In this document: one piece after another, positions 1 through 64,000 of the stretch
Numbering within the stretch: position 1 is the stretch's first letter
How the letters are laid out: every line of letters begins with the position of its first letter
Assembly: GCA_015062535.1 (NCBI GenBank)
Contig: SUUK01000002.1
Coordinates: 98,724-162,723 of the forward strand
DNA from: Alphaproteobacteria bacterium
GTDB taxonomy: Bacteria; Pseudomonadota; Alphaproteobacteria; RF32; CAG-239
DNA: 64,000 nucleotides
Direction: 5' to 3'
The notes under the pieces: model-generated
What the model was told of the DNA's origin: nothing
The model's database searches: none
The model's input: only the letters and a program-made list of their open reading frames with translations
Program-made: the position numbers and the translations under genes

Positions 1-808
1 TGCGCAAAGCTGATTGAGTGCTTGCAAAAGTGGTAATTGTTTGTGTGGTTTTTGGGGTTTCTGAGATAAGCTCTTGGCGAATAGCTTTTAGCCCTTCTTC
101 TATGTTTATTGATTCTGAAGCTGAAGGGGCTTCGTTTTTAGGTGCTTTTACTTGTTTTAAGTAATTTTCTGATGTGAGGAATGATGGGAATTCTTTAACA
201 TCAGGTGTTTTTGCTTCAGCAACTTTGGTTGTTGCTTTGATTTGTGTTGTAGGTTTTTGAGAGGCTTTTTCTTTGGATAGAGATGAGAAGATATCTTCTA
301 AAACATCATAAACCTTGCCTAATGGTCCATATTCTATTGTGCTAAATAGAATGTTGTGTGTGTCATAGGTTTTTAATTTTGCATGGATATCTTGGTAGCG
401 AGATTGAAATTCTAAGATACTTCCTTTTAAAAGTGGGTCTTTTTGTGCTTTTTGGAGCAAATGTTCAGAAAAACCGGTTTGGAAGTTGTTTATTTCTATA
501 AAAGTTTTAGCAATTAACCAGCGCTCGCCGTTTGAGGTGCGAGTTAAAAGGTGTTCCATTTGAGAACTTGAGATAGAATTGCTTCGTTTGATTATTTCTG
601 ATAGAGTTTCGTTGATATCAGAGATAAGAGTTTCTGATTGGGTGAGTATGAAATTGTTGTTAAACTCTTTTTTTTGTTCATTAAGAGATGAGTATATTGC
701 TAAAAGAGTTTCAGAGTTTTTTTTGGTTTGCTCTAAATAGAATAGTAGATATTGGTTATTTAGCTTTGATTGGATATAATTTTTTATAATGCAAAAGATT
801 ACCCACAT
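1..808 (-). CDS. hypothetical protein, 5' part only (ORF runs off window start); hydrophobic N-terminus then Ser/Thr/Lys-rich low-complexity region
   Basis: Manual translation of the minus strand gives an uninterrupted frame from ATG at 808..806 to position 1 (MWVIFCIIKNYIQSKLNNQYLLFYLEQTKKNSETLL...); not in ORF track because no stop inside window. Confidence 0.4.
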   Translation of the reverse strand, partial: MWVIFCIIKNYIQSKLNNQYLLFYLEQTKKNSETLLAIYSSLNEQKKEFNNNFILTQSETLISDINETLSEIIKRSNSISSSQMEHLLTRTSNGERWLIAKTFIEINNFQTGFSEHLLQKAQKDPLLKGSILEFQSRYQDIHAKLKTYDTHNILFSTIEYGPLGKVYDVLEDIFSSLSKEKASQKPTTQIKATTKVAEAKTPDVKEFPSFLTSENYLKQVKAPKNEAPSASESINIEEGLKAIRQELISETPKTTQTITTFASTQSALR

Positions 809-1138
809 AGCAATAATAGGTAATACTATGGTTAAAATATTTTTATAAGCTGTTTCAGGCAAAAATGGTGAAAAGCTAAGATTTTTTAAACAATAAATAA
901 ACCAAGAAGTGCTTGAAAAAGCTATTATAAAAAAAGATATATTTAACAATGTTTTACTCCGGATAGATTTTTTATGTATTGTAGTGCTATATGAGTATTT
1001 TGCAAATAAAAAAATGAGAAACTATAGAGTTTTATACAAGTTTTTCGGGGTTTAAATGTATAGATGTAAAAAAAATGGTGAAATTTTTTTATTTTATGAT
1101 ATAAGGGGGGCAATGTTAATTTTAAAAAGGTATAAAAA

Positions 1139-2113
1139 ATGACTGATTCTACAGCTGTTGTGCTTGATTTTGAAAAAGATATTTTGGAAATAGAAGAAAA
1201 AATTGAGCATTTGAAGCTTTTGGCAAAAGATGAGGATATGGATATCGCTCGTGAAATGCGCCATTTAGAAAGAAAACTTACTCAACATATTAATCGTACA
1301 TATATGAATTTGTCTGCTTGGCAAAAGGCTCAAATTGCAAGACATGCTTTGAGACCTCATTGTTTAGACTACATAAATGCATTAATTGAAGATTTTACAT
1401 TGCTTTCTGGTGATAGACGTTTTGCTGATGATGAAGCTATGGTTTGTGGCCTTGGTAAGATTGGTGGAATGGCTGTTGTGGTTATGGGACAAGAAAAGGG
1501 TAATGACCTTGATAGCCGTATTAAATATAATTTTGGTATGGCAAGACCTGAGGGATATCGCAAAGCTCAAAGAATGATGGATTTGGCTAATAAATTTAAT
1601 CTTCCTATAATTAGCTTTGTTGATACAGCTGGTGCTTATCCTGGTGTTGATGCAGAAGCTAGAGGTCAGGCTGAGGCAATAGCTGCTTCTATTGAAAAAT
1701 GTTTACAGGTTAAAGTTCCATTGGTTTCTTTGATTATTGGCGAAGGTGGTAGTGGTGGAGCTATTGCTATTGCAACTGCAAATAAGGTTTTGATGCTAGA
1801 ACATTCTATTTATTCTGTTATTTCTCCTGAGGGTTGTGCTTCTATTTTATGGCGCTCTCCAGATAAAACAAAAGATGCAACAGAAGCTCTTCGCTTAACA
1901 GCACAAGATTTGAAGGCTTTGGGTATTATTGATGAGATTATCAAAGAGCCTTTGGGTGGAGCTCATCGCAATAGAGAGCAAACCTTTGAGGCGGTTAAAG
2001 AAGCTTTGATACGTAATTTGAATGAGCTTGTAAAAATAAGTCCTGATGATTTAAAAACACAAAGAACTGATAAGTTTTTGAAGATGGGACGAAATATTAC
2101 AGTTGAATTTTAG
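1139..2113 (+). CDS. accA: acetyl-CoA carboxylase carboxyltransferase subunit alpha
   Basis: 324 aa; hallmark AccA blocks FNLPIISFVDTAGAYPGVDAEARGQAEAIA and SLIIGEGGSGGAIAI; ends with TAG. Confidence 0.95.
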   Translation: MTDSTAVVLDFEKDILEIEEKIEHLKLLAKDEDMDIAREMRHLERKLTQHINRTYMNLSAWQKAQIARHALRPHCLDYINALIEDFTLLSGDRRFADDEAMVCGLGKIGGMAVVVMGQEKGNDLDSRIKYNFGMARPEGYRKAQRMMDLANKFNLPIISFVDTAGAYPGVDAEARGQAEAIAASIEKCLQVKVPLVSLIIGEGGSGGAIAIATANKVLMLEHSIYSVISPEGCASILWRSPDKTKDATEALRLTAQDLKALGIIDEIIKEPLGGAHRNREQTFEAVKEALIRNLNELVKISPDDLKTQRTDKFLKMGRNITVEF

Positions 2114-2243
2114 ATATTAAGGGCAGTAAAAACTGCCCTTTAGTTTAGCTTAAAAAAGATAGATTGATGGTTATTTATGAGGTGTATGTTGAGGCATACA
2201 TTTGATTGTTGTTATTAAAATAATTGTTAAATTGGAGGTAAAT

Positions 2244-2402
2244 ATGAAAAATTCTCAATCTAAATTTGCTAATGAAAAGTCTAAATCAACTTCTTCTCAA
2301 TCATCTTCTAATGCAAGTAGTTCTGCTGCTGGTTGTTGTTGCGGTTCAAAGTTGTCTGATGAAATTGACGAAGTTGATTTTATTGAGGTTGATGAGAAAT
2401 AG
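2244..2402 (+). CDS. small Ser-rich acidic peptide (52 aa) with CCCG motif, upstream of hsp20
   Basis: ATG at 2244 preceded by GGAGG at 2234-2238; MKNSQSKFANEKSKSTSSQSSSNASSSAAGCCCGSKLSDEIDEVDFIEVDEK; no recognisable family. Confidence 0.35.
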   Translation: MKNSQSKFANEKSKSTSSQSSSNASSSAAGCCCGSKLSDEIDEVDFIEVDEK

Positions 2403-2419
2403 AGTTTAGGAGAAAATTA

Positions 2420-2887
2420 ATGAGAAATGCGGTGGCTAATAATACTCAAAAAAATCATGACTTATCCGTTTCTCACAATCCAACAGATTTTAGAAGCTTA
2501 ATGAATTATTTTTGGAATTATATTGATAACTCAAATGCTGATATGACTGATTTAGCGCCTAAAATTGAGGTATCTGAAGATAAAGATGCTGTAAATATTA
2601 TGGCAGAAATTCCAGGAATGAATGAAAAAGACATTGATTTGAAAGTTTCATCTGATGGATATTTGAGTATATCTGGTGAGAAAAGAAATGAAACAAAAAC
2701 AAAAGATAAAGATAATTATTTTTCTGAAATCTCGTATGGTATGTTTAAGCGTACCATACAGCTTCCTTGGGATTTGGATTATGATGCAACAACGGCTAAA
2801 TGTGATAATGGTGTGTTGAAAGTATCTATTCCAAAATCTCAAGTGGAAAAACAAAAGTTTAAGAAAATTAGTATTGAAAAATCATAA
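2420..2887 (+). CDS. Hsp20/alpha-crystallin family small heat shock protein
   Basis: 155 aa; alpha-crystallin domain pattern (IEVSEDKDAVNIMAEIPGMNEKDIDLKV...GVLKVSIPK). Confidence 0.88.
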   Translation: MRNAVANNTQKNHDLSVSHNPTDFRSLMNYFWNYIDNSNADMTDLAPKIEVSEDKDAVNIMAEIPGMNEKDIDLKVSSDGYLSISGEKRNETKTKDKDNYFSEISYGMFKRTIQLPWDLDYDATTAKCDNGVLKVSIPKSQVEKQKFKKISIEKS

Positions 2888-2905
2888 TTTTTTGCTTTTG
2901 TTTTT

Positions 2906-2931
2906 GGGGTTGGGTATCCAACCCTTTTTTA
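2906..2931 (+). terminator. Rho-independent terminator after hsp20
   Basis: stem gggttgg/ccaaccc with loop gtat followed by T-run. Confidence 0.6.
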
Positions 2932-3603
2932 TTTTAACTTTGTTGCTACAACTTTTTGATAAATTCCACCAAAGTAGGTTTGCTTTGACCATTTGCAGGT
3001 TTCGGCATTTGGAGTTAACCCTTTTATAGAATTTTTCCATAGAGCTTCGGCGAATGGTTGATATAACCTATTAAAAGCTCTTATGAAATACCATAATGGA
3101 TTAAATGGTGATGGTTTGTGATAATCTATAAATATGATTTTTCCACCAGGTTTTAGGGCTGATATTGATTTTTTTAGAAGTTTTGTGCGAGTAATTGGTG
3201 GAAGTTCATGTAATAACATATAGCAAATAATGGTATCGTATTCGCCTTTTATGGTTTTTGATGCGTCTGCATGTATGAAATTGATTTTTTGTTCTAAGTG
3301 TTTTTCTTGGCAATTTTCTAGTTGATGAGGAAGTATATCAACTATTGAATATGTACCAAAAGTTCCTACGGCATGGTAGGTTTTTTCTATTTGTGAACCA
3401 AGAGTTACGCCGATTTGGAGAATTTTGGAGTGTGGAGTAATTTCTTTTTTTAGTTCTTCAATTAGTGTATTATGATAGCCAAAAGTTAAGAGGTTTTGGA
3501 TTATTGAATTGTCTAATATGTTATAAACAAATGGTTTGAAGTATAACCAAGAATATACGTTTCTTATATATGGTGGGGATTTTCTTTTAGCTGTTTTATT
3601 CAT
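2929..3603 (-). CDS. class I SAM-dependent methyltransferase
   Basis: 224 aa; methyltransferase motif I region ILQIGVTLGSQ and downstream KPGGKIIFIDY typical of UbiE/RquA-like MTases. Confidence 0.7.
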   Translation of the reverse strand: MNKTAKRKSPPYIRNVYSWLYFKPFVYNILDNSIIQNLLTFGYHNTLIEELKKEITPHSKILQIGVTLGSQIEKTYHAVGTFGTYSIVDILPHQLENCQEKHLEQKINFIHADASKTIKGEYDTIICYMLLHELPPITRTKLLKKSISALKPGGKIIFIDYHKPSPFNPLWYFIRAFNRLYQPFAEALWKNSIKGLTPNAETCKWSKQTYFGGIYQKVVATKLK

Positions 3604-3615
3604 AATATCCTCTAA

Positions 3616-4317
3616 TTAGTTATTTTCTTCTTTAATGTATCCACGTTTTGCTGCTTCTATAACGGCAGAAGTTCTATTTTTTACATTTAATAGTTTTAAT
3701 ATGATTGTAATGTGTACTTTAATTGTTCCTTCTGTTAGGTTAAGCTTGTAAGCAATTTGTTTGTTTGATAAACCTTCGGCGATACATTTTACAATATCTA
3801 TTTGACGAGCTGTTAGGCCTTTAGACTCTGGTTTTGGGGTGCTTTGGGTTATTTTTTCTAATGTTTTTAATGGATTAAGGTATTCTTTTTGTTTTTCTTC
3901 TGATACGTCTTGAGTTTTTGAGGAATACAATAATTCATGCGGAATATACATACCTCCGGCAAGAACAAGGTTTATAGCGCTAACAATCAAGTTGTTTGAT
4001 GATGTTTTAGGAATATATCCAGATACACCAATATCTAGGGTTTGTTGCAATAATTCTTTATCAAACACTGCGGAGATGATAATGATTGGGGTGTCTGGTA
4101 GGGTGTCGTGTATTTTGGTGATGGCTGTTAGCCAATTTGCTCCAGGCATTGCAAGGTCTGTAATAACGAGGTCAAAATCTTTTTGTTTTTCAATTATTGA
4201 AAATATCTCAGTATAATTTTGAGCAGTTGTTATTTCTGGGTTTTGTAGGTTTTGCTCTAATGTGAACTCTAAACCTTTTAAGAATAATTCATGATCATCT
4301 GCTATTAATATTTTCAT
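3616..4317 (-). CDS. two-component response regulator, NarL/FixJ (LuxR-type HTH) family
   Basis: REC domain (KILIADDHELF...ITDLAMPG) plus C-terminal LuxR HTH (LTARQIDIVKCIAEGLSNKQIAYKLNLTEGTIKVHI); probable ATG at 4317 preceded by GGAG; track ORF starts further upstream at a GTG. Confidence 0.85.
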   Translation of the reverse strand: MKILIADDHELFLKGLEFTLEQNLQNPEITTAQNYTEIFSIIEKQKDFDLVITDLAMPGANWLTAITKIHDTLPDTPIIIISAVFDKELLQQTLDIGVSGYIPKTSSNNLIVSAINLVLAGGMYIPHELLYSSKTQDVSEEKQKEYLNPLKTLEKITQSTPKPESKGLTARQIDIVKCIAEGLSNKQIAYKLNLTEGTIKVHITIILKLLNVKNRTSAVIEAAKRGYIKEENN

Positions 4318-4318
4318 T

Positions 4319-5050
4319 TTAATTACTCCAATCACCTAATACCATTTGCCAACATGAAAGAGCGGAAAGAGAAGCTGTTTCGGCTCTTAGGATTCTAGGT
4401 CCAAGTGTTGCACCTTTGGCAAATGAGCTATTTCTTAATGTGTTTAATTCTTCTTTTGAAAAACCGCCTTCGGGACCAATAAGTAGGGCTGATTTGGTTG
4501 AAGAAGATGTTTTTAATAATTCATAAAAAGGGAGGCTTTCTAAGGTTTCATCCATAAAGTATAGTGTGCGTTCTTTATCCCAGTTTGTTAAAATTGTTTG
4601 CAATGTTTGAGGGGAAGATATTTCAGGAATATCGGTTCTTCTTGATTGTTCTGATGCTTCGATTGCTTGAGCAAGGTAGCGCTCGGTTTTGATATTGTTT
4701 GTTATAGTGTGTGTGGTTAGGGTTGGAATTATTTTTCTAACTCCAAGTTCGGTTGCTTTTTCTATAACAAAATCTGTATTATCTTTTTTTAATGGGGCAA
4801 AAAGTAACCAAATATCTGGTGATTGTTTATAGGGTTTGGTTTTTTGTTTAACCAGAATTTCGGTGTTTTTTTTGTTTATACTAATTATTTCGCACAAGAA
4901 TTCACCATTTTTGTTATCAAAACAATGTAATGTGTCTTGATTTGAGATTTTTACTACATTTTTTAAATAATGAGTTTGTTGCTCGTTTAAAAATATAGTT
5001 TTATCTATTATTAGTTCTTCTTCTGTGTATAAACGAAAGTTTTTTGCCAT
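4319..5050 (-). CDS. rsmE: 16S rRNA (uracil1498-N3)-methyltransferase
   Basis: 243 aa; RsmE C-terminal signature LLIGPEGGFSKEEL...ATLGPRILRAETA. Confidence 0.85.
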   Translation of the reverse strand: MAKNFRLYTEEELIIDKTIFLNEQQTHYLKNVVKISNQDTLHCFDNKNGEFLCEIISINKKNTEILVKQKTKPYKQSPDIWLLFAPLKKDNTDFVIEKATELGVRKIIPTLTTHTITNNIKTERYLAQAIEASEQSRRTDIPEISSPQTLQTILTNWDKERTLYFMDETLESLPFYELLKTSSSTKSALLIGPEGGFSKEELNTLRNSSFAKGATLGPRILRAETASLSALSCWQMVLGDWSN

Positions 5051-5145
5051 TTTCTTATTCTTCGTGTAAATTGAGTTTATATTTAAGATATTAATGAGAA
5101 TATGTTAAAGAATAAATAAAATTTGTTAATTTATGGACAGGGGGT

Positions 5146-5805
5146 ATGATGATTATTACAATTGATGGTCCTGCAGCGGCTGGTAAAGGCACTCTTTCTC
5201 AAAAGCTGGCAGACAAATATGGTCTTGCTTATTTTGATACAGGGATGGTTTATAGAGCTGTTGGGCTTTGTATGTTGCTAGGTGGTAAAGATTTGAAAGA
5301 TGTAGCAACTGCAGAGCAAGAAGCAGGGGCTCTTACATTTGCAAAAATGATTGAATTATCTAAACATAGTGATTTTCGTTCTGCAAAAGGTGGAGAGGCG
5401 GCATCAATTGTTTCTAGTTACCCAGGTGTTAGAGCTAGACTTTTGGATATGCAAAGAAATTTTTATAAGAATCCAACATTTGCTGATGGGACTCCTGCAA
5501 AAGGTGTTATTTATGATGGTAGAGATACTGGTACTGTTATTTGTCCTAGTGCAGATATTAAGTTTTTTATCACCGCATCTCCTGAAGTTAGAGCTAGAAG
5601 ACGTTATGATGAGTTTGTGGCAAAAGGTATGGAAACTGAGTATGAAACTGTGCTAAAAGATGTAAAGACTCGTGATGAACGTGATGCAAATCGTAAAGAT
5701 GCACCAATGAAACCTGCAGATGATGCAATTATTTTGGATACTTCTGATATGGGAATCGACGAGGTATATGATGAAGCAGTTAGAATTATTGAAGTAAAAA
5801 AATAA
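5146..5805 (+). CDS. cmk: cytidylate kinase
   Basis: IITIDGPAAAGKGTLSQKLADKYGLAYFDTGMVYRAVG P-loop and Cmk-specific blocks. Confidence 0.93.
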   Translation: MMIITIDGPAAAGKGTLSQKLADKYGLAYFDTGMVYRAVGLCMLLGGKDLKDVATAEQEAGALTFAKMIELSKHSDFRSAKGGEAASIVSSYPGVRARLLDMQRNFYKNPTFADGTPAKGVIYDGRDTGTVICPSADIKFFITASPEVRARRRYDEFVAKGMETEYETVLKDVKTRDERDANRKDAPMKPADDAIILDTSDMGIDEVYDEAVRIIEVKK

Positions 5806-5903
5806 AGTATTTTAGCGTTAAATCAATAAGGTAGCAATTGGGCTACCTTTTTTGTTGCAAAAAATAAAATAAGTGATATTGTTTGTTTTACAAAAATATA
5901 TAT

Positions 5904-6515
5904 ATGTCAATTATGAGTAAAATCAACGTTTACGTCGTACGCCATGGTCAGACAGATATGAATGTCGCTCAAAAATGGCAAGGCAGTGGTTCAGACTGTT
6001 TATTAAACGAAACAGGAAAAGCGCAAGCTTCTAATTTAGGTGAAACAATTAAGCATAAATATATTCGCAAGTTTTATTGCTCTCCTTTGCTTAGAGCAGT
6101 ACAAACAGCCAATATTGTTGCTGATAAAAATTTCACTTATGCTCCAATAACAATCTTAAAAGATTTAAGAGAGTGTGATTTTGGTGATTTTGAAGGTAAA
6201 CCTTATGATGAGGTTGAAGAAAAGTATGGTGATGAAATTCATGATTTTTTCTGGCCTACAAAGGAAACTTGGGGAAAAAAATTTCCAAATGGTGAAAGCA
6301 AAAAGGAAGTTTTTGAAAGAGTAATTAAGGCTTTGAACTACATTGTTAGTTGCCATAAATTTGATTTAGCGGATGTTGGTGTCGTATGCCATGCCGGAGT
6401 TATAAATGCCCTTGCGTGTGGTTTGGGTTTAACTGATGTTTGTTATGACAACTGCAGTGTTTTGCATTTGGTTTTTGATTATGACAAATGTGAGTTTGTG
6501 CACGTGAAAGATTAA
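5904..6515 (+). CDS. histidine phosphatase (phosphoglycerate mutase) family protein
   Basis: VYVVRHGQTDMN...G catalytic RHG motif; start chosen at ATG 5904 (track ORF begins at upstream TTG 5883). Confidence 0.8.
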   Translation: MSIMSKINVYVVRHGQTDMNVAQKWQGSGSDCLLNETGKAQASNLGETIKHKYIRKFYCSPLLRAVQTANIVADKNFTYAPITILKDLRECDFGDFEGKPYDEVEEKYGDEIHDFFWPTKETWGKKFPNGESKKEVFERVIKALNYIVSCHKFDLADVGVVCHAGVINALACGLGLTDVCYDNCSVLHLVFDYDKCEFVHVKD

Positions 6516-6581
6516 AAAGTTAGACCGCTCCTAAAAGGGGCGGTTTACTTTTTGTTAAATAATAATTTTTATATTTAGAAT

Positions 6582-7214
6582 ATGAAAAATGAGTTGTTGA
6601 AATATAATGAATGTTTTGTCTTGAATGGTTTTGAGGGACAAATAGAAGAAAAAAGTGTTTTTTTATATATTGAAAAATGCTCGAAGGTATGTTTGAGCGC
6701 TCCGCATAGTGTTAAAAGTTTTGCAAATAAAACGATAAAAAAGAGCGATTTGTTTACAGGTGCTTTGGTTAGTTTTGTTGGTGAAAAGTTTGGTTTTTCT
6801 TATATTGTTAGAAATAAATTTGTAGATTATAAATGCAGAATTGATGATTTTGTGTTAGAAAATAAGTTAGATAATCATTATTTTTTGGATATTCATGGTA
6901 TGAAGAATAATGATGATTTTGATTTGGCTGTGGGGCTTGGTTATGAAGGTATTGAAGATTACAGAGCAGAATTAGAAAAAATTGATGAATTAGCTTTAAA
7001 ATTTGGTATTAGGTATATTGTAAATCACCCTTGTTACATGGGTAAAGCGGGATTTACGGGTAAATTTCAGCAAAAAAGCGGTAAAAAAAGTATAATGCAA
7101 TTAGAATGGAGTAAAGATTTTAGAGATTTTAATAAAAAAATTGAGATAGTGGAAGAAAAAACAATACCTTTTTTGGTAGAATTTGCTAGGTATATTAATG
7201 AATTGGTAAAATAG
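6582..7214 (+). CDS. hypothetical protein, weak resemblance to N-formylglutamate amidohydrolase/zinc-hydrolase fold
   Basis: 210 aa; motifs LSAPHS and LDIHGM reminiscent of FGase family; weak. Confidence 0.35.
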   Translation: MKNELLKYNECFVLNGFEGQIEEKSVFLYIEKCSKVCLSAPHSVKSFANKTIKKSDLFTGALVSFVGEKFGFSYIVRNKFVDYKCRIDDFVLENKLDNHYFLDIHGMKNNDDFDLAVGLGYEGIEDYRAELEKIDELALKFGIRYIVNHPCYMGKAGFTGKFQQKSGKKSIMQLEWSKDFRDFNKKIEIVEEKTIPFLVEFARYINELVK

Positions 7215-7215
7215 G

Positions 7216-7292
7216 TGGTGCACCCGGCGAGGTTCGAACTCGCAACCTTTGGCGTCGGAGGCCAACACTCTATCCAGTTGAGCTACGGGTAC
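7216..7292 (-). tRNA. tRNA-Arg (anticodon CCG)
   Basis: Reverse complement folds as cloverleaf: acceptor GTACCCG/CGGGTGC+A+CCA, anticodon stem TTGGC/GCCAA with loop CTCCGAC, T-arm GGTTCGAAC; close to E. coli argX-type sequence. Confidence 0.85.
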
Positions 7293-7435
7293 GATTTTAT
7301 CGATAAGATGTGTTTTATATTATAAAAATCGTAAAAAATCTAGTTTTTTTTAAAGTTTTTTAGAAGATTTTACTTGACTTATTAGGATTATGTTTGTATG
7401 TATGAGCAAAAGTTTTTTGAGTAAAGGATAAAAAA

Positions 7436-7720
7436 ATGGCTAAGAAATGTGAAATTTCAGGCACTGGTGTTATGAGCGGTAACAATGTTAGCCACGCTAA
7501 CAATAGAACACGCCGTCGCTTTTTGCCTAATCTTCAAGTAGTTTCTCTTTTGAGTGAAGCTTTGGGTAAAGTTTATAAATTGAGAATCTGCACAAAAACT
7601 CTTCGTTCTATTGAACACAAGGGTGGTTTGGATGCTTATTTGATGGCTACTCCTGATAGTAAGTTATCTGAAGAAGCAAAGAAAATTAAAAAAGTTGTTG
7701 CAGGCAAAGTTTCTGCTTAA
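7436..7720 (+). CDS. rpmB: 50S ribosomal protein L28 (long alphaproteobacterial form)
   Basis: MAKKCEISGTGVMSGNNVSHANNRTRRRFLPNLQ; 94 aa as in Rickettsia-type L28. Confidence 0.92.
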   Translation: MAKKCEISGTGVMSGNNVSHANNRTRRRFLPNLQVVSLLSEALGKVYKLRICTKTLRSIEHKGGLDAYLMATPDSKLSEEAKKIKKVVAGKVSA

Positions 7721-7750
7721 TATAAATTTGCTTATAAAGTATGAGTTCTA

Positions 7751-7776
7751 AAGGTCGCTTTGGGCGACCTTTTTTG
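7751..7776 (+). terminator. Rho-independent terminator after rpmB
   Basis: aggtcgc/gcgacct stem followed by TTTTT; a second convergent hairpin (ccgtaaatca/tgatttacgg, about 7789..7812) serves the minus-strand gene. Confidence 0.6.
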
Positions 7777-7820
7777 TATATAAAAACACCGTAAATCAAA
7801 AATGATTTACGGTATTTGTT

Positions 7821-8219
7821 TTAGCCAATGGCGCAGAGGTAGACTTTGTCTTGAAAAATCTTCTCTAAATCTTTGCACTTGTTAAGTAATTGTTGTGTTC
7901 TCATGAGTGCAAGGATGAAAAGTACAATCATTGTAATTGTGTATCCCCAAAAATAACCGCTTGATAGCGGAAAAATGAAGAAAACCCACACAAAAAATGA
8001 AAGAGCAAAGAACATTACTCCGAGTGGAACTGCTTTTAGAAGTAGGTTAAGAACTTTTTGATGTGCTTTAAATGCGTCTGCTTCAACAGTGGATTTTGCG
8101 AAAATTGCAAGTCCGTCGTTAATTTTGCAGAAAACATCAAAACCAGCTTCATGTGGTTGTTTTTTCTTGTCAGCAACGAAACGTGTTGTTGCTTTTTCTT
8201 TTAATAATTGAGATGACAT
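7821..8219 (-). CDS. small membrane protein, paralog family member 1 (soluble N-terminus + 2 TM)
   Basis: 132 aa; N-terminal QLLKEKA... then two hydrophobic helices; paralogous to 8338..8730 and 8862..9254. Confidence 0.55.
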   Translation of the reverse strand: MSSQLLKEKATTRFVADKKKQPHEAGFDVFCKINDGLAIFAKSTVEADAFKAHQKVLNLLLKAVPLGVMFFALSFFVWVFFIFPLSSGYFWGYTITMIVLFILALMRTQQLLNKCKDLEKIFQDKVYLCAIG

Positions 8220-8337
8220 ACTGTGTAAAATTTTTGCATAAGATAATAATTTAGTTGTTTGGTCAGTTTAGAATATTTTATTTAAAATGCAATAGAGAAT
8301 TAAATAAAAAAAACCTACCTCTAGGGTAGGTTTTTCA

Positions 8338-8730
8338 TTAGTCTTTTTGGTAAATTATTACTTTACCTTTGCAGACTGCTTCATTAAGGCGAATGAGTTT
8401 TAGCCCGTGAAGGTAAAACCAAATGCAAAAAACGATAAATACTGCGAGCATGATAAGCAGAAGTATTGACAGCGGTTTGTTAAAAGGACCGCAATTTGCG
8501 TAACTAAAAAATCCTACCAAGATGACACTTAGGTTGATGATAAAAGAATACAACATCATTTTGATGAGTTTCTTTGTTTTGATGTAAGCAGAAATTTCTC
8601 GTTGTTTTTTTGCAAAAAGAACAGTGTTCTTCCATTGAAGAACTTGGGTGTATCCCATTTGGTCATGCGCTTTTCCGTATTCTTTTACAAATTCGGATTT
8701 TGCTTTGTTTAATAATTCGTTAGGTTTCAT
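8338..8730 (-). CDS. small membrane protein, paralog family member 2
   Basis: 130 aa; NELLNKAKSEFVKEYGKAHD...WKNTVLFAKKQ then 2 TM; C-terminal ...KGKVIIYQKD. Confidence 0.55.
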   Translation of the reverse strand: MKPNELLNKAKSEFVKEYGKAHDQMGYTQVLQWKNTVLFAKKQREISAYIKTKKLIKMMLYSFIINLSVILVGFFSYANCGPFNKPLSILLLIMLAVFIVFCIWFYLHGLKLIRLNEAVCKGKVIIYQKD

Positions 8731-8861
8731 AATAGTGTATTTAGATAATAATTTGTTTTATGAGCGGGATTATAGCTAGCAAAACAAATTTTTCAATATA
8801 ATTTTTGTAAAAAAAATCCCTATTTGATGTTTTTGATTGTTCAAATAGGGAAAATAGAGTT

Positions 8862-9254
8862 TTAATCTTTAATTTTAATTAGTGTGATTTGATTGTTTTG
8901 GATTTTATTTAAGCGGTAAAGCTTGTATAAACTCCATAACAAAATCAAGATTGGCGTTGCAATTGATAAACTCATTAGAGTAGTTACGTCGGTGTTGTTT
9001 ACCATTGCTAGCGCATCTGTAATGTACGTACAAGTTCCGGCGACAACAGGCAAGACAACAATAATTCCAAGAAGTGGAATTAAATATTGTAGTATAAGCT
9101 CTTCATAAAAAAAGGCTCGCAGAACTTTTTCGTCTGGCGCATAGACGAAGTGATTATTCCAAATTGCAATTGAAGAACAATTGGCTTCGTCAGGGGTTTT
9201 GCCGAACTGTTGTTTGTACTTTTGGTACGCTTTTTCTAATAATTGTTTATTCAT
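8862..9254 (-). CDS. small membrane protein, paralog family member 3
   Basis: 130 aa; KQLLEKAYQKYKQQFGKTPDE...WNNHFVYAPDE then 2 TM; C-terminal ...NNQITLIKIKD parallels paralog 2. Confidence 0.55.
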   Translation of the reverse strand: MNKQLLEKAYQKYKQQFGKTPDEANCSSIAIWNNHFVYAPDEKVLRAFFYEELILQYLIPLLGIIVVLPVVAGTCTYITDALAMVNNTDVTTLMSLSIATPILILLWSLYKLYRLNKIQNNQITLIKIKD

Positions 9255-9374
9255 AAATATAAATAGTTGAGTTAATAATTTTTTTATCGAGTGGATTTTA
9301 GGAAAATATTAAAAAAAATGCAATATAATTTTTGCTTGATTTTTGTGAGGTATATGTATAATGTTTAGGTGTTT

Positions 9375-9451
9375 CGGGACGTAGTTCAGCCTGGTAGAGC
9401 GCATGCATGGGGTGCATGAAGTCGGAGGTTCGAATCCTCTCGTCCCGACCA
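9375..9451 (+). tRNA. tRNA-Pro (anticodon GGG)
   Basis: CGGGACGTAGTTCAGCCTGGTAGAGCGCATGCATGGGGTGCATGAAGTCGGAGGTTCGAATCCTCTCGTCCCGACCA; near-identical architecture to E. coli proL; anticodon loop ATGGGGT. Confidence 0.9.
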
Positions 9452-9502
9452 AATTTTTGAATGCTTATATATAAATACAGATAAACATAAAGGAATTGGT
9501 CG

Positions 9503-10168
9503 ATGATTATCAAAAATATATTTTGGGATGTTGATGGTGTTTTAGCAAACTTGAATTATGCATATTATAATTTTTTAACAAAACATCCAAAATATGCTCC
9601 TATGTATGGCAATATCACCTGGGAACAATTGCCTGAAGTTTTGCCCATAGTTCCAAAATATGGTGCATTAGAATTAAAGACTCATCCAACACTTGGAACT
9701 GAAATGGATTATGATTTTTGTCATTCTTTTGAGTTTTTTACAAATAGACCTTTGTATCCAAATGTTATTGAAACATTAAAAGAATTTCATCAAAAGGGAT
9801 ATCGTCAGTTTACAATGTCTGCTACTTTTGATGTTGAAACAAAGACTAAGTTTTTGAATAAATTGCTTGCTCCTGTTACTGACTTTTTGACGATTAAATG
9901 TGTGCAACATGGTAAGTTTATGCATGATACAGCAAAAGAAGATATGTTAAAGAGTTGTTTTGAAGAATATGGGCTTAAAGCTGAGGAAACAATTTTGGTT
10001 GATGATAGGATTTATAACCAATATGCAACAATTAATGCAGGGGCTAATCCGATTAGATATCGTTGTGAATTTACATCTGATTTGCCAGAAGAGTTGAAAT
10101 GGATTCCAGAAGTTAGAAGTATGGAAGAATTAAAAGACTGGTTAAACAAAAATACAACAATGGAATAA
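9503..10168 (+). CDS. HAD-superfamily hydrolase (paralog 1)
   Basis: 221 aa; motif I WDVDGVL and motif IV ILVDDR. Confidence 0.65.
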   Translation: MIIKNIFWDVDGVLANLNYAYYNFLTKHPKYAPMYGNITWEQLPEVLPIVPKYGALELKTHPTLGTEMDYDFCHSFEFFTNRPLYPNVIETLKEFHQKGYRQFTMSATFDVETKTKFLNKLLAPVTDFLTIKCVQHGKFMHDTAKEDMLKSCFEEYGLKAEETILVDDRIYNQYATINAGANPIRYRCEFTSDLPEELKWIPEVRSMEELKDWLNKNTTME

Positions 10169-10188
10169 TTGGTTAATAAAATAAAAAA

Positions 10189-10221
10189 GACCTCAAACTA
10201 AAGTGATTGAGGTCTTTTTTT
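10189..10221. terminator. bidirectional Rho-independent terminator between convergent genes
   Basis: gacctcaa...ttgaggtc hairpin flanked by A-run upstream and T-run downstream. Confidence 0.55.
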
Positions 10222-10222
10222 G

Positions 10223-10564
10223 TTACTTTTTGAATAGCGGAATCATTACAGAGATTGCAAATGAAGCAAAAAGTCCGCAAGGGATAGCTATTCCTATGTT
10301 TATACGCTCTTCTGCGAGGTAAGAAAGAATGAACAACATAGCAACAATGTACAACATGATGCTCCCCATGAAGAACATAACTAAATTTTTAGTTTTGCTT
10401 TTTTCTTCAGGAGTGGCTTTGGTGGTGTAGATGTTTGGATGCTTTTTTTCCCACCGTTTGAAATAAAATAGGAAAGTTAGGCACATCAAAATACCAGAAC
10501 ACCCCATTAAGCAAATGATTTGCTTATAATCTTCAAGCATAATAAATAAATTTAAGTTAAACAA
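10223..10564 (-). CDS. hypothetical small integral membrane protein
   Basis: 113 aa, 3 predicted hydrophobic helices; true start may be the internal MLEDYKQ Met. Confidence 0.45.
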   Translation of the reverse strand: MFNLNLFIMLEDYKQIICLMGCSGILMCLTFLFYFKRWEKKHPNIYTTKATPEEKSKTKNLVMFFMGSIMLYIVAMLFILSYLAEERINIGIAIPCGLFASFAISVMIPLFKK

Positions 10565-10682
10565 AATAATTAGTAATTGATGGAAATTTTAGGCATAAAA
10601 TTTTTTTAGTCAATGAATTTTCGTGACTTTATTGGTTTTTTATGTTATAGTTATTAATATTATTTCTTTTGAATATAGGAAT

Positions 10683-11570
10683 ATGGTGATGGAAGATAAA
10701 AAGAAAGCGATGGTTATTTTAGATGTAGATGGAGTGCTAAATAGCTATTCTAATCACCGTTTTTATATGAAATTTATCATGAGAAGTTTAAGGGGGTTAT
10801 CGAAAGTTCATGGTAAGAAAAAATTATTTACAGAAATTGTAAATTTGAAAAAACACGGTGGAGCAAATGGATTATTTGTGTTTGCTAAAAAATATTGTGG
10901 TGATGATGCAAAGTATGATAAATTTTGTTATGATTTGATGAATACTCTTAATTATGATCGTATTTCATACGACCCATCAATGAAGAAAATGATGGAAAGG
11001 CTTAGTAGTTTAGGAAATATTTGTATTAGAAGCGATGGTTTGGATGATATGGCTAGAGCTGTATGGATGAGAGTTATTGAAAATAAACCATCTTCGGAAA
11101 TAAAAACAGAGTTAAGAAGAAGACGAACTGAAGAAAGTGATAGAATTGTTGAATTTTGCGGTAAAAAAGTTTGGTTTAGTGGTATTGAGGATAATGAATT
11201 TAAGCTAAAAAAAGATAAGGAAAGTTGGAAAATATTTTCTAATAAACATAAAGTTGATATAGAAAAATCGGTTTTATTAGATGATAGCAAAAAAAATCTT
11301 AATGTTGCTCAAAGTCTTGGAATGACTACTGTTCATATTAGTGTTTTGGATAGTTTTTTGCAAAAATCAAAGTTTGGTACTGTGTTTGGTTGGAGCTTGA
11401 CTGATGTTTTAGGAGAGAAGTTATCTAAAACATTGGAAAAATATAGTATTTCTTATGGTAAAAAAGTTAATGTAAGTGAGTTGTTTAAAACAATATTTAA
11501 AAAAACAACAAAGACTGATGATAGAGTTCTTGGAGAGAATAAAAAAAGTAATTTTGATAAATCAAGATGA
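10683..11570 (+). CDS. HAD-superfamily hydrolase (paralog 2) with C-terminal Lys-rich extension
   Basis: ILDVDGVLN motif I and VLLDDSKKNLNVAQSLGMTTVHI motif III/IV; ATG 10683 preceded by AGGA; track ORF starts upstream at 10623. Confidence 0.6.
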   Translation: MVMEDKKKAMVILDVDGVLNSYSNHRFYMKFIMRSLRGLSKVHGKKKLFTEIVNLKKHGGANGLFVFAKKYCGDDAKYDKFCYDLMNTLNYDRISYDPSMKKMMERLSSLGNICIRSDGLDDMARAVWMRVIENKPSSEIKTELRRRRTEESDRIVEFCGKKVWFSGIEDNEFKLKKDKESWKIFSNKHKVDIEKSVLLDDSKKNLNVAQSLGMTTVHISVLDSFLQKSKFGTVFGWSLTDVLGEKLSKTLEKYSISYGKKVNVSELFKTIFKKTTKTDDRVLGENKKSNFDKSR

Positions 11571-11662
11571 TAGTGAAAATTTTATAATTTAAAACTTGAT
11601 AAATTTATTTAAGTATGCTAGTTTTACAGGGTTTATTGTATTATTTTTAAATTTTTACGTAT

Positions 11663-12061
11663 ATGAATAAAGAAAAAATTTTGTATCGTGTGTCATCCAT
11701 TTCATGTATTTTGGGTGTTTGTTGTTTTGTGTTTAGCATATTGGCTAGCGAGACTTGGGCTGCTATAGTTTGTTTTGTTTTTATGATTATGTTTGCGGTT
11801 TGTGAAGCATGGGCTGATAATATTAAGGCGGACAGAGGTCCTCTTAGTTATAAGAAAAGAGTGAGTGCTCTTAAGTTTGTAGCTGAGAAAAAAGCCGGTA
11901 CTCCGGAAGAGTTTATTACTGAGCATAGTAAAGAGCTTTATGACTGTTTTTTGAAACATGGGTATATTCACGAATTTGCCGTTGAAGAAGGCAATGAAGC
12001 AAACAGAAAATGGGAAGTAACAAAGGTTGGCATGCGGAAAAAAGTTGAAATTTGTTCTTAA
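11663..12061 (+). CDS. hypothetical membrane protein (2 TM + soluble C-terminal domain)
   Basis: 132 aa; hydrophobic N-terminal 60 aa then charged domain. Confidence 0.45.
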   Translation: MNKEKILYRVSSISCILGVCCFVFSILASETWAAIVCFVFMIMFAVCEAWADNIKADRGPLSYKKRVSALKFVAEKKAGTPEEFITEHSKELYDCFLKHGYIHEFAVEEGNEANRKWEVTKVGMRKKVEICS

Positions 12062-12068
12062 AATTAAA

Positions 12069-12094
12069 GGATGGGTAAAACCATCCTTTTTTTT
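12069..12094 (+). terminator. Rho-independent terminator
   Basis: ggatgg gtaaaa ccatcc followed by T8. Confidence 0.6.
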
Positions 12095-12277
12095 GAAATA
12101 GAATATGGTAAAAGTATTGACTTATGTGACATGGGTTTGGTATTAGTTATATTAATGTGGGGATTTATTTCTCTATATTAAAGCTCTCTAAAAGAGGGCT
12201 TTTTTTGTTTTTAAATTTTAAGTTAAAGAGTTATTACCGAAAGGTTGTAGCTCTTTTTTATATGAAAGGATAAAATT

Positions 12278-13429
12278 ATGACATATAATTTAATGGACTT
12301 GGTTGATGAGAGTAAACTTGCTACAAAAAGAGAAAATAAGAAAAAACTTCATAAACTTTTAGATAAATATGGAAGTGTGGAAGAAATTGAGCGAAGTGGA
12401 GATTTGAGAGATAATTTTGAGCTTGATTTTGCAAGAATTGATGGTGCGTTAGATGAAGTGTTAGAAGAAAGGAAATTAGGGTATAGAGAGCCACAATCTT
12501 CTAGTGATGATGAAATAAAAACAAATGTGAAGAAGTCTAATTCATTGCTTCCGGATGATGAGGATTTTTCTTTGGAGGGATTAAGGCTTTCTGATGAGCA
12601 AAGGAGGACAATTGATAGGCTTGATATGACAAATCAGTTAGCGGTAATTAGGGCGCTTCGAGAACAACAAGGAGTTAAGAAACCAAAGCCTAAGAAGGAA
12701 AATTCAGAAGCATCTAAAAGTGAGCTTGATGTTTTAAGAGAAAAGGTTGATAAGGCAAATCGGGAGATAAAAGTTGCAGATAATGAACATAAAAGAACAA
12801 AGAGTGATGCAGAAGTGGAGAAAGAGGATAATAAGAAAGGATATAAACAAGCTGATGATATACAAAAGCAAAGAATTTTATCACCTAATGAAATTATTAC
12901 TGATTATTTAAATGATAATTTCTATTCAACTCTAGGATATAAAGAGTCGTCAAATGATTACCACAAAAGGCTTAATGATAAACAAGGTGTTGGAGCTGTT
13001 GGAAAATATCAATTTAGAAAACCAGCCTTTCAAGAAACAGGATTTATGGATAAAAATGGTAATTTTACTGGAAAATATGGCGTAAATTCTGTAAGAGATT
13101 TTCTAAATAATCCTGAAGTGCAAGAAAAGGCTGTTCGCGAATTATTGAAAAAAAATTACAATTATATGATTAATTATAAGGTATTACATCTGTTAGGAAA
13201 CACAATTTCGGGAAAAGTTGCAGATTTTCCTATTACTATATCTGGAATGTTAGCAGCTTCTCATAAAGAAGGTGGACCGATGACTGCAAAATATTTAAAA
13301 TCTCTTGAAAAAAACAAAGATGGATTGTATTATCTTCCATATCATAAATATAAAGGTAATACATTAAGGAGTTTTTTGGCAATTGAAACGAGGTTACGTG
13401 AATTTTCAGAGCTTAATACTGACAATTAG
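12278..13429 (+). CDS. hypothetical protein: charged coiled-coil-like N-terminal region + C-terminal lytic transglycosylase (GH23/SLT)-like domain; no signal peptide
   Basis: 383 aa; C-terminal LGYKESSNDY...GAVGKYQF...DFLNNPEVQEKAVRELL...AASHKEGGP parallels SLT motifs ES...GAxGLMQ...dPetNi...AYNaGpg. Confidence 0.5.
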   Translation: MTYNLMDLVDESKLATKRENKKKLHKLLDKYGSVEEIERSGDLRDNFELDFARIDGALDEVLEERKLGYREPQSSSDDEIKTNVKKSNSLLPDDEDFSLEGLRLSDEQRRTIDRLDMTNQLAVIRALREQQGVKKPKPKKENSEASKSELDVLREKVDKANREIKVADNEHKRTKSDAEVEKEDNKKGYKQADDIQKQRILSPNEIITDYLNDNFYSTLGYKESSNDYHKRLNDKQGVGAVGKYQFRKPAFQETGFMDKNGNFTGKYGVNSVRDFLNNPEVQEKAVRELLKKNYNYMINYKVLHLLGNTISGKVADFPITISGMLAASHKEGGPMTAKYLKSLEKNKDGLYYLPYHKYKGNTLRSFLAIETRLREFSELNTDN

Positions 13430-14027
13430 TATTGTTTTGGGTTTATCTTATGGTAAAGCTAATGCTTTACCACAAGATTGGCCCTGTTTTGATTTTGAGT
13501 TAAATAAAGTTGAAGTAATAGCAGATAATAAAGATGAATTTGAATATAAATATAAAGGTGAAACATCTTTATACACAATAGAAATTAATTTAATAGGAAA
13601 CTATCAAGACTTAAATTTATTTGCAAATTGTGGAAGTGCTGGTTGTGGTGGAACTATAAGTGAGAATAAAACCGGTAAATCTGAAAATTTAAGATTTTTT
13701 TGTGAAAACTATAGTGATGATTATTCAAAAGTGAAATGTAGTATTGTAAAAGGTGATGAATTTATTTTTAATCAAATTAACGGAACTTATCAAGCAAATT
13801 ATTGTTTAGATGATAAAACAAAAATTCTAACCTTTGATAAAAATAAGTGTGATAATTGTCATTGTGTGATTTATGGGAAAAATGATACTCAGACACTATT
13901 AAAAATGGGGTGTGATTTTAGGGATAATGTTGCACATTGTTTTAGTTATGCAGGGTATGAAGAGTGGCGTAATTTTGAAAATAATGAGAATGATTTTAAG
14001 AATTGTGTTAAATTGAAGTTTGATTAA
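13398..14027 (+). CDS. secreted cysteine-rich protein (signal peptide; at least 14 Cys), overlapping the end of the upstream gene
   Basis: Probable GTG start at 13398 giving VNFQSLILTISIVLGLSYGKANA signal peptide; mature part rich in Cys (CGSAGCGG, KCDNCHCVIYG, GCDFRDNVAHC); track ORF starts at TTG 13383. Confidence 0.5.
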   Translation: MNFQSLILTISIVLGLSYGKANALPQDWPCFDFELNKVEVIADNKDEFEYKYKGETSLYTIEINLIGNYQDLNLFANCGSAGCGGTISENKTGKSENLRFFCENYSDDYSKVKCSIVKGDEFIFNQINGTYQANYCLDDKTKILTFDKNKCDNCHCVIYGKNDTQTLLKMGCDFRDNVAHCFSYAGYEEWRNFENNENDFKNCVKLKFD

Positions 14028-14488
14028 AACCTAAAACCATCATTTTTTGCATCTAGTATAACTTCTAAAATACGATATATTTCAGAGGTTATACTTTTTT
14101 CTAAAATTAATTTTCCTAAAGATGTATCTTTATCATTGTTTTCTTTACACCATGAAGTTTCATTATTTTGTTGGCAGAAAATTATAATGCGGTAAAGGTT
14201 TTGGTTATCCTTTTCTATATTGTTTATGGTTTTTTTTAGATTTTCTATTTCTGTTTTTTCAATAAATGTTGAAGATATTTGTATAATTTTATTTTTTAAG
14301 CATTGACGGAGTTTTCTCTCGTTTTTTACATCTTCAATATTTGCTTTTACGCTATTTTGTATATTGGTTTTATTAATTGTTTTTTCGCAATTTTCATATA
14401 TAGATTGGGCAGTAAGAGTATTTATTGTTTGAGCATTTGCAATACTAATAGCAAATAAAAAACTGAAAAATATTAAAAACTTTTTCAT
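14024..14488 (-). CDS. hypothetical secreted protein
   Basis: 154 aa; N-terminal signal peptide MKKFLIFFSFLFAISIANAQ; Lys/Asn/Glu-rich. Confidence 0.5.
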   Translation of the reverse strand: MKKFLIFFSFLFAISIANAQTINTLTAQSIYENCEKTINKTNIQNSVKANIEDVKNERKLRQCLKNKIIQISSTFIEKTEIENLKKTINNIEKDNQNLYRIIIFCQQNNETSWCKENNDKDTSLGKLILEKSITSEIYRILEVILDAKNDGFRF

Positions 14489-14619
14489 TAAAGAGCTCCT
14501 TATAGTGATTAGGTTATGATATGAGTTTTAGGGGAAAAGTCAATAAAAGAAATGGTTGGGTAATGAGAGAGGATAAGAGTAAAGCGCCGGATAATCGACG
14601 CTTTTGGAGAATGAAACTT

Positions 14620-14913
14620 TTATATTATTCCATAAATAGCTTCTGATATTGATGGCGGTGGTATGACATTGTTGTTATCGCTTATTTTGGGGCGGATTAG
14701 CTCATTGTAAAAATAAATGATTGAAAAAACTCTTATTGAACTGGTTAAAGTCATTTGTTTGCTTTTAGTTTGGTTTATTAATTCAATTAGGTTGTTTCTT
14801 TTAATGTTTTCTTTTTTGCAGATGATATCAATTGCTTCCCATTCATCTTCTGCTAGGCGCAAACAGGTTTTTTTGTTTTCGATAACTATTATTTTGCTTG
14901 TGAGGGTTACCAA
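14620..14913 (-). CDS. ribbon-helix-helix (RHH_4-like) DNA-binding protein, tandem paralog A
   Basis: 97 aa; LRLAEDEWEAIDIICKKENIKRNNLIELI matches the RHH_4 pattern (RLsxxewxALdxIaxxegxsxnxLixxI). Confidence 0.6.
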   Translation of the reverse strand: MVTLTSKIIVIENKKTCLRLAEDEWEAIDIICKKENIKRNNLIELINQTKSKQMTLTSSIRVFSIIYFYNELIRPKISDNNNVIPPPSISEAIYGII

Positions 14914-14926
14914 TTTTTTATCCTTT

Positions 14927-15220
14927 TTATTTAGTAATTTGATTTATTGCATCATGTATTGGGCTTTTGAATTCGTTATTATTTGATGTTTGTGAGGCAT
15001 ATATGATAGAGTTTTTATAATAAATGATTGTAAACAAACGGATTGATGAAGTAAATCCAAGCTTAGGGTCTTTGTTGGCATCAATTAAATCAAAAAGGTT
15101 TTTGCGATTTATTTTTTCTCTTTGACAGATTGTATCAAGAGCTTTCCACTCGCATGGAGTAAGCTTCATGCTGGTTCTTCGTGATTTTATATCTATAACT
15201 CGACTTGATGAATGTTTCAT
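14927..15220 (-). CDS. ribbon-helix-helix (RHH_4-like) DNA-binding protein, tandem paralog B
   Basis: 97 aa; MKLTPCEWKALDTICQREKINRKNLFDLI; clear paralog of 14620..14913. Confidence 0.6.
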   Translation of the reverse strand: MKHSSSRVIDIKSRRTSMKLTPCEWKALDTICQREKINRKNLFDLIDANKDPKLGFTSSIRLFTIIYYKNSIIYASQTSNNNEFKSPIHDAINQITK

Positions 15221-15436
15221 GTGTGCTCCTGTTTGTTTTTCTATATTATGGTGAATTTGTTTTAAAATGCAACGTGTATTTGTTTTTATTTTGTTTCTTT
15301 GAGGCTTGTTATTGAATTTATTGGCTTTTTTTTGTGTAAAAGTGTGGTGTTTTTGCTATTCTAATGTAATATTTTTTATAAGATATAATAAAAAGGTTGT
15401 ATTTTAAGTAAATTTAGATTATAGAAAACATGAAAG

Positions 15437-15919
15437 GTGGAATATATGACTAGTGATTGTTTTTGGGAATTAAAAAAACTTTATGATGATATACAAAATG
15501 AGTGCTTAAGTGGAGCTATTTTGGATGTTAAACATTTTAGGGTGTATGAGGATGTTTTGAAAATTTGCTATGACTTGTTGGTTGATGCAAAAAGATATGA
15601 GGCCGTTTTTTTTAATAAAAATGAAAAAATGTCTTGTGATAAAGAAAAGATTGGCAACGATTTTAACAAATTTTATGGCTTTTCTAAATATGATGATGAA
15701 TGTGATGATATAGATAGGAAAAGGGCTGTTTTTAGTGAGTGGAAAAGTGGCGAAAATGCATACAAGAATTTGCAAGACTTTTCTTTTGAAGTAAGCAAAA
15801 AGGAAGAATTTAATTTTGATAGATGTTTTAGTTTGTTTAGTGAAGTTTTAGATAACTTAAAAAAACAAGCCTCTATTTTGGATATTAAAGAGGCTGTTTT
15901 AAGTAATATTAAAAAATAA
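15437..15919 (+). CDS. hypothetical protein
   Basis: 160 aa ORF in AT-rich islet, no recognisable motifs. Confidence 0.4.
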   Translation: MEYMTSDCFWELKKLYDDIQNECLSGAILDVKHFRVYEDVLKICYDLLVDAKRYEAVFFNKNEKMSCDKEKIGNDFNKFYGFSKYDDECDDIDRKRAVFSEWKSGENAYKNLQDFSFEVSKKEEFNFDRCFSLFSEVLDNLKKQASILDIKEAVLSNIKK

Positions 15920-15928
15920 CTATCATTG

Positions 15929-16903
15929 TTACAGTGTTGAAATTTTATTTGCGATTTCTTCTGCAGTATTTAGTGGTGTTGGTGGAGTTGAGATAGTTTT
16001 TTCTATATTGTTGGTTAGCTCTGTTGCGTAGCCTTTGTCATATAGTGATTGAACAAAGCGCAAGTGTTTTTTTGTGAGCCAATTTGAGCCAGTAAATATT
16101 CTAAGAGGCTTTTTAGTTGCAGTTGCTTCACAACACATAGAAACGGAATCTCCTGTAACAACTAAATTGTCTGCACAAGCTAGAAAACCTAAATAAGGAT
16201 TATCACCTGTTGCACCCCATAGGTAGCTGTAATTTGGGATATTTTCTAAGTTTTGCATTATGATTTTTTCTGCTTCAAGACCAGTTCTTCTTGAAGTGGT
16301 GATTAGAAGAGAACCACCTTCGGTTTCTTTTAATTTTTTTACTGATTTTGCTAAATTAAGAGCATTTTCAAGAGAAAATTGGTGTTTTTTGATTGAGCCA
16401 CCGATAATTAAAGCTGTTATTGGGTGGGGAAGGTTAGAAAAGGTTTCTTGCCAAGTTTTTTGAGCTTGTTCTAGTTTTTCATCAGTAATAAAGTGTGGAG
16501 CGCCTGTTGTGTAGTGTATGTTTGGTGATTTTGTTTTATACATATCATGCTCTGGTACAAAAACCATATCAAACTCTTTTAAGCCAGTTTTGCCAATATG
16601 GATTAGTTGAACTAACTTGGTTTTAGGGCTGTGTTTTTTGATAAATCTAGCAATTGGCGCTGTTCTTCTAGTTGAAGATAAAACTATATCTGGATATGGA
16701 GCGGTGATGCTTTGTTTGGTTGCATCTGTTGTTCCAAGTAAGGTTTTTTGACGGATAAAGTTGGGTAGAGCTGCCCATTTTGTGTATTCAATTTGTTTTT
16801 CAATAATATCGAATTTTGTTTTATCTAAATAGTGAGCAATACCTTCAGCTTGATGACGGCTTCCAATACGATTGTCTAGTAATATCCAAATAGTTTTCTT
16901 CAT
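15929..16903 (-). CDS. ELM1/DUF1022-family protein (GT-B-fold, putative glycosyltransferase-like)
   Basis: 324 aa; C-terminal GDNPYLGFLACADNLVVTGDSVSMCCEATATKKPL resembles the conserved block of the Mito_fiss_Elm1 family found in alphaproteobacteria. Confidence 0.45.
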   Translation of the reverse strand: MKKTIWILLDNRIGSRHQAEGIAHYLDKTKFDIIEKQIEYTKWAALPNFIRQKTLLGTTDATKQSITAPYPDIVLSSTRRTAPIARFIKKHSPKTKLVQLIHIGKTGLKEFDMVFVPEHDMYKTKSPNIHYTTGAPHFITDEKLEQAQKTWQETFSNLPHPITALIIGGSIKKHQFSLENALNLAKSVKKLKETEGGSLLITTSRRTGLEAEKIIMQNLENIPNYSYLWGATGDNPYLGFLACADNLVVTGDSVSMCCEATATKKPLRIFTGSNWLTKKHLRFVQSLYDKGYATELTNNIEKTISTPPTPLNTAEEIANKISTL

Positions 16904-17003
16904 GTAGTTAAACTTTTTATCAATAATGTGTGGGTTTTTAGTATTTTATTAAGTTATATATGATAAGGACTAATATATGCAAGTATAAATTTGTTTTTAT
17001 AGA

Positions 17004-17318
17004 GTGTTAAAAATGAAAAAGATTTTATGTTTAGGGTTAATGATTGCTTTTATGCCTTTTGGGAGTGCAAATGCTCAAATGGCTGCGCTTAATAAGGCTA
17101 AGTATATTGCAACTCTTAAAGTTGTTTGTGATCATAAGATGAATGACGAAGATATTGTGTCTGATCTTGATAGACTTAGAGAACATGAAAAATTTAGAAA
17201 AAGTTTAGCAAAAATGGTAGGTAAATTAGACAACTCAAAACCAAATGAGGCAAAAAACCAAAGAATTATGCGTATTTTGGAAAGAGCTGGTAGAGAAATA
17301 TATAACGAATTAAAGTAG
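17004..17318 (+). CDS. hypothetical secreted protein
   Basis: 104 aa; signal peptide MKKILCLGLMIAFMPFGSANA. Confidence 0.45.
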   Translation: MLKMKKILCLGLMIAFMPFGSANAQMAALNKAKYIATLKVVCDHKMNDEDIVSDLDRLREHEKFRKSLAKMVGKLDNSKPNEAKNQRIMRILERAGREIYNELK

Positions 17319-17329
17319 TGGGGGTTGCT

Positions 17330-17719
17330 ATGTATCGTTTTTTAATGTTTGCAATGATTTTTATGTTAAATGCTTGTGCAACTGAATATGTGTTTGTTGA
17401 TGACACAGAAGTGGTTGAAGTTAGTGATAATTCAAATGAGCAGTATTATGTTGAAAGTGTTCAAAGTGATGAAGGCGCAGAATTTAGTATTGCTGAAGAG
17501 GGTAGATTGATTACTGCAAATGATGTTTTTGTTGTTGGTGAGGGAAATGATTTTGTTACTTATCAATATAAAAATGTTCGTGTAGATGAAATTTCTCCAC
17601 TTGCTACAATGTATTGTGCAGATGTTGCTTTTGGCGGTTCTCCATATTTAAGAGAAGTTAGTCTTTATCATAATGGTTTTATGAGAGCAACTTTTGATTG
17701 CGTTAGTCTTGCAATCTAA
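17330..17719 (+). CDS. hypothetical lipoprotein
   Basis: ATG 17330 preceded by GGGGG; [16 protein letters not shown] with lipobox L-N-A-C; acidic mature protein. Confidence 0.5.
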
Positions 17720-17760
17720 AATATAATTCCCTATATTGTATAAAAAATAAGGGAATAAAC

Positions 17761-18648
17761 ATGGTAAAAAATTTATATGATATTTTAGGTGTTAGTAAAT
17801 CTGCTAGTCAAACTGAGATAAAATCTCAGTATCGTAAACTTGCGAGAAAATATCACCCAGATTTAAATAAAGATAATAAAGAAGCGGCAGAAAAATTTAA
17901 GGAAATTTCTGCAGCATATGATATTTTGGGTGATAAGGATAAAAAACAAAAATATGATAACAATGAAATAGATGCTGATGGCAAACCTACTGGTTTTGGA
18001 GCTGGTGGTTTTGGTGGGCAATATCAGTCTTATGGAGGGGGAGGTTTTAATCCTCAAGGTTTTGACTTTTCTTCTATATTTGGTGAAGATGTTTTTGGTG
18101 GCTTTGGCGGTGGAAATGGTTATGCTAGACGAGCTCAAAAGGGGCAAGATGTATCTTATCAATTAGATGTTGATTTTTTAGATGTTGCTGTTGGCGCTGA
18201 AAAAAGTATTGTATTAAATGGTAAGCAAATAAATGTAAAAATTCCGGCTGGGACTAGTTCTGGACAAGTTCTTAGATTAAAAGGACAGGGTGGTAAAGGA
18301 TATAATAATGGTGCTAATGGTGATGCGCTTATTAGTATTAATGTTAAATCTCATCCTTATTTTAGAAGAGAGGGTATAAATATTTTAATTGATTTGCCTA
18401 TATCTATGAAAGAAGCAGTGCTTGGTGCTAAGGTTGTTGTGCCAACGATTAATGGAAAAGTTAATGTTAGCATACCGGCGTATTCTTCTAGTGGTGAAAA
18501 ACTTAGACTTAAAGGTAAAGGTATCAAAACAAAATCAGGTGTAGGTGATGAAATAATTAATCTTGTTATTATGGCTCCTAAAAATAAAGATAAAGAGTTG
18601 GAAGCTGTTTTGGAAAAGAGTAATGAGAATATTTTAAGGACGTATTGA
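17761..18648 (+). CDS. cbpA: DnaJ-class co-chaperone lacking zinc finger (CbpA-like curved-DNA-binding protein)
   Basis: J-domain [33 protein letters not shown] with HPD; Gly/Phe-rich linker; no CxxCxGxG repeats; two C-terminal DnaJ substrate domains. Confidence 0.8.
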
Positions 18649-19217
18649 TGAACTTTGAAGTTTTAGAAAATTTTGAATGGTATAACGAGCCAGAGAATGT
18701 ACGTTTTGAAGCAAATGACATGGTTGTTTATGCAAAAGAGGGGACGGATTTTTGGCAAAGCATTCAACGTGGATTTAAAAAAGATAATGGTCATTTTTTC
18801 TTTTGTAGAAAAGTTGAGGATTTTCAGTTTGTTTTGAAGTGGACAATTGAGGATTTGGTTAAATTTTCTCAATGCGGGATAATGCTTAGAATTGATGAAA
18901 GAAATTGGTTTAAGGCATCTATTGAGAAAGAAACGAGTAATGAGTTTATTATTACATCATCTTTAACAAATGGAGGGCATTCTGATTGGTCTAAAACAGA
19001 TGTTAGCTCATATAATGGAGAAATTTGGTTTAAGATTGTTAAAGTTGGTGATGAGTATGAAATTTTTTATTCTGTTGATGGAATAAATTTTGTTAAATTT
19101 AAGATGTTTTATATGTTTAGTTTTGAAGATGTAAAAGTTGGCGCTTATATCTCTAGTTTGGAAGAGGAAAACTTTTCGGCGATACTTTCTGATATTTATT
19201 TTGAAGATGTTTTTTAA
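18645..19217 (+). CDS. DUF1349-like (concanavalin-like) protein, translationally coupled to cbpA
   Basis: Start overlaps cbpA stop (ATGA); [21 protein letters not shown]... resembles N-terminus of DUF1349 family. Confidence 0.5.
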
Positions 19218-19267
19218 TTTTACATACTAAATTTTATAAAAAAAATGCTCCTTGTTGCAAAAGAATA

Positions 19268-19296
19268 TTGACTTTTTAAAGGATTTTGCTTATTAT
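19268..19296 (+). promoter_or_regulatory. near-consensus sigma70-type promoter upstream of acrR-acrAB operon
   Basis: TTGACT(19268-19273)-N17-TATTAT(19291-19296), about 36 nt upstream of TetR start. Confidence 0.4.
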
Positions 19297-19331
19297 ACGT
19301 TCTAGTATGTATTTTAAATAACGAGGGATTA

Positions 19332-19943
19332 ATGGCTAGAAAATGTAAAGAAGATGCTGAAAAAACAAGACAAGCTGTTATAGAATCTGCTTTGGATGTG
19401 TTTTCTGAAAAAGGATATGCTAAGGCAACATTTGACGAGATTGCTGCACGTGCTGGATTTACAAAAGGTGCGGTTTATTGGTATTTTAGAAATAAGGCAG
19501 ACCTAGTTTCGGCTTTAATTGTTGAATATATGGAACGAAAAAGGCATGAGCTTGCTAAAAATATTCCAGAAGGTGATACTTTAGAAGATTTATTAGATTA
19601 TTTTACTCTTTGGGCAAGAGTGTTGCGTGATGATGAAAGATTTTCTAAATTTAATCGTTTTGTTATTTGTCAGATGGAATGGTCAGAGGCTGTTGTTAGT
19701 CGTGTACAAAAGAATTTAGCTACACAGACAGATTGGCATTTAGAAAAAATTAATCAAGTTTTGGTAAAATGTCAGGAACGTGGCGAACTAAAAAAAGACC
19801 TTGATTTATCTATGGTTTCGGATATTGTTCGCTCTACTTATATGGGAATCGTATTTTCATCTTTGAATAGATTTACAAGAGGGGAAATTGAAGAGAAAGT
19901 ACGAATAGGTTTAGGTTTTTTATTTGAAGGGTTAAAGAAATAG
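19332..19943 (+). CDS. acrR: TetR/AcrR family transcriptional repressor
   Basis: N-terminal TetR HTH TRQAVIESALDVFSEKGYAKATFDEIAARAGFTKGAVYWYFRNK; directly upstream of RND pump genes. Confidence 0.88.
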   Translation: MARKCKEDAEKTRQAVIESALDVFSEKGYAKATFDEIAARAGFTKGAVYWYFRNKADLVSALIVEYMERKRHELAKNIPEGDTLEDLLDYFTLWARVLRDDERFSKFNRFVICQMEWSEAVVSRVQKNLATQTDWHLEKINQVLVKCQERGELKKDLDLSMVSDIVRSTYMGIVFSSLNRFTRGEIEEKVRIGLGFLFEGLKK

Positions 19944-19955
19944 AAAGGTTTTGAA

Positions 19956-21119
19956 ATGAAAGTTGTTGAAAACATAACGAGCACAAAAAAAGGTAAATGG
20001 TATCTCTTTTCTGGTGTATTTGCTTTGATAGCAGTGGTGGCAGGTTGTCAATTTTATGGAAAGAAGGACGTACAAGGCGGCCTTCCTCCTGTTAATGTGA
20101 CAGTTGTAAAAGCTCAAGAAGAGGTAATTAATAATTCTAAAACTTATGTTGCTCTTGTTGAAGCAATTAATAGTGTTGATGTTGTTGCAAAGGTTAGTGG
20201 TAGCTTAGATAAAGTTAATTTTAAAGAAGGTGGCTTTGTTAAAAAAGATGATGCTTTGTTTGTGATTGATAAAGATACTTATCAAGCAAAGTATGATTTG
20301 GCAAAAGCACAATTAGAAAGCGCAAAAGCTAATCTTACAAAAACAGAAAGAGATTTCAAAAGACAAAAACAATTGAGTGCTAAAAATATTGCATCTCAAG
20401 CAACATTTGATAGCGCTGAAAGTGCTTATTTGCAAGCAAAGGCTGCTGTTGCTCAAAATGAAGCAAATCTTAAGTTGGCTAAAAACGATTTAGATAACAC
20501 AGAAGTTAAAGCATATATTGATGGCGTTATTGGTAAAACTAATGTTACAGTTGGTAACTATATTAATGCATCTAATATAAATGCACCTTTGGCTAGAGTT
20601 GTACAAGTAAATCCTATTCGTATTGCTTTTTCTTTAACAGATAAAGAATATTTGGCAATGAAAGCTCAAGGTAAACAAGATTTAAGTGATTTTGTTATCA
20701 ATATTGAGCTTGCTAATGGTGAAATCTTTAGTGAAAAGTTAGATACTGTTTTTGCAAGTAATGAGGTAAAAACAGGCACTGCTAGTGTTGGTGTATATGC
20801 AGATATTAAGAATGATAAAGGTTTATTAAAACCAGGTGCTTATGTAAAGATGTTTATTACTTCAGCAAAACCTCGTAAAGATATTGTTGTTCCAGAAGAA
20901 TCTATTGTGCAAGTTGAAGAAGACGCATATGTTTATGTTGTTGTAGCTCAAGCAGATAAAAGTCTTAAAGCTTTTCTAAGAAAAGTAAAACTAGGTGAAG
21001 CTTTTAGTGGTAAACAAGTTGTTTTAGAAGGTTTGAAAGATGGCGAAGAAATTTTATTAGGCGGTTTGGCTAATAGAATGTTAAGAGATGGCGCTACAGT
21101 TAATGTTGTTGCTCAATAA
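19956..21119 (+). CDS. acrA: RND efflux periplasmic adaptor subunit (AcrA/MexA family lipoprotein)
   Basis: 387 aa; lipoprotein signal (VAGC), coiled-coil hairpin region and beta-barrel domain typical of HlyD/MFP family. Confidence 0.9.
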   Translation: MKVVENITSTKKGKWYLFSGVFALIAVVAGCQFYGKKDVQGGLPPVNVTVVKAQEEVINNSKTYVALVEAINSVDVVAKVSGSLDKVNFKEGGFVKKDDALFVIDKDTYQAKYDLAKAQLESAKANLTKTERDFKRQKQLSAKNIASQATFDSAESAYLQAKAAVAQNEANLKLAKNDLDNTEVKAYIDGVIGKTNVTVGNYINASNINAPLARVVQVNPIRIAFSLTDKEYLAMKAQGKQDLSDFVINIELANGEIFSEKLDTVFASNEVKTGTASVGVYADIKNDKGLLKPGAYVKMFITSAKPRKDIVVPEESIVQVEEDAYVYVVVAQADKSLKAFLRKVKLGEAFSGKQVVLEGLKDGEEILLGGLANRMLRDGATVNVVAQ

Positions 21120-21134
21120 TTAAGGGGATTATTA

Positions 21135-24100
21135 ATGTTTTCTAAGTTTTTTATTGAAAGACCTAGATTTGCGATAGTTATTGCTATTGTGATGAGTTTG
21201 GCCGGATTAATTGCAATTTTCACACTTCCTGTTGCGATGTATCCAGAAATTACCCCTCCACAAGTTACAGTATTTGCGGACTATACTGGTGCTAGTGCCG
21301 AAACGGTTGCCAATACTGTTGCTATTCCGATAGAAAAAGAAATTAATGGTGTTGATAACATGATGTATATGAACTCATCTTCATATAACTCTGGTCGTTA
21401 TCAACTTGATATTAGTTTTGAAATTGGTACTGACCCTGACCTTGCACAAGTAAAAGTACAGAACAGAGTGCAAAAAGCCATTAACTCTCTTCCTGATGAA
21501 GTGCAAGCAAGGGGTGTTAATGTGGTTCGCCGTTCTTCTGAAATTTTGGGCTTTTTACAGGCTATTTCACCAAATGGTACACATGATAGAAACTTCTTAA
21601 ATAACTATGTGACAAACAATATTAAGAATAACTTAGGTCGTCAATATGGTGTTGGTGATGCTAATGTTATGGGTTCTGACTTGAGTATGAGAGTGTGGCT
21701 TGATGCTGATAAAATGGCTGCGCTAAATCTCCCTATTAGTGCGGTTAGAAATGCCATAAGCTCTCAAAACTACCAGCCATCATTGGGTTCTGTTGGTTCA
21801 GAGCCTAATGATGGTACTAGTAAAATAGTATTTTCTTTGGAAACTAAAGGTCGTCTAAATGAGGCTAAAGACTTTGAAAATATTATTGTTAGAACCGAAG
21901 AAGAAGGTGGTTTAGTTAGATTAAAAGATATTGCAACAGTTGAAGTTGGTCCTGAGAACTACTTGTTACAATCTGATGTTGATGGACAGCCAAACGTTGC
22001 AATTATGGTAAATAAACTTTCTGGTGCGAATGCTTTAAAAGCAATGGATGCGGTAAAAAAAGAGCTTAAAAGATTGGAAAAATATTTTCCTGAAGATTTT
22101 GAGGTTAGAATCTTTTTTGATGCGACAGACTTTATTAAAGTATCTATTGAAGAAGTGGTATTTACCCTTGTTTTGACATTTATTTTGGTGGTTTTGGTTT
22201 GTTATGTCTTTTTACAAGACTGGAGAGCAACCCTTATTCCATCTATTGCGATACCTGTGTCAATTTTAGCAACATTTGCGGTGATGTTAGCGCTTGGTTA
22301 TAACTTAAACATTTTAACATTGTTTGGTTTAATTTTGGCGATTGGTTTGGTTGTGGATGATGCGATTATTGTGGTTGAGCGTGTGCTTTATCTAATGGAG
22401 CATGAACACTTAAACCAAAAAGAAGCTGCAAAGAAAGCTATGGAACAGGTGTCTTCTGCGATTGTGGCGGCAACATTGGTGTTACTTGCTATCTTTGTGC
22501 CTATTGCTTTTATGGGTGGTGTGACTGGTAGAATTTATCAACAATTTGCGATTGCTATTTCTTTTGCGGTGCTTTTCTCTGGTGTTAATGCTTTGACTTT
22601 AAGTCCTGCATTGTGTGCTACAATTCTTCGTCCTATTGAGCAAAAGACATCTGGCTGGTTATTTAGATTTGAGCAATTTGTTACTTCATCTAGAAATAAG
22701 TATGTGAAGTTTGTGGCTTTTATTGGTAGAAAAATGGTGGTTATTGTATTTATTGCTCTTGCTTTGATTGCGCTTAACCTCTTTTCTGTTTCTAGCATTA
22801 AATCATCATTCTTGCCAGATGAAGACCAAGGTGTGATTATGGCTAATATTCAACTTCCTGAGGGTAGTGCAGGTAAGAGAACATTGGATGTTATTGATAA
22901 AACTCGTGATATCATTAAAGCTGAAAAAGGTGTTCGTTCTGTTATGAACTTGAGAGGATTTAGTATTTTAGCAGGACAAGGTGAAAATGTTGGTTTTAAC
23001 GTTATCGCATTAAAACCTTGGGAAGAACGTTCTGATATTATAGATTTTTCTACTAATATTAGAAATAGAATTACAGCAGAAATGGCAAAGATTACTGATG
23101 CTAATATTATGTTGTTTGAAATGCCCGCTATTCCTGGACTCGGTAGTAACAACAGTATGGACTTGAGATTACAGTCTATTGAAAGTACTGATATGAACGA
23201 GTTACAAAGGAATTTGAATGCATTTTTGGTTGAACTTAATAAACTTCCAGAAGTAAAGATGGCTTATTCTACATTTACATCTCAAACTCCTCATGCTTAT
23301 TTGGATATTAATAGAGAAAAAGCTGAGCTTATGGGTGTTAGTATTGGTAGTATTTATTCTACACTTCAAACATATTTAGGTTCTATGTATGTTAATGACG
23401 TAAATATTGGTACACAAGCTAACAAAGTTATGGTTCAGGCAGATTGGAAATATCGTAAAAATCTTCAAAGCATTAAGGATTTGTACGTTCAAAGTGCTAG
23501 TGGTGAGATGGTACCATTGGGTAGCTTGATTGAAATTAAGAGAGTTACTCTTCCTCGTGCGGTAGATAGATATAACCAATATCCTGCAGCAACTATTAAT
23601 ATTGTGGCAGCAGATGATTCAAGTTCTGGTGAAGCAATGGAAGCTGTTGAAAAAATGGCAGATGAAAAATTATCAAATAAATATGCATATGAATGGTCTG
23701 GTATGAGCTTGCAAGAAAGACGTAATCAAGGACAAATCAGTATATTAATTATGCTTGCGATTTTGTTTGCTTATTTATTCTTGGTTGCTCAGTATGAAAG
23801 CTGGAGTATTCCTATGTCTGTTATTTTATCAACTTTAACAGCTATGTTTGGTGCATTTGTTGGTATGTGGATTGAGGGATTACCTTTGAGTATATATGCG
23901 CAATTAGGATTGGTATTGCTTGTTGGTTTGTCTGCTAAGAATGCTATTTTGATTGTGGAATTCTCAAAAGAAGAACATGGACATGGCGCAAGTGTGTTAG
24001 ATGCAGCAGTTACAGGGCTTAAAGAACGTTTTAGAGCAGTGTTGATGACAGCCTTAACATTCGTTTTGGGTGTGGCTCCAATGGTTTGGGCAACAGGTGC

Positions 24101-24239
24101 TTGTTCTGGTTCTAGAATTGCGGTTGGTGTACCTGTATTTTATGGTATGCTTGTGGGTACACTTGTTGGTTTAATTGTTATTCCTCTATTGTATATCATG
24201 GTACAAACCATGGTTGATAAGGTTTATAAATCAAAATAA
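21135..24239 (+). CDS. acrB: RND multidrug efflux permease (AcrB/MexB family)
   Basis: 1034 aa, 12 TM with two large periplasmic loops; conserved N-terminal MFSKFFIERPRFAIVIAIVMSLAG. Confidence 0.95.
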   Translation: MFSKFFIERPRFAIVIAIVMSLAGLIAIFTLPVAMYPEITPPQVTVFADYTGASAETVANTVAIPIEKEINGVDNMMYMNSSSYNSGRYQLDISFEIGTDPDLAQVKVQNRVQKAINSLPDEVQARGVNVVRRSSEILGFLQAISPNGTHDRNFLNNYVTNNIKNNLGRQYGVGDANVMGSDLSMRVWLDADKMAALNLPISAVRNAISSQNYQPSLGSVGSEPNDGTSKIVFSLETKGRLNEAKDFENIIVRTEEEGGLVRLKDIATVEVGPENYLLQSDVDGQPNVAIMVNKLSGANALKAMDAVKKELKRLEKYFPEDFEVRIFFDATDFIKVSIEEVVFTLVLTFILVVLVCYVFLQDWRATLIPSIAIPVSILATFAVMLALGYNLNILTLFGLILAIGLVVDDAIIVVERVLYLMEHEHLNQKEAAKKAMEQVSSAIVAATLVLLAIFVPIAFMGGVTGRIYQQFAIAISFAVLFSGVNALTLSPALCATILRPIEQKTSGWLFRFEQFVTSSRNKYVKFVAFIGRKMVVIVFIALALIALNLFSVSSIKSSFLPDEDQGVIMANIQLPEGSAGKRTLDVIDKTRDIIKAEKGVRSVMNLRGFSILAGQGENVGFNVIALKPWEERSDIIDFSTNIRNRITAEMAKITDANIMLFEMPAIPGLGSNNSMDLRLQSIESTDMNELQRNLNAFLVELNKLPEVKMAYSTFTSQTPHAYLDINREKAELMGVSIGSIYSTLQTYLGSMYVNDVNIGTQANKVMVQADWKYRKNLQSIKDLYVQSASGEMVPLGSLIEIKRVTLPRAVDRYNQYPAATINIVAADDSSSGEAMEAVEKMADEKLSNKYAYEWSGMSLQERRNQGQISILIMLAILFAYLFLVAQYESWSIPMSVILSTLTAMFGAFVGMWIEGLPLSIYAQLGLVLLVGLSAKNAILIVEFSKEEHGHGASVLDAAVTGLKERFRAVLMTALTFVLGVAPMVWATGACSGSRIAVGVPVFYGMLVGTLVGLIVIPLLYIMVQTMVDKVYKSK

Positions 24240-24260
24240 GATAACCTAATTAATTTTGGT

Positions 24261-24291
24261 ACGGCAGTTTGAATAGAACTGCCGTATTTTA
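24261..24291 (+). terminator. Rho-independent terminator after acrB
   Basis: acggcagtt...aactgccgt hairpin plus T-run. Confidence 0.6.
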
Positions 24292-24423
24292 GTATGGGTT
24301 AAATTGAAGAAATAATCGTGAATTCTTATTTGGGTAGGGTCGCGATATTTTTATGTTTAATAATTTTAAGAAAAGAGTAATCCGGAGCATCTAAAGGAGT
24401 GCATCTCTTAAAATAAACCGGTA

Positions 24424-24807
24424 GTGATTATGAAGCGTATTATTATGTTGTTAATGTGCTTTGGTATGTTGTTTTCTTTTAATGTATTGAAAGCACAAAA
24501 TGTGGAGGAAAGTATTCGCATGTTAAATGATAGTACAGTGTTGTATGAAAAAAAGAGCACTGATATTATTGTTGATGTGAATACCAAAAAGAAAAACCAG
24601 AATTATAAGCTTAAAATTCCGAAGATTGTTGACTTTAATGTCAAAAATTTATCTAGAGAAGACGAAGTGTTTTTTTGGATAAAGGTTGTTTCGGTAAAGA
24701 AGGCTTGTAAGGGTGCAGAACTATTGAAGGATAGTTTGTTTGATGGCAAAAACATTGTTGTTCGCTTAGAGCAGTATAATGTTATGCCAAAGGACTCTAT
24801 TAAGTGA
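24424..24807 (+). CDS. hypothetical secreted protein
   Basis: 127 aa; signal peptide MKRIIMLLMCFGMLFSFNVLKAQ; followed by hairpin terminator about 24817..24846. Confidence 0.45.
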   Translation: MIMKRIIMLLMCFGMLFSFNVLKAQNVEESIRMLNDSTVLYEKKSTDIIVDVNTKKKNQNYKLKIPKIVDFNVKNLSREDEVFFWIKVVSVKKACKGAELLKDSLFDGKNIVVRLEQYNVMPKDSIK

Positions 24808-24924
24808 AATTTATAACCGCATTTGTAAAACGAATGCGGTTTTTTGTGTGTATTATAAAATAGGTGTAGAATTTGCTTGCATATTAAATTGTTTTGATTT
24901 ATTTAAGAGATGTTTTAGGTTAAA

Positions 24925-25000
24925 GGTCCCATCGTCTAGAGGCCTAGGACGCGGCCCTCTCAAGGCTGCAACACGGGTTCGAATCCCGTTGGGATCACCA
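24925..25000 (+). tRNA. tRNA-Glu (anticodon CUC)
   Basis: GGTCCCATCGTCTAGAGGCCTAGGACGCGGCCCTCTCAAGGCTGCAACACGGGTTCGAATCCCGTTGGGATCACCA; aligns with E. coli tRNA-Glu; anticodon loop CTCTCAA. Confidence 0.85.
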
Positions 25001-25012
25001 ATACAAACAGCG
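24995..25012 (+). repeat. 18-nt direct repeat copy 1 (ATCACCAATACAAACAGC; tRNA-Glu 3' end + 12 nt)
   Basis: Exact match to copy at 25784..25801. Confidence 0.6.
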
Positions 25013-25036
25013 CTCATTTTAGAGCGCTGTTTTGCT
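25005..25036 (+). terminator. Rho-independent terminator after tRNA-Glu
   Basis: aacagcgctc...gagcgctgtt hairpin then TTTTG. Confidence 0.5.
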
Positions 25037-25198
25037 ATATAAACCAAGCCTTTCAGCAGTTTCGAGTGTTAGTTTTTCAAAAATAGCTGTTTGGGAAAAT
25101 TTTACGAACTCGTTATGGCAATTTTCTTTGTTTTCAATCTATTAAAAATATTGCGTTTATTAAATCTTTGTATTACTTTACTTTTATAGGGTAGTAAG

Positions 25199-25771
25199 AT
25201 GCTTTTAGTTTTTTTACATGGGAAAGGTGCTGACAGCACAGCATATAGCGCACAAATGAAAAGATTGGCTGATAATTTGTCTGCCGATTATATCTCTTTT
25301 AATGCGCCATTTAAGCATCCCACAAAAGCTGGCAAATTTGTATGGTTTGATAAAATTGAGCAAAATAATCGTAAAGATGCAGTTAAGGAAGAATATTTAT
25401 TTTCTCTGAGATATATTAAAGAAAAACTATTGCAATTAAAATGTCCTTTATCTGATATTATTCTTATTGGTCATTCACAAGGTGGGGGAATGGCTGTATC
25501 TGTCGGTATAGAATTAAATTTGAAAAGCATTTTCAGTATTTGTGGTGATTTGCCGTATAATTTGGAATATTACAATAAATCTCAAACACCTATTTATTGG
25601 CTTGAAGGGCAAAATGATACTTATATAAATCAAGAGCGGAAAAAGTCTTATCAAATTTTGCAAAAAATAGCGGTGGATTTGCATTTTAAGGTAGTTGAAA
25701 ACTGCAGTCATACCGAGATAGATGAGGCTTTTTTAGAAATAGAAAAAGTTATATGTAATATCAGCTCGTAA
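25199..25771 (+). CDS. alpha/beta-hydrolase, phospholipase/carboxylesterase family
   Basis: 190 aa; MLLVFLHGKGAD... and nucleophile elbow GHSQGG; catalytic His near C-terminus. Confidence 0.72.
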   Translation: MLLVFLHGKGADSTAYSAQMKRLADNLSADYISFNAPFKHPTKAGKFVWFDKIEQNNRKDAVKEEYLFSLRYIKEKLLQLKCPLSDIILIGHSQGGGMAVSVGIELNLKSIFSICGDLPYNLEYYNKSQTPIYWLEGQNDTYINQERKKSYQILQKIAVDLHFKVVENCSHTEIDEAFLEIEKVICNISS

Positions 25772-25783
25772 ACCGTGAGTTAA

Positions 25784-25801
25784 GCATCACCAATACAAAC
25801 A
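25784..25801 (+). repeat. 18-nt direct repeat copy 2 (ATCACCAATACAAACAGC)
   Basis: Exact match to 24995..25012; followed by terminator hairpin aacagcaggc...gcctgctgtt (25798..25831). Confidence 0.6.
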
Positions 25802-26070
25802 GCAGGCTGAAAAATGCCTGCTGTTTTTTATTATTGAGGAGAGGTATAAGTGTTACTCTTGGAGAGAGGAAGGGGATCCTTTGACCTTGCTTACGTTCGG
25901 AAGGATGACGCTGTGTCGTGTGGTAGAAAAATATTTTTATAAATATATTAAAAATGTAAAAAATATTTTAATTCAACTATTGATTTTATTATATGAAACA
26001 TCCTATATTATACTTGGACGTGGACTGGAACTAAATAATTTGTTTTAATTTTTTATTTAGGAGAAAGTAA

Positions 26071-26460
26071 ATGCCTAGGTACGGAGATAAAACCCAAAAG
26101 GAACTTGATAATTATATAAAAGATTATAAGTTACCAGTTGGACGTGTAAGAACAGGTTTGGTTGCGCCAATTAAGGATTTGAGTCGTAATTATTTTACAA
26201 TGAAAGAAAAACAATTGGATCCAAGCGATCATTTTTTTCATTGTAAGGCTAATTATGAAGCTGCTTCAAGAGGAGCTTATGGAGAAGCAGTGGCTGAAAA
26301 ATTTGGTTATATAAAAGAGCGTTTTGATATGCTAGTCAAAGGTGATAGCAGGGGAGCTTCTGAAGCTGATTTAAGAGCAAATGCAAGAGGTCGTGCAGGT
26401 GCAAAAGCAGGAAAGTCTCTACGAGAAACATGTCCGACGCATCATACAAAATATAAATAA
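26071..26460 (+). CDS. serum amyloid A (SAA) domain protein, bacterial homolog
   Basis: 129 aa; SDHFFHCKANYEAASRGAYGEAVAE ... SEADLRANARGRAGAK ... TKYK aligns with vertebrate SAA [25 protein letters not shown] ... SLADQAANEWGRSGKD ... EKY. Confidence 0.7.
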   Translation: MPRYGDKTQKELDNYIKDYKLPVGRVRTGLVAPIKDLSRNYFTMKEKQLDPSDHFFHCKANYEAASRGAYGEAVAEKFGYIKERFDMLVKGDSRGASEADLRANARGRAGAKAGKSLRETCPTHHTKYK

Positions 26461-26472
26461 ATCGGAGGTATA

Positions 26473-26868
26473 ATGAGCAAACAAGTATTTTCTATTTCTA
26501 GAGTGGTTACTATTTTTATAACAACGATTATATTTTTATTTTTATCTCTTTTTATGGTAATCGATTTTGTTATTGTGTTTCCGATGAACAAATATATTTT
26601 GTTTATCTATGGTATAGACATGATTGTTTGCTTATTTTCTTTGTTAGGAACGATGTTTGTAAAATTTCGTAAAATTTGCTATGTTGTGTTTGTTGTAAGT
26701 TTTGCTATTTACTTAGCAATGTACCATTTTAATATGGCAATTATTGATGAGCATGGTGCAGACAGATGTTTAGATGCCGGAAAAGGTGTTTGGGACTATA
26801 AGGAACATCGTTGTAGGACGACAGATTGTTGGCGCTGGAGTTGGGAAAAAGGCTGTGAAAAAGAATAA
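26473..26868 (+). CDS. hypothetical membrane protein with Cys/Trp-rich C-terminal tail, coupled to SAA-like gene
   Basis: 131 aa; 3-4 hydrophobic helices then DEHGADRCLDAGKGVWDYKEHRCRTTDCWRWSWEKGCEKE; 12-nt gap from upstream gene. Confidence 0.45.
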   Translation: MSKQVFSISRVVTIFITTIIFLFLSLFMVIDFVIVFPMNKYILFIYGIDMIVCLFSLLGTMFVKFRKICYVVFVVSFAIYLAMYHFNMAIIDEHGADRCLDAGKGVWDYKEHRCRTTDCWRWSWEKGCEKE

Positions 26869-27067
26869 TTTTTGCTATTTATGGCTTTATTTGTGTTGAT
26901 GTATTTATAAAAGTTTTGCTTAAAGCAGAAGAAAATCTGAATTTTGTTAAAAGTTACCATATTTCTTCTCTTTTGGCTTAATATAAAATATATTTATTGA
27001 GTTAGAGAACTATTAGTGTATGTAGAATAAATAACGAAACAAGGTGCTCTATTGAGCACCTTGTTTG

Positions 27068-27427
27068 TCATTTGCGGGGGGAAACAAAACTTTTTAGAAT
27101 TATTTCTCCGTTACTTTTTTTTGTGTAGCTAACAACGTCACCTTCTTTTATGGCACATGCGAAAGATGTTTCAATAGAGTCCGTTTCTTTGAAAATATCG
27201 CCATTTTCAAATATGAGAACTGTTCCACTCTGATTACAATAACCGCCTGTGTTTATAAGATATCGACCAGTTCGAATAACTTTTGATGTTATGGTGGTGT
27301 CATTTTTGGGGTGTGTAGCGCCATAACAAGGAGAGTCTTCAGCTACGCATATGTAACTGCTAAGTGACATAGACATAATAGCCAGGCAAACAGCAATAGC
27401 TGTTTTGTAAAAGATTGTTTTTTTCAT
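27068..27427 (-). CDS. hypothetical secreted protein
   Basis: 119 aa; signal peptide MKKTIFYKTAIAVCLAIMSMSLSS; terminator hairpin aggtgctc/gagcacct at about 27040..27064. Confidence 0.45.
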   Translation of the reverse strand: MKKTIFYKTAIAVCLAIMSMSLSSYICVAEDSPCYGATHPKNDTTITSKVIRTGRYLINTGGYCNQSGTVLIFENGDIFKETDSIETSFACAIKEGDVVSYTKKSNGEIILKSFVSPRK

Positions 27428-27602
27428 ACTTTTGGTGGTTTAGAATAATTGACAATGTAGTTTTTTGTTTGTGTCTATCATAGCGTATTTTTTTGTCTAT
27501 TACAAGTATTTTTTTTATAAAAATGATTTTAAAAATTCTATGGTTTACTTTATTGTATAATGGTTATATTGTGAGGATATATTTTAATAAGAGGAGAAAT
27601 TT

Positions 27603-28406
27603 ATGCCTACAATACATTTAATGGTTGGTTTTATTGGGTTTGGTAAAACAACAATTGCCAAAGAAATTGAAAGTAAGTTTTCGGCTATTCGTTTTACTCA
27701 TGATGATATTATGCTTGAGAGATATGGGCGTAATCCTGATGATTTTCAGACAAAGTTTAATATAGTTGATGATTATATTAGAAATGAAGCCCAAAAATAT
27801 ATTAAGATGGGGAAAGATGTTATTTTAGATTATGGCTTTTGGTCTCATGATAAGCGTGATGAATATTATAAGTGGGCAAAAGGACTTACTAAAGATGTGG
27901 TTTTTCATGTTGTTTTATGTGATATTAAGGAGGCAAAACGAAGGGTTTTAAGTCGCACAGAAAATGATGATAAAGCTCTTTTGATTGATGAGGGTATTTT
28001 TGATGCTTTGTTAAAACAATATGAACCATGGTATTTTATGGATGATTATCCTGTTGTTTTTCATAATGTAGAGAATAATAAATATATTGGTCAAATTGTT
28101 AAGGTTAAGATTGATAGACCAAAGGGGAGTAAACACCCTAAGTATGGGTTTGAGTATTTGGTTAATTATGGTTATGTACCATATACTAAATCTCAAGATG
28201 GTGAAGAATTAGATGCTTATGTTTTGGGGTTTGATGAGCCTTTAGATGAGTTTGAAGGGCGCTGTATTGGTGTTATTAGACGAATTGATGATAATGATGA
28301 TAAGTTAATAGTTGTTCATGAAGCAATAGATTTAGCTGATGAGCAAATTGAAGAAGAGATAGAATTTCAGGAAAAATGGTTTAAGCATATTTTGTTGAGA
28401 GAGTAG
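27603..28406 (+). CDS. fusion protein: N-terminal P-loop kinase (AAA_33/zeta-toxin-like NTP-binding) + C-terminal inorganic pyrophosphatase-like domain
   Basis: GFIGFGKTT Walker A; C-terminal KVKIDRPKGSKHPKYGFEY...NYGYVPYT...DGEELDAYVLG...IGVIRRIDDNDDKLIVV parallels PPase blocks EIPKGSRNKYE...NYGFIP.T...DGDPLDVLV...IGVLKM.DE.GEDDKIIAV. Confidence 0.55.
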   Translation: MPTIHLMVGFIGFGKTTIAKEIESKFSAIRFTHDDIMLERYGRNPDDFQTKFNIVDDYIRNEAQKYIKMGKDVILDYGFWSHDKRDEYYKWAKGLTKDVVFHVVLCDIKEAKRRVLSRTENDDKALLIDEGIFDALLKQYEPWYFMDDYPVVFHNVENNKYIGQIVKVKIDRPKGSKHPKYGFEYLVNYGYVPYTKSQDGEELDAYVLGFDEPLDEFEGRCIGVIRRIDDNDDKLIVVHEAIDLADEQIEEEIEFQEKWFKHILLRE

Positions 28407-28479
28407 GTTATTAGATAAAATATATATTTGTGATATATTTTTTAAAGTTTTTTGTAACAAAATTCTCTTTCTATTGTTA

Positions 28480-28666
28480 GAGAGAGGTCGGCATCATGTT
28501 TGTATCCCGTTAAAAGAGGTTTTAACTGAGGAGGATACAGTCCCGACCGAAAAGGGGCGCATGGTGCTATATGTTAGGTCTGTTCTAGATTGGTGGGTTT
28601 AACCTCTTTACCATCAACTTAGTATGGACCATAGTATGACGGAGGCTTTTGGCCTCCTTTTTTTTG
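28480..28666 (+). ncRNA. candidate structured small RNA ending in intrinsic terminator (identity unknown)
   Basis: 340-nt ORF-free gap upstream of kdsB; long-range pairing aggtcgg...ccgacc, GC content above local background, terminal ggaggc TTTTG gcctcc hairpin + T8 at 28641..28666. Confidence 0.3.
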
Positions 28667-28744
28667 TTTAATATTAAAAAAATCTTTTCTTTTACATAAA
28701 ATTGTGTTATATGGAAGGCATTGTAACAAAAGAAAGGATTTGAT

Positions 28745-29518
28745 ATGTCAAAAATCATTACAATGATTCCAGTTAGAATGGCTTCTACCCGTTTGCCAAA
28801 TAAACCTTTGTTAGATATTAATGGCAAAACACTTATTCAACGTGTTTATGAAAATGTAAAAGCTTGTGTGCCAGGTGATATTGTGATTGCGGCTGGTGAC
28901 CAAGTTATTGTTGATGAAGCAAAAAAGTTTGGTGCAAAAGCTATTTTGACTGACCCTAGTTTGCCAAGTGGTACTGACCGTATTTCAGCAGCGCTTAAAG
29001 AACTTGACCCTGATGGTTCTAAGTATGATATTGTAGTTAATTTTCAGGGTGATGGCTTGAATGTTGATCCTAAGATTAATCTTTCTTTGATTGATATGAT
29101 TGAACGCACAAATTGTGATATTGCAACTTGTGGTATGATTTTTAAGAATGAAAAAGATGTTTTAGACCCTAGTATGGTAAAAATTTGTATGGGTTTAAGA
29201 GATGGTGAGAGAGAAGGTCGTTGCTTGTATTTTACAAGAGCTCCAGCTCCTTATATTCGTAATCCTGAAAAATGTGATAATAAAGATTTTTATCACCATA
29301 TTGGTATTTATGTATTTAAGGCATCTTCTTTGCAAAAGATGGTTTCTCTTCCTGTTGGTGTGTTAGAACAAAGAGAATCTTTGGAACAACTTAGAGCTCT
29401 TGAAAATGGTATGACAATTAGAGCTTTGGTAGTTGATAATATGAAACTGGTTGATGAAGCTCCTGCAGATATTAATACTCCAGAAGAGTATGAAGAAGCA
29501 CTAAAGTGGATTAAATAA
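28745..29518 (+). CDS. kdsB: 3-deoxy-manno-octulosonate cytidylyltransferase (CMP-KDO synthetase)
   Basis: IITMIPVRMASTRLPNKPLLDINGKTLIQRV N-terminal signature of KdsB. Confidence 0.9.
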   Translation: MSKIITMIPVRMASTRLPNKPLLDINGKTLIQRVYENVKACVPGDIVIAAGDQVIVDEAKKFGAKAILTDPSLPSGTDRISAALKELDPDGSKYDIVVNFQGDGLNVDPKINLSLIDMIERTNCDIATCGMIFKNEKDVLDPSMVKICMGLRDGEREGRCLYFTRAPAPYIRNPEKCDNKDFYHHIGIYVFKASSLQKMVSLPVGVLEQRESLEQLRALENGMTIRALVVDNMKLVDEAPADINTPEEYEEALKWIK

Positions 29519-29537
29519 GTTTATAAAATAAAAAAAA

Positions 29538-29567
29538 GCCCCGCAAAATGCGGGGTTTTTTAGTGTC
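29538..29567. terminator. bidirectional Rho-independent terminator
   Basis: A-run, gccccgca aaa tgcggggt, T-run; between convergent kdsB and 29579..30187. Confidence 0.6.
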
Positions 29568-29578
29568 TAATAAAGATT

Positions 29579-30187
29579 TTAGACTGTTAGAACAACTTTT
29601 TTGCGGTTGAAACGTTTAGCGTTTCGTTGGTAGGTTTTGTAGACTATATCTACATCTTGGAAGTTTGCAAAACCTATCCAATGCCAGCTGTTGTGAATTT
29701 TGCCAATTTTACCACCATACTTTTGGCGAAGGATTGTGCAAGCCTTGAAGCTACCAATGTAGGCTATTCTTCCATTTTGGGTGCAACCGTATCTGATATC
29801 TCTTGTGATTGTTTCTGCAAAGTTTAGTACCGCATCTTCAAGGTCATCAAGAGGGACACTGATAACGAGGTTTTTCTTTGGATTGGCAACGATTTTGGTG
29901 ATGTCTGTTGAGAGAGCATAACCTATCCAGTACCAAACATTGCTTATTGCACCGATTTGACCATCAAAAGTATTTTTTAGGTTTTTGCATTGTTTGTAGG
30001 TGCCAATGTATGCAGATGGGGTGTTGCGACCGGTCACAATTATTGTGCCGAAAGCGATAGAGTTGCTTATCATTGCGACAACTTCTTCTATATCGTCAAC
30101 CTCTGATTTTTGGTCAATGTTTTTAAACCACTTTAAGTAGGCGTTGTCTAATTGTTGCAAAAGTTGATCTTTTCTTTTTTGTTCCAT
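29579..30187 (-). CDS. hypothetical protein with internal tandem duplication
   Basis: 202 aa; repeats SAYIGTYKQCKNLKNTFDGQIGAISNVWYWIGYA and IAYIGSFKACTILRQKYGGKIGKIHNSWHWIGFA. Confidence 0.45.
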   Translation of the reverse strand: MEQKRKDQLLQQLDNAYLKWFKNIDQKSEVDDIEEVVAMISNSIAFGTIIVTGRNTPSAYIGTYKQCKNLKNTFDGQIGAISNVWYWIGYALSTDITKIVANPKKNLVISVPLDDLEDAVLNFAETITRDIRYGCTQNGRIAYIGSFKACTILRQKYGGKIGKIHNSWHWIGFANFQDVDIVYKTYQRNAKRFNRKKVVLTV

Positions 30188-30304
30188 AAGAATAGTTTTT
30201 TGGTTAACATAATTATATTTATTTTAAGAGATTTTCTGGCATAAAACTTGGTTTTTGTCAATAAAAAAAGCTCCCTCAATGTGGGGGAGCTAAATTTGAT
30301 GATT

Positions 30305-30958
30305 TTAGTTCTTAAACAAAGTTGCGACAATGTACTTTGATGCGTTTGTTGCCTCAATAGAACCATCGACTGTGATGTTCTTTTGTGAGGCTTCTTTTAC
30401 ATCTTCCCATATTGGGGCAGTGTTTTTCTCGTACTCCTCAAGACGCTTTTCTATTACAGCATCGTCTTTTCTGATGAGTGATTTGCCGCCACATTTTGGG
30501 CATTTGCCATCGTCAACACTGTGTGTTGCTTTGCAACTTTCACAAACACGCCTCTTTTGAACTCTTTTGAGTATCAGCTCGGTTGGTGTGTCTCGTTTGA
30601 TTGAGACAAGCTCTATGCTATTTTTGGAAGCAATAGAGATAATGTTTTCAAGCTGAGAAGGTGTGCGGGGATAACCGTCAACAAATAAGATTTGTTCTTC
30701 TCCGTTTAAGGCTTTTTCTACGAGTGCATCGACGATATCGTCAGACACAAGCTTACCGGAGGTGATTATTTGTGAAATTTGTTGACCGAGGGGAGAGTTT
30801 GATGCAACTTCTGCACGAAGTAGGTCACCGGTGGAGATGTAGCCAATTTGTGAGTCTGAAACGATGTTTTGGCTGATAATCTCTTGTTTGATGCAGTCTC
30901 CCAAAAATCCTTTGCCACTACCTGGAGCACCAAAGAGGATAATTAAAGTTTTGTTCAT
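30305..30958 (-). CDS. adk: adenylate kinase (long form with zinc-binding lid)
   Basis: LIILFGAPGSGKG P-loop; lid CESCKATHSVDDGKCPKCGG; terminator hairpin gctccc...gggagc at about 30262..30291. Confidence 0.92.
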   Translation of the reverse strand: MNKTLIILFGAPGSGKGFLGDCIKQEIISQNIVSDSQIGYISTGDLLRAEVASNSPLGQQISQIITSGKLVSDDIVDALVEKALNGEEQILFVDGYPRTPSQLENIISIASKNSIELVSIKRDTPTELILKRVQKRRVCESCKATHSVDDGKCPKCGGKSLIRKDDAVIEKRLEEYEKNTAPIWEDVKEASQKNITVDGSIEATNASKYIVATLFKN

Positions 30959-31092
30959 ATAATAATTGATTAAAAATAGTTTAGCGATTTGAATATAAAG
31001 AACTTTTTGGGTTTGTCAATAATGAGTTTTAGTAGAATATAAAAAAAGCTCCGTAATTTACGGAGCTTTTTTGTGTGAAAGTTGCTAGGTGA

Positions 31093-31530
31093 TTATAAAT
31101 CTTTTACCATACGAACAAAGGATATGCCTTTTTCTTCAAATAAGTCGCTATCTTGTTTGAAACCAAGTTTTTCGTAAAAACCAACAACAGATAGCATTGC
31201 ATGCATAACAAGTCTTTCATAACCAATTTCTCTTGCAATATTTTCAGTATGTTCAATTAGCTTTCTACCAATACCTTCTCCTTGGTGAATGGTGTCTACG
31301 GCAACTTGCATAACTCTTATTTCTTCATGATCGATTGGAACTAAGATTAAGCCACCAATGAGTTCGTCAGTTGAGTTTTCTATACAACCAACGTGTAAAA
31401 ATGAGGCTTCCTCTTCTCTATAAGAATCAAGGAATTTAAGACCAAGAGGCTGTAAAAGAATTTTGTAGCGCAACTCTAGTAGTTCTTTATATCTTGAAGA
31501 ACCAAATTCTATATCAATAAATCTAATCAT
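31093..31530 (-). CDS. GNAT family N-acetyltransferase
   Basis: 145 aa; acetyl-CoA binding motif A QVAVDTIHQGEGIGRKLIE; bidirectional terminator agctccgtaa/ttacggagct at about 31041..31072. Confidence 0.8.
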   Translation of the reverse strand: MIRFIDIEFGSSRYKELLELRYKILLQPLGLKFLDSYREEEASFLHVGCIENSTDELIGGLILVPIDHEEIRVMQVAVDTIHQGEGIGRKLIEHTENIAREIGYERLVMHAMLSVVGFYEKLGFKQDSDLFEEKGISFVRMVKDL

Positions 31531-31682
31531 GAGAGCCTCCGCTTATATCCAAATAATTTTATTTATCTATTAAAGCATAAAATGAGATGATATGCAATAA
31601 GAAAATACAAAATCTGTTGCGTTATTCTAAAATATAGGTTATTAGAGGCATATGTTTATGAAAAATATAAGGAAAAAGATAC

Positions 31683-33485
31683 ATGTATGATTTGGAAAAA
31701 ATCAGAAATTTTGCAATAGTTGCTCATATTGACCATGGTAAATCTACAATAGCAGATAGAATTATTGAAACTTGTGGTGGCTTAGAGCGTCGAGAAATGA
31801 CAGAGCAAGTGCTTGATTCTATGGATATTGAAAAAGAGCGTGGTATTACTATTAAAGCGCAAACAGTAAGGCTTAAATATAAAGCAAAAGATGGTAATGA
31901 ATATTTGCTTAATCTTATTGATACTCCAGGGCACGTTGACTTTTCGTATGAAGTTTCTAGGTCTTTGGCGGCTTGTGAAGGGTCTGTTTTGGTGGTAGAT
32001 GCAACTCAAGGGGTTGAGGCGCAAACTCTTGCTAATGTGTATTTGGCAATAGATAATAATCATGAAATTGTGCCAGCATTAAATAAGGTTGATTTGCCTT
32101 CAGCAGATGTTGAAAAAGTTAAGAGCCAAATTGAAGATGTTATTGGTATTGATGCTAGCGAGGCAGTTGAAACATCTGGTAAGACTGGTTTTGGTATTGA
32201 TGAGTTGTTGGAAGCTATTGTTCAAAAATTGCCAGCGCCTGTTGGTGATGAAAATGCACCCTTGAAAGCTCTTTTGATTGATAGTTGGTATGATGCTTAT
32301 TTGGGTGTGATTATTTTAGTTAGAGTTAAAGATGGTGTTTTAAAGAAAAAGCAAACAATTCGTATGATGAGTAATAATGCGACTTATTTGATTGATAAGA
32401 TTGGTGTGTTTACTCCAAAAATGCAAGATGTTGAAGAATTGAGAGCTGGTGAAGTTGGTTTTATTACGGCATCTATTAAGAGTGTGGGGGATTGTAGTGT
32501 TGGTGACACCATTACAGATAATAAACGTCCTTGTGAAAAGGCTTTGGCTGGGTTTAAACCGTCTGTCCCTGTGGTATTTTGCTCTATCTTTCCGGTAGAT
32601 AGTAGTCAATATGAGGCGCTTAAAGATGCTCTTGCAAAGTTGAAGCTTAATGATGCTAGTATTGAATATCAAAATGAAAATTCGGCAGCGCTTGGGCTTG
32701 GGTTTAGATGTGGCTTTTTGGGGCTTTTGCATATGGAGATTATCCAAGAGAGAATCGGACGTGAATTTGACTTGGATATTATTACAACTGCTCCGTCTGT
32801 GGCATATAAAATTAACCTTACAAAAGGTGAAACGATTATGCTTCATAACCCTGCGGATATGCCAGATTTGTCTACGGTTTCTAATATTGAAGAGCCAATG
32901 GTTAGGGCGACAATTATGGTGCCAGATAACTATTTGGGAGCGGTGCTTAAACTTTGTACAGAAAGACGTGGTGTACAACAAGAGTTGACCTATGTTGGTA
33001 GTAGGGCTATGGTTGTGTATCAGATACCGCTTAATGAGATTGTTTTTGATTTTTATGATAGATTGAAGTCTATTACTAGTGGTTATGCTAGTTTTGACTA
33101 TGAGCTTACAGATTATCAAGTGTCTGATTTGGTGAAAGTGCAGATTTTGATTAATGAAGAGCCGGTTGATGCGCTTGCATTTATGTGTCATAGAAGTGAG
33201 GCAGAGTCTAGAGGTCGTCAAATTTGTGAGAGATTAAAAGACCTTATTCCAAGGCATTTGTTTAAGATACCTATTCAGGCGGCGATTGGTGGTAGGGTTG
33301 TTGCGAGAGAAACAATTTCTGCAATGCGAAAAGATGTTACTGCAAAATGTTATGGTGGTGACGTTACGAGAAAAAGAAAGCTTCTTGATAAGCAGAAGAA
33401 AGGTAAACAACGTATGCGCCAGTTTGGTAAGGTTGAAGTGCCTCAATCTGCATTTATTGAAGCGCTTAGAATCGGTGATGATTAG
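31683..33485 (+). CDS. lepA: translation elongation factor 4
   Basis: 600 aa; [21 protein letters not shown]1, DTPGHVDF G3, conserved LepA C-terminal domain; TAG stop. Confidence 0.95.
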
Positions 33486-33504
33486 TCTTAAAAGAGTTAA
33501 AAAG

Positions 33505-33531
33505 AAAGCCTCCAAAACGGAGGCTTTTTTG
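33505..33531 (+). terminator. Rho-independent terminator after lepA
   Basis: gcctcc aaaac ggaggc + T6. Confidence 0.6.
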
Positions 33532-33657
33532 TTAAAAAATAAAATATAGATTAAAAGGTGGATAAGTTCTTGAATTTAAAATATAACTTGCAAAACGAAT
33601 AAATGTGTATTATGAGGTATGTATATATTTTTTAGGAACTGATTTTATGGGGTTTGT

Positions 33658-34491
33658 GTGAGCAATAAGTCTATAGGATTGTATGTTTGTTGGCATAACA
33701 AATGTCCTAGTTTTGATAATGAATTATTGTATGCAGTGAATGATGGGATAATTGAGGGTGATAATATATCTTCAAAGGGATTGCATTATGGTGAATTAAA
33801 AGTCACTTATTGGATTTGGAAGAATGCAAAGGAAGATATTGTTGGACTGTTTCATTATCGTCGATTTTTGAATTTATTAAATAATGAAGCTATGTGCAAT
33901 AAGGTTAGTAAAGATTTTGCTTCTAGATATGGTTTTACTAGGGGTAGAATTATTGAATTAATGGGTAAATATGATGTAATTTTGCCATATAAAAATCCTC
34001 GCATTGTGAAAGAAAAGCATCCAAGTGTTTATGACTATTATGCAATGGAGCATTTTAAAGATGATTTAGATATTACTCTTGAGATATTACAAGAAAAATA
34101 TCCTCAAATGTATGATACAGCTATTGAAATGTTAAAAAATAGCAAACAAGGGTATGTTGCGAATCTAATTATTGCTAAAAAAGAAATTTTTGATAGATAT
34201 GCTAGTTGGTTGTTTGATATTTTGTTTGAAGTTGAAAAACGTATTCATGATAAAGTTATTTTAAGAGATAAATATCAACAAAGAGTTTATGGTTTTATTA
34301 GCGAACGTTTAATGGCGGTATTTTTTGAATATTTGGCAAAAAATGAAGATATAAATATTTTGGAAGCTCCTATGTTGTTTTTAGAAGAAGACAAATGGAA
34401 GTTTTTTAAATATTATTTAAAGAAGATAAATAGAAAAATTTTAACTTTAATCGGTTTTGGTAGAAAGGAATGGAATTTATATGTCAAATAA
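33658..34491 (+). CDS. DUF4422-family putative glycosyl (galactofuranosyl) transferase
   Basis: 277 aa; YGELKVTYWIWKN...VGLFHYRRF matches DUF4422 signature (YgElTglYwiWKN...vGlcHYRR) common in capsule/EPS loci with glf. Confidence 0.6.
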   Translation: MSNKSIGLYVCWHNKCPSFDNELLYAVNDGIIEGDNISSKGLHYGELKVTYWIWKNAKEDIVGLFHYRRFLNLLNNEAMCNKVSKDFASRYGFTRGRIIELMGKYDVILPYKNPRIVKEKHPSVYDYYAMEHFKDDLDITLEILQEKYPQMYDTAIEMLKNSKQGYVANLIIAKKEIFDRYASWLFDILFEVEKRIHDKVILRDKYQQRVYGFISERLMAVFFEYLAKNEDINILEAPMLFLEEDKWKFFKYYLKKINRKILTLIGFGRKEWNLYVK

Positions 34492-35623
34492 AGTAAATTT
34501 TATTGTTGGGGCTGGTTTTAGTGGTGCAACAATGGCTCGTAAAATTGCAGAAGAACTTAATGAAAAAGTTATTGTGATTGACCAAAAGGAGCATATTGGT
34601 GGTAATTCATTTGATTATAGAGATGATAATGGGATTATGATTCACAAATATGGTTCTCATATTTTTCATACAAATTTAGAAAATGTGTGGAAGTTTGTTA
34701 GTCGTTTTACCAAATTTAATACTTATATGCATAAAGTGATTGCTGTTATCGACGGTATTGAAACAACTATTCCATTTAATTTTCGCACTTTGTATGATGT
34801 ATTTCCAGAAACTTTAGCTAGACGTTTAGAAGAGAAATTGTTAGCAAACTTTGAATATAATAAAAAGATACCAATTTTAGAGTTTCAAAAACAAGATGAT
34901 GAAGATTTGAGGTTCTTAGCTAATTATGTATATGAAAAAGTATTTTTGCATTACACAACCAAACAATGGGGTGTAAGTCCTAATGAAGTAGATGGAGCTG
35001 TTACGGCAAGAGTTCCTGTATATATCAGTTGTGACGAAAGATATTTTCAAGATAAATATCAAGGTATACCAATAAATGGATATACAGAGGTTATCAAAGA
35101 GATGTTAAATCATCCAAATATTGAAGTTAGATTAAATACTCGCTTTGAAGATGTAAAAGAAAGTTATGATAGATTGTTTTATACAGGTCCGATAGATGAA
35201 TATTTTGGATATAAGTTTGGTGAACTTCCTTATAGAAGTGTAAACTTTAAGTTTGAAGAATATGATATGCCATATTATCAAAGTAATGCATGTGTTAACT
35301 ATCCATGCAATTATGATTTCACAAGAATTCATGAGTATAAGTATTATTTGAATGACTACTCTGAAAAGACGGTGATTGCGAAAGAGTATTCTGAATTTTT
35401 TGAACGTGGCAAAAATGAAAGATATTATCCAATACCAAATGATGAAAGTGCGAAATTGTATGCAAAATACAAAGAAGAAGCAGGTAGGCTTCCTAATGTA
35501 TATTTCTTAGGTCGTTTGGGTGATTATAAATATTATGACATGGATAAAGCAATTAATCGTGCTTTAGAATTGTTTGAAGAAGTTAAGAACGGGGCAAACT
35601 ACATACAAAGTGTTGTAGCGTAA
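34481..35623 (+). CDS. glf: UDP-galactopyranose mutase
   Basis: NFIVGAGFSGATMARKIAEEL FAD-binding fingerprint and GGNSFDYRDDNGIMIHKYGSHIFHT; ATG 34481 with AGGAA RBS (track ORF starts at 34457). Confidence 0.92.
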   Translation: MSNKVNFIVGAGFSGATMARKIAEELNEKVIVIDQKEHIGGNSFDYRDDNGIMIHKYGSHIFHTNLENVWKFVSRFTKFNTYMHKVIAVIDGIETTIPFNFRTLYDVFPETLARRLEEKLLANFEYNKKIPILEFQKQDDEDLRFLANYVYEKVFLHYTTKQWGVSPNEVDGAVTARVPVYISCDERYFQDKYQGIPINGYTEVIKEMLNHPNIEVRLNTRFEDVKESYDRLFYTGPIDEYFGYKFGELPYRSVNFKFEEYDMPYYQSNACVNYPCNYDFTRIHEYKYYLNDYSEKTVIAKEYSEFFERGKNERYYPIPNDESAKLYAKYKEEAGRLPNVYFLGRLGDYKYYDMDKAINRALELFEEVKNGANYIQSVVA

Positions 35624-35668
35624 GGATATTGGTGAATTTTATTAAAATTAAAGAAAAGGACTTGGACT

Positions 35669-37609
35669 ATGAATAAGATTTTACAACCTAAAGTATCAAT
35701 TGTTGTACCAATTTATGGTGTAGAAAAATATTTACATCAATGCGTTGATAGTATTTTGGCACAAACACTTAAGGATATTGAGATTATTTTAGTAGATAAT
35801 GGGTCAAAGGATAAATGCCCTGAAATTGTAGATGAATATGCTAAAAAAGATAGCAGAATTGTGGCAATACATAAGCCCAATGGTGGTTATGGATCAGCTA
35901 TAAATAAAGGTTTGGATATTGCAAAAGGGGAATATGTTGGGATTGTAGAGTCTGATGACTATATTGATTCTGATATGTATGAAAAATTGTACAATAGAGC
36001 AATTAATACTAAAGCTGATATGGTTAAAGGAAATTTTGATTATGTAAGTGATAAAACTGGTGCTCGTCGTAAAGAAACAATATTAATGCAACTATTTGAA
36101 GAGCAGAAGGGGGTATTCACACTTGCAGATTGCCCTAAAATGATTTATATTTTCGCATCTATTTGGAGTGCAATCTACAAAAAAGATTGGTTAAATAAAC
36201 ATCGGATTAGAGTTGTAGAAGACATAAAACCTTATGAAGATATTCCCTTTTTTACAGAAACCATTTCTAAGGCTGACAAGATAGTATTTGAGCCAGGAGC
36301 GAAATATAATTATAGAATAGATGTTGAAGGAAGTTCTACTAGTACTCTTAAACCAACAATTGTTCACTATTTGTTACAAAAGGGTCGTGTTAGAGAAATA
36401 TTAGCAAAAAATAACATGTATAATGAGGAAATAAAAGAGTACTACTGGAAAAGTGTGTTTGTCGGTTCAAAAGTGTGGTTTTTGAAGAAAAATAACAGAT
36501 ATAAACGAAAATTTTATAAAGAGATGAAGCTCTTGTTCAATAAAGCAACTAAAGATGAAATTACTTTTAAATATTTTACACCTTCAGAGAAGAGAGAATT
36601 CAATAGAATATGTAAAGCTTCGTGTTTTGCCTATATTTTACATCGTAAGGTTAAGCGATTTGGGAAAAATATATATTCAACTAAAAAAACGGCATCTCAC
36701 CGTATTATAAAAGTTTTAGGGATTAAAATTAATATAAAGAATAAAAATAAAAATAAAAAAGATGTTAATTTAGCAGAAATAAAAGAAAAATTAGAGCATA
36801 TTGAAAATTTAATTAGAATTCAAATTAATCCACAAAATTTGCCTAAGGCAAATGGATATATGCGTATTCAACAGACAGCCTCTTTAGCTTTGTTAAATAA
36901 ATTAAAGTTGTTTTTGGAAAAAAATAAATATAGCTATTGGTTAGATTTTGGAACATTATTAGGTGGAGCTAGACATTCAGGTTTTATTCCTTGGGATGAT
37001 GACATAGATATTTCTATGCCAAGAAAAGATTTTGAAAATTTGAAGAAAAATATATCTGATTTTGCATATGGTGATTTTAGTTATAGTATCGGAGATATTA
37101 TTCGTGTTTTTTATAAAAACACTTCAGCTCAAGTAGATATTTTTCCTTATGATACAGGAAATCAAGTTGAAATACCTCAACATTCGGAATATAAAAAAAT
37201 TGTTGAAAAATTAGCAAGTTTGTATAAATGCATTCCGTTTAATTGGTCTAATGTAAGAGTATCTACTATTCCTGAAGATTTTAAAGAAAATTTAGAAAAT
37301 ATATATGTTAATGAAATATTAGAAAATAAGCCAATTGCGGAAAAAGGGTATATGTTTTTAGCTTTTCATTGTTTTGCGTTTAAAAGAGTTTTGTATAGAT
37401 ATGATGATATATTTCCTTTAGGAAAAATAAAATTTGAAGGAGAAGAATATCCTTGCCCTAACAAACTTGATAAATATTTATCGTTATATTGGGGAAATTA
37501 TATGGAGTTACCCAATAATTGTGTTAGCAGACACCCTAATATGATAAGAGCTATGCAGAATTATGAAAATATTATAGATATGTATAATTTGATTGACAGT
37601 GATAAATAA
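35669..37609 (+). CDS. bifunctional GT2 glycosyltransferase / LicD-family phosphotransferase
   Basis: N-terminal VSIVVPIYGVEKYLHQCVDSILAQTLKDIEIILVDNGSKD...VESDD (GT-A DxD); C-terminal WLDFGTLLGGARHSGFIPWDDDIDISMPRKDF (LicD motif). Confidence 0.78.
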   Translation: MNKILQPKVSIVVPIYGVEKYLHQCVDSILAQTLKDIEIILVDNGSKDKCPEIVDEYAKKDSRIVAIHKPNGGYGSAINKGLDIAKGEYVGIVESDDYIDSDMYEKLYNRAINTKADMVKGNFDYVSDKTGARRKETILMQLFEEQKGVFTLADCPKMIYIFASIWSAIYKKDWLNKHRIRVVEDIKPYEDIPFFTETISKADKIVFEPGAKYNYRIDVEGSSTSTLKPTIVHYLLQKGRVREILAKNNMYNEEIKEYYWKSVFVGSKVWFLKKNNRYKRKFYKEMKLLFNKATKDEITFKYFTPSEKREFNRICKASCFAYILHRKVKRFGKNIYSTKKTASHRIIKVLGIKINIKNKNKNKKDVNLAEIKEKLEHIENLIRIQINPQNLPKANGYMRIQQTASLALLNKLKLFLEKNKYSYWLDFGTLLGGARHSGFIPWDDDIDISMPRKDFENLKKNISDFAYGDFSYSIGDIIRVFYKNTSAQVDIFPYDTGNQVEIPQHSEYKKIVEKLASLYKCIPFNWSNVRVSTIPEDFKENLENIYVNEILENKPIAEKGYMFLAFHCFAFKRVLYRYDDIFPLGKIKFEGEEYPCPNKLDKYLSLYWGNYMELPNNCVSRHPNMIRAMQNYENIIDMYNLIDSDK

Positions 37610-37622
37610 TATAGGATTTGTT

Positions 37623-38993
37623 ATGAAAAAAGTGATTACATATGGAACATTTGATTTATTACATCAAGGGCATGTGAATATTTTAAAAAGAGCAAAAGAA
37701 CAGGGCGATTATTTAATTGTTGGAGTTACTAGTGAAAATTATGATGAACAACGTGGCAAATTAAATGTAATGCAGTCTTTGTTTGAACGTATAGAAAATG
37801 TAAAAAAAACAGGTTTGGCTGATCAAATTGTTGTTGAAGAATATATGGGCCAGAAAATCCAAGATATTCAAAAATATGGAGTTGATAAATTTGTTATTGG
37901 CTCTGACTGGCTGGGTAAATTTGATTATTTAAATGAATATTGTGAAGTAATTTATTTAGATAGAACAGTTGGCATTTCTTCAACTGATTTAAGGAATAGT
38001 AAAAATAATATTCTTAGATTGGGGGTTGTAGGAAATGGTCGTATTGCTAAACGATTTGTAAAAGAAGCTAGATTTGTTAGTGGTTTAGAAATAGAATATG
38101 TATTTGGGCGTAATGAGAATAGACTATCCGAATTTTGTAAAGATTATAGTTTAGTTGGATATGATACGGATTATGATGTGTTTTTGGAAAAAGTTGACGC
38201 TGTGTATATAGCTTTACCTCATACACTTCATTATGTATTTGCTAAAGAAGCTTTACTTAAAGGAAAGCATGTATTATGTGAAAAGCCTATAACACTTTCA
38301 CTAGATGAAGCAAAAGAATTATATACTATAGCTAAAGAAAATAATTTAATAATTCAAGAAGCAATTAAGACTGTTTATGCTCCTTGTTTTGCTCGTTTAT
38401 TATCTATGGTAAAAAGCGGTGTTATTGGAAAAATTAAAGATGTTGAGGCTACTTTTACAAAATTAATAAATGACAAAACTCTTCGTGAATATGATTTATT
38501 ATCAGGAGGAGGAAGTTTAACAGAATTAGGTAGCTATCCTCTTTGTTTGATAACCAAAGTATTGGGGACAAGTCCTAAAAAAGTTATATATACAGATTTT
38601 AAAGATAAAGAAACAGGTGTTGATTTAATGAATAAAACAACTTTAATTTATTCAAATGCAATAGCTACGTCAACAGTTGGAATAGGAGTTAAAAAGGAAG
38701 GAAATTGTATTATTTCTGGTACTGAAGGATATATATATATACCAGCACCATGGTGGAAAACTGAATATTTTGAAGTTCGTTTTGAAAATCAATCTAAAAA
38801 TAAAAAGGTCTATGTCGAATTTACTGATGATGGTTTGAGATATGAGATTGCAGACTTTCTTAAGGCTGTAAATACCAAAAAAGAGACTTATAAACTTACT
38901 TTTGATGAAAGTCTATTTATTAGTAGTGTTATAGATGCTTATAAGAATAATGGAGAATTTTCTTTTGAAAAAGAATATATTTGCTTGGAATAA
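37623..38993 (+). CDS. bifunctional cytidylyltransferase (TagD/glycerol-3-phosphate cytidylyltransferase-like) / Gfo-Idh-MocA family oxidoreductase (CDP-alditol synthesis)
   Basis: N-terminal VITYGTFDLLHQGHVNILKRAKEQGDYLIVGVTSE (HxGH cytidylyltransferase); C-terminal LRLGVVGNGRIAKRFVKEA Rossmann + EKP motif of Gfo/Idh/MocA. Confidence 0.72.
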   Translation: MKKVITYGTFDLLHQGHVNILKRAKEQGDYLIVGVTSENYDEQRGKLNVMQSLFERIENVKKTGLADQIVVEEYMGQKIQDIQKYGVDKFVIGSDWLGKFDYLNEYCEVIYLDRTVGISSTDLRNSKNNILRLGVVGNGRIAKRFVKEARFVSGLEIEYVFGRNENRLSEFCKDYSLVGYDTDYDVFLEKVDAVYIALPHTLHYVFAKEALLKGKHVLCEKPITLSLDEAKELYTIAKENNLIIQEAIKTVYAPCFARLLSMVKSGVIGKIKDVEATFTKLINDKTLREYDLLSGGGSLTELGSYPLCLITKVLGTSPKKVIYTDFKDKETGVDLMNKTTLIYSNAIATSTVGIGVKKEGNCIISGTEGYIYIPAPWWKTEYFEVRFENQSKNKKVYVEFTDDGLRYEIADFLKAVNTKKETYKLTFDESLFISSVIDAYKNNGEFSFEKEYICLE

Positions 38994-39010
38994 TTTTTTA
39001 TGAAATTGTT

Positions 39011-39961
39011 TTATCGGTTTAGAAAAGTAAATAGTTTAATTTTGTTTTTTAGTGAAAGGCCTTTGTAGGTTATTAAATTTTGGGTTTTTAGTTGTCTTAT
39101 AAGGTCTTTTGTTTGATTAATTAACTCGGTGTCTTTTGAGCGGAGAGCCGAGTTCATCATCATTTTTATTGTTCGTGATATTCTTGTTTGTTTTACCTTT
39201 TGCCACTTTTTAGGCGCTTTTTCTTGATAATAGTTGTAAACAGCATTTATTCCTTTGACATAATCACAAGCTTTTTGATAGTTGAAACTACTGCGCATTA
39301 TTGATGAACCTGAAATACGGTATCCATATAAACGTGATTTTAGCCAAACAAAACCATTTGCACGTTCAAAAACTTGGCAGTTATATACCCAATCTTCATA
39401 ATATATGTGTGGTACAAACTCTATGTCTGATATGACGCTTCTTTTGTATAGTTTGTTCCAGACATTAAAATGGATAAAATTGTTTTTGTGTAATAGTACT
39501 TTTAGTGCATCTTTGTAAATGATAGGGTGGGCAGTGGTGTTTTTGAATTTATCGTTTTTTATGGTCATCTTTTCAAAATTACAGCCAATAATATCAAAGC
39601 CTAGCCCTGTTTGACTATATAAACATTCTAAAAAATTAGTTGCATAAAAATCATCACTATCTATAAAAGCAATGTACTTTCCGGTTGATTTTTTTATACC
39701 ATTATTGCGAGCGCATGAAAGACCTTGGTTTTCTTGGTCTATTATTGTTATACGGGGGTCTTTGGAGGCGTATTCTTCTAATATTTCTAAAGAGTTGTCT
39801 GTTGAACCATCATTAATGCAAATTAATTCCCAGTTGGTGAAAGTTTGATTGATAACACTTTCTATGCTTTGCCTTAAATACAAAGAAGTATTGTATACTG
39901 GCATTATTACCGATATTTCGGGAGTGGTGGTTTTGTTAGTCATGATAGTCCATTGTTTCAA
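39011..39961 (-). CDS. family 2 glycosyltransferase
   Basis: ISVIMPVYNTSLYLRQSIESVINQTFTNWELICINDGSTDNS...FIDSDDF. Confidence 0.85.
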   Translation of the reverse strand: MKQWTIMTNKTTTPEISVIMPVYNTSLYLRQSIESVINQTFTNWELICINDGSTDNSLEILEEYASKDPRITIIDQENQGLSCARNNGIKKSTGKYIAFIDSDDFYATNFLECLYSQTGLGFDIIGCNFEKMTIKNDKFKNTTAHPIIYKDALKVLLHKNNFIHFNVWNKLYKRSVISDIEFVPHIYYEDWVYNCQVFERANGFVWLKSRLYGYRISGSSIMRSSFNYQKACDYVKGINAVYNYYQEKAPKKWQKVKQTRISRTIKMMMNSALRSKDTELINQTKDLIRQLKTQNLITYKGLSLKNKIKLFTFLNR

Positions 39962-40205
39962 TTAAACGTTCGATTAAATGAAACATATAATTTTAAAATA
40001 GGTATGTAAACCTTATTTATTTTTTTGGGGGAATTTGGTGGATAAGTAATTTTTTATGAGGATTTGGTAAGGTTGTAACAAAAGAATATATACTTTTGGC
40101 TATATTCTAGAACCTTTGTTTATATTCAGTTCTATATCTTTTAGGATTATATAGTGGTCATTAGTTGTGTTTTTAATCGGACGTTTAGATAAAACGGTGG
40201 GATTG

Positions 40206-41237
40206 ATGAAGCAAGAATTACGGACTAATGAAATTTCTGTAATTATGCCTATTTATAAAACTAAAGTTGAGCATTTGCGCTTGGCAATTCAAAGCGTTTT
40301 GGCTCAAAGTTTTAGTGATTTTGAGTTTATTATACTAAATGATAGCCCTCAGGATAAACGTTTGAAGGAGATTGTAGATAGCTTTGCAGATAATCGTATT
40401 AAATATTTTGAAAATGAGGTTAATCTTGGAATTGCAAAAAGCTATAATAAGTTGCTTGATTTGGCTAAAGGTAAATATATTGCGCTTATGAATCATGATG
40501 ATGAAATGAAAAAAGAGCGCCTTAAAAAACAATATGAATTTTTGGAAAAAAATAGTGATGTAGGGCTTGTTGGAACTGCTTATAAAAAGTTTGGTGAGGT
40601 AAATAGGTTTAAAAATATATTGTGCCCGAAAAGTCATGATGAGATTTTGGCGATGTTTTTATTTAAATCTCCAGTTCATCATCCTACTATCATGATGCGA
40701 GGTGATATTATCAAAAAATATAATATTCGTTATAACGAAGAGTTTATTAGTCTAAATGACAGACAGCTGTGTTGGGAGTTTAGTAAATATTCTAGGGTAT
40801 CGAATCTAGATGAGGTGTTGTATAAATATCGGTTTCATCCGGATATGACCTCTAAAAAGATGAAGATGGATATTAGAAAAGAAAGAGCGAAGTTTCATAA
40901 GCTTTGGTTTGAGTATAATGATATAAACTTGAGTGATGATGAAGTTGATGTCTTTGATAATTATGTGACTTTTGGTAGAGCAAAAATTAAGGATAAGAGT
41001 GTTATTAAAAAATCTGTTGCAGTGCTTGATAAGTTGGTTGAGATAAACGAATCTAAAAACTTATTAAATAATGTTGCTTTTAGGAAAGTTTGTGCAGGGT
41101 ATGCTAGGAAACGTTGTTTGAATGCGATTTTTTGCGGATTATTGAATATTAAAGATATTATCAATTCTACAAAACTTCCGATGAAGAAAAAAGGGCAGAT
41201 GCTGTTTTTTAATACTGTTTTTGGGTGGAGAAAGTAG
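40206..41237 (+). CDS. family 2 glycosyltransferase
   Basis: ISVIMPIYKTKVEHLRLAIQSVLAQSFSDFEFIILNDSPQD; ATG 40206 (track ORF from 40167). Confidence 0.8.
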   Translation: MKQELRTNEISVIMPIYKTKVEHLRLAIQSVLAQSFSDFEFIILNDSPQDKRLKEIVDSFADNRIKYFENEVNLGIAKSYNKLLDLAKGKYIALMNHDDEMKKERLKKQYEFLEKNSDVGLVGTAYKKFGEVNRFKNILCPKSHDEILAMFLFKSPVHHPTIMMRGDIIKKYNIRYNEEFISLNDRQLCWEFSKYSRVSNLDEVLYKYRFHPDMTSKKMKMDIRKERAKFHKLWFEYNDINLSDDEVDVFDNYVTFGRAKIKDKSVIKKSVAVLDKLVEINESKNLLNNVAFRKVCAGYARKRCLNAIFCGLLNIKDIINSTKLPMKKKGQMLFFNTVFGWRK

Positions 41238-41241
41238 AGTT

Positions 41242-42090
41242 ATGAAAAAGCTAGCTGTACATCTTCATTTGTATTATCTTGAGCAATTAGATGAGATTTT
41301 AGAAAAGCTTTGTAATCTTGAAGAAATCGACTTTGACTTGTTTGTAACGATGTCTAAAGTTGATGAGGAAGTTAAGCGTAAAATACTAAATAAATTTTCG
41401 AATGCGAAAGTTTTTGTGGTGGCGAATCGGGGGTATGATATTGGGCCGTTTATTTGGTTTTTGCATCAGATTAATCTAGATGACTATGAGTATGTTTTGA
41501 AGTTGCATACGAAGGGTAAAAAAAGTAGCAACTATACATTTATTAAAAATAGAAGACTAGATAACGCTCTTTGGGGTAAAATTATGTGGGATAGTATGCT
41601 CAAATCAAAAGAGCGGGTTAGGAAAAATATACAAATATTAGATAGCAATGAAAATATTGGAATGGTTGGCTCGACGTATTGTTTTAGCAATGAAGAAAGG
41701 CACTATTTGCATTTGATGAATGATATAAATATTGCTATGGAGAAAATGGGGTTTCAGAAAATAAGTGGTTTAAGCTTTATTGCTGGGTGTATGTTTATGT
41801 GTAGGGCTAAAGTGTTAAAGCCATTGCTTATATATTCGCTTAATGATTTTGATGAAACTAATGGTAAGGTAAAAGATGAGACTCTAGCTCATGTGGTGGA
41901 GAGGTTGTTTGGGGCTATAGTTTTGGCGTTAGGGTATGATATTTTTCAAGTAAAGAATAGAGAATATTTTTGGGATTTTTTTAAGATTGCATTTAAGCGT
42001 GCGCTTATTCAAAAAAAGGTAACTAAATCAGGAAAAACAATTGTTAAGGTATGCAAAATACCGGTGTATATTAAAGATATGGAGGTATAA
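41242..42090 (+). CDS. RgpF-like (rhamnan synthesis protein F family) glycosyltransferase
   Basis: LAVHLHLYYLEQLDEI... N-terminal HLYY signature of RgpF family; overlaps upstream GT2. Confidence 0.55.
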   Translation: MKKLAVHLHLYYLEQLDEILEKLCNLEEIDFDLFVTMSKVDEEVKRKILNKFSNAKVFVVANRGYDIGPFIWFLHQINLDDYEYVLKLHTKGKKSSNYTFIKNRRLDNALWGKIMWDSMLKSKERVRKNIQILDSNENIGMVGSTYCFSNEERHYLHLMNDINIAMEKMGFQKISGLSFIAGCMFMCRAKVLKPLLIYSLNDFDETNGKVKDETLAHVVERLFGAIVLALGYDIFQVKNREYFWDFFKIAFKRALIQKKVTKSGKTIVKVCKIPVYIKDMEV

Positions 42091-42092
42091 AT

Positions 42093-43583
42093 ATGAAACT
42101 AGGGGCTTTGAAAGTACTTAGATTTTTTCATTTAATAGATAAATGTGAATATAATGTAAAACGTCAGATTGAAGTTATAAAAAGAACTCCGCTGTTTGAT
42201 GAAAAGTGGTATTTGGAAACAAATCCTGATGTGAAAAATATGAAAGGCGGAGCGATTAAGCACTATGTGGTTAATGGGTGGAAAGAAGGTAGGAATCCAA
42301 ATAAAGAGTTTGATGGTGAGATGTATCTTAAAAACTTTCCTCAATTAAAAGAAATGAATGTTTGTCCGTTGTTTCATTTTATTAAAAATAATAAGAAAAA
42401 AAGTTTTGAAATGTCTGAGTTTGCGGCTCATTTGTTTGATGTATGTGAAAGAAAAGATAAATTTGTTAAAAAAGATGAGACAGGAATTAATGAAAAAGAT
42501 TTAACTAAATTAATTGCTTTTTATTTGCCTCAATTTCATTTGTTTGAAGAAAATGAAAAATGGCATGGAAAAGGTTTTACTGAATGGACTAATGTAACTA
42601 AAGCTCTACCTCATTATGTGGGGCATTATCAACCACAATTGCCAATTGATGTTGGATTTTATGATTTAGCAAATGTTGAAGTTATGAGAAGACAGGTTGA
42701 ACTTGCAAAGTTATATGGAATTCATGGATTTTGTTTTCATTATTATTGGTTTTCTGGTAAAAAATTAATGGAAAAACCTCTATATAATTGGCTTAAAAAT
42801 AAGGATATAAATTTTCCGTTTTGTCTTTGTTGGGCTAATGAAAATTGGTCTAAGTTGTGGGATGGCGGTGATAGAGAAGTTTTGATGAAACAAGAATTAA
42901 AAAATGGAGATGATGAGAAATTTGCAAAAGACATTATCTGCTTTTTTAAGGATGATAGATATATAAGGGTAAATGGTGCGCCGTTGCTTATCGTTTATAG
43001 AGCAAGTTTGTTTAGTAATGAAAGGTTTTGCAAATTTATAGATAAGTTAAAAAGTGTTTGTAAAGAAAATGGAATTGATGATGTTTATGTTTGTTTAACA
43101 AATTCTTTTTCGTTTAATGAGAATCCTAAAAAATGGAACGCTAATGCAATTGTTGAGTTTCCTCCGCATATGGTTATTGCTCCACTTGTTAGAAAAAAGG
43201 TTATGTTTAGTACAAGTTGTTTAAATGTGTATGATTTTGGGCATTATATAAGAGAAGGAAAGCATCTTTATAAGACAAAGTTTACTTTATTTAAGACGGT
43301 GTTTCCAGGGTGGGATAATACTGCAAGAAAGGGTTTTAGTGGTGGTTCGGTTTTTGAAGGTTGTACTCCTCAGATTTATCAAAAATGGTTGGAAGACTGT
43401 ATTAGGTATACACAAAAGGAGCATAGTGATTTTGAACAATTTGTATTTATTAATGCTTGGAATGAATGGGCTGAAGGAGCTCATTTGGAACCTGATAGAT
43501 ATTATGGGTATGCATATTTAGATGCAACTAAAAAAGCTCTTTATAATACTCAGAAAGTAAATCTTGAGAAAGAGGCTTCTTAA
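42093..43583 (+). CDS. WbsX-family glycosyltransferase/glycoside-hydrolase-like protein
   Basis: 496 aa; IAFYLPQFHLFEENEKWHGKGFTEWTNV matches Glyco_tran_WbsX signature; extra about 140-aa N-terminal region. Confidence 0.68.
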   Translation: MKLGALKVLRFFHLIDKCEYNVKRQIEVIKRTPLFDEKWYLETNPDVKNMKGGAIKHYVVNGWKEGRNPNKEFDGEMYLKNFPQLKEMNVCPLFHFIKNNKKKSFEMSEFAAHLFDVCERKDKFVKKDETGINEKDLTKLIAFYLPQFHLFEENEKWHGKGFTEWTNVTKALPHYVGHYQPQLPIDVGFYDLANVEVMRRQVELAKLYGIHGFCFHYYWFSGKKLMEKPLYNWLKNKDINFPFCLCWANENWSKLWDGGDREVLMKQELKNGDDEKFAKDIICFFKDDRYIRVNGAPLLIVYRASLFSNERFCKFIDKLKSVCKENGIDDVYVCLTNSFSFNENPKKWNANAIVEFPPHMVIAPLVRKKVMFSTSCLNVYDFGHYIREGKHLYKTKFTLFKTVFPGWDNTARKGFSGGSVFEGCTPQIYQKWLEDCIRYTQKEHSDFEQFVFINAWNEWAEGAHLEPDRYYGYAYLDATKKALYNTQKVNLEKEAS

Positions 43584-43588
43584 GCAAA

Positions 43589-44362
43589 TTATTTTACTTC
43601 AAAGCGGAGGAGGGAGTTTGCTTTTTTAAGTGATGCATCTAGGCTTAAGTTTGGAGGAAGCCTATTGTTTCGGTATAAAGAACGTAGTTCGGCTCCATAT
43701 AGAGAATAGAGCTGTTGGAATAATGGTTTTGATGTATCTATTTGTTCGATTGTGTTTAATAAATAATGAATATCTGCATTCAATAGTTGTTCGGTTGTGT
43801 TTAACATTGGCTTTGTTTTGGGTGTTTCAATTTCTTCTGGAGTTTCTTCAACCACAATGTGTTCTGCAGTTAATACTGGAATATTTTCTTCTAATTCATA
43901 AGCCTCAGATGCGTTTGATGGAGTTGCTATTTCTGTTGGTGGTGTTTGGGTAATGGTTACTATTTCAGGTTCTAAAATGTCTTTTGGATGAGGCTTAGGT
44001 AAATATTTTTGGGGCTTATTTTGGGGTTTAGAAGCGTCTTTATGAGTAGATGCTTCTATAACTGATTTTTTTAATTTTCGACGCTCTACAGGTAATGATA
44101 TTTTGCGACGCAAATTATTTTTATATTGGGTTGATGGTGATAAATCTTCTTTGTTGGTGTCATTAGAAACAGTGTTGTTTTTTATATCATTATTTTTTTT
44201 AGGGTATCTTGCTTGGAGTTTTATATCATTTATGGTTGTGTTTTCTTGAAATGCTCCAGTTGGTACAAAGAAAGCATATTGGAGCTCTATATCTTTTGCA
44301 TATAGGGATTTATGTATAAAAAAACTAGACAATATACTTAAAAGAATATACATATATTTCAT
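43589..44362 (-). CDS. hypothetical secreted Pro/Thr-rich protein
   Basis: 257 aa; signal peptide MKYMYILLSILSSFFIHKSLYA; low-complexity PKP/TP-rich middle. Confidence 0.45.
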   Translation of the reverse strand: MKYMYILLSILSSFFIHKSLYAKDIELQYAFFVPTGAFQENTTINDIKLQARYPKKNNDIKNNTVSNDTNKEDLSPSTQYKNNLRRKISLPVERRKLKKSVIEASTHKDASKPQNKPQKYLPKPHPKDILEPEIVTITQTPPTEIATPSNASEAYELEENIPVLTAEHIVVEETPEEIETPKTKPMLNTTEQLLNADIHYLLNTIEQIDTSKPLFQQLYSLYGAELRSLYRNNRLPPNLSLDASLKKANSLLRFEVK

Positions 44363-44405
44363 GAAAAGACTCCAATGGGTTTTATTTTATATATAGGTAT
44401 TATAG

Positions 44406-45158
44406 ATGAAAAAAGTTTTTTTTGCATTAATTTTTGGTATGTTTTTTTGCAATCTAGGTATTGCTAATGAGAATCTTAAACAATATGAAGAAGAGTGTTT
44501 AAGTATTATTGATAAACCTAAAATTAAACTAACATCTTCATATGGAAAACTTAAATATGATTTTGAAAAAGATAGTAAGAGTTTAAGAGAAGAAACAGAG
44601 TTGCAATATAAAAAACAAGGTTTAGAGATGCCCAAAGAATTGGAGACTATGGGGCTTACAAAAATAAATGATTCTTTTGAGTTTAATATGGAAGTTGGAC
44701 AGGTTGGTGTTAGTCAAGGATATAAGTGCTTGTATCCCGAATCTATTGATGTGTTTATGGGGTATTATTTGCCTAGAATTTATATTGCTAAAGATGCTCC
44801 TGAAGGCAGTTGTGTGTATAATATTGCTCTTCGTCATGAGCAAACTCATATGCGAATCTATATTGAGGCATTAGATTTCTTTTTACCTAAGTTAAAAAAT
44901 AGAATGGAGAGGTCTATTGAAGAAAAAGGTGTGAGAATCGTTGCTCCTAATGAAGATGCTCAAACAGTTGCATCTATATATAATGAGGAATATACAAAGT
45001 ATCTTAAAGATTATGTTGATCATTGGAGAAAGCAGGTTATAAATGAACAACTGAAAATGGATTCTATTAAGCAATACATTACAGAATCTAGATTATGTAA
45101 GGAGCTTGAAGAAGAGGCTGAAAGAAAAAAAGAAAATGAAGATGAATTTGATTTTTAA
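44406..45158 (+). CDS. hypothetical secreted protein with HExxH-like motif (putative metallopeptidase-like)
   Basis: 250 aa; signal peptide; LRHEQTHMRIY (H-E-Q-T-H); terminator gtcggca...tgccgac at about 45181..45208. Confidence 0.4.
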   Translation: MKKVFFALIFGMFFCNLGIANENLKQYEEECLSIIDKPKIKLTSSYGKLKYDFEKDSKSLREETELQYKKQGLEMPKELETMGLTKINDSFEFNMEVGQVGVSQGYKCLYPESIDVFMGYYLPRIYIAKDAPEGSCVYNIALRHEQTHMRIYIEALDFFLPKLKNRMERSIEEKGVRIVAPNEDAQTVASIYNEEYTKYLKDYVDHWRKQVINEQLKMDSIKQYITESRLCKELEEEAERKKENEDEFDF

Positions 45159-45226
45159 TAAGAGAATCTAAAAAAAAGAAAAGTCGGCAAGAAAATGCCG
45201 ACTTTTTGTTAATAGAATCTAGGCGT

Positions 45227-45961
45227 TTAGCAGTTGTAATCTTTTTTTAAGCCTTTGATTGTTTCTTCTATGCCTTTGTAGGCTTTATCTATAAATTCCA
45301 TACCTTTTGCAGAGTTGTTGCGGTAGTAGACTCTAATGGTTGTCATACCTAATTGCTTTGCAAATTCTAGATTAGAGTAGCTATCATCAACAAAGATACA
45401 ATCTGTTGGTTTTTTATTTATTTTTTCGCATAGTTTTTGATATACCTCAGAACTTTCATTTTTCTTATATACATCAAAGTCTTCTACAGAATAGAATCTA
45501 CCTTTAAAGAACTCGTATAGTCCTAAATGTTTTAAGATTTTTTCGCAAATATCACGTGATGATGTTGAGAAAATATATTGAGTACATTGTAAGGTTTGGA
45601 GTTTTTCAAGGAGTCCATTATATGGTGTTATCATAGGGATATATTCTGTTTTATATTTATGATATGCAACATATAAATCTTTGTGTGATAATTTATAGAA
45701 TCTAGCAAAATGCTCTAAACCGTCACGATATGTAGAGTAAGACTCCTTTACTAAATCTGTTGCTGTTTGAAAATCAAGTGGTAAATTAAATTCATTTATT
45801 GCAGCAAGTGCTGTTGCTTCGTTAAGTTTGTTTTTATATTCGTCTGTTTCAAAATATAATGTATTATCTAAATCCCAAATAATGGTTTTTTCCACTTTTA
45901 TATCTCCGTAAATGTTAAATCTTCTAGAAAATATAGTACATCTAAAAGATTTTGAGGTCAA
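45227..45961 (-). CDS. HAD-superfamily hydrolase (paralog 3; pyrimidine-5'-nucleotidase-like)
   Basis: IIWDLDNTLY motif I; IFVDDSYSNLEFAKQLGMTTIRV motif IV. Confidence 0.62.
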   Translation of the reverse strand: MTSKSFRCTIFSRRFNIYGDIKVEKTIIWDLDNTLYFETDEYKNKLNEATALAAINEFNLPLDFQTATDLVKESYSTYRDGLEHFARFYKLSHKDLYVAYHKYKTEYIPMITPYNGLLEKLQTLQCTQYIFSTSSRDICEKILKHLGLYEFFKGRFYSVEDFDVYKKNESSEVYQKLCEKINKKPTDCIFVDDSYSNLEFAKQLGMTTIRVYYRNNSAKGMEFIDKAYKGIEETIKGLKKDYNC

Positions 45962-46184
45962 TATTAATATTTTTTATAAGATAAAACAAAAAAGTTTAAA
46001 AACTTGTTAGTAACATATTTAAATATATTGGAGGGGTGGTTGTGGACGTTTTAAAAAAAAAAAATCGTTTTATTATTAGTGGGTTATGAAAAAGTTTAAA
46101 AAAAGTGGGTGCAAAAGCTTGTAATTTAAAGCGTTTTTTTTCATTATGAAAACAGTTTCGGAAATGAACTGATGGAGATGCTTC

Positions 46185-46236
46185 CACAATATATAGTATG
46201 TGTTTACCATTTTTTAACACAATATATAGTAGAGTG
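46185..46236 (+). promoter_or_regulatory. two tandem NrdR-box-like operators upstream of nrdD
   Basis: CACAATATATAGTATGTG (46185-46202) and ACACAATATATAGTAGAGTG (46217-46236), about 32 bp centre-to-centre; resemble NrdR box consensus acaCwAtATaTwGtgt. Confidence 0.45.
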
Positions 46237-46294
46237 CGTTTCGAAGACGAAAAATTTAAGTTACAAAAATTTTATGAGAAGGGAAGAGTAAAAA

Positions 46295-48355
46295 ATGGCA
46301 AATAATGAGTTGCAAATGCCGACGGCAAAAAAATACAAAATGCCGTTTAAAAGTATAACAAAAAGAGATGGGACGTTGGCTGATTTTGATGGTGACAAAA
46401 TTTATAATGCCATTTTAAGAGCTGGTGAAAATACTTTAGAGTTTGGTTCAGATGATGCATGGTTGCTCTGTGCTCAAGTAATGAAGATTTTATCTCATAA
46501 ATTTGATGAATCATTACCATCTGTTGAAGATATTCAAGATATTGTAGAAGAAGTTTTGATTTCTAATAACTATTTCAAAACAGCTAAAGCATATATTTTG
46601 TATCGTGATAAAAGAAATAGAATGAGAGGCGATGGCAAAACTGTTGTTGACGTTGAGAGTTCTATTAATGAATATCTTGAAAATCTTGACTGGAGAATTA
46701 AAGAAAACGCTAACCAAGGTTATTCTAATGGTGGTTTAATCTTAAACGTTTCTGGTAAAGTTACAGCTAACTATTGGCTTTCTCACGTATATCCTCATGA
46801 AGTAGGTGAAGCTCATAGAAATGGTGATATTCATATTCACGATTTGAGCATGCTTGCAGCTTATTGTGCTGGTTGGTCTTTGAAAAACTTGCTTAGAGAA
46901 GGTTTTAATGGCGTTCCAGGAAAGGTTGAAGCTGGTGCTCCTAAACACTTGAGTTCTGCTGTTGGTCAAATGGTTAACTTTATGGGTACTCTTCAAAACG
47001 AATGGGCTGGTGCTCAAGCATTTTCTTCTGTTGATACTTATCTTGCTCCATATGTTAGAAAAGATAAATTAACATACAATCAAGTTGAACAATGTATGCA
47101 AGAACTTATCTACAACTTGAATGTTCCTTCTCGTTGGGGTTCTCAAACACCATTTACAAACTTTACTTTTGACTGGGTTTGCCCAGAAGATTTGAGAGAT
47201 CAAAAACCATATATTGGTGGTGTTGAACAAGATTTCACATATGGTGATTTGGGTGAAGAAATGGCAATGATTAACAAAGCATACATCAATGTTATGATGC
47301 GTGGTGACGTTATGGGTAGACCATTTACATTCCCAATTCCTACATATAACATGACTTGGGATTTTCCTTGGGAAAATGAAAATACAGAATTGTTGTTTGA
47401 AATGACTGCAAAATATGGTTTGCCTTATTTCCAAAACTTCCTCAATTCTTCTTTGAAACCAGGTCATATTCGTTCTATGTGTTGCCGTTTGCAACTTGAC
47501 TTGAGAGAATTGCTTGCTCGTGGTAATGGCTTGTTCGGTAGTGCTGAGCAAACAGGTAGTGTTGGTGTGGTAACAATTAACTGCGCAAGACTTGGTTATA
47601 TTTATAAAGGTAATGAACAAGCATTGTTCCAACGCACAGAAGAATTAATGAATATCGCAAGAACATCTCTTGAGATTAAGAGAAAAGTTATTCAACGTTT
47701 AATCGATAATGGTTTGTTCCCATTCACAAAGAGATATTTGGGAACTTTGAGAAATCACTTCTCTACTATCGGTGTTAACGGTATGAATGAAATGATTAGA
47801 AACTTTACTGATGGTAAGCATGATATCACAGATGCTTTCGGACAAGAATTTGCTGAAAAGTATTTAGATTTTGTTCGTGAAAAATTAGTAAAGATTCAAG
47901 AAGAAACAGGTCATATGTATAATTTGGAAGCAACACCTGCTGAAGGTGCAGCAACTAGATTTGCAAGAGAAGATAAAAAGCGTTTTGTTGGTATTATCCA
48001 AGCAGGTACTCCTGATGCGCCATTCTATACAAACTCTTCTCAATTGCCTGTAGGATATACAGATGATCCATTTGAGGCTCTAGATTTGCAAGCTAAATTG
48101 CAATCTAAATATACAGGTGGAACAGTGCTTCACTTGTTTATGAACCAAAGAATTTCATCTGCAAAAGTTTGTCGTGATTTTGTGAAGAAAGTTTTAGCAA
48201 ACTACAGACTTCCATATATTACGATTACACCAACATTCTCTGTGTGTCCAAAACATGGATATATTGCTGGTGAGCACGAATTCTGTCCAATTTGCGATAA
48301 AGAAAAGAAGGCAGAGAAACTAAAAAAGCTTGCAAATATGCAAAAAGTAGTGTAG
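46295..48355 (+). CDS. nrdD: anaerobic ribonucleoside-triphosphate reductase (class III RNR), lacking the C-terminal glycyl-radical domain
   Basis: 686 aa; N-terminal ATP-cone, conserved core (GSVGVVTINCARLGY), Zn ribbon CPKHGYIAGEHEFCPIC, then stops at TAG 48353-48355 before the glycyl radical motif. Confidence 0.9.
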   Translation: MANNELQMPTAKKYKMPFKSITKRDGTLADFDGDKIYNAILRAGENTLEFGSDDAWLLCAQVMKILSHKFDESLPSVEDIQDIVEEVLISNNYFKTAKAYILYRDKRNRMRGDGKTVVDVESSINEYLENLDWRIKENANQGYSNGGLILNVSGKVTANYWLSHVYPHEVGEAHRNGDIHIHDLSMLAAYCAGWSLKNLLREGFNGVPGKVEAGAPKHLSSAVGQMVNFMGTLQNEWAGAQAFSSVDTYLAPYVRKDKLTYNQVEQCMQELIYNLNVPSRWGSQTPFTNFTFDWVCPEDLRDQKPYIGGVEQDFTYGDLGEEMAMINKAYINVMMRGDVMGRPFTFPIPTYNMTWDFPWENENTELLFEMTAKYGLPYFQNFLNSSLKPGHIRSMCCRLQLDLRELLARGNGLFGSAEQTGSVGVVTINCARLGYIYKGNEQALFQRTEELMNIARTSLEIKRKVIQRLIDNGLFPFTKRYLGTLRNHFSTIGVNGMNEMIRNFTDGKHDITDAFGQEFAEKYLDFVREKLVKIQEETGHMYNLEATPAEGAATRFAREDKKRFVGIIQAGTPDAPFYTNSSQLPVGYTDDPFEALDLQAKLQSKYTGGTVLHLFMNQRISSAKVCRDFVKKVLANYRLPYITITPTFSVCPKHGYIAGEHEFCPICDKEKKAEKLKKLANMQKVV

Positions 48356-48382
48356 AATATTAAGTTAGTGAAAGGGAGAAAC

Positions 48383-48610
48383 ATGAGTAATATTATTAAC
48401 ATAGAAGACGTAATCTTGGACAATTCTGAAAGACAACGTTGCGAGATTTATAGCAGAGTTATGGGCTATATTCGTCCTACTACTGAATACAACGTTGGTA
48501 AATTAGGTGAGTTCAAATCTAGATTATGTTTTTGCGAAGACAAAGCCGTTGAAGGTTGTGAAGTTCGTGAATGCGTTTGCAACGAAACATTGGCTATGGC
48601 TGCAGAATAA
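48383..48610 (+). CDS. NrdD glycyl-radical domain encoded as separate small ORF (in frame with nrdD, after one TAG)
   Basis: ATG 48383 with AAAGGGAG RBS; CEIYSRVMGYIRPTTEYNVGKLGEFKSR = class III RNR glycyl radical signature (RVxGY...N.GK..E...R); same frame as nrdD (48368-46295 divisible by 3). Confidence 0.6.
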   Translation: MSNIINIEDVILDNSERQRCEIYSRVMGYIRPTTEYNVGKLGEFKSRLCFCEDKAVEGCEVRECVCNETLAMAAE

Positions 48611-48651
48611 TAGTAGCGAAGCTTTAGTTTTAAGCTTTAGGTGAGTGGATT

Positions 48652-49353
48652 ATGAATCCTATTAGAATCGGCGGTATTGAGAAATTCAGTATCGTCGATT
48701 TTCCAAATAAAATGGCTGCTGTTGTCTTTATGCAGGGATGTCCATGGTGTTGTCCGTTTTGCCACAATGTGCAATTGCAAGATGTAAGTGGTGAAACTAA
48801 TATTGTTTGGCAAAAATTTATTGATTTTTTAGGAACCAGAAAAGGTGTGCTTGATGCTGTGGTTTTTTCTGGTGGTGAACCTTTGGTGCAAAAAGGTTTA
48901 ATTGATGCTATTAAAGAAGTAAAAGCTTTGGGCTATGAAATAGGACTTCATACAGGTGGGTATAGACCTGAATTTTTTAGAGAAGTAGTTGAGCTTGTAG
49001 ATTGGGTTGGATTTGATATCAAAGCACCTCTAGAAGAAAATAGATATAAGGTTGTTACTGGTGGCATTGCTGATGTAGAAAAAGTAAAAGAAAGCCTTAA
49101 TATTTTAATAGAATCCGGAAAAAGTTTTGAATGCAGGACAACTTGTGACCCGAGATTTTTAAGTATTGATGATTTGTATGAAATTGCGGATACATTAAAG
49201 GGACTTGGTGTTAAAGAATATTATTTGCAAAAATATCGAAAAGTAGAAAGTGATATTGATGCAAGTGAAATAAAAAGCTTAGCTTTGGTTGAAAATGAAC
49301 AATTGAATGAGTATTTGAAAAATTGTTTTGATGTATTTGATGTAAGAAAATAA
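48652..49353 (+). CDS. nrdG: anaerobic ribonucleotide reductase activating protein (radical SAM)
   Basis: 233 aa; FMQGCPWCCPFCHN radical-SAM cluster-binding motif; operonic with nrdD; terminator cacccact/agtgggtg at about 49399..49427. Confidence 0.88.
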   Translation: MNPIRIGGIEKFSIVDFPNKMAAVVFMQGCPWCCPFCHNVQLQDVSGETNIVWQKFIDFLGTRKGVLDAVVFSGGEPLVQKGLIDAIKEVKALGYEIGLHTGGYRPEFFREVVELVDWVGFDIKAPLEENRYKVVTGGIADVEKVKESLNILIESGKSFECRTTCDPRFLSIDDLYEIADTLKGLGVKEYYLQKYRKVESDIDASEIKSLALVENEQLNEYLKNCFDVFDVRK

Positions 49354-49512
49354 GTCTAGCTTGTTTTTAGGTGCAAAAAAATTTTTGTTGATAAAGAAAA
49401 CACCCACTTAAGAGTGGGTGTTTTTTGTAAAATTTTATTTATTTTGCAAACTTGACAATGACAAGAAAGAGGGGTAGAGTTTTTTTGTTTTGATAAAAGG
49501 GGAATAAATTAG

Positions 49513-50574
49513 ATGAAAAATGTGATTTTGACAGGTGATAGACCAACAGGTAAACTACATCTTGGACATTATGTTGGCTCTCTTAAAAGAAGAGTTATTT
49601 TGCAAAATAGTGGTGAGTTTGATGATATATATATCATGGTGGCAGATGCTCAAGCTTTAACTGATAATGCAGATGATGTTAATAAAGTTAGAAATAATAT
49701 ATCTGAAGTAGCTCTTGATTATTTGGCTTGTGGTTTGGACCCTAAAAAATCTGTTATTTTTATACAGTCACAAATTCCAGAACTTTGTGAACTTTCTTTT
49801 TATTATATGAATTTGGTTACTGTTTCTAGATTACAAAGAAATCCAACAGTTAAGAATGAAATTCAATTAAGAGGATTTAAACAAAGTATCCCAACGGGAT
49901 TTTTTACATACCCAATTAGTCAGGCGGCAGATATTACTGCATTTAAGGCAAATGTGGTGCCAGTTGGTGAAGACCAATTGCCAATGATTGAGCAAACAAG
50001 AGAAATTGTACGTTCTTTTAATACAATATATAAAGAAGTATTAGTTGAACCTGAAGCTGTGCTTCCTGAAAATGAGTTATGCGCAAGGCTTCCAGGTCTT
50101 GATGGGGCGGCAAAAATGAGCAAATCTCTTGGTAACTGCATTTATTTATCTGATAGTGAAAAAGATATTAAGAAAAAAGTTCAAAGTATGTTTACTGACC
50201 CACTTCATTTAAGAGTTGAAGACCCTGGACATTTAGAGGGTAATGCTGTGTTTACATATTTAGATGCTTTTTCTCAAGATAAGCATTTTGAAGAATTTTT
50301 ACCAGCATATAAAAATCTTGATGAATTAAAAGCGCATTATTGTCGTGGTGGTCTTGGTGATGGTACTGTTAAGAAGTTTTTGAACGAGATTATGCAAGCT
50401 GAACTTCGTCCAATTAGAGAAAAAAGAGAAGAATTTCAAAAAGATTTGGGTGAAGTGTTTAATATGCTTCAAAAAGGTAGTGAAAAAGCAAGAGAAGTTG
50501 CAGCACAAACTCTTGATGAAGTTAAAACAGCTATGGGTATTAATTACTTTAAGGACAATAAGCTTACAAAATAG
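49513..50574 (+). CDS. trpS: tryptophan--tRNA ligase
   Basis: [20 protein letters not shown] (HIGH) and KMSKS (KMSKSLGN) class I motifs; 353 aa. Confidence 0.95.
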
Positions 50575-50591
50575 TTTTGAGGAGATTAGTT

Positions 50592-50936
50592 ATGGCGGAT
50601 AATATGGATGGTGAGATTAGTTTTTCTCCGGTTTTGATTATGGAATTTATTCGCCAAACTACGGTTGCTAGATTTTTAAATAGCGAAACTCTTGATATTT
50701 GCGTTAAGTTTAAGATTGCAAAAAAATATTATGATGAGATGAAGGCTTATCATCAACAAGTGCAATTTATTAGACTCTATGATGAATATGACGAAAATAG
50801 CGAGATATTGAGTGTGAAAACTGATGAAGTTTTGCTTAATCGTTTTAGAGAGCAAAAGTCTTTGGTCGAAATTGCTAACAAGTATGAAAATATGTATAAA
50901 GACCGTTATAAAAAATATATAGAAGTGGTGGAATAA
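50592..50936 (+). CDS. hypothetical protein
   Basis: about 114 aa from ATG 50592 (MADNMDGE...); no recognisable motif. Confidence 0.4.
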   Translation: MADNMDGEISFSPVLIMEFIRQTTVARFLNSETLDICVKFKIAKKYYDEMKAYHQQVQFIRLYDEYDENSEILSVKTDEVLLNRFREQKSLVEIANKYENMYKDRYKKYIEVVE

Positions 50937-51787
50937 TGATAGAAAAATTTGAGTTTTTAGGAGAAGATGAAGGAGTTAGCCTTCTTGTATTTGGCTCTGT
51001 ACATGGTAATGAAGTTGCAGGTAAATTTGCCTTAGAACAATTGATAAGTGAAATTAATGACGGAAAAATTGTTATAAAAAAGGGAAAGCTTGTAGTTGTT
51101 CCTGTTTGTAATAAAGAAGCTAGCATAAAAGATGTTCGCCAAATTGATGAAAACTTAAATAGAGTTATGAAAGAATGGGAGAATCCTAATACATATGAAA
51201 AGAAACTTGCAAATGAGCTTGTGGGATTGATTAAAGATTGTGATGTTTTGCTTGATTTGCATTCTACACATTGTAAGGGAGATGAGCCTTTTGTTTTTTG
51301 TGATTATCCAAAAGAAAATAACTTAAAACTTATTGACGTTATTGATGTTAAGTATGTGCTAGAGGGGTGGCCTGATATTTATGCAGGACAATCTGAAATT
51401 GAAGATTTTTCAACTGAAAGAGCTTGTTTTGAGTATGGAAAAAGTGGCACAACTTTGGAATGCGGTTACCATAAAGAGGTTGGAGCTCAAAATGTTGCAT
51501 ATGATGCAGTGGTTAATGCACTAAAAGTTTTTGGTTTAATTGATGGTCAAAAGCCTCAAAGCATATCTAAAACACATATTTTGATGAAGAATTTTGTGAT
51601 TAAAAAGAAAGAAGGCAAATTATTAAAAGAATACAAGCACCTTGATAGAGTTTATAAAGATGAAGTAATTGCAAGATATGATGATGGACAAATCTTGGTT
51701 GCAGAAAATGATGGATATATTCTGCTACCCAATCTTAAATGTGAGATTGGGGCAGAATGGTATTACTTTGGTGTGAAAAAACTATAA
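50936..51787 (+). CDS. succinylglutamate desuccinylase/aspartoacylase (AstE/AspA) family zinc hydrolase
   Basis: LLVFGSVHGNEVAG (HxxE zinc site) and LLDLHSTH second His block. Confidence 0.7.
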   Translation: MIEKFEFLGEDEGVSLLVFGSVHGNEVAGKFALEQLISEINDGKIVIKKGKLVVVPVCNKEASIKDVRQIDENLNRVMKEWENPNTYEKKLANELVGLIKDCDVLLDLHSTHCKGDEPFVFCDYPKENNLKLIDVIDVKYVLEGWPDIYAGQSEIEDFSTERACFEYGKSGTTLECGYHKEVGAQNVAYDAVVNALKVFGLIDGQKPQSISKTHILMKNFVIKKKEGKLLKEYKHLDRVYKDEVIARYDDGQILVAENDGYILLPNLKCEIGAEWYYFGVKKL

Positions 51788-52573
51788 AGTACCGGTTTTA
51801 GATAATCTTTCTAATTTTTTATATTCAAGAGGATTAAAGAGCATTGATTTTGTTTTTTCATTTGGTTCTTTTTGCCAGATGAGAGATTTTGTTTCTTTGT
51901 TTAAGCTAATACCCTTATAGCCGGTTTTTATGAGATGTTGCATTTTCATAAATAAACTTGGAATTTTTTTATGAATATTATCGCCTAGAAGCATGCTATA
52001 TGTTGTAGAGTTTTCTTGAATAAACTTAGTGTATGGTGTTTGTTTTTTATTTATTTCTTTTTCTAGGTAGATAACTTTTACACCATCTGTTGGATCTTGG
52101 TCAACTTTAGTTATTTGCATACCATGATGAAGAGCATTTATCCAACTTGCAGGGTTGTCTATAGCAATTTGGATTATAGAATGAGTTCTTTTGCTATCTA
52201 TCTCATTTTTTTCGATATATTCTAGCATTTTTTTCATAAGGCTAGAGCCTCTATATTCTGGGTCAACAAGGATTGCCTCAAAAATAACGAGTTCTTCATT
52301 TGGGGTGCTTGATTTAAATTCTGGCATATCTCTTTGTTCATTATTTTCTGGTAAACAATAAACGATTTGAGCAATTAATAAATCTTCATCAAAAACACCT
52401 AACATGTGTGATGTTTTACCATTTAGTGATTTCATATAATCACGTTCGGTTCTGTGCAATATAAAATGTTGTTCATCTGGGTTTAGGCCTGCAATAATTC
52501 TATCTTGCAAGCTCATAACATCTTTTAAATTACTTCCATTAAGTTTTTTTACTGTTAAATGTTTTTTATTCAT
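51782..52573 (-). CDS. hypothetical protein with GNAT acetyltransferase-like N-terminal domain
   Basis: 263 aa; FEAILVDPEYRGSSLMKKMLEYI resembles GNAT motif A. Confidence 0.45.
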   Translation of the reverse strand: MNKKHLTVKKLNGSNLKDVMSLQDRIIAGLNPDEQHFILHRTERDYMKSLNGKTSHMLGVFDEDLLIAQIVYCLPENNEQRDMPEFKSSTPNEELVIFEAILVDPEYRGSSLMKKMLEYIEKNEIDSKRTHSIIQIAIDNPASWINALHHGMQITKVDQDPTDGVKVIYLEKEINKKQTPYTKFIQENSTTYSMLLGDNIHKKIPSLFMKMQHLIKTGYKGISLNKETKSLIWQKEPNEKTKSMLFNPLEYKKLERLSKTGTL

Positions 52574-52843
52574 ATTTCTCTCTTTTAAGTTATTTTAGGT
52601 TATAAAAAAAGATTTGAGTTGAGCTCAAACCTTGCGACTGCTTATCAATAGGGTAGATGATAAGTCATCGTCGCATGTAAAGTCTTCTTAAGCGAAGAGA
52701 AATATGTTTAATAAATATTGTCATAGTATCTCTAAATTTGTTAACTGGACGTATTTGTAGCTTATTTAAGGTTTTTTGTCAATAATTTTTTTGGAATATA
52801 TTTAAAAAAGTAAAAGGTAGCTATAAAATAGCTACCTTTTGTG

Positions 52844-53974
52844 TTAGACATTAAGGTTTCGGATTTCTTCCTTGATGTTTTTGCGGGCTTGTTTTTCAAA
52901 CAGATCATAGAAGAAGTCTGTTTGGAAAATTCTATCTCGCTTTAAAATCTTTTGGAAGAACTCAAGACGACCTTTCGCAAATTCGCTGTCTGAAAGGTGA
53001 GAATACTCACGCCTGATGTTTTGGCAGTAAGTGTTCCATGTTTTAGGGTTAAATGTTCCCAAAATGCTTAAGTCCAAATCTGCGATAAGGGCTTTGTCGT
53101 CAGTTAGGTCATCATTGTTGTGAGTTGTTGCCATAATTAACTCTTCTAGGTATTGGCTAGATTTATAATAGCGTTTACCTATCCAGCTAATTACGGACTT
53201 AATCGACCGGGCTTCGTTGTCATTTCGGGTTACATTATACACATAGTCATGTCCGAAGATGGATATCTCAAACTCTGCTGAAGATGAGGTTTTTGTCTGT
53301 GTTTGGTATATATCAAGCATGTTGAACATATAACCAAGGTGTGACATGTTGTGGTATGGTCTGATTTTGTAAGCTTGTGTCAGTTCTCTCCAATTCATGT
53401 AGGCGGTGCTTTGGCTACTATCGAAGAATAGTTTGGTAAAGCGAGGTTCAAGAAAAATGCACATGAGCTCGTTGTGAACATTTTCTGGAACAAGGCTTGC
53501 TGCTGCAATATATTCACCAAGGTAGCAAAGGTCTTTTACGAGTGTAGAGGAAATTGACGCAAGATTGTCATCAGTGATTGTAATGAATATGGTTTCAAGA
53601 TTGAAACCTCTTATGCTAGCAAGATTTTGGTTGGTTTTTGCCATAATCTTTTCTTGCTTTAAGTCATTACTGTTTTGACGGATGCCACGGATGAGTGTTG
53701 TTACGTTGTGTTTTTTCGCAAAATCAACAGTAAGCCCTTTGTTGATGGCTACTTCGATTTTGTGCTTCAACGGATGGTTTTTGAACGCATCTTCAATCAT
53801 TTCCTTTCTTGTTTCGGCAGAAAAAAGAGATTTTTTCTGATTGTTTTGGCTAACGCATATGATAAGTTTATCTAGCGTTACATCATCTCCATATTTATGG
53901 GAGAGAGCTTGATTAATGACACTGATGTGCCCTAACGTAATCGGATCAAATGATCCGCAGAACATTGCATTCAT
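52844..53974 (-). CDS. coaD: phosphopantetheine adenylyltransferase fused to a C-terminal HD-domain-like phosphohydrolase region
   Basis: N-terminal 175 aa align with CoaD (CGSFDPITLGHISVI; TTLIRGIRQNSNDLKQE; LVPENVHNELM vs E. coli FLPENVHQALM); extra about 200 aa with YHNMSH...FGHDYVY...D motifs; terminator ggtagctat/atagctacc at about 52816..52841. Confidence 0.72.
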   Translation of the reverse strand: MNAMFCGSFDPITLGHISVINQALSHKYGDDVTLDKLIICVSQNNQKKSLFSAETRKEMIEDAFKNHPLKHKIEVAINKGLTVDFAKKHNVTTLIRGIRQNSNDLKQEKIMAKTNQNLASIRGFNLETIFITITDDNLASISSTLVKDLCYLGEYIAAASLVPENVHNELMCIFLEPRFTKLFFDSSQSTAYMNWRELTQAYKIRPYHNMSHLGYMFNMLDIYQTQTKTSSSAEFEISIFGHDYVYNVTRNDNEARSIKSVISWIGKRYYKSSQYLEELIMATTHNNDDLTDDKALIADLDLSILGTFNPKTWNTYCQNIRREYSHLSDSEFAKGRLEFFQKILKRDRIFQTDFFYDLFEKQARKNIKEEIRNLNV

Positions 53975-54125
53975 AATTAAACATAAATATTTTTGTTAAT
54001 AATAATTACTTAGTGATGTGGAATATAGGTAAAAAGATGTTTTTTGTCAAGAAATAAATAAAAGAGGCAAAGTTTGCTTTACCTCTTTTGGCTTATGCTA
54101 CATATCTTATTAGTATAAAGTCTTC

Positions 54126-54455
54126 TCAATTTGTTTGATCTATTTCTATTAAAAAGCCACCTGTTTGATTATTGGGGTATGAAGTGTTTTCATTTGGTGC
54201 TTGCTCAGGGAGTTTGTGCATTCCTCTATGAAATTTTTTATTATGGTGATTTTTTAATTGATGATGTTTGTTGTAAAAAGTATCTGAATATCTACATCTG
54301 CCACAATTTCCAACCATGATTCCTGCCATGAATGTTAAAATTAAAATAACTAAAATCATAAATATTTTTTTGCACTGGCAACACTCATAATCACAATGAA
54401 TATTGTCTTTATTGTTTTCGTTATAAACCATTTTTTTTCTCCAAAATATGTACAT
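54126..54455 (-). CDS. small single-pass membrane protein, Cys-cluster N-terminus and His-rich C-terminus
   Basis: HCDYECCQC cluster, one TM (IFMILVILILTFMAGIMV), HHNKKFHRGMHKLPEQ tail. Confidence 0.35.
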   Translation of the reverse strand: MYIFWRKKMVYNENNKDNIHCDYECCQCKKIFMILVILILTFMAGIMVGNCGRCRYSDTFYNKHHQLKNHHNKKFHRGMHKLPEQAPNENTSYPNNQTGGFLIEIDQTN

Positions 54456-54579
54456 TAATGAACACCTCCTTTATAAAAGGGTGAGTTTTATATAATCTCT
54501 TTGGTTTGTTTTCCAATAGAGGGAAAATTTTATTTGAAAAAATAAATATTATTTTTAGAATAAAAAAAGAGGTTGAAAA

Positions 54580-55263
54580 ATGCTAGGTAGAATTTTTGAT
54601 TTTTTGTTAGAATTGATTAAGTGGCCTATGGCTATTTTGGCTGTTGTGGCATTGCCTTCTTTAATTAATGCGTTTGATTATTTTAGTATGGCAAATATGA
54701 GATTTTTTGCATTTTTGGGTGGGGCATTTGTGTATTTGGCTCTAAAAATCGTAGCATCTGCTAGAACAAATGTCTCTATGCAAATTTTGGCTCATGAATT
54801 TACGCATATATTTTTTGCCTTGATTACATTTCATAAGGTTGTACATATCCATCTTAATATGGATGAAAGCGGTGGCGCAATGGGATTTAAAGGGAAAGGT
54901 AATTGGCTGATTGTGGTTTCGCCTTATTTCTTTCCGTTGTGTTTGTTCTTTTTGATATTGGGAGTTACGTTTTTTTCTGAAAGTATGCCTGAAGGGTATT
55001 GGCTTAATGGGATATTAGGGTACTTTTTTGCATATCACGTTGCTAGTATGGTTGTGCAGATACATGGTGACCAACCTGATTTTAAAGAAGCTGGATTTTT
55101 GTTTTGTTTGTTATTTTTGCCTGCTGCTAATATATTTTCTTGTTCAATGATTTTGGCTTTTAATAATGGTGGATTTTTACATATGCAAAAGTATGTAGAA
55201 ATTATTTATAAACTACTATTAAAAGATATTTCTTTTTGTTTTGATTATATTACCAACTTATAG
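54580..55263 (+). CDS. integral membrane protein with intramembrane HExxH (M50/site-2-protease-like)
   Basis: 227 aa, 5-6 TM; ILAHEFTHIFFAL motif within hydrophobic segment. Confidence 0.4.
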   Translation: MLGRIFDFLLELIKWPMAILAVVALPSLINAFDYFSMANMRFFAFLGGAFVYLALKIVASARTNVSMQILAHEFTHIFFALITFHKVVHIHLNMDESGGAMGFKGKGNWLIVVSPYFFPLCLFFLILGVTFFSESMPEGYWLNGILGYFFAYHVASMVVQIHGDQPDFKEAGFLFCLLFLPAANIFSCSMILAFNNGGFLHMQKYVEIIYKLLLKDISFCFDYITNL

Positions 55264-56137
55264 AACATTCTTTTGATGAAGATTTGATTGTTACATCAAC
55301 ACCTAATGGTAAGATGTGTCTTGATGGGATATGACCATGCTGAAAATCTGTAATCACTGGAATTGTGAGGTCTTTTACAAAGTCTTTTATACAATCTTCA
55401 ATAGTTCCATCTTCTTTGTCAATTATAATGCAATCAGTAAATTTGCCAAAAACAATTCCTTTTAGTTTATTAAAGTTTTTTTGTTGTTTTAGTTGGTTTA
55501 GCATTAAATCTACTTTGTAGGTTTTTTCGTCGGTATCTTCTAGCAAAAGGATTTTATCTTTTAGGTCTGGAAAATATGGAGTGCCACATAGATATAGAAG
55601 TGTGCTTAAACATCCTCCAATCATTGTACCAGAAGCTGTACCTTTGATGAATGATGTTCCCGATTTTATGAAATGTGTATCATCAAATAGCGCAGATTTA
55701 AGTGATTTTGATACAAGAGAATCTATTTTGTTATTTTTTAAATCATATAGTGGTAAAAAACCTGTAAGTGATGGGTTTTTTGTTTTAGCTATAAGAGCAT
55801 TCTGTAATGCAGTAGAATCGCTTAGGCCTATAATGGGTTTAGGGTTGTTTTTTATTTGTTTATAATCAAGAAAATCAAGAGTTCTTGTTGAGCCGGCGGC
55901 TCCTCTGATGCAAAATAGGGCTTTTATTTCTTTGGCTTTAAACATATCGTTGATTGAAGATGCTCTTTTTTGGTCAGTTCCTGCCATGTAGCGGTATTCT
56001 TCGTTTAGGTTTGGGGCTAAAACTACGTCTAAACCTAATTTTTTGAAATAATCTAGAGCAAAAGTTAGGTCTTTGTTTTGCTGGCTTGCTGATGGAGCTA
56101 TAAAGCCTACTTTGTCACCTTTTTTTAGTATTGCCAT
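55250..56137 (-). CDS. ldcA: LD-carboxypeptidase (peptidase S66)
   Basis: 295 aa; N-terminal KKGDKVGFIAPSA and overall S66 layout; adjacent to mpl. Confidence 0.8.
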   Translation of the reverse strand: MAILKKGDKVGFIAPSASQQNKDLTFALDYFKKLGLDVVLAPNLNEEYRYMAGTDQKRASSINDMFKAKEIKALFCIRGAAGSTRTLDFLDYKQIKNNPKPIIGLSDSTALQNALIAKTKNPSLTGFLPLYDLKNNKIDSLVSKSLKSALFDDTHFIKSGTSFIKGTASGTMIGGCLSTLLYLCGTPYFPDLKDKILLLEDTDEKTYKVDLMLNQLKQQKNFNKLKGIVFGKFTDCIIIDKEDGTIEDCIKDFVKDLTIPVITDFQHGHIPSRHILPLGVDVTIKSSSKECSISW

Positions 56138-57501
56138 TATAATTTCTCCAATATTTCATATCCCATATCGGTTATAGTGTTATCTCTTGCGCCCATTAAA
56201 ACTATTCTATCGTTTGGTTTGGCATTTTTTAAGATATATTCTTTTATTTCATCTCGTTTTTCAAAAAATAGCGCATTTGCATTAAGTGTTTTAGCATAGT
56301 CTACGAGGTCTTTTGATGAGATGTCTCTTTTTACTGTTCCTCCGGCAAAGAATATTTCTGGAATTAGCAATATGTCGTCTTTTAGCATATGGTTTGCAAA
56401 GCTTTCCATAATTTGTTTGCCCATCATACGCATTGGTGAGAAACCATGTGGCTGGAACATTATGATTAAACGACCTTCGTAATTTCTAAGTGCAGACATT
56501 GACGCAGATACTTTATCTGGATTGTGCGCAAAATCATCAATTACGGTAATGGCTTTTGTTTGACCAAGTATTTCTAGACGGCGTTTTGTGCCTAAAAATG
56601 TTTCTAAAATTTTGCATGAAGTATCTGGATTAATTCCAAGAAGAGAACAACAAGCAACTGCACACATAGCATTTGCTACATTAAATTTACCAATAAGGTT
56701 TAATTTGTATTGGGTTGAATTATGTGTGTAAAGCGTGCCATTTGGTATAGCTTTTATGTTTGATGCATAAAAATCTGCAGAAGAATCTTTGATGCTAAAT
56801 GAGACAATGTTTTTGTTTGATGATGCTAAAACTGATGAGTTTTCGCAATCTTTGTTGTATACTGCACCAAATTTTGCTTTTTTAGCGAAGTCTTTGAATA
56901 AGGCTTGCAATTCTTTAATTGATTTGTGGTCTAAGGTAATATTATTTATAACAGAGATATAAGGAGTATATTTTTCTATTGAGCCGTCGCTTTCATCTGC
57001 TTCGATAATGCAGTAATCTCCATTGTTTAAGATAACATTTGGAATGCCTTTAGTGTTTTCATAGTTTTTTAGAAGAGCACCATTTATAACAAGTGGGTTT
57101 TTAGATGCTTTATCTAAAATGTATCCAATCATGGCGGTTAGGGTTGATTTGCCACTTGTTCCACCTACTGCAATATTGTATGGGTATGAAGAAAAAATTT
57201 CTTCTAATAAGTCTGAGCGGTGCTTTATAGGAATGTTTAATTCTTTGGCTCTTTTTATATCTGGAATCGTATCTTCTACGGCGGTTGATGCATATAGTAC
57301 AGATGTATTTTCATCAAGCATTGAGCCATCTTGAGGATAGATTTTTATGCCGATATCAGTTAGTTTTTTTCTAATTTTTTCTTCTTTGTTTTGGTCAAAA
57401 CTTCTGTCAGAGCCTACAATATCGTTATTTTTATATTTCAATACTTGTGCTAGAGCACTCATACCACTACCTGCGATTGCGCAAAAACCTATTTTAGCCA
57501 T
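56137..57501 (-). CDS. mpl: UDP-N-acetylmuramate:L-alanyl-gamma-D-glutamyl-meso-DAP ligase (murein peptide ligase; MurC-family)
   Basis: MAKIGFCAIAGSGMSALAQVL N-terminal Rossmann, central GTSGKSTLTAM P-loop; start set at MAKIG Met (57501); operonic with ldcA. Confidence 0.68.
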   Translation of the reverse strand: MAKIGFCAIAGSGMSALAQVLKYKNNDIVGSDRSFDQNKEEKIRKKLTDIGIKIYPQDGSMLDENTSVLYASTAVEDTIPDIKRAKELNIPIKHRSDLLEEIFSSYPYNIAVGGTSGKSTLTAMIGYILDKASKNPLVINGALLKNYENTKGIPNVILNNGDYCIIEADESDGSIEKYTPYISVINNITLDHKSIKELQALFKDFAKKAKFGAVYNKDCENSSVLASSNKNIVSFSIKDSSADFYASNIKAIPNGTLYTHNSTQYKLNLIGKFNVANAMCAVACCSLLGINPDTSCKILETFLGTKRRLEILGQTKAITVIDDFAHNPDKVSASMSALRNYEGRLIIMFQPHGFSPMRMMGKQIMESFANHMLKDDILLIPEIFFAGGTVKRDISSKDLVDYAKTLNANALFFEKRDEIKEYILKNAKPNDRIVLMGARDNTITDMGYEILEKL

Positions 57502-57631
57502 TATGTTACCCTTGATGTTGTTCTTGTTTGGTAAAATATAGTATAAAATAGTTAAATTTTTTATAAAAAAACTTGAACACTGTTCAATATTGTTATAGAT
57601 TGTAAAAAAATACACAACGTTAGGTGATGAT

Positions 57632-58225
57632 ATGGCTAAAACAAAAGAAGAAATTAGAGTAGATTTAATTGTTAAAGCTCGTGAAATCTTGAAAGATAAA
57701 GGATTTGATTTTTTAACTGCTAGAAAGTTGTCTGAGTATTCTGGATATTCTGTTGGTACTATCTATAACCAATTTAAAAGTATGGATAATTTGGTTATGT
57801 GGGAGAACTGTTTGACTTTGGATGAGCTTAATGAATATTTGAAAAAAGCAGAGATGAGCTCAGATGCATATGTGAATTTAAATAGATTGGTTGAAAAATT
57901 TGTAGATTTTGTTTTAGAAAACAAGAATTTGTGGTTTACGCTTTATAATTTTCACTTCAAGGATATTATGGATGATTATGCGGTGTTTTATTTAAGACGA
58001 ATCGTAAAAATCATCCAAGTACTTGAGAATAATTTGTGTAAATTGTTTGTGAAAGTTCCAGGTGGTGAGCGCAAAGTTTCAACAGAAGTGTTGTTTATTA
58101 CTTTGTTTGCTCTTAGCTCTCTTTTGACAACAGAAAAAGAGTTTGTAAGACTTAATAAAAAGTATGTTGTAAAAGTGATGTTTAATACGTATTTAGCAGG
58201 AATTTCTATGCTTGCTAAGGGTTAG
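57632..58225 (+). CDS. TetR family transcriptional regulator
   Basis: N-terminal HTH ILKDKGFDFLTARKLSEYSGYSVGTIYNQFKSMDNL. Confidence 0.8.
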   Translation: MAKTKEEIRVDLIVKAREILKDKGFDFLTARKLSEYSGYSVGTIYNQFKSMDNLVMWENCLTLDELNEYLKKAEMSSDAYVNLNRLVEKFVDFVLENKNLWFTLYNFHFKDIMDDYAVFYLRRIVKIIQVLENNLCKLFVKVPGGERKVSTEVLFITLFALSSLLTTEKEFVRLNKKYVVKVMFNTYLAGISMLAKG

Positions 58226-59561
58226 GAATATTTTGTTCTAGGTGGGTTATGATTTGGGATGTGATTTCTTTTGCATCTCCTAATAGCATTAAGGTTTTTG
58301 CATCATAAAATAAGGGATTATCTAGGTTTGCATAACCTGGAGATAATGAGCGTTTTACAAAAAGAAGATGTTTTGCTTGTTCAACTTCAAGTATTGGCAT
58401 TTGGTAGATTGTTGAATCTTCTTTGGTTTTTGCAAGTGGGTTTGTTATGTCGTTTGCGCCTATTATGTAGACAACATCTGTTGTTTTGAATTCTTGATTA
58501 ATGTCTTTTAGTTCAAAGATATCGTCTGGATTGGCATTTGCTTCTGCTAAAAGTACGTTCATATGCCCTGGCATTCTTCCGGCAACGGGATGGATGGCAT
58601 ATTTTACGATAATATGGTATTTATCTTTTAATATTTCTGCAAGTGTTACTAGTTCATGCTCAGCATTTGATGATGCCATCCCATAACCGGGGACTATGAT
58701 GATTTTTTTAGCATTTTCCATTAAAAAAGCGGCATCTAAGGCGTTTCCTTGATTAAAATGTTTGTTTGATGAGTTAGATTTTTCTTTAGAATCGGATGGG
58801 GGTAAAAAAAAGATTTTAAGAAAACTTCGGTTCATTGATTTGGTCATAATGTATGTTAAAATTATCCCACTTGCTCCAATAATTGTTCCGGTGATGACAA
58901 GAATAGGAACATTTATACTAAATCCAACAAGTACAGTTGCCCAACCTGAAAGAGAATTTAATATTGAGATGATTATTGGCATATCTGCTCCGCCAATTGG
59001 AGATATGAAAAAGAATCCAAATAAAATTGAGGTGATTGATATAAAAGCTATGAAGGAGGGGAGAGTTTTGTTTGGGTAAAAATAGCTTAAGACAAGTAGA
59101 GTAAATAAAATTAGATTTATTAATTTTATTTTTGTAGCACTTTTGAAGTGATTTGAATTGTTTAATTTAAGATATGCTGAGATGGAACCTGAAAAGGTTA
59201 TGAAACTTAAGGTTAAAAGAAATGTGATTAATGTTTGATTGGTGGGGTTTAAGTTTATTTCTGTTAAGCCAATGAGTGATGCTGAAAGACCTCCAAATCC
59301 ATTGAGTAAGGCGATTATTTGAGGGAGGTTTTGGAGTTTTATTTTTTGAGAAATCGTAATACTAATTATTGCACCTAAAAGAATTATTGATGATGAAATT
59401 ATTAGAATATGTTTAGGTAATGATATTAGATTTGTGATTATGATTGTAAGCATTCCAATGAATGCAAGTAGGTTTCCTTTATATGCAACCTTGGGAGTAG
59501 AGAGCATATGAATTGCTATGATAAATAAAATATAAGTAAAAATGGATAAATAACTAGTCAT
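58215..59561 (-). CDS. pntB: NAD(P) transhydrogenase subunit beta
   Basis: 448 aa; membrane N-terminal half + dIII NADP(H)-binding domain (GYGMA...VIGANDIVNP-like blocks: PGYGMASSNAEHEL, YIIGANDITNP). Confidence 0.95.
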   Translation of the reverse strand: MTSYLSIFTYILFIIAIHMLSTPKVAYKGNLLAFIGMLTIIITNLISLPKHILIISSSIILLGAIISITISQKIKLQNLPQIIALLNGFGGLSASLIGLTEINLNPTNQTLITFLLTLSFITFSGSISAYLKLNNSNHFKSATKIKLINLILFTLLVLSYFYPNKTLPSFIAFISITSILFGFFFISPIGGADMPIIISILNSLSGWATVLVGFSINVPILVITGTIIGASGIILTYIMTKSMNRSFLKIFFLPPSDSKEKSNSSNKHFNQGNALDAAFLMENAKKIIIVPGYGMASSNAEHELVTLAEILKDKYHIIVKYAIHPVAGRMPGHMNVLLAEANANPDDIFELKDINQEFKTTDVVYIIGANDITNPLAKTKEDSTIYQMPILEVEQAKHLLFVKRSLSPGYANLDNPLFYDAKTLMLLGDAKEITSQIITHLEQNIPNP

Positions 59562-59826
59562 CTTTTTTCCTCGGTTTGAACATATTTAGCATACGTTTGG
59601 TTATGAAGAATCCACCAAAAATATTTAGAGATGCAAAAAATATTGAGAAGTATATCCATAAAGGAGAGATAAAAGAGGGTAGGTTATGTAGTATTTGTAG
59701 AGCTCCTAGTATGACAATACCTGAGATTGCATTAGTTAGGCTCATTAGAGGAGAGTGAAGTGTTGGAGTTACATGCCAAATGGCAAAATAACCAATAAAG
59801 ATTGATAGTATAAAAATGTTTATCAT
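59554..59826 (-). CDS. pntAB: NAD(P) transhydrogenase subunit alpha part 2 (membrane dII-alpha)
   Basis: 90 aa, 3 TM; TPTLHSPLMSLTNAISGIVILGAL conserved PntA C-terminal block. Confidence 0.88.
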   Translation of the reverse strand: MINIFILSIFIGYFAIWHVTPTLHSPLMSLTNAISGIVILGALQILHNLPSFISPLWIYFSIFFASLNIFGGFFITKRMLNMFKPRKKDD

Positions 59827-60800
59827 GATTTTTTTATCCTTTTTATGGTGTGTGTCATGGGAGATAGAATAGGATGGTTGAGGTCTATAATTTTTGGGTT
59901 AGATGTTATTAGCTCTATTAGATTTAGCATATTGTTTGCCCAAAGTATTGAAGCACTTTTAGGATGTAAGCGCTCTATTTTTGTGTTTCTATAAAATTTT
60001 AGATTACTAGAAGGTGGTATGCTGATGTTATTAGAAGAAGTGTCTACAATGATGGTATCTTCGTTAATATATGAAGAAACTTTTTGAGAAATTATATTGG
60101 GGGAGTTATTGTTATTTATAGCGCCGATTATGATGTTTTTGTCTTTTATTAGTTCTTGTAGTTCTTCTTGATTAGATGGTGTTTTAAGGGTGGCGCCAAC
60201 AGATTTTGCTAAATCAAAGTTTTCTTTGTTTATATCTAAAATTGTAACATCACAGCCATTTCTTTTTAGGACGTTAGAGGCTTGCAGACCGGTGATGCTT
60301 GCGCCAAGTATTAGGGCTTTGGCTGGTTTTAGAGTGGTTGAAGAGGTCATTAATAGAGGGGCAATAGTGGGTAATTTGCTTAAGGAATATATAGCGGAAG
60401 CATATCCTTTTATTGTGTCTTGTGAACTTAAAATATCTATACTTTGTGCAACAGATGTGCGAGGGACTTTTTCTAAACGAATAAACGTGATATTTAATGG
60501 TTTAGATTTAAAATTTGTAAAATTTGCAACTAAAATTTGTTTGTTGGTGAGTAAAGATAGGTATTTTGATGAAGGGGGAGAAATTTGCAATAAGAGGTCT
60601 GCTTTTTGATATATTTCGGCCGGTGGCATAAAAATAGCACCATTTTGCTCAAAAGTTTTGTTTTTGAAAAAAGATTTTACGCCTATGTCTTTTTCAATTA
60701 ACAAGGTGTGTCCTAATGATGTTAATTTTTGAACAACATCAGGTGTTAGGGGAGTTCTTGTTTCATTTGTATCATTTTCTAATATTGAGCCTATTATCAT
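59823..60800 (-). CDS. pntAA: NAD(P) transhydrogenase subunit alpha part 1 (soluble dI, NAD(H)-binding)
   Basis: 325 aa; alanine-dehydrogenase-like fold, ETRTPLTPDVVQKL, Rossmann ILGASITGLQA. Confidence 0.9.
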   Translation of the reverse strand: MIIGSILENDTNETRTPLTPDVVQKLTSLGHTLLIEKDIGVKSFFKNKTFEQNGAIFMPPAEIYQKADLLLQISPPSSKYLSLLTNKQILVANFTNFKSKPLNITFIRLEKVPRTSVAQSIDILSSQDTIKGYASAIYSLSKLPTIAPLLMTSSTTLKPAKALILGASITGLQASNVLKRNGCDVTILDINKENFDLAKSVGATLKTPSNQEELQELIKDKNIIIGAINNNNSPNIISQKVSSYINEDTIIVDTSSNNISIPPSSNLKFYRNTKIERLHPKSASILWANNMLNLIELITSNPKIIDLNHPILSPMTHTIKRIKKS

Positions 60801-60919
60801 AAAAAAACTTTTTGTTAATGTTTTATGTTGTATGGTCTAGACTGATATATGCAACAATGGAAAGATATCAATGGACAAAAATTAAAATATAATAAATAAT
60901 TTTACTAAAAGGGTTTGTT

Positions 60920-62434
60920 ATGCAAAAGAAATATAGAGATAAATGTTTGTGGTTTTTGAATTTTGGACTATTTTTTATTGGATTGTTTTTTTGTGTTTTA
61001 TTGTCTTATGTTAGAATCATTTTTGGTAAAATTGAAATAGAGCAATTGTTTGAGATATTTTTTAATAATATATTTAGAAGTTTTAGTTTTAAGATTGTTT
61101 ATGGATATATGTTTGTATCTATTGTAATTCCTTTGATTTTAACGTGTTTGTTATTTTATTTTTTTATACAATATAATAAAAAAAGTAATAAGAAACTTTT
61201 TTTATTAGGATGTTTTTTGTATGTGTTTGGAGTTATTGGCATCGGTGTTTTAGTTTCTTGGTATGCGGGTTTGGTTGCTAATTTAGATTTGTTTTATTTG
61301 TATTTAATTGGAGCTATATTGTATATTTGTATAGTTGGTAGAGATTTTAGCGCCTTTTCTGTTTTTTTATATGGAGTAGTTTTTATTATAGGGGTGTTTA
61401 TCTTTGTTTTAGATGAATGGAAATTTAGTAGTTATGATGATGAATTTTGTAAAAAAGTGGAGTTTGTAGATACAAAAGATATAAAGATTGATGAAAAGAG
61501 GAATATAATAGTTGTTTTTGCGGAAAGTTTTAGGTTGCGGGATAGTATTGTTAAAGTAAAAGGTGAAATATTTAAAATAGCAGATGAAGATGGTATTAAA
61601 TTTTCTAATTTTATAGAAGGTAGAGAAGCTCAAAATACATATGATGCTCTATTTTCTTTGTTAAATGGAATAGGGAAAAATGAGAAGTATGGATGTATTA
61701 AGCATATATCTAAAAATAATTTTATAGATATTTTTCAGAATCTAGCTTTGAAAGAAAGCTATATTGATTATTCTAAAGTGGGTATTGGAAATATTTTAGC
61801 AAATAATGGGTATAAAAATATATTTGTTAAAGGAGGAAATATAGATTTTTTTAATACGAGAGAACTTTTGTTATCTCAATCTTTTAAATGGGAAGATATT
61901 TATGATGAAAGTAGTTTTATCGAATGGTTAGAATATAAAAAAACATTGAAAGTAGATTGGTTTGGTCCTAAAGATGAAGATGTGTTTTTAAAATTTAAGC
62001 AAAAGATTGTGGAAGTAGATAATGAACAGCCTTTTTTTGCAGTAATGTTTACAGCAGATTGGCATTTAGATGATATACCAGGGTTAAAGAATCCTTTTTT
62101 TGATAATGATGTTGATCTTTTAAAATCTACAATAAATAATTTTAATGATTTTATTACATGGTTTAAAAAACAAGATTTTTATGAAAAAACAACGCTTGTG
62201 ATTTTGGCAGATCATAAAAAAATGGGTGTAATTAATAATGGTAAAAATGAAAAATTGTATAATGCTTTTTTTAATTTGCCTGAGGAATTGAAAAAAAATG
62301 CCAATCTTAATAGAAAGTTTTATCAAATAGATATGGCGCCTAGTATATTAGAAATTGCTGGTGCAAAACTTAATAATAAAAAATATGGTTTGGGTATTTC
62401 TATTTTTGATAATAATAGAGAAGGAACAAAATAA
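60920..62434 (+). CDS. membrane-anchored sulfatase-family (alkaline-phosphatase superfamily) transferase, LtaS/OpgB/EptA-like
   Basis: 504 aa; 5 N-terminal TM helices + periplasmic catalytic domain; C-terminal DMAPSILEIAG typical of LtaS/MdoB family. Confidence 0.65.
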   Translation: MQKKYRDKCLWFLNFGLFFIGLFFCVLLSYVRIIFGKIEIEQLFEIFFNNIFRSFSFKIVYGYMFVSIVIPLILTCLLFYFFIQYNKKSNKKLFLLGCFLYVFGVIGIGVLVSWYAGLVANLDLFYLYLIGAILYICIVGRDFSAFSVFLYGVVFIIGVFIFVLDEWKFSSYDDEFCKKVEFVDTKDIKIDEKRNIIVVFAESFRLRDSIVKVKGEIFKIADEDGIKFSNFIEGREAQNTYDALFSLLNGIGKNEKYGCIKHISKNNFIDIFQNLALKESYIDYSKVGIGNILANNGYKNIFVKGGNIDFFNTRELLLSQSFKWEDIYDESSFIEWLEYKKTLKVDWFGPKDEDVFLKFKQKIVEVDNEQPFFAVMFTADWHLDDIPGLKNPFFDNDVDLLKSTINNFNDFITWFKKQDFYEKTTLVILADHKKMGVINNGKNEKLYNAFFNLPEELKKNANLNRKFYQIDMAPSILEIAGAKLNNKKYGLGISIFDNNREGTK

Positions 62435-62967
62435 TGGCAGAATATGTAAAAATGTTTGTTTCTTTTTTTAAGATAGGGCTTTTTACCTTTGGTGGAGGGT
62501 ATGCAATGCTTCCTATGTTTAGAAAAGAACTTATAGAAAAAAATAATTACATAACAGAAGATGAACTAATGGATTATTATTCTATTGGGCAATGTACTCC
62601 GGGGATTATAGCTGTAAATGTTGCAACTTTTACGGGATATAAGGTGCGTAAAACGTTGGGAGGAATCGTTGCAACAAGTGCTATTGTGTTGCCATCACTT
62701 ATTGTAATTATGTCGATTGCAGGGATATTAGATATGGTTACAAATAATAGTATTGTTGAGCATGCTTTTAATGGCATTAGAATTGGTGTTACAGTATTAT
62801 TGTTTAATGAGCTTATAGGAATCGCACGAAAAAATATAAAAAATAAATTTCAAATAGGATTGCTTGTTATGGCTATTTGTTTGCTATTTTTAGGAGCTTC
62901 ATCAATTATGGCTGTTTTATTTGCAGGAATTATTGGCGGGGTTAGATTTTGGAGAATGGAAAAATGA
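62434..62967 (+). CDS. chrA: chromate transporter family protein (short ChrA, half 1)
   Basis: FFKIGLFTFGGGYAMLPMF...SIGQCTPGIIAVNVATFTGY ChrA signature. Confidence 0.8.
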   Translation: MAEYVKMFVSFFKIGLFTFGGGYAMLPMFRKELIEKNNYITEDELMDYYSIGQCTPGIIAVNVATFTGYKVRKTLGGIVATSAIVLPSLIVIMSIAGILDMVTNNSIVEHAFNGIRIGVTVLLFNELIGIARKNIKNKFQIGLLVMAICLLFLGASSIMAVLFAGIIGGVRFWRMEK

Positions 62968-63482
62968 TATTATTGTTATTGTTTTATGAGTTTTTCAAAA
63001 TTGGGCTTTTTGCCATTGGCGGTGGAGCAGTTACAATACCATTTTTATTTGATTTAACTGAAAAATATGACTGGTTTAGTAAAGAACAGTTGATTGATAT
63101 GATTGCTGTTTCTCAATCAACACCTGGTCCTATTGGGGTTAATATGGCAACTTTTGCCGGGTTTCAAACGGCTGGAATTGGTGGAGGAATTATAGCAACA
63201 ATTGGTCTTGTTTTGCCATCTTTGGTGATTGTTATTTTGATTTCTAAAATTTTAAGAAAATATATGAATAGTCCGCTTTTAAGTGAAATTATGTTGGCAA
63301 TACGTCCTGTTGTTATTGCGCTGATATTGTTTGCAAGTTTTGAACTTTTTGTTTTGAGTATAACAAGTTGGTATAGGGCGGGATTTGCGGTTTTACTTTT
63401 TGTTATGGTTTGGTTTTATAAAAGAAGCCCGATTTTTTATATTTTGCTTTCGGGTGTTTTAGGGGTTGTTTTAAAATTATAA
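62949..63482 (+). CDS. chrA: chromate transporter family protein (short ChrA, half 2)
   Basis: FFKIGLFAIGGGAVTIPFL...VSQSTPGPIGVNMATFAGF; overlaps half 1. Confidence 0.8.
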   Translation: MENGKMILLLLFYEFFKIGLFAIGGGAVTIPFLFDLTEKYDWFSKEQLIDMIAVSQSTPGPIGVNMATFAGFQTAGIGGGIIATIGLVLPSLVIVILISKILRKYMNSPLLSEIMLAIRPVVIALILFASFELFVLSITSWYRAGFAVLLFVMVWFYKRSPIFYILLSGVLGVVLKL

Positions 63483-63600
63483 TTTTATAACACTAAATGC
63501 TTGCTATTTAAAATTTTTTGATATAAAAAAGGGTAAATTTTAGAGCTTTATTTTGCCTTTAATGTTAGATTAGAGGCTTTTTTTGAGGAATAAATTAAAA

Positions 63601-64000
63601 TGAGTATTAGAAATATTGCCATTATTGCTCACGTTGACCATGGTAAAACAACATTGGTTGATGGATTACTTCGCCAAAGTGGTACTTTTAGAGATAATCA
63701 AAAAGTTGAAACTTGTGTAATGGATAGCAACGATTTGGAGCGTGAAAGAGGTATTACAATTTTATCTAAGTGTACTGCGGTTGATTGGGAAAATACACAT
63801 ATCAATATTGTAGATACTCCAGGACACGCAGACTTTGGTGGTGAAGTTGAACGAATTTTATCTATGGTTGATGGTGTAGTTTTATTGGTGGACTCTTCTG
63901 AAGGTCCTATGCCTCAAACAAAATTTGTGTTAGGTAAAGCTCTAAAAATAGGTTTGAAACCTATTGTGGTTATTAATAAAGCAGATAAACAAGATGCTAG
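63601..64000 (+). CDS. typA: translational GTPase TypA/BipA (5' part, continues beyond window)
   Basis: [30 protein letters not shown]...[16 protein letters not shown]; TypA N-terminus. Confidence 0.9.

Follow-up and report, generated by a model that had tools for sequence, protein, structure and literature searches.

The 383 aa protein described here is, with fairly good confidence, a polymorphic peptidoglycan-hydrolase effector that has an immunity partner, undergoes cassette swapping and is under phage-late control; this assignment draws on sequence comparison and structure prediction. Its gene lies in the window, which is the whole 64-kb stretch of DNA that was analyzed, and is followed by the genes for a 214 aa Cys-rich protein and a convergent 154 aa protein (Table 1). 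The protein belongs to the N184 effector family, which is previously undescribed and so far comes almost only from uncultured, largely gut-derived Alphaproteobacteria. The original prediction read the first two proteins as an effector/immunity pair; swapped C-termini and a recurrent secreted partner support this reading computationally, and the three ORFs and two RHH genes that it listed are borne out by the ORF list and by Pfam. The overlap of the first two genes is 47 nt from the TTG start instead of about 30 nt, with 32 nt obtained only for a shorter 209 aa gene call, and the stretch described as AT-rich is only slightly so (GC of 28.7% in the module and 32.0% in the window). Around this low-GC stretch, which follows tRNA-Pro, there is no direct repeat of 18 nt or longer to mark an integration scar. 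Protein P0001, which is 99.7% identical to the 383 aa protein of the window (one residue differs), stood in for it. Read from the sequence, the two downstream proteins each begin with a signal-peptide-like segment that ends in ANA.

Table 1. Features of the effector locus, in window coordinates.
Feature	Position	Strand	Residues	Basis or detail
Effector promoter and leader	12117-12263	+		Alignment and covariance model
Promoter/operator motif	12117-12146	+		TTGACT ... TGACA ... TATTAG
Hairpin H0	12153-12180	+		
Terminator-like hairpin H1	12180-12202 plus T-run	+		Terminator scan
Terminator-like hairpin H2	12225-12256 plus T-run	+		
RBS	12264-12270	+		GAAAGGA
383 aa protein gene	12278-13429	+		ORF list
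N184, constant N-terminal carrier domain	12278-12829	+	1-184	Sequence and AlphaFold2
Junction motif, constant/variable boundary	12776-12808	+	167-177	ADNEHKRTKSD
Type-A lysozyme/lytic-transglycosylase-like catalytic domain	12890-13417	+	~205-380	
Cys-rich 214 aa protein gene	13383-14027	+		TTG start; AAGGAG 11 nt upstream
154 aa protein gene	14024-14488	-		Convergent with the Cys-rich gene; 3' ends overlap by 4 nt
Conserved 5' end and upstream region of the 154 aa gene	14474-14554	-		Promoter-like site, RBS, first signal-peptide codons
Promoter-like site of the 154 aa gene	14543-14516	-		TTGACT-16-TATCAT
Two RHH_4 protein genes	14620-14913; 14927-15220	-		Pfam, E = 7e-10 and 8e-11

The swapping of C-termini is evident among related genomes, where N184 keeps 72-96% identity although the C-termini attached to it belong to unrelated families. 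At least seven types of C-terminus are found, namely VgrG3-C-like, GH24-like, four GH108 subtypes, and the type A of the window; nearly all are peptidoglycan glycosidases, and a few N184 relatives have C-termini that are not lysozyme-looking. There are several paralogous N184 effectors per genome, and several of the other C-terminal types have their own recurring family of secreted neighbors, with a less clean pairing for the G24 type; orphan immunity-gene arrays are present at loci L007 and L013. A search for further copies of the N-terminal domain had been proposed on polymorphic-toxin logic, and the domain does recur on other C-termini with neighboring secreted proteins. The family shows the features of polymorphic toxins sensu Zhang et al. 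2012: a constant N-terminus with swappable C-termini, an immunity gene that changes with the C-terminal domain, and orphan cassettes. The DNA of the window is itself a mosaic; positions 12225-12828 are 95% identical to L001, positions 12893-14006 match type-A loci only (such as L028), and two further segments, 13357-14028 and 14024-14501, have their counterparts, at 95% identity each, in different parts of L007.

N184 is a new and rare domain as judged by its sequence; a profile search of 1.84 billion representatives recovered only 77 clusters, and the domain has no sequence match in Pfam, NCBIfam or the PDB and no structural match. Searches of Pfam, NCBIfam, PADLOC and PDB sequences with the 383 aa protein gave nothing meaningful; a weak ubiquitin-like match to residues 70-160 (E = 0.012) was dismissed as fortuitous. 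With 17 of its first 40 residues charged, the protein lacks a signal peptide, as first proposed. The charged character of the N-terminus also holds (45% of the N-terminal half), but the coiled-coil-like character suggested for it does not, since AlphaFold2 models two small helical modules, made of short helices, that are joined by disordered linkers, and no long coiled coil. The most widely conserved part of N184 is the LLDKYGS core (aa 27-33); the first 10 residues show conservation as well, and residues 1-9 are disordered in the AlphaFold2 model. N184 was also considered as a remote homologue of MuF and rejected, as there is no Pfam MuF match (PF04233/PF06152-related) and hhalign against MuF fusions gives a probability of 3% with only an 18-residue linker aligned.

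Identity between paralogues falls off at residue ~184, shortly after a junction motif for which the family consensus is ADNE[YH]xGxKSD. The pattern NE[YH]..[TVIM][KR].D stands ahead of the C-terminus in 10 of the 12 full-length N184 proteins checked, with close variants in the other two. MuF fusions display a similar QYAENDKANxASDAEY stretch ahead of the same type-A domain, and an orphan C-terminal cassette (L007:14668-15333) starts just 5' of the junction motif.

Structure prediction, which had been proposed as a check, gives the type-A domain a lysozyme-like alpha-rich fold, and all four of the predicted GH23/SLT-like motifs are found: KESSNDY (222-228), GAVGKYQF (239-246), DFLNNPEVQ (274-282) and AASHKEGGP (326-334). 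In the type-A family alignment E223 is invariant, S224 is nearly so, and G242, Q245, H329 and G332 vary little or not at all. E223, which belongs to the KESS motif, sits at the end of helix 213-224 in the AlphaFold2 model and is the candidate catalytic residue of a putative glycan-cleaving enzyme. The profile search that was proposed alongside the structure prediction turned out differently: no curated SLT/GH23 profile in Pfam or NCBIfam matches the 383 aa protein at E ≤ 0.1, and PDB sequence and profile searches give no lysozyme match. The sole sequence-profile match of the type-A domain is PHROG 27932 (tail lysozyme, E = 1.8e-8).

The Cys-rich protein is most likely the cognate immunity protein that blocks the type-A enzyme, as suggested by its sequence and gene context. 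It is an all-beta secreted protein; the predicted signal peptide is present, whereas the cysteines number 12 rather than at least 14, and across 19 homologues 10 of these are invariant and two nearly invariant. No solved chain resembles the protein by sequence or fold, a comparison that covers Spackle only if Spackle is in the libraries used; it likewise shows no sequence or fold similarity to the known periplasmic inhibitor families (Ivy, PliC/MliC, PliG, Spackle). A widely conserved housekeeping partner would have spoken against the effector/immunity reading; a search of 5.8 billion proteins instead recovered only 22 clusters of the family, all lacking Pfam domains. The type-A and Cys-rich genes are adjacent in six independent contexts, one of them a phage contig, and four kinds of N-terminus precede the pair (N184, short N184, MuF, and a 55-aa acidic tail).

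The convergent secreted protein of the original prediction is present (154 aa, 4 Cys), and its gene is better read as an orphan, probably an immunity gene left over from another, VgrG3-C-like C-terminus, on the evidence of its homologues. One of these (L007:11221-11685; 93% identical as protein, 95% as DNA) lies directly after a VgrG3-C-like N184 effector, and L029 repeats the layout of the window, with a type-A gene, a Cys-rich gene, and a convergent gene of the family found after the VgrG3-like effector of L001. The left-over gene suggests that the type-A and Cys-rich cassette displaced an earlier C-terminus. Around the 5' end of the 154 aa gene, an 83-nt stretch shares 89-93% identity with the upstream regions of immunity genes in L001 and L006 to which the gene itself is not homologous; the conserved stretch in the window may constitute a right-hand homology arm for cassette exchange. 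The RHH regulators, which the original prediction noted beside the module, are left out of it because no RHH gene is found beside any other N184 locus. An RHH_4 gene at L032 lies 5 kb off, next to sspB.

The leader upstream of the effector gene aligns across 11 loci with compensatory changes at 13 of 29 predicted pairs. The covariance model R1 scores the leader of the window at 100 bits and found the leader upstream of four N184 genes outside its training set (L031, L032 twice, and L033); hairpin H2 lies ~15-20 nt 5' of the start codon in all 16 N184 genes examined. Rfam contains no known RNA family over the leader, and a match to a miRNA model inside the coding sequence was dismissed as noise. 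A TATTGACA..TGWCA..AATGG core followed by terminators also occurs upstream of the scaffold-capsid operon of a podophage-like cluster in L001 and L006, upstream of dispersed tail-fiber-like genes in L011, L014, L027 and L031, and in the true phage relative L020. The likeness of the promoter to that of the phage-like operon extends over ~50 nt plus generic terminators, with modest covariance scores of 23-39 bits; the 17-mer promoter core has 28 matches in IMG/VR, about the estimated chance level, and is therefore uninformative save for L020.

The only delivery link found is to phages, through portal adjacency, MuF fusion and the shared promoter, which corresponds to the phage-derived option listed in the original prediction. 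N184 genes stand directly after a T7-type portal gene in L001 and L006, and after the gene of a large LPD23 protein in L007; a true MuF fusion of the type-A domain, with its Cys-rich partner, is present in L003-L005. Most N184 loci, including that of the window, have housekeeping genes around them, and the nearest 10 kb contain no phage gene.

In the proposed mechanism, the type-A and Cys-rich cassette would have replaced an earlier C-terminus by recombination between the N184/junction sequence on the left and the conserved 5' end of the immunity gene on the right. The effector would remain silent until late transcription of a phage-like element passes the terminators and, because it lacks a signal peptide, would leave the cell inside or on phage-like particles or at lysis. 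The released enzyme would cut the wall of cells without the matching inhibitor; the Cys-rich protein, exported to the periplasm, would bind and inhibit the type-A domain, shielding the producer and its kin. Particle-associated delivery is proposed tentatively, at somewhat below an even chance, and delivery as a free pesticin-like bacteriocin is doubtful. Classical polymorphic toxins display many different activities; N184 C-termini differ in that nearly all are glycosidases, a pattern that suits wall penetration as well as killing. A further proposal, which is improbable as it stands, is a domesticated podophage-derived particle system, comparable to a GTA or tailocin, with scattered genes, one late promoter/leader, and N184 as the capsid- or particle-loading domain. 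If true, a structural operon, a separate tail-fiber gene and many N184 loci would be tied together by one promoter/terminator leader, and the inhibitor arrays with new folds would be an unrecognized layer of defense against particle or phage entry.

The alternative closest to this mechanism is a virion lysin combined with superinfection exclusion, in which a resident podophage would use the N184-lysozyme as its ejection or penetration protein, and the partner, as a Spackle-like inhibitor, would keep incoming phages with the same lysozyme from getting through the wall; the conflict would be of phage with phage or host with phage, not of bacterium with bacterium. It overlaps the effector reading mechanistically, differs from it in target and beneficiary, and is considered somewhat unlikely. 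Spackle, the periplasmic inhibitor of the gp5 tail lysozyme, is a precedent (PMC7677548), and gp5-like tail lysozymes are the nearest viral relatives of the type-A domain. The nearly exclusive use of peptidoglycan glycosidases, the phage-late-type promoter/leader, the portal adjacency and the type-A MuF fusion also fit a virion protein; orphan inhibitor arrays would serve phage defense, and the phage contig L061 carries the type-A and Cys-rich pair although it has its own holin, GH24 endolysin and spanins. Against this, a search of 2.9 million IMG/VR contigs recovered no N184 (a metagenome scan added three further loci only), and the domain is also missing from the closest free phages, where the portal gene is followed directly by a 112-aa gene. 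Virion proteins do not usually occur as multiple paralogues per genome dispersed among housekeeping genes, the few N184 relatives with C-termini that are not lysozyme-like do not fit, and the Cys-rich protein is unlike any solved chain, with Spackle among these if the libraries hold it.

Another reading, judged unlikely, is that of a free modular bacteriocin resembling colicins or pesticin, with N184 as the translocation and receptor-binding module, release by lysis, and a partner acting as Pim or Cmi do. The layout is similar; the disordered residues 1-9, the lack of secretion genes nearby and the several convergent immunity genes are compatible with it, and the C-terminus of P0154 matches Pfam Pesticin at E = 8e-5, below the family cut-off. 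However, the first 10 residues display no recognizable TonB/Tol box of the D/E-T-x-x-V type when inspected by eye, and N184 is small, mostly linker, and without a structural match or a known receptor candidate. By itself this reading also leaves the portal adjacency and the MuF fusions unexplained.

The delivery by T6SS or T4SS suggested in the original prediction would make the protein a Tge- or VgrG3-like cargo effector of a system encoded elsewhere in the genome, which is very unlikely. T6SS effectors that attack peptidoglycan typically come with immunity proteins in the periplasm and with orphan immunity arrays, which the N184 loci would fit, and one sister C-terminus matches Pfam T6SS_VgrG3-like_C at E = 6e-28; however, no Hcp, VgrG, PAAR, adaptor or VirB genes occur in the 64-kb window or within ~10 kb of 13 other N184 loci, and N184 is no known T6SS trafficking domain in Pfam. 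Lysozyme-fold enzymes without a signal peptide are typical endolysins, Ivy also regulates endogenous lytic transglycosylases, and signal-anchored type-A-like proteins in 90-kb phages resemble endolysins. A reading without a conflict system, as a housekeeping autolysin or as a prophage endolysin accompanied by a lysis accessory protein, is nevertheless highly improbable. The endolysin reading is rejected because an N-terminal extension of 200 aa stays constant while catalytic domains from unrelated families are exchanged behind it, because there are several paralogues per genome, orphan C-terminal cassettes and orphan immunity arrays, and because L061 has a separate lysis cassette. The effector gene of the window has no holin or spanin neighbor.

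If the polymorphic-effector reading is true, a new trafficking domain, a new lysozyme-fold subfamily and a new inhibitor fold would be added to effector-immunity systems; the hosts are uncultured, largely gut-derived Alphaproteobacteria, about whose competitive weapons almost nothing is known. Through the shared promoter/leader, scattered chromosomal toxin genes would be coupled to late transcription in a phage-like element. Two ideas become testable: that bacteria use phage particles, or lysis driven by phages, to deliver wall-degrading enzymes to one another, and that arrays of periplasmic lysozyme inhibitors keep phages from entering. Specific lysozyme blockers could also be drawn from the inhibitor families.

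Among known systems, the type-A domain resembles GH23/SLT enzymes and goose- and i-type lysozymes in its E-S at a helix end and its G-x-x-Q and A-A-x-H-x-E-G motifs; it differs in that the Pfam SLT profile is unmatched even at E = 0.1. A link to the Ivy/PliG/MliC inhibitors is seen in a distant, 33%-identical type-A relative, where the next gene encodes an Ivy lysozyme inhibitor (PF08816) in place of a Cys-rich protein; the Cys-rich partner itself falls into none of these families. The T6SS pairs Tge/Tgi and VgrG3/TsiV3 likewise combine lysozyme-fold effectors with periplasmic immunity proteins and orphan immunity genes, and a VgrG3-like C domain occurs in a sister protein, whereas T6SS genes and trafficking domains are missing from the loci examined. 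Pesticin is of the same order of overall size as the 383 aa protein. Lacking a signal sequence, it consists of a partly unfolded N-terminal translocation domain of ~40 residues, a receptor-binding domain and a T4-lysozyme-like C-terminus, and it is accompanied by a periplasmic immunity protein but not by a lysis gene (PMC3390615); immunity genes of the colicin-M type are usually found downstream in the opposite orientation, and chromosomal loci often neighbor tailocin units or genomic islands (PMC5821083). The likeness is one of layout only: three parts, no signal peptide, an adjacent and often convergent immunity gene, and no lysis gene. N184 has no sequence or fold similarity to the uptake domains and no recognized TonB box, the window domain is GH23-like rather than T4-lysozyme-like, and N184 regulation resembles phage late transcription rather than SOS control. 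With T4 gp5 and Spackle (PMC7677548) the system would have in common that a small secreted protein neutralizes a phage-associated lysozyme in the periplasm; the effector differs in not being part of a baseplate protein. MuF toxins of temperate phages also combine a constant N-terminus, a variable toxin and a downstream immunity gene (Zhang et al. 2012, PMC3482391; Jamet et al. 2017, PMC5576092); their gene is often directly after the portal gene, and delivery by the phage head has been proposed (PMC3482391, PMC5576092). The main text of Jamet et al. 2017 (PMC5576092) contains neither "lysozyme" nor "peptidoglycan". The N184 paralogues of L001 and L006 share the position directly after the portal, and the type-A/Cys-rich pair exists as a MuF fusion in L003-L005. 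N184 is not a MuF domain, however, and the window copy is far from phage genes, in a neighborhood that is housekeeping throughout rather than directly 3' of a portal gene in a prophage; the cargo of N184 is predicted to act in the periplasm with a secreted immunity protein, whereas the immunity proteins of MuF toxins are cytoplasmic.

Judged from sequence, the 383-aa protein and the Cys-rich 214-aa protein of the overlapping gene are a real effector-immunity-like module, and every computational test available supports this reading; quite probably, the first is a wall hydrolase, the second the periplasmic inhibitor specific to it, and the pair is exchanged as a cassette. ORF calling returned the gene layout of the original prediction. 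The Cys-rich gene does overlap the effector gene, by 47 nt from a start inside the 383-aa ORF rather than by about 30 nt, and the stretch is AT-rich as described, but only slightly (28.7% GC versus 32.0% for the window).

Coordinates of the module, its surroundings and features of compared loci (window positions unless a locus is named)
Feature	Location	Strand	Remark
383-aa effector ORF	12278-13429	+	ORF call
214-aa Cys-rich ORF	13383-14027	+	TTG start, AAGGAG 11 nt upstream
154-aa ORF, convergent	14024-14488	-	ORF call
RHH_4 genes, tandem	14620-14913; 14927-15220	-	Pfam
35-nt repeats in RHH_4 genes	14705-14739; 15012-15046
Conserved leader, ~150 nt	12117-12263		upstream of effector gene
Mosaic, N184 segment	12225-12828		95% identical to L001
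Mosaic, type-A region	12893-14006		matches type-A loci only, e.g. L028
Mosaic, Cys-rich gene	13357-14028		95% identity to L007, first site
Mosaic, 154-aa gene	14024-14501		95% identity to L007, second, separate site
tRNA-Arg(ccg)	7216-7292
tRNA-Pro(ggg)	9375-9451
Low-GC stretch	9452-15928		29.2% GC
Tandem ~130-aa protein genes	8862-9254 and neighbours; L002:5544-6977	-	upstream of tRNA-Pro
SAA-matching gene	~26071-26460		129-aa product
Island in podophage-like cluster	L001:998-12159; L006:2581-13067		~10 kb, between portal gene and 113-aa gene
Truncated effector	L007:14668-15333		starts just before junction motif
GH108 C-terminus remnant	L007:19716-19949		77 aa
Immunity-like gene arrays	L007:13257-19949; L013:11067-13964
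Type-A relative with Ivy gene	L030:844-2266
Type-A/Cys-rich pair	L061:7316-8255		contig end
Type-A-like phage proteins	L017:9836-10384; L018:9785-10384		182 aa; 199 aa

The 383-aa protein has no signal peptide, as first noted (charged residues occupy 17 of the first 40 positions), and contains all four of the GH23/SLT-like motifs quoted for it; the expected coiled-coil N-terminus was not borne out, the N-terminal half being short helices and disordered linkers. The C-terminal domain (type A, aa ~205-380) has no match in Pfam, NCBIfam or PDB sequences. The Pfam SLT profile, part of the proposed SLT/GH23 check, does not match it. Residues 182-333 match a PHROG family that bears the annotation 'baseplate hub subunit and tail lysozyme' (E = 1.8e-8); the top viral-model match is a phage gp5/VgrG-type protein (E = 1.7e-6). 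The match list includes Destabilase (i-type lysozyme; 9.4), MltE (9.1), Cj0843c (9.1), MltC (8.9), phiKZ gp144 (8.8) and Slt70 (8.3), with Phi6 P5 and EtgA below. Across the family E223 is invariant and S224 nearly so (both in KESS), while G242, Q245, H329 and G332 are conspicuously conserved; because of this list and these residues, the predicted lysozyme-like fold is upheld, and the domain could be either a hydrolase or a lytic transglycosylase. Two 90-kb IMG/VR phages (L017 and L018) encode a type-A-like lysozyme domain with a hydrophobic N-terminus and the motifs RESxSxW...GAIGKYQF...AAHLAG; these proteins are probably signal-anchored endolysins, and the type-A family is thus broader in phages.

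The Cys-rich protein contains 12 cysteines, not the 14 or more first counted. A gene of its family lies downstream of the type-A domain in every context with available flanks: the N-terminus is N184 (residues 1-184 of the window protein) in the window and at L028 (Cys-rich homologue 55% identical), a short N184 at L029 (43%), MuF at L003-L005 (44%, plus a 30% paralogue) and a 55-aa acidic tail on phage contig L061 (43%). The pair travels on a phage in L061, a 25.9-kb IMG/VR contig on which the gene for a 219-aa type-A lysozyme and the Cys-rich family gene overlap; a separate lysis set of holin-like gene, GH24 endolysin and spanin-like genes is present on this contig as well. At L030, from a high-GC organism, a 33%-identical type-A relative is followed by a gene for Ivy (PF08816), a known periplasmic lysozyme inhibitor, in place of a Cys-rich family gene. 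Compared with their signal peptides removed, the neighbouring secreted proteins group into families, several of which track one C-terminal type (for example G108a, G108b and G108c), and additional copies occur as orphans at L007 and L013. The arrays at these two loci hold four to six secreted immunity-like genes of different families with no matching effectors.

Homology search of the 383-aa protein returned two classes of partial match: many proteins 65-96% identical over residues 1-184 and different thereafter, which are the further copies of the N-terminal domain that had been anticipated, and proteins alike only over residues ~200-383. In place of type A, N184 can be joined to Pfam T6SS_VgrG3-like_C, GH108 (four recognisable subtypes, some with PG_binding_3) and a GH24/T4-lysozyme-like domain (EG...YLDTxGxxTIGxG); remoter relatives extend the list by a pesticin-like domain, and a few have C-termini that were left unassigned. 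Just before the break point stands the motif ADNE[YH]xGxKSD (aa 167-177), found in 10 of 12 full-length N184 proteins checked, with close variants in the other two; in MuF fusions a similar stretch stands N-terminal to type A. N184 comprises 77 representative clusters among 1.84 billion, and no family or fold match was found for it; homology to MuF was rejected (hhalign probability 3%). A genome has several N184 paralogues: L001 and L006 contain two each, and L007 has two as well as a truncated one, together with a remnant of a GH108 C-terminus.

The 154-aa gene is read as an orphaned immunity gene, a relic of the time before a cassette of type A plus Cys-rich gene would have replaced a VgrG3-like C-terminus; the DNA mosaic of the window supports this reading. 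Its counterpart in L007, which stands directly after a VgrG3-like N184 effector, shares 93% protein and 95% DNA identity with it, and at L029 a member of the second VgrG3-associated family occupies the corresponding position. Minus-strand immunity genes that are otherwise unrelated have conserved 5' ends and upstream regions; N184 and the immunity-gene 5' end may serve as two homology arms flanking the variable cassette.

The leader combines the motif TATTGAC(A/T)-N3-4-TG(T/A)CA, overlapping a -35-like hexamer, with a -10-like TATnAr and the hairpins H0, H1 and H2; H1 and H2 each have a T-run and are terminator-like, and H2 ends ~20 nt before the effector start codon. Such a leader precedes every N184 gene; H2 is present in 16/16 N184 genes examined and H1 in most, and of 29 pairs in the RNAalifold structure 13 show compensatory changes. 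Trained on 11 loci, a covariance model recovers the leader before four N184 genes outside its input (66-116 bits), and no Rfam family matches it. The core TATTGACA..TGWCA..~25 nt..AATGG, with two or three terminator-like hairpins after it, recurs in three further kinds of place: before the scaffold-capsid operon in a podophage-like cluster (L001, L006); in L020, an IMG/VR contig that is a true relative of this phage, where it comes immediately behind the 112-aa gene next to the portal; and upstream of a dispersed gene for a 277-280-aa protein (L011, L014, L027, L031) that starts with a phage tail-fibre domain (phrog_1640, E about 1e-23). From this sequence conservation we infer that the late regulon of this podophage lineage includes the N184 effectors, and that their expression would require terminator read-through.

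In L001 and L006 an N184 gene directly follows a terminase gene and a T7-type portal gene (PF12236, E = 2e-99 for the portal), and a second lies ~6 kb beyond; scaffold-like, capsid and tail-tube genes come next, then 531-aa and 1410-aa proteins, the latter containing LPD23. A 1396-aa protein precedes the N184 array of L007. Besides N184 effectors and immunity genes, the island encodes a GH77 4-alpha-glucanotransferase and a secreted protein with ankyrin repeats. Free phage relatives (portal 55-74% identical) lack N184 and have the 112-aa gene directly after the portal, so the island is an insertion. Two tail genes of these relatives, for products of 419 aa and 692-823 aa, seem to be missing from the L001/L006 cluster. 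N184 was not found in IMG/VR, and most N184 loci have housekeeping surroundings.

The window is likewise ordinary chromosome outside the module (ribosomal protein L28, DnaJ, RND efflux pump, LepA, glycosyltransferases, NrdD, Mur ligase). The related contigs belong to MAGs of uncultured 'Alphaproteobacteria bacterium', and for several the stated source is human gut, roe deer colon or buffalo colon. The two RHH_4 paralogues (~41% identical, each with a similar 35-nt repeat) are probably unconnected with the module, since RHH genes adjoin no other N184 locus. Just downstream of the two tRNA genes, the slightly low-GC stretch, which contains the module along with genes for small membrane proteins and two HAD-like hydrolases, may be an island; no flanking direct repeat of at least 18 nt was found. 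The three tandem ~130-aa proteins have no Pfam match on record and are possible paralogues; the window 8862-9254 product is hydrophobic in its C-terminal half. Elsewhere, a 129-aa product matches Pfam SAA (serum amyloid A, PF00277), an unusual family for a bacterium.

Any one route of delivery is at best tentative, and two readings are consistent with the comparisons. The protein could travel inside phage-like particles or attached to them, the route proposed for MuF toxins (PMC3482391, PMC5576092), in which case the inhibitors would act in the way of T4 Spackle (PMC7677548). Alternatively, it could be a free bacteriocin, released at lysis and acting in the manner of pesticin: pesticin is made without a signal sequence or a lysis gene, joins an N-terminal uptake module to a lysozyme-fold C-terminus, and has a periplasmic immunity protein (PMC3390615). 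In the colicin M family, immunity genes are convergent and the loci lie near tailocin units (PMC5821083). Delivery by T6SS or T4SS, as originally suggested, finds no supporting gene at any locus examined, and the 64-kb window holds no T6SS, T4SS or phage genes. The module matches neither the Pfam SLT profile, MuF nor the known lysozyme-inhibitor families and lies outside every named family; it is best filed with polymorphic toxins and modular bacteriocins, among which it would stand out by its new carrier domain, the new fold of its inhibitor and an unusual leader of phage-late type.

Follow-up and report, generated by a model that had tools for sequence, protein, structure and literature searches.

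What does a bacterial gene for a serum amyloid A (SAA) domain do when it is followed closely, on the same strand, by a gene for a small Cys-containing membrane protein? Such a pair lies in the 64,000-nucleotide stretch of gut alphaproteobacterial DNA analysed here (the window), and an earlier note had proposed that the SAA gene is eukaryote-like, horizontally acquired and host-mimicking. We consider it likely, at a probability of roughly 0.78, that the two genes instead form a toxin-immunity operon for conflict between bacteria, of the prok-SAA/Imm-SAA kind reported by Burroughs, Nicastro & Aravind (eLife 2025; PMC12419801), whose study is cited throughout for selected passages and its Prok-SAA sequence set. 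Both predicted open reading frames were found, 12 nt apart and each with its own ribosome-binding site. The features of the first gene are as follows.

26071..26460, + strand: putative stand-alone prok-SAA (lipocone) toxin gene, 129 aa, leaderless (ORF call, PF00277, SAA-like model)
26060-26063: GGAG ribosome-binding site of the toxin gene
26173..26412, + strand: SAA/lipocone core, aa 35-114 (conservation in 24 homologs)
26239-26241, 26317-26319 and 26368-26370, + strand: predicted catalytic residues H57, E83 and D100, respectively
26377-26394, + strand: sNxxGR motif, A103-R108 (A103-N104-A-R-G107-R108)
26242..26433, + strand: stretch between the invariant cysteines C58 (26242-26244) and C121 (26431-26433) (alignment)

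The proposed homology to SAA was borne out at the levels of profile, sequence and predicted fold. The Pfam SAA family (PF00277) matches the toxin ORF at 62.1 bits (E=7.4e-17; aa 35-114 on profile positions 12-91 of 102), well above its gathering cut-off of 30.8 bits, a family profile search of the PDB returned SAA3, SAA1 and SAA2 at 7e-19 to 1e-17, and BLASTP aligned mouse SAA3 with 37% identity over 78 aa. In a fold search the AF2 model (pLDDT 77.8) matched SAA crystal structures only (mouse and human), at target-normalised TM-scores of 0.72-0.77 and rmsd values of 1.8-2.5 A. The predicted helices span residues 32-47, 53-65, 69-90 and 94-112, with short ones at 117-120 and 125-128, reproducing the four-helix core and short fifth C-terminal helix of prok-SAA lipocones. 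Over residues 30-129 the toxin matches MBE6462763.1, a member of the published Prok-SAA set (Prok-SAA.tsv), with 100% identity; that entry is listed with a hydrophobicity of -0.82 (PMC12419801), in line with the soluble character of the family. Searches of NCBIfam, PHROGs and PADLOC returned zero matches for either protein of the pair.

Active lipocones are defined in PMC12419801 by a His(H2)/Glu(H3)/Asp(H4)/sNxxGR set, and this set is present in the toxin protein: H57, E83, D100 and G107 are invariant in the alignment of 24 homologs, with A103 and N104 conserved in at least 90%. C58 and C121 are likewise invariant, and may form a disulfide that links helix 2 with the C-terminal tail. A metal site built from H57/C58...C121/H124/H125 was considered and rejected, since conservation of H124 and H125 does not extend to subclasses B and C. 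Read directly from the sequence, the N-terminus is hydrophilic and therefore carries no signal peptide, in agreement with the earlier note; the C-terminal KY that it had described is in fact followed by a further lysine, the protein ending in ...KYK.

The second gene would supply the immunity function.

26473..26868, + strand: putative Imm-SAA-type immunity gene, 131 aa, starting 12 nt past the toxin stop codon
26464-26468: GGAGG ribosome-binding site of the immunity gene
26479..26730, + strand: three transmembrane (TM) helices, aa 3-34, 40-59 and 63-86 (AF2 model, pLDDT 88.6)
26734..26865, + strand: predicted periplasmic immunity domain, helix 88-102 plus four beta-strands (AF2 model, Cys alignment)

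In the AF2 model the strands of this domain comprise residues 106-108, 113-115, 121-123 and 127-129. Its four cysteines, invariant among 15 aligned sequences, are spaced as C99-x14-C114-x4-C119-x8-C128, a pattern without the CxxxxxC spacing previously attributed to the protein, and two more, C53 and C69, lie within TM helices. Where three to four TM helices had been anticipated, three were found and a fourth was not. An N-in/C-out topology is predicted from the positive-inside rule, the basic residues being K3 and R10 at the N-terminal end and KFRK in the second loop. Pfam contains no match to the partner protein. Imm-SAA is described in PMC12419801 as an alpha helix and four strands with four absolutely conserved Cys, in the architecture 'Prok-SAA: T6SS, MuF, TM+[TM+TM+]Imm-SAA'. 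The partner displays each of these traits, namely a 1-or-3-TM anchor (here three), the helix, strands and conserved Cys, and adjacency to a prok-SAA gene across the 12-nt gap, with the understanding that this match compares a predicted model with the paper's verbal description rather than with a reference sequence. Its relatives also have one or three TM helices, and the family is narrow, with 16 matches in a word-indexed search and 89 cluster representatives in 1.84 billion.

The relatives of the pair also bear on its role. The exact motif FHCKANYE has 93 matches in genome representatives, all of them uncultured gut Alphaproteobacteria, and every one of the 80 related loci kept comes from a gut, rumen or faecal MAG, which upholds the suggestion of a host-associated alphaproteobacterium. 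A membrane-plus-Cys-domain ORF lies downstream of about 75 of the 81 non-redundant SAA ORFs; 57 of the 81 are followed by the 4-Cys motif and a further 14 by a 2-Cys variant. No gene families other than the SAA and membrane-Cys families recur across 88 loci, so that the proposed two-gene module holds. Gaps between the two genes are small in relatives, a 14-nt overlap being frequent, and the architecture of the partner varies together with the toxin subclass (19/21, 18/20 and 13/18). Several SAA paralogs often coexist in one genome, arrays of toxin-partner pairs are present, and the genomic setting changes, with the module found behind an efflux pump, behind an Mla operon or elsewhere. In these relatives the SAA domain is a C-terminal tip on common N-terminal modules that are alternatively fused to Tlde1_dom, Glyco_hydro_108 or Phage_lysozyme/Pesticin tips, and in sibling cassettes the partner of a lysozyme-like tip is a lipoprotein. 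Variable tips on conserved modules are a trait of polymorphic toxins (sensu Zhang et al. 2012); the relatives display it, while the window copy is a bare tip. Swappable tips, a cognate membrane partner and paralog arrays together point to inter-bacterial conflict rather than host mimicry.

We propose a model where the leaderless 14.7-kDa toxin would be exported and become active in the periplasm of neighbouring cells, cutting a phosphate-linked head group off a lipid carrier or phospholipid and thereby blocking envelope synthesis. Lipid head-group cleavage or exchange is suggested here by analogy with TelC of Streptococcus intermedius, the template for this mechanism, which is the sole characterised lipocone toxin, cleaves lipid II and is active only outside the cytoplasm (PMC12419801). 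The toxin disulfide between its invariant Cys probably forms only outside the cytoplasm, which would leave the toxin harmless in its producer. Imm-SAA would be anchored in the inner membrane and expose its disulfide-stabilised domain to the periplasm, where it may bind and neutralise toxin arriving from sister cells.

Comparison with known systems places the pair within a described kind. Relative to prok-SAA/Imm-SAA as presented in PMC12419801, it has the same domain, conserved residues and two-gene layout, and nothing essential differs in the passages compared, except that the delivery marks given there (PAAR/T6SS, MuF) are absent from the stand-alone window copy. The pair is thus of an already published kind, including the MBE6462763.1 sequence, and the increments added here are modest. 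The TelC-TipC system belongs to the same superfamily according to that study and likewise features an extracytoplasmic toxin with immunity outside or at the membrane, but TelC represents the prok-TelC family, comes from a Gram-positive organism and relies on LXG/T7SS delivery, and the TipC fold is unrelated; TelC was not among the fold-search matches of the toxin model. PAAR-Rhs proteins of E. coli O157:H7 (e.g. RhsD z0651) carry a PF00277 C-terminal tip (PMC7216683), an arrangement in which an SAA domain likewise ends a secreted bacterial toxin. They are, however, large Rhs proteins of the T6SS, delivered by a covalently attached PAAR, as opposed to a 129-aa stand-alone protein, and the likeness considered here is one of domain.

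The surroundings of the pair suggest that it is mobile.

25787..26921, + strand: mobile module block, leader plus both genes (blastn)
25797..25826, + strand: terminator-like hairpin closing the upstream hydrolase gene, at the 5' edge of the module
25933..26070, + strand: AT-rich 5' leader/promoter region
25980-26009: promoter-like site TTGATT-18-TATATT
24925..25000, + strand: tRNA-Glu(CTC), upstream of the module

By blastn, the 1.1-kb block 25787..26921 is 99.1% identical to positions 5717-6848 of a related locus, L009, as compared to 81.4% for the flanking efflux-pump region (AcrB-like, ACR_tran), and the pair travels as a unit. We read this difference as a sign of recent transfer, strong selection being the alternative that such a pattern would also fit. 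Toxin genes usually diverge more than housekeeping flanks, and it counts against a toxin reading that the module is here the more conserved part. In L009 the leader is reused ahead of a different pair, a small ORF and a multi-TM gene, and a copy of the hairpin recurs behind the module. Ahead of the module, a tRNA-Glu is found in L001 and L009 (both CTC) and in L010 (TTC anticodon), L002 and L003 show only a blastn match to the tRNA region of the window, and the DNA between tRNA and module differs among genomes. Rfam returned only tRNAs in the window and zero matches in the conserved 5' leader.

The export step counts against the toxin reading, as the protein has neither a signal peptide nor a trafficking domain. 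Pfam and NCBIfam detected no PAAR, VgrG, LXG, MuF or comparable domain in the toxin protein, leaving it without a recognisable link to secretion; no secretion apparatus was recognised among 16 window ORFs scanned against Pfam, and no secretion genes among the recurrent neighbours in 88 loci. An ABC-ATPase cluster present at 10 loci was rejected as a linked exporter, since it consists of MlaF-type and other generic ABC proteins. The N-terminal modules of the relatives and their Tlde1 and GH108 tips are absent from the window by tblastn, a weak GH108 match at 40830-41087 having been rejected because it falls inside a family-2 glycosyltransferase. In the longer gut-alphaproteobacterial relatives, these short modules carry the motifs 'DSYGVDH..FS.RDEL.YQ...YPQYGTNFWG..NNYGFG' and 'NMSLRDELQTRFDL.ELN.L', the same ones that bear the Tlde1, GH108 and lysozyme tips; they have no Pfam match, and no description of them occurs in the passages of PMC12419801 consulted. 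A literature search found no report of T6SS in RF32, which we take to be the GTDB order to which these gut Alphaproteobacteria belong. A tentative and rather doubtful extension of the model is that leaderless prok-SAA proteins leave the cell by an undescribed route, marked in longer relatives by the N-terminal modules, and that the cassette and its reusable leader are exchanged between species at a tRNA-Glu hotspot.

Other explanations account for parts of these observations. Host mimicry, in which an SAA taken from an animal host would be secreted to act in the gut on host SAA receptors, HDL or retinol pathways, draws on the target-normalised TM-score of ~0.75 to mouse SAA3 and human SAA1, on the gut association of all carriers found here, and on retinol binding by mouse SAA3 in the matched structure 6py0. 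The toxin indeed shares with vertebrate SAA (SAA1, SAA3) its fold (rmsd ~2 A over ~91 columns), ~31-37% identity and the FH..NY.AA.RG and AN..GR motifs. Yet animal SAA has a signal peptide, which the toxin lacks, and canonical vertebrate SAA has neither Cys nor an immunity partner, while the toxin has, in addition, a helix near its N-terminus (aa 6-16) and the two invariant Cys. The checks for foreign origin also came out negative: GC of the module is at background (0.327 vs 0.320 for the window), and the toxin nests in the bacterial part of a neighbour-joining tree (computed without support values). Its mean identity is 34.7% to SAA of other bacterial phyla vs 29.8% to animal SAA, compared to 42.8% between other bacterial SAAs and animal SAA, making the window protein's branch the bacterial one least like animal SAA. 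Contrary to what had been supposed, bacterial homologs are moreover not rare, the published Prok-SAA set spanning many phyla, and PMC12419801 infers SAA transfer in the opposite direction, from bacteria to early Metazoa. As host mimicry further offers no role for a dedicated membrane partner whose domain lies in the periplasm, and leaves the swapping of the SAA domain with peptidoglycan-targeting toxin tips unaccounted for, we regard it as very improbable.

A housekeeping envelope enzyme, whereby the lipocone would remodel lipid head groups or carrier lipids of its own cell while the membrane partner positions or regulates it, is in keeping with the intact catalytic residues, with the metabolic nature of most lipocone families (PMC12419801), and with window neighbours that include an LPS gene (CMP-KDO-synthetase-like cytidylyltransferase, PF02348) and glycosyltransferases. 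The variable genomic context, several paralogs per genome, fusions to polymorphic-toxin N-terminal modules, a narrow partner family and lateral exchange as suggested by 99% vs 81% identity all argue against it, and we deem it improbable. The same low standing is given to a lysis-type cassette, be it a prophage remnant or a device for programmed release, where a cytoplasmic enzyme cleaving wall precursors would be freed by a holin-like membrane protein. An enzyme without export signal and a small 1- or 3-TM partner would suit such a cassette, and a fusion of a PG-binding domain to prok-SAA does occur among virion genes of one phage contig; but none of the 88 loci has phage genes at its flanks, neither window protein has a PHROG match, and 2.9 million viral contigs yielded just 2 distant matches. 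In addition, a folded, four-Cys extracytoplasmic domain that co-varies with toxin subtype fits binding and immunity better than a pore, and the lysozyme-like siblings are paired with lipoproteins, not holins.

We therefore retain the prok-SAA/Imm-SAA toxin-immunity operon as the preferred reading. With prok-SAA, Imm-SAA and the MBE6462763.1 sequence all published in 2025, nothing is new at the level of kind, and the insight that a bacterial toxin domain gave rise to animal serum amyloid A likewise dates from that work (PMC12419801). The pair from the window is nevertheless a handy test object from an abundant but uncultured gut lineage, offering two small genes, intact catalytic residues and an immunity domain of 44 residues. 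A positive toxin result would also be relevant to host SAA, for which an enzymatic, antibacterial role has been proposed.

The two reading frames that the earlier note had described are present in the window, and we identify the pair as belonging to a toxin–immunity kind that was defined computationally and is already published. The operon layout is compact, and the neighbours are housekeeping genes:

upstream of the pair: TetR-family regulator, membrane-fusion protein and AcrB-like efflux pump, assigned by synteny with L001, a related locus in another genome
upstream of the module (5' leader plus both genes, block 25787-26921): tRNA-Glu
26071..26460, + strand: serum amyloid A (SAA) protein, 129 aa, GGAG-type ribosome-binding site
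26473..26868, + strand: membrane partner, 131 aa, GGAG-type ribosome-binding site, 12 nt after the SAA ORF
neighbour of the pair: Abhydrolase_2 esterase
downstream: CMP-KDO-synthetase-like cytidylyltransferase (PF02348), adenylate kinase, LepA, glycosyltransferases and anaerobic ribonucleotide reductase NrdD

The SAA homology proved genuine, with PF00277 (Pfam SAA) matching aa 35-114 of the first protein over profile positions 12-91 of 102 (E=7.4e-17, 62.1 bits, the curated threshold being 30.8). BLASTP aligns mouse SAA3 at 37% identity across 78 residues, and a profile of 24 homologs retrieves mouse SAA3 and human SAA1/2 from among the PDB sequences (7e-19 to 1e-17). The AlphaFold2 model is all-helical (pLDDT 77.8, pTM 0.77) and adopts the SAA fold: in a Foldseek search of the PDB only SAA structures gave meaningful scores (6py0, 6pxz, 4q5g, 4ip8, 4ip9; target-normalised TM-score 0.72-0.77, rmsd 1.8-2.5 Å, 30-33% identity), the next match having E=3.7. 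The N-terminus is hydrophilic and thus holds no signal peptide, and the C-terminus reads ...KYK rather than the KY of the earlier note.

Burroughs, Nicastro and Aravind (eLife 2025;14:RP108061, PMC12419801) define a lipocone superfamily including an SAA-Wnt clade, which holds the bacterial 'prok-SAA' and animal 'Met-SAA' families; their account presents prok-SAA as the toxin tip of polymorphic toxin systems and Met-SAA as obtained from bacteria before the cnidarian split from other Metazoa, and refers to a 2023 study of the deep roots of SAA. The family-defining residues described there (His in helix 2, Glu in helix 3, Asp in helix 4 and an sNxxGR motif) have intact catalytic-type counterparts here in H57, E83, D100 and A103-N-A-R-G-R108, with H57, E83, D100 and G107 invariant and N104 nearly invariant in the homolog alignment. 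C58 and C121 are invariant in the bacterial branch and missing from canonical vertebrate SAA. The kind is already known and the window's own sequence is in the published set, as the 100-residue domain of MBE6462763.1 in the Prok-SAA table is identical to residues 30-129. An earlier in-silico study found PF00277 at the C-terminus of E. coli O157:H7 PAAR-Rhs proteins (PMC7216683).

The partner, without a match in Pfam and NCBIfam searches, is predicted to form three TM helices followed by a helix (88-102) and four short strands (pLDDT 88.6). The proposal of a multi-TM, Cys-rich protein stands, with three rather than four TM helices and with the spacing C99-x14-C114-x4-C119-x8-C128 replacing the pattern first given; all four cysteines are invariant. 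K3 and R10 lie near the N-terminus and KFRK in loop 2, and from this charge distribution, the odd number of TM helices and the four invariant cysteines we infer that the C-terminal domain is periplasmic. At 26818-26823 the window's partner has a one-residue insertion (T116-T117, 'RTTDCW'), where all 14 aligned homologs and L009, the window's closest genome match, read 'R[TAI]DCW'. Three further proteins (P0110, P0116 and P0120) are variants of this immunity (Imm-SAA) domain: in two it ends a protein of ~290 aa that opens with ~230 mostly hydrophobic residues, which suggests several additional TM helices, and in one a single TM is followed by three tandem copies alternating with another Cys-rich unit.

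The pairing extends well beyond the window. At least 70 homologs of the SAA protein in a large protein collection all carry PF00277, and the exact motif FHCKANYE occurs 93 times among species representatives, in two or three copies in several genomes. In a scan with a single genome for each GTDB species, all 80 loci kept belong to uncultured Alphaproteobacteria, from human-gut, ruminant gut or rumen, and chicken faeces where sources are named; L009 is itself an uncultured 'Alphaproteobacteria bacterium' MAG (99% protein identity). When all ORFs of 88 loci were clustered, only two families recurred, SAA (in 86 loci) and that of the small membrane proteins (in 67 + 14), which bears out the two-gene module. 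Across contigs with close and distant homologs, the SAA gene sits behind an efflux pump, behind an Mla operon or elsewhere, and in every case has a 125-130-aa ORF behind it. The start of the downstream ORF ranges from -23 to about +100 nt relative to the stop codon, a 14-nt overlap being very common; this ORF encodes one or three TM helices and the C-terminal consensus C[LM]D.G.[VI][WY]D...CR.DC..W....GC. A four-cysteine domain follows 57 of 81 non-redundant SAA ORFs and a two-cysteine variant 14. In this set toxin subclass co-varies with partner architecture: the window's 'CPTHH..YK' class pairs with 3 TM + 4 Cys (19/21), the 'RV.GIN' class with 1 TM + 4 Cys (18/20) and the 'C[PS].NP' class with a multi-TM protein bearing a 2-Cys tail (13/18).

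The SAA-seeded BLAST cluster also drew in proteins lacking an SAA domain, which share with the longer SAA proteins N-terminal modules such as 'DSYGVDH..FS.RDEL.YQ...YPQYGTNFWG..NNYGFG' and 'NMSLRDELQTRFDL.ELN.L'; the modules have no Pfam match. The alternative C-terminal domains are Tlde1_dom (a T6SS L,D-transpeptidase-like effector domain), Glyco_hydro_108 with PG-binding domains, and Phage_lysozyme/Pesticin. Seven loci (L052, L027, L028, L031, L048, L066 and L077) hold arrays of such toxin genes; every gene has a neighbouring small ORF for a lipoprotein or membrane protein, and secretion genes are absent from the vicinity of the arrays. Such an organisation marks a polymorphic toxin system with tips that attack the envelope from its periplasmic face, and the SAA domain is one of those tips; by alignment, the window protein starts where the toxin domain of the long forms starts ('YGD.T.K.LD.Y'), a bare tip.

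This repertoire disfavours the proposal of the earlier note, in which the protein could be a host-derived SAA serving host mimicry. GC is flat along the window at about 0.32, and the module (0.327 against 0.320) is without compositional sign of foreign origin. For an alignment we took 14 Met-SAA, 23 prok-SAA of other lineages and 9 sequences of gut Alphaproteobacteria from the PMC12419801 tables. The mean identity of the window protein is 29.8% to animal SAA (maximum 34.4) and 34.7% to the other bacterial SAA (maximum 41.4), against 42.8% between canonical animal SAA and those same bacterial proteins (maximum 55.2); BLASTP gives 63 bits ungapped to a bacterial SAA of another lineage and 41 bits to mouse SAA3. 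The neighbour-joining tree, which carries no support values, places it deep within the bacterial part; even so, the pattern is opposite to that expected from recent host-to-bacterium transfer.

A housekeeping lipid enzyme is likewise disfavoured by the varying context, the paralogy, the fusions to toxin modules and the narrowness of the partner family (only 89 cluster representatives among 1.84 billion). A lysis cassette, combining a leaderless enzyme with a holin-like protein, would explain the absent export signal and has a parallel in a PG-binding and SAA fusion on a phage contig, but the 88 loci show no phage context, there is no PHROG match, and the conserved part of the partner is a folded domain that tracks toxin subtype. 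The fusion itself (L089, an IMG/VR phage contig, 3925-4566; 213 aa) lies between tail-like genes near a terminase-like gene, and its prok-SAA domain may be a virion-associated or lytic enzyme.

What is new beyond the published family is modest: a cassette identity contrast, the tRNA-Glu site, leader reuse and the RTTDCW insertion. Block 25787-26921 is 99.1% identical to L009, a species-representative genome, where the flanking efflux-pump region reaches only 81.4%, and the corresponding values for L001 are 86% and 70%, which suggests a recent exchange of the cassette among related species. A tRNA-Glu precedes the module in the window, L001, L009 and L010; L002 and L003 match the window's tRNA region (blastn), and the content between tRNA and module differs among genomes. 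Beyond the SAA module of L009, at 8011-8906, its 5' leader is reused (92% over 138 nt) by a second cassette, in which a 96-aa ORF ('MPRNSKNF...') is followed by a multi-TM ORF of 135 aa; this may be another toxin–immunity pair. Elsewhere in the window, three tandem paralogous ORFs of ~130 aa (7821-9254, - strand; 7821..8219, 8338..8730 and 8862..9254), each with a soluble N-terminal half and two TM helices, sit between tRNA-Arg (7216-7292) and tRNA-Pro (9375-9451) and resemble a further small array of paralogs beside tRNA genes. A 202-aa ORF (29579-30187, - strand) without a Pfam match consists of two internal repeats, 'GTYKQCKNLKNTFDGQIGAISNVWYWIGYA' and 'GSFKACTILRQKYGGKIGKIHNSWHWIGFA', and a 267-aa protein (27603-28406, + strand) fuses AAA_33 kinase-like and inorganic pyrophosphatase domains. 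GC skew, at 0.08 to 0.60, is positive in all 1-kb bins of positions 1-64000; the window thus appears to belong entirely to one replichore, and its strand asymmetry is unusually strong.

As a toxin–immunity pair, the two proteins could work along the lines of TelC, described in PMC12419801 as the only characterised lipocone toxin, a lipid II-cleaving enzyme that works exclusively outside the cytoplasm. By analogy with TelC and the family, the toxin would cleave a phosphate-linked head group off a carrier lipid or phospholipid in the target-cell periplasm, where the cognate partner Imm-SAA, through its extracytoplasmic four-cysteine domain, would intercept it. We further propose that a C58-C121 disulfide may tie helix 2 to the C-terminal tail, which would be consistent with a toxin active in an oxidising compartment yet harmless in the producer cytoplasm. 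The SAA protein has no leader or trafficking domain, its relatives' N-terminal modules were not found in the window, and neither a Pfam scan of 16 window ORFs nor the set of recurrent neighbours showed a secretion gene; the 14.7-kDa toxin could be carried by a T6SS or by a different machine whose genes lie elsewhere. The remaining interest of the pair lies in the delivery route of such a leaderless toxin, and in its membership of the prok-SAA toxins, a family known from computation alone.

What the first reader, a model, noticed from the sequence alone, without database searches (positions are those of the whole stretch)
27603..28406. P-loop kinase fused to an inorganic-pyrophosphatase-like domain
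The N-terminal 150 aa (MVGFIGFGKTTIAKE...) look like an AAA_33/zeta-toxin-type NTP-binding kinase. The C-terminal 115 aa reproduce family-I PPase core blocks (KIDRPKGSKHPKYGFEY, NYGYVPYT, DGEELDAYVLG, IGVIRRIDDNDDKLIVV). This is an unusual fusion, and neither half has an obvious neighbouring partner. It could be a nucleotide-modifying or pyrophosphate-coupled salvage enzyme, or a toxin-like NTPase.
Basis: partly seen in the sequence, partly recalled or inferred. Interest (0 to 1): 0.55.

Follow-up and report, generated by a model that had tools for sequence, protein, structure and literature searches.

The report
PNK-like kinase fused to minimal pyrophosphatase
A gut alphaproteobacterium encodes a real, well-conserved enzyme that joins a polynucleotide-kinase-like ATP-dependent kinase to a stripped-down inorganic-pyrophosphatase domain; this domain type was described by computer analysis in 2017 but has never been studied at the bench, so the gene is a sound candidate for biochemistry, not a new kind of system.

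Summary
ORF 27603-28406 (+) encodes 267 aa: an AAA_33 P-loop kinase (residues 1-155) and a 108-aa family I pyrophosphatase-like domain (159-266). Both pass Pfam thresholds, and the AlphaFold model is very confident (pLDDT 96.8).

The PPase half keeps the metal-binding aspartates, Y55 and K104 (E. coli numbering). It lacks the beta-hairpin carrying E31/R43 and has no Y141/K142. That matches the hairpin-less "InPase" clade described computationally by Iyer et al. 2017, which has no reported biochemistry.

The fusion is not unique. Hundreds of orthologues occur in uncultured gut and rumen Alphaproteobacteria. The same kinase occurs alone, as kinase-PPase, PPase-kinase, kinase-PPase-NUDIX or kinase-NUDIX, with at least 19 architecture changes on the kinase tree. 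A 95%-identical kinase in a sister genome lacks the PPase module.

One relative also encodes a canonical PPase nearby, so the module is accessory, not housekeeping. There is no toxin-antitoxin or defence signature.

The most likely function is a kinase plus a Mg-dependent P-O-P hydrolase acting on nucleotide-like or nucleic-acid-end substrates. The substrates are unknown.

The parts
27592..27596 (+). Shine-Dalgarno sequence AGGAG, 6 nt upstream of the ATG
   Evidence: Read directly from the sequence.
27603..28406 (+). Complete gene for the kinase/mini-PPase fusion protein (267 aa plus stop codon)
   Evidence: ORF list and translation. The identical protein is found on at least 23 contigs. 569 homologues were found.
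27603..28067 (+). N-terminal P-loop kinase domain (residues 1-155), AAA_33 / PNK-PSTK-like. Walker A is G9-FIGFG-K15-T16. Putative catalytic base is D34, Walker B is D76, and the lid arginines are R114 and R118.
   Evidence: Pfam AAA_33, E=3.4e-17. K15, D34, D76, R85, C106, R114, R118 and P142 are invariant in a 24-sequence kinase alignment. Profile vs PDB: PSTK 1.6e-7, Pnkp1 1e-5, PNKP 1.8e-3, T4 PNK 3.5e-3. PHROG 'polynucleotide kinase' 8.6e-11. Foldseek matches PNKP and PFKFB3, and viral matches are mostly polynucleotide kinases.
27627..27653 (+). Walker A / P-loop (GFIGFGKTT, residues 9-17)
   Evidence: Read from the sequence. G9, G12, G14, K15 and T17 are invariant or at least 90% conserved.
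28077..28400 (+). C-terminal minimal (hairpin-less) family I pyrophosphatase-like domain, residues 159-266. Proposed equivalents in E. coli numbering: D171 (E20), Y189 (Y55), D199 (D65), E201 (D67), D204 (D70), D230 (D97), D232 (D102), K234 (K104). R172, H178 and R227 are invariant only in this family.
   Evidence: Pfam PF00719, 39.9 bits. PDB PPase hits. Conservation over 114 representatives. hhalign to E. coli PPase gives probability 94.7%. The model's secondary structure has no hairpin between strands 165-172 and 188-192. Foldseek matches family I PPases.
28641..28665 (+). The only predicted intrinsic terminator downstream on the + strand (GGAGGC-TTT-TGGCCTCC followed by T8). It probably ends the transcript, or it ends a separate small RNA.
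   Evidence: Terminator scan and the sequence itself.

Best explanation
The gene encodes an accessory, non-housekeeping, two-activity enzyme.

Shown: residues 1-155 are an intact ATP-dependent P-loop phosphotransferase of the AAA_33 / polynucleotide-kinase / PSTK class, with Walker A K15, an invariant Asp34 at the position of the catalytic base, Walker B D76 and lid arginines R114/R118. A linker of about 3 residues joins it to a 108-aa minimal family I pyrophosphatase domain. That domain keeps the complete acidic metal-binding cluster (D199, D204, D230, D232, plus D171 and E201), together with Y189 and K234.

Inferred: the kinase phosphorylates a hydroxyl group on a nucleotide-like substrate or on a nucleic-acid 5' end. 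The PPase domain uses Mg2+-activated water to cleave a P-O-P bond, most simply inorganic pyrophosphate. It works in the same pathway as the kinase and as the NTP-pyrophosphohydrolases (NUDIX of MutT/NudG type, MazG-like) that are fused to or adjacent to the orthologues in related genomes, and it makes that pathway irreversible.

The three activities (kinase, PPase, NUDIX) are autonomous modules. Evolution joins and separates them freely, which fits independent catalytic steps on related substrates better than an obligate single machine.
For: The PPase half is under stronger constraint than the kinase half: 71% vs 59% mean pairwise identity among 89 orthologues.

Several results support a functional link between the two modules. 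The fusion exists in both orders, kinase-PPase and PPase-kinase. In L067 and L069 a stand-alone mini-PPase gene is divergently adjacent to a kinase-only gene. Unrelated P-loop kinases are independently fused to the same module (P0166, P0262, P0129). pTM 0.92 indicates a defined inter-domain packing.

Several results link it to PPi-releasing enzymes. 13 of 83 distinct loci carry kinase-PPase-NUDIX and 3 carry kinase-NUDIX. NUDIX is the commonest partner of the module family-wide, in 21 of 82 multidomain representatives. NUDIX (12 loci), MazG-like (5 loci) and GNAT-NUDIX genes are recurrent neighbours. The NUDIX domains score best, though below cutoff, against MutT/NudG/NudI NTP diphosphatases.

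The accessory role rests on two observations. L026 has a canonical 205-aa PPase about 6 kb from its fusion gene. L041 has a 95%-identical kinase with no PPase module.

The same two alternatives, PPi clearing or cleavage of a nucleotide-like phosphoester, were proposed for this domain clade in PMC5512222.
Against: There is no biochemical evidence for any member.

A kinase does not produce PPi. In this window there is no NUDIX or MazG gene nearby and no NUDIX remnant, so a source of PPi in cis is missing for the commonest two-domain form.

The domain lacks R43, Y141 and K142, and probably E31 and a conserved K29. In canonical PPases these bind the leaving-group phosphate (established knowledge of E. 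coli and yeast PPase). That questions PPi as the substrate.

The kinase substrate is unassigned. No NCBIfam family passes its cutoff, and similarity to PNK and PSTK is remote (17-20% identity).

Gene neighbourhoods are poorly conserved, and the gene looks monocistronic here.
Confidence: 0.5

Rival explanations
1. The mini-PPase does not act on free PPi. It removes a terminal phosphate, or cleaves the P-O-P bond, of an organic polyphosphate such as an NDP/NTP-like nucleotide or a 5'-tri/diphosphorylated RNA end. The remodelled leaving-group pocket (R172, H178, R227) would accommodate the larger leaving group. Together with the PNK-like kinase, and the NUDIX domain where present, it would convert heterogeneous 5' ends or nucleotides into the monophosphate form.
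For: The leaving-group-site residues R43, Y141 and K142 are lost, while the metal cluster and Y55/K104 are kept. Three new residues (R172, H178, R227) are invariant only in this family. Most fusion partners do not release PPi: kinases, GNAT and 2H/LigT phosphoesterases. The kinase's best relatives act on nucleic-acid ends or tRNA: PNK, Pnkp1, PNKP and PSTK. Iyer et al. also proposed a nucleotide-like substrate.
Against: There is no direct evidence. The N-terminal strand aligns ambiguously, so the assignment of K29 and E20 is uncertain. Model coordinates could not be inspected. NUDIX and MazG partners do release PPi, so the simpler reading is sufficient.
Confidence: 0.27
2. The PPase-like domain is catalytically silent. 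It serves as an oligomerisation scaffold, since family I PPases are trimers or hexamers, or as a PPi/phosphate-sensing regulatory domain for the attached enzymes.
For: The domain is attached to a very heterogeneous set of partners: NUDIX, GNAT, kinases, 2H, LMWPc, aminotransferase and peptidase S51. That pattern is typical of scaffolding or regulatory modules. It can be gained or lost without loss of the kinase.
Against: Every metal-binding Asp, Y55 and K104 are 94-100% conserved across 114 representatives at 50% clustering. That pattern is expected for catalysis, not for a scaffold. Stand-alone 110-130 aa versions are common.
Confidence: 0.08
3. The P-loop domain is a kinase/phosphorylase in the manner of HprK/P or PPDK regulatory protein. 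It would dephosphorylate its target with Pi and produce PPi, and the fused PPase would pull that reaction.
For: This would explain why a PPase is fused directly to a kinase with no other PPi source. From established knowledge, HprK/P forms PPi, and the B. subtilis hprK operon carries the pyrophosphatase gene ppaX.
Against: The kinase shows no sequence or fold similarity to HprK/P or PDRP. Many orthologues work without the PPase. The idea is purely analogical.
Confidence: 0.05
4. It is a zeta-toxin-like toxic NTPase/kinase, or a component of an anti-phage defence system or phage polyvalent protein.
For: There is a marginal Pfam Zeta_toxin hit (24.6 bits, gathering score 22.3). The InPase clade was first described in phage polyvalent proteins. 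The locus is variable between close relatives.
Against: The Zeta hit lies under the much stronger AAA_33 hit. There is no co-directional small antitoxin-like gene: the upstream gene is on the opposite strand and the intergenic gap is 175 bp. PADLOC finds no hit for the window protein. PHROGs hits cover only the kinase half, as 'polynucleotide kinase'. Only 4 of 50,697 phage records carry a similar mini-PPase. The flanking genes are chromosomal housekeeping genes (kdsB, adk, AcrB).
Confidence: 0.03
5. The C-terminal domain is simply the organism's housekeeping inorganic pyrophosphatase, and it happens to be fused to a kinase.
For: Source annotations call stand-alone members 'inorganic pyrophosphatase'. 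No canonical ppa gene is present in the 64-kb window.
Against: L026 encodes a canonical 205-aa family I PPase (41% identical to E. coli Ppa, E=1.5e-29) next to its own fusion gene. The sister genome L041 lacks the module at this locus. Parsimony needs at least 11 gain/loss events on the kinase tree. NCBIfam PPase equivalogs score 32 bits against a cutoff of 246.
Confidence: 0.03

Closest known systems
Hairpin-less type I 'InPase' domains (Iyer, Burroughs, Anand, de Souza, Aravind 2017, J Bacteriol, PMC5512222; Pfam PF18823 for the phage branch)
   Same: It has the OB-fold family I PPase core without the beta-hairpin between core strands 1 and 2. The acidic metal-binding residues are conserved. 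It is fused or adjacent to NUDIX and GNAT domains and linked to a P-loop NTPase (TmrB in actinobacteria). No biochemistry has been reported.
   Different: This domain scores below the PF18823 threshold (14.8 vs 26.8 bits) and above the PF00719 threshold. It is chromosomal in gut Alphaproteobacteria, not in phage polyvalent proteins. The direct fusion to a PNK/PSTK-like AAA_33 kinase, in both orders, is not mentioned in that paper.
Canonical family I soluble inorganic pyrophosphatase (E. coli Ppa; Pfam PF00719)
   Same: The fold matches (Foldseek E about 1e-6). Motifs NYG(Y/F), DG(D/E)xxD and D..DxK are present, with equivalents of Y55, D65, D67 (as Glu), D70, D97, D102 and K104.
   Different: It is about 108 aa against about 175. 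It lacks the hairpin carrying E31/R43, lacks Y141/K142 and lacks the C-terminal helix. It has new invariant residues R172, H178 and R227. It is dispensable and modular, and it coexists with a canonical PPase in L026.
Bifunctional polynucleotide kinase-phosphatases (T4 Pnk/PseT, mammalian PNKP, bacterial Pnkp1)
   Same: A P-loop kinase of the same fold class, with an Asp general base and lid arginines, is fused in one polypeptide to a metal-dependent phosphohydrolase. These are the best phage-family and structural matches for the N-domain.
   Different: The hydrolase here is an OB-fold PPase-like domain, not a HAD or calcineurin-type phosphatase. Sequence identity is only 15-20%. A polynucleotide substrate has not been shown.
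6-phosphofructo-2-kinase/fructose-2,6-bisphosphatase (PFKFB)
   Same: An AAA_33-class kinase domain is fused to a phosphohydrolase domain. Foldseek E is about 2e-6 for the kinase half.
   Different: The hydrolase fold differs (histidine phosphatase). There is no evidence for sugar-phosphate substrates or for antagonistic regulation.
L-seryl-tRNA(Sec) kinase PSTK / KTI12
   Same: This is the best profile-to-PDB match for the whole kinase domain (3adb, E=1.6e-7, residues 4-140). There is also a Pfam KTI12 hit at 25.8 bits.
   Different: The C-terminal tRNA-binding domain of PSTK/KTI12 is absent. The organism is a bacterium with no selenocysteine context here.

Membership tests
Family I soluble inorganic pyrophosphatase (PF00719) | Score above Pfam's gathering threshold | tested here: met
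   39.9 bits against a gathering score of 23.5, E=4.8e-10. 77 of 82 multidomain relatives also match.
Family I soluble inorganic pyrophosphatase (PF00719) | Full-length domain (about 153 profile positions, including the beta2-beta3 hairpin and the C-terminal helix) | tested here: not met
   Only profile positions 30-111 of 153 are matched. The domain is 108 aa. The model shows no hairpin between strands 165-172 and 188-192 and no helix after strand 262-265.
Family I soluble inorganic pyrophosphatase (PF00719) | Metal-binding aspartates D65, D70, D97 and D102 (E. coli numbering) | tested here: met
   D199 is 99% conserved, D204 98%, D230 94%, and D232 is D or E in 100% of 114 representatives. 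Alignment to E. coli PPase is.
Family I soluble inorganic pyrophosphatase (PF00719) | Complete set of phosphate-binding residues K29, R43, Y55, K104, Y141, K142 | tested here: not met
   Y189 (Y55) and K234 (K104) are conserved. R43 falls in the deleted segment. The positions aligned to Y141 and K142 are I263 and L264, which are variable or hydrophobic in the family. The candidate K29 equivalent, K180, is only 61% conserved.
Family I soluble inorganic pyrophosphatase (PF00719) | NCBIfam equivalog score for inorganic diphosphatase | tested here: not met
   NF002578 gives 32 bits against a cutoff of 246. NF002317 gives 24 bits against a cutoff of 200.
Family I soluble inorganic pyrophosphatase (PF00719) | Mg2+-dependent hydrolysis of PPi | not testable with these tools
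   This needs an enzyme assay.
Hairpin-less InPase clade (PMC5512222; Pfam PF18823) | [quoted passage not shown] | tested here: met
   The secondary structure of the model. Alignments to PDB PPases and to E. coli PPase show a gap of about 17-20 residues there.
Hairpin-less InPase clade (PMC5512222; Pfam PF18823) | Association with NUDIX, GNAT and P-loop NTPase domains or genes | tested here: met
   Partner counts are NUDIX 21, GNAT 9 and AAA_33 7 of 82 representatives.
Hairpin-less InPase clade (PMC5512222; Pfam PF18823) | Score above the PF18823 gathering threshold | tested here: not met
   14.8 bits against a gathering score of 26.8, E=0.026. Only 4 of 82 relatives match at E<=1e-3. It therefore belongs to the 'related InPase domains' of the paper, not to the phage branch that the Pfam model captures.
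Hairpin-less InPase clade (PMC5512222; Pfam PF18823) | Location in phage or prophage polyvalent proteins | tested here: not met
   The context is chromosomal (kdsB, adk, AcrB). No PHROG matches the PPase half. Only 4 phage records carry a similar domain.
AAA_33 / polynucleotide-kinase-like P-loop kinases | Pfam AAA_33 above threshold, with an intact Walker A GxxxxGK[ST] | tested here: met
   63.5 bits against a gathering score of 27. The motif G9-FIGFG-K15-T16 is present and K15 is invariant.
AAA_33 / polynucleotide-kinase-like P-loop kinases | Catalytic Asp after strand 2 (T4 Pnk D35 equivalent) and lid arginines | tested here: met
   D34, R114 and R118 are invariant in 24 diverse kinase domains. 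Equivalence to T4 Pnk D35 and R126 is inferred from position (motif THD vs NRD), not from a printed alignment.
AAA_33 / polynucleotide-kinase-like P-loop kinases | Phosphorylation of 5'-OH polynucleotide ends | not testable with these tools
   Only remote similarity is available: PHROG 505 at 8.6e-11, Pnkp1 at 1e-5, T4 PNK at 3.5e-3. The substrate needs an assay.
Zeta toxin (PF06414) toxin-antitoxin kinases | Specific family match | tested here: inconclusive
   24.6 bits against a gathering score of 22.3, but over the same residues as the much stronger AAA_33 hit.
Zeta toxin (PF06414) toxin-antitoxin kinases | Adjacent co-transcribed epsilon-type antitoxin gene | tested here: not met
   The upstream neighbour (27068-27427) is on the opposite strand. 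The 175-bp gap holds no plausible co-directional ORF, only a 42-aa TTG-start ORF overlapping the gene's start. PADLOC finds nothing.

The most novel reading that the evidence does not exclude
The minimal PPase domain is not an inorganic pyrophosphatase. It is a polyphosphate-end phosphohydrolase whose remodelled leaving-group pocket accepts a nucleic-acid or nucleotide 5' tri/diphosphate. With the PNK-like kinase (5'-OH to 5'-P), and with the RppH-like NUDIX domain where fused, it forms a modular '5'-end normalising' enzyme that turns any RNA 5' end into a monophosphate. In that case this domain family would be a candidate for the still-unidentified activity that converts 5'-triphosphate RNA to the diphosphate form upstream of RppH. 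That this activity is unidentified is my own recollection of the literature and was not checked here.
Probability: 0.1. Interest if true: 0.75.

Novelty: new member of a known kind. Interest (0 to 1): 0.42.

Why it matters
The minimal family I pyrophosphatase module is abundant. The whole two-domain query drew 2,365 cluster representatives at E<=1e-3, and most of the 150 listed match its PPase half. The module is strongly conserved and is attached to many nucleotide-handling enzymes, yet no member has been assayed. This gene and its relatives provide a natural experiment: the same kinase occurs with and without the module, in both orders, and with or without NUDIX. That could reveal what the module hydrolyses and why kinases and NUDIX hydrolases keep recruiting it. 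If it cleaves something other than free PPi, that would extend the catalytic range of one of the best-studied enzyme folds. It would also improve annotation in uncultured gut and rumen Alphaproteobacteria, where these proteins are labelled only 'AAA family ATPase' or 'inorganic pyrophosphatase'.

Tried and rejected
- **NUDIX remnant or separate NUDIX gene in the window:** tblastn with three NUDIX tails found nothing better than E=0.14.
- **Known RNA downstream:** Rfam at gathering score and at E<=1 found nothing.
- **Defence-system membership:** PADLOC gave no hit for the window protein.
- **Phage origin:** PHROGs hits cover only the kinase half, and tblastn of the mini-PPase against 50,697 phage records found 4 weak hits.
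- **Specific enzyme assignment via NCBIfam:** nothing reached a cutoff for the kinase, the PPase or the NUDIX domains.
- **Conserved gene neighbourhood as a functional clue:** clustering 752 neighbouring ORFs gave no cluster present in more than 12 of 83 loci. The clusters shared with the window (AcrB, Abhydrolase_2) look like lineage synteny, not an operon.
- **SemiSWEET and PRPP-synthetase neighbours (L005/L006) and NadD/NadE neighbours (L001):** these suggested a vitamin/NAD salvage link, but they are not conserved across loci.
- **Literature:** searches for a characterised kinase/PPase/NUDIX enzyme found none.
- **Housekeeping-PPase reading:** rejected because of L026 and L041.
Full report
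**1. The observation**

The ORF at 27603-28406 (+) is real. It has an ATG start and encodes 267 aa, with an AGGAG ribosome-binding site 6 nt upstream.

Pfam assigns residues 5-142 to AAA_33 (E=3.4e-17, 63.5 bits against a gathering score of 27). It assigns residues 181-259 to Pyrophosphatase PF00719 (E=4.8e-10, 39.9 bits against 23.5). Sequence searches of the PDB return only family I PPases for the C-terminal part.

An AlphaFold2 model built on a 100-sequence alignment has mean pLDDT 96.8 and pTM 0.92. Foldseek matches the C-terminal domain to family I PPases, and the N-terminal domain to PNKP, PFK-2 and UMP-CMP kinases, all at E of about 1e-6.

The identical protein is encoded on at least 23 metagenome contigs in the same gene context. 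It is a stable gene of a common organism, not an artefact.

**2. The kinase half**

Walker A is G9-FIGFG-K15-T16. D34 sits in the motif T-H-D, at the position of the catalytic base of polynucleotide-kinase-type enzymes. Walker B is D76. R114 and R118 are the lid arginines. All of these are invariant across 24 diverse members.

A profile of the domain finds the following in the PDB:

| PDB entry | Protein | E-value |
|---|---|---|
| 3adb | PSTK (L-seryl-tRNA(Sec) kinase) | 1.6e-7 |
| 4xrp | bacterial RNA-repair Pnkp1 | 1e-5 |
| 3u7g and others | mammalian PNKP | 1.8e-3 |
| 1ltq | T4 polynucleotide kinase | 3.5e-3 |

The best phage family is 'polynucleotide kinase' (phrog_505, E=8.6e-11). The viral structure matches are dominated by PseT-type kinases. 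No NCBIfam model comes near its cutoff.

The domain is therefore an intact hydroxyl-phosphorylating kinase of the PNK/PSTK/AAA_33 class. Its substrate is unknown.

**3. The PPase half**

Residues 159-266 form a five-strand barrel plus one helix and a final strand. I examined 114 cluster representatives of this module and aligned them to E. coli PPase.

Retained positions:

| E. coli position | Window residue | Conservation |
|---|---|---|
| Y55 | Y189 | 98% |
| D65 | D199 | 99% |
| D67 | E201 | Glu in 81% |
| D70 | D204 | 98% |
| D97 | D230 | 94% |
| D102 | D232 | D or E, 100% |
| K104 | K234 | 100% |
| E20 (probable) | D171 | 96% |

Missing features:
- The beta-hairpin that carries E31 and R43 is absent.
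- Y141 and K142 align with variable, hydrophobic positions.
- The C-terminal helix is absent.
- The register of the first strand is ambiguous. D171 aligns with E20 in the phmmer alignment to 5tea and with D33 in hhalign. The secondary structure of the model and the published description favour E20.

R172, H178 and R227 are invariant in this family and are not part of the canonical active site.

From established knowledge of E. coli and yeast PPase, the retained residues build the metal cluster and the site for the attacked phosphate. The lost residues hold the leaving-group phosphate. The catalytic machinery therefore looks intact, but the leaving-group pocket has been rebuilt.

Among 89 orthologues the PPase half is more conserved than the kinase half: 71% against 59% mean pairwise identity.

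**4. What is already known**

Iyer et al. 2017 (PMC5512222, section 'The InPase domain') described type I InPase domains that lack this hairpin.
- They found them mainly in phage polyvalent proteins.
- They noted that related versions are fused to or adjacent to NUDIX and GNAT domains, and are linked in actinobacteria to the P-loop protein TmrB.
- They proposed either cleavage of a nucleotide-like substrate or clearing of PPi.

The paper does not mention polynucleotide-kinase-like fusions. I found no biochemical study. The window's domain scores below the Pfam InPase (PF18823) threshold, at 14.8 against 26.8 bits. It belongs to the 'related' cellular branch.

**5. Distribution and modularity**

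The word-indexed search found 569 homologues. The best 120 all share the architecture at 53-99% identity, and about a quarter of them carry an extra C-terminal NUDIX domain with an intact Nudix box.

The exhaustive search of 1.84 billion representatives found 2,365 hits. It shows the 108-aa module alone (110-135 aa) and at either end of many proteins. It also shows the kinase alone, at 157-171 aa.

Among 82 multidomain representatives, the partners of the module are NUDIX (21), GNAT (9), AAA_33 kinases (7), 2H/LigT phosphoesterases (3-4), NTPase_1, AAA_28 and others. Unrelated P-loop kinases are independently fused to it: P0166, P0262 and P0129.

A scan of species-representative genomes returned 80 loci, almost all from uncultured gut and rumen Alphaproteobacteria. 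The 83 distinct loci are those 80, the window and two loci from contig look-ups. Their architectures are:

| Architecture | Loci |
|---|---|
| kinase alone | 29 |
| kinase-PPase | 24 |
| kinase-PPase-NUDIX | 13 |
| PPase-kinase | 12 |
| kinase-NUDIX | 3 |
| kinase with a divergent stand-alone mini-PPase gene | 2 |

- Some kinase-PPase-NUDIX forms carry a second NUDIX domain and a GNAT domain, up to 751 aa in L028.
- On a neighbour-joining tree of the kinase domain, parsimony needs at least 19 architecture changes. At least 11 of them fuse or unfuse the PPase, and at least 8 involve NUDIX.

The closest genome, L041, has a 95%-identical kinase that stops at residue 160. DNA homology with the window runs over 27615-28084 (94.7%) and resumes at 28676 (92%). 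The block holding the PPase module and a structured non-coding element is replaced in L041 by a stop codon, a terminator and a small membrane ORF on the opposite strand.

**6. Context**

In the window the gene is flanked by an opposite-strand lipoprotein-like ORF upstream and by kdsB downstream. The only downstream + strand terminator is at 28641-28665. There is no NUDIX remnant.

In relatives the recurrent neighbours are small NUDIX genes (12 loci), a second small P-loop kinase (9 loci), a MazG-like pyrophosphohydrolase (5 loci), GNATs, and a GNAT-NUDIX protein whose gene overlaps the kinase start. No neighbour is universal.

L026 encodes a canonical 205-aa family I PPase (41% identical to E. 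coli Ppa, E=1.5e-29) about 6 kb from its own fusion gene. Together with L041, this shows that the mini-PPase is an accessory module and not the cell's housekeeping PPase.

**7. Mechanism**

Shown:
- an intact kinase active site;
- an intact metal-binding hydrolase site;
- strong purifying selection on both halves;
- repeated, order-independent fusion of the two modules, and of each with NUDIX.

Inferred, as the best explanation (confidence about 0.5): the protein couples an ATP-dependent hydroxyl kinase acting on a nucleotide-like or nucleic-acid-end substrate with a Mg-dependent P-O-P hydrolase. The hydrolase most simply removes PPi produced by the NUDIX and MazG-type NTP pyrophosphohydrolases of the same toolkit.

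The main rival (about 0.27) is that the rebuilt leaving-group pocket means the substrate is an organic polyphosphate, not PPi. Two facts favour this rival: a kinase itself makes no PPi, and most partners of the module do not make it either.

Minor rivals, each argued against in the rival list, are:
- a non-catalytic scaffold or sensor;
- an HprK/P-like kinase/phosphorylase;
- a zeta-type toxin or defence component;
- a housekeeping PPase.

**8. Novelty and interest**

Both domains belong to known kinds. The minimal PPase clade and its tendency to join nucleotide-processing domains were described computationally in 2017.

New here are the direct fusion to a PNK/PSTK-like kinase, its abundance in gut and rumen Alphaproteobacteria, the occurrence of both domain orders, and the very rapid gain and loss of the module.

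I rate it a new member of a known kind, of moderate interest (0.42). Its value is as a tractable entry point to the biochemistry of an abundant, unassayed enzyme module.

Noticed in passing
window 28466-28672 (+): An intergenic element between the fusion gene and kdsB, visibly richer in G+C than the flanking intergenic DNA. It folds strongly (MFE -73.7 kcal/mol, z=-4.9 against 200 shuffles) and ends in a clean intrinsic terminator at 28641-28665. It has no Rfam match at gathering score or at E<=1, no tRNA or tmRNA, and no homologue in the 86 loci fetched by then. It is absent from the near-identical locus L041. It may be an unannotated small RNA or a structured 3'UTR.
   Followed up: partly
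window 26071-26460 (+): A 129-aa ORF matches Pfam SAA (serum amyloid A), E=7.4e-17, 62 bits against a gathering score of 30.8. This is a family best known from vertebrates, here in a gut alphaproteobacterium. The same ORF is called on the 309-kb JGI contig.
   Followed up: no
window 28085-28675 vs L041 1639-2160: Between two genomes about 92-95% identical in the flanks, the block holding the mini-PPase module and the RNA-like element is replaced by a stop codon, a terminator and a 109-aa membrane ORF on the opposite strand. The breakpoint lies exactly at the kinase/PPase domain boundary. Sequence upstream of 27615 is also non-homologous.
   Followed up: yes
L028 8001-10256 (+): A single 751-aa ORF joins five domains: kinase, mini-PPase, NUDIX, a second IDI-like NUDIX and GNAT. 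A GNAT-NUDIX gene overlaps its start, and a second P-loop kinase gene and a NUDIX gene follow it. It resembles a chromosomal 'polyvalent' array of house-cleaning-type enzymes.
   Followed up: partly
L026 14902-15519 (-): A canonical full-length family I PPase (205 aa, 41% identical to E. coli Ppa) lies about 6 kb from that genome's kinase/mini-PPase fusion gene.
   Followed up: yes
L001 4930-5985 (+), and the same gene in L009, L011, L012, L013 and L044: A 351-aa protein with no Pfam match, containing an HEGTH (HExxH-like) motif, ends 15-16 nt before the kinase start codon in six loci of one clade and may be co-transcribed with it. In L001 a 438-aa gene with no precomputed Pfam hit precedes it.
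   Followed up: no
L005 5717-5980 and L006 524-787 (+): An 87-aa SemiSWEET/PQ-loop transporter gene lies directly upstream of a kinase-PPase-NUDIX gene, with a PRPP synthetase gene next to it in L005. This hints at uptake followed by phosphorylation, but the arrangement is not conserved in other loci.
   Followed up: no
window 29579-30187 (-): A 202-aa ORF with no Pfam match appears to contain two similar halves (...AYIGTYKQCKNLKNTFDGQIGAISNVWYWIGYA... and ...AYIGSFKACTILRQKYGGKIGKIHNSWHWIGFA...). This suggests an internal duplication in an uncharacterised protein.
   Followed up: no
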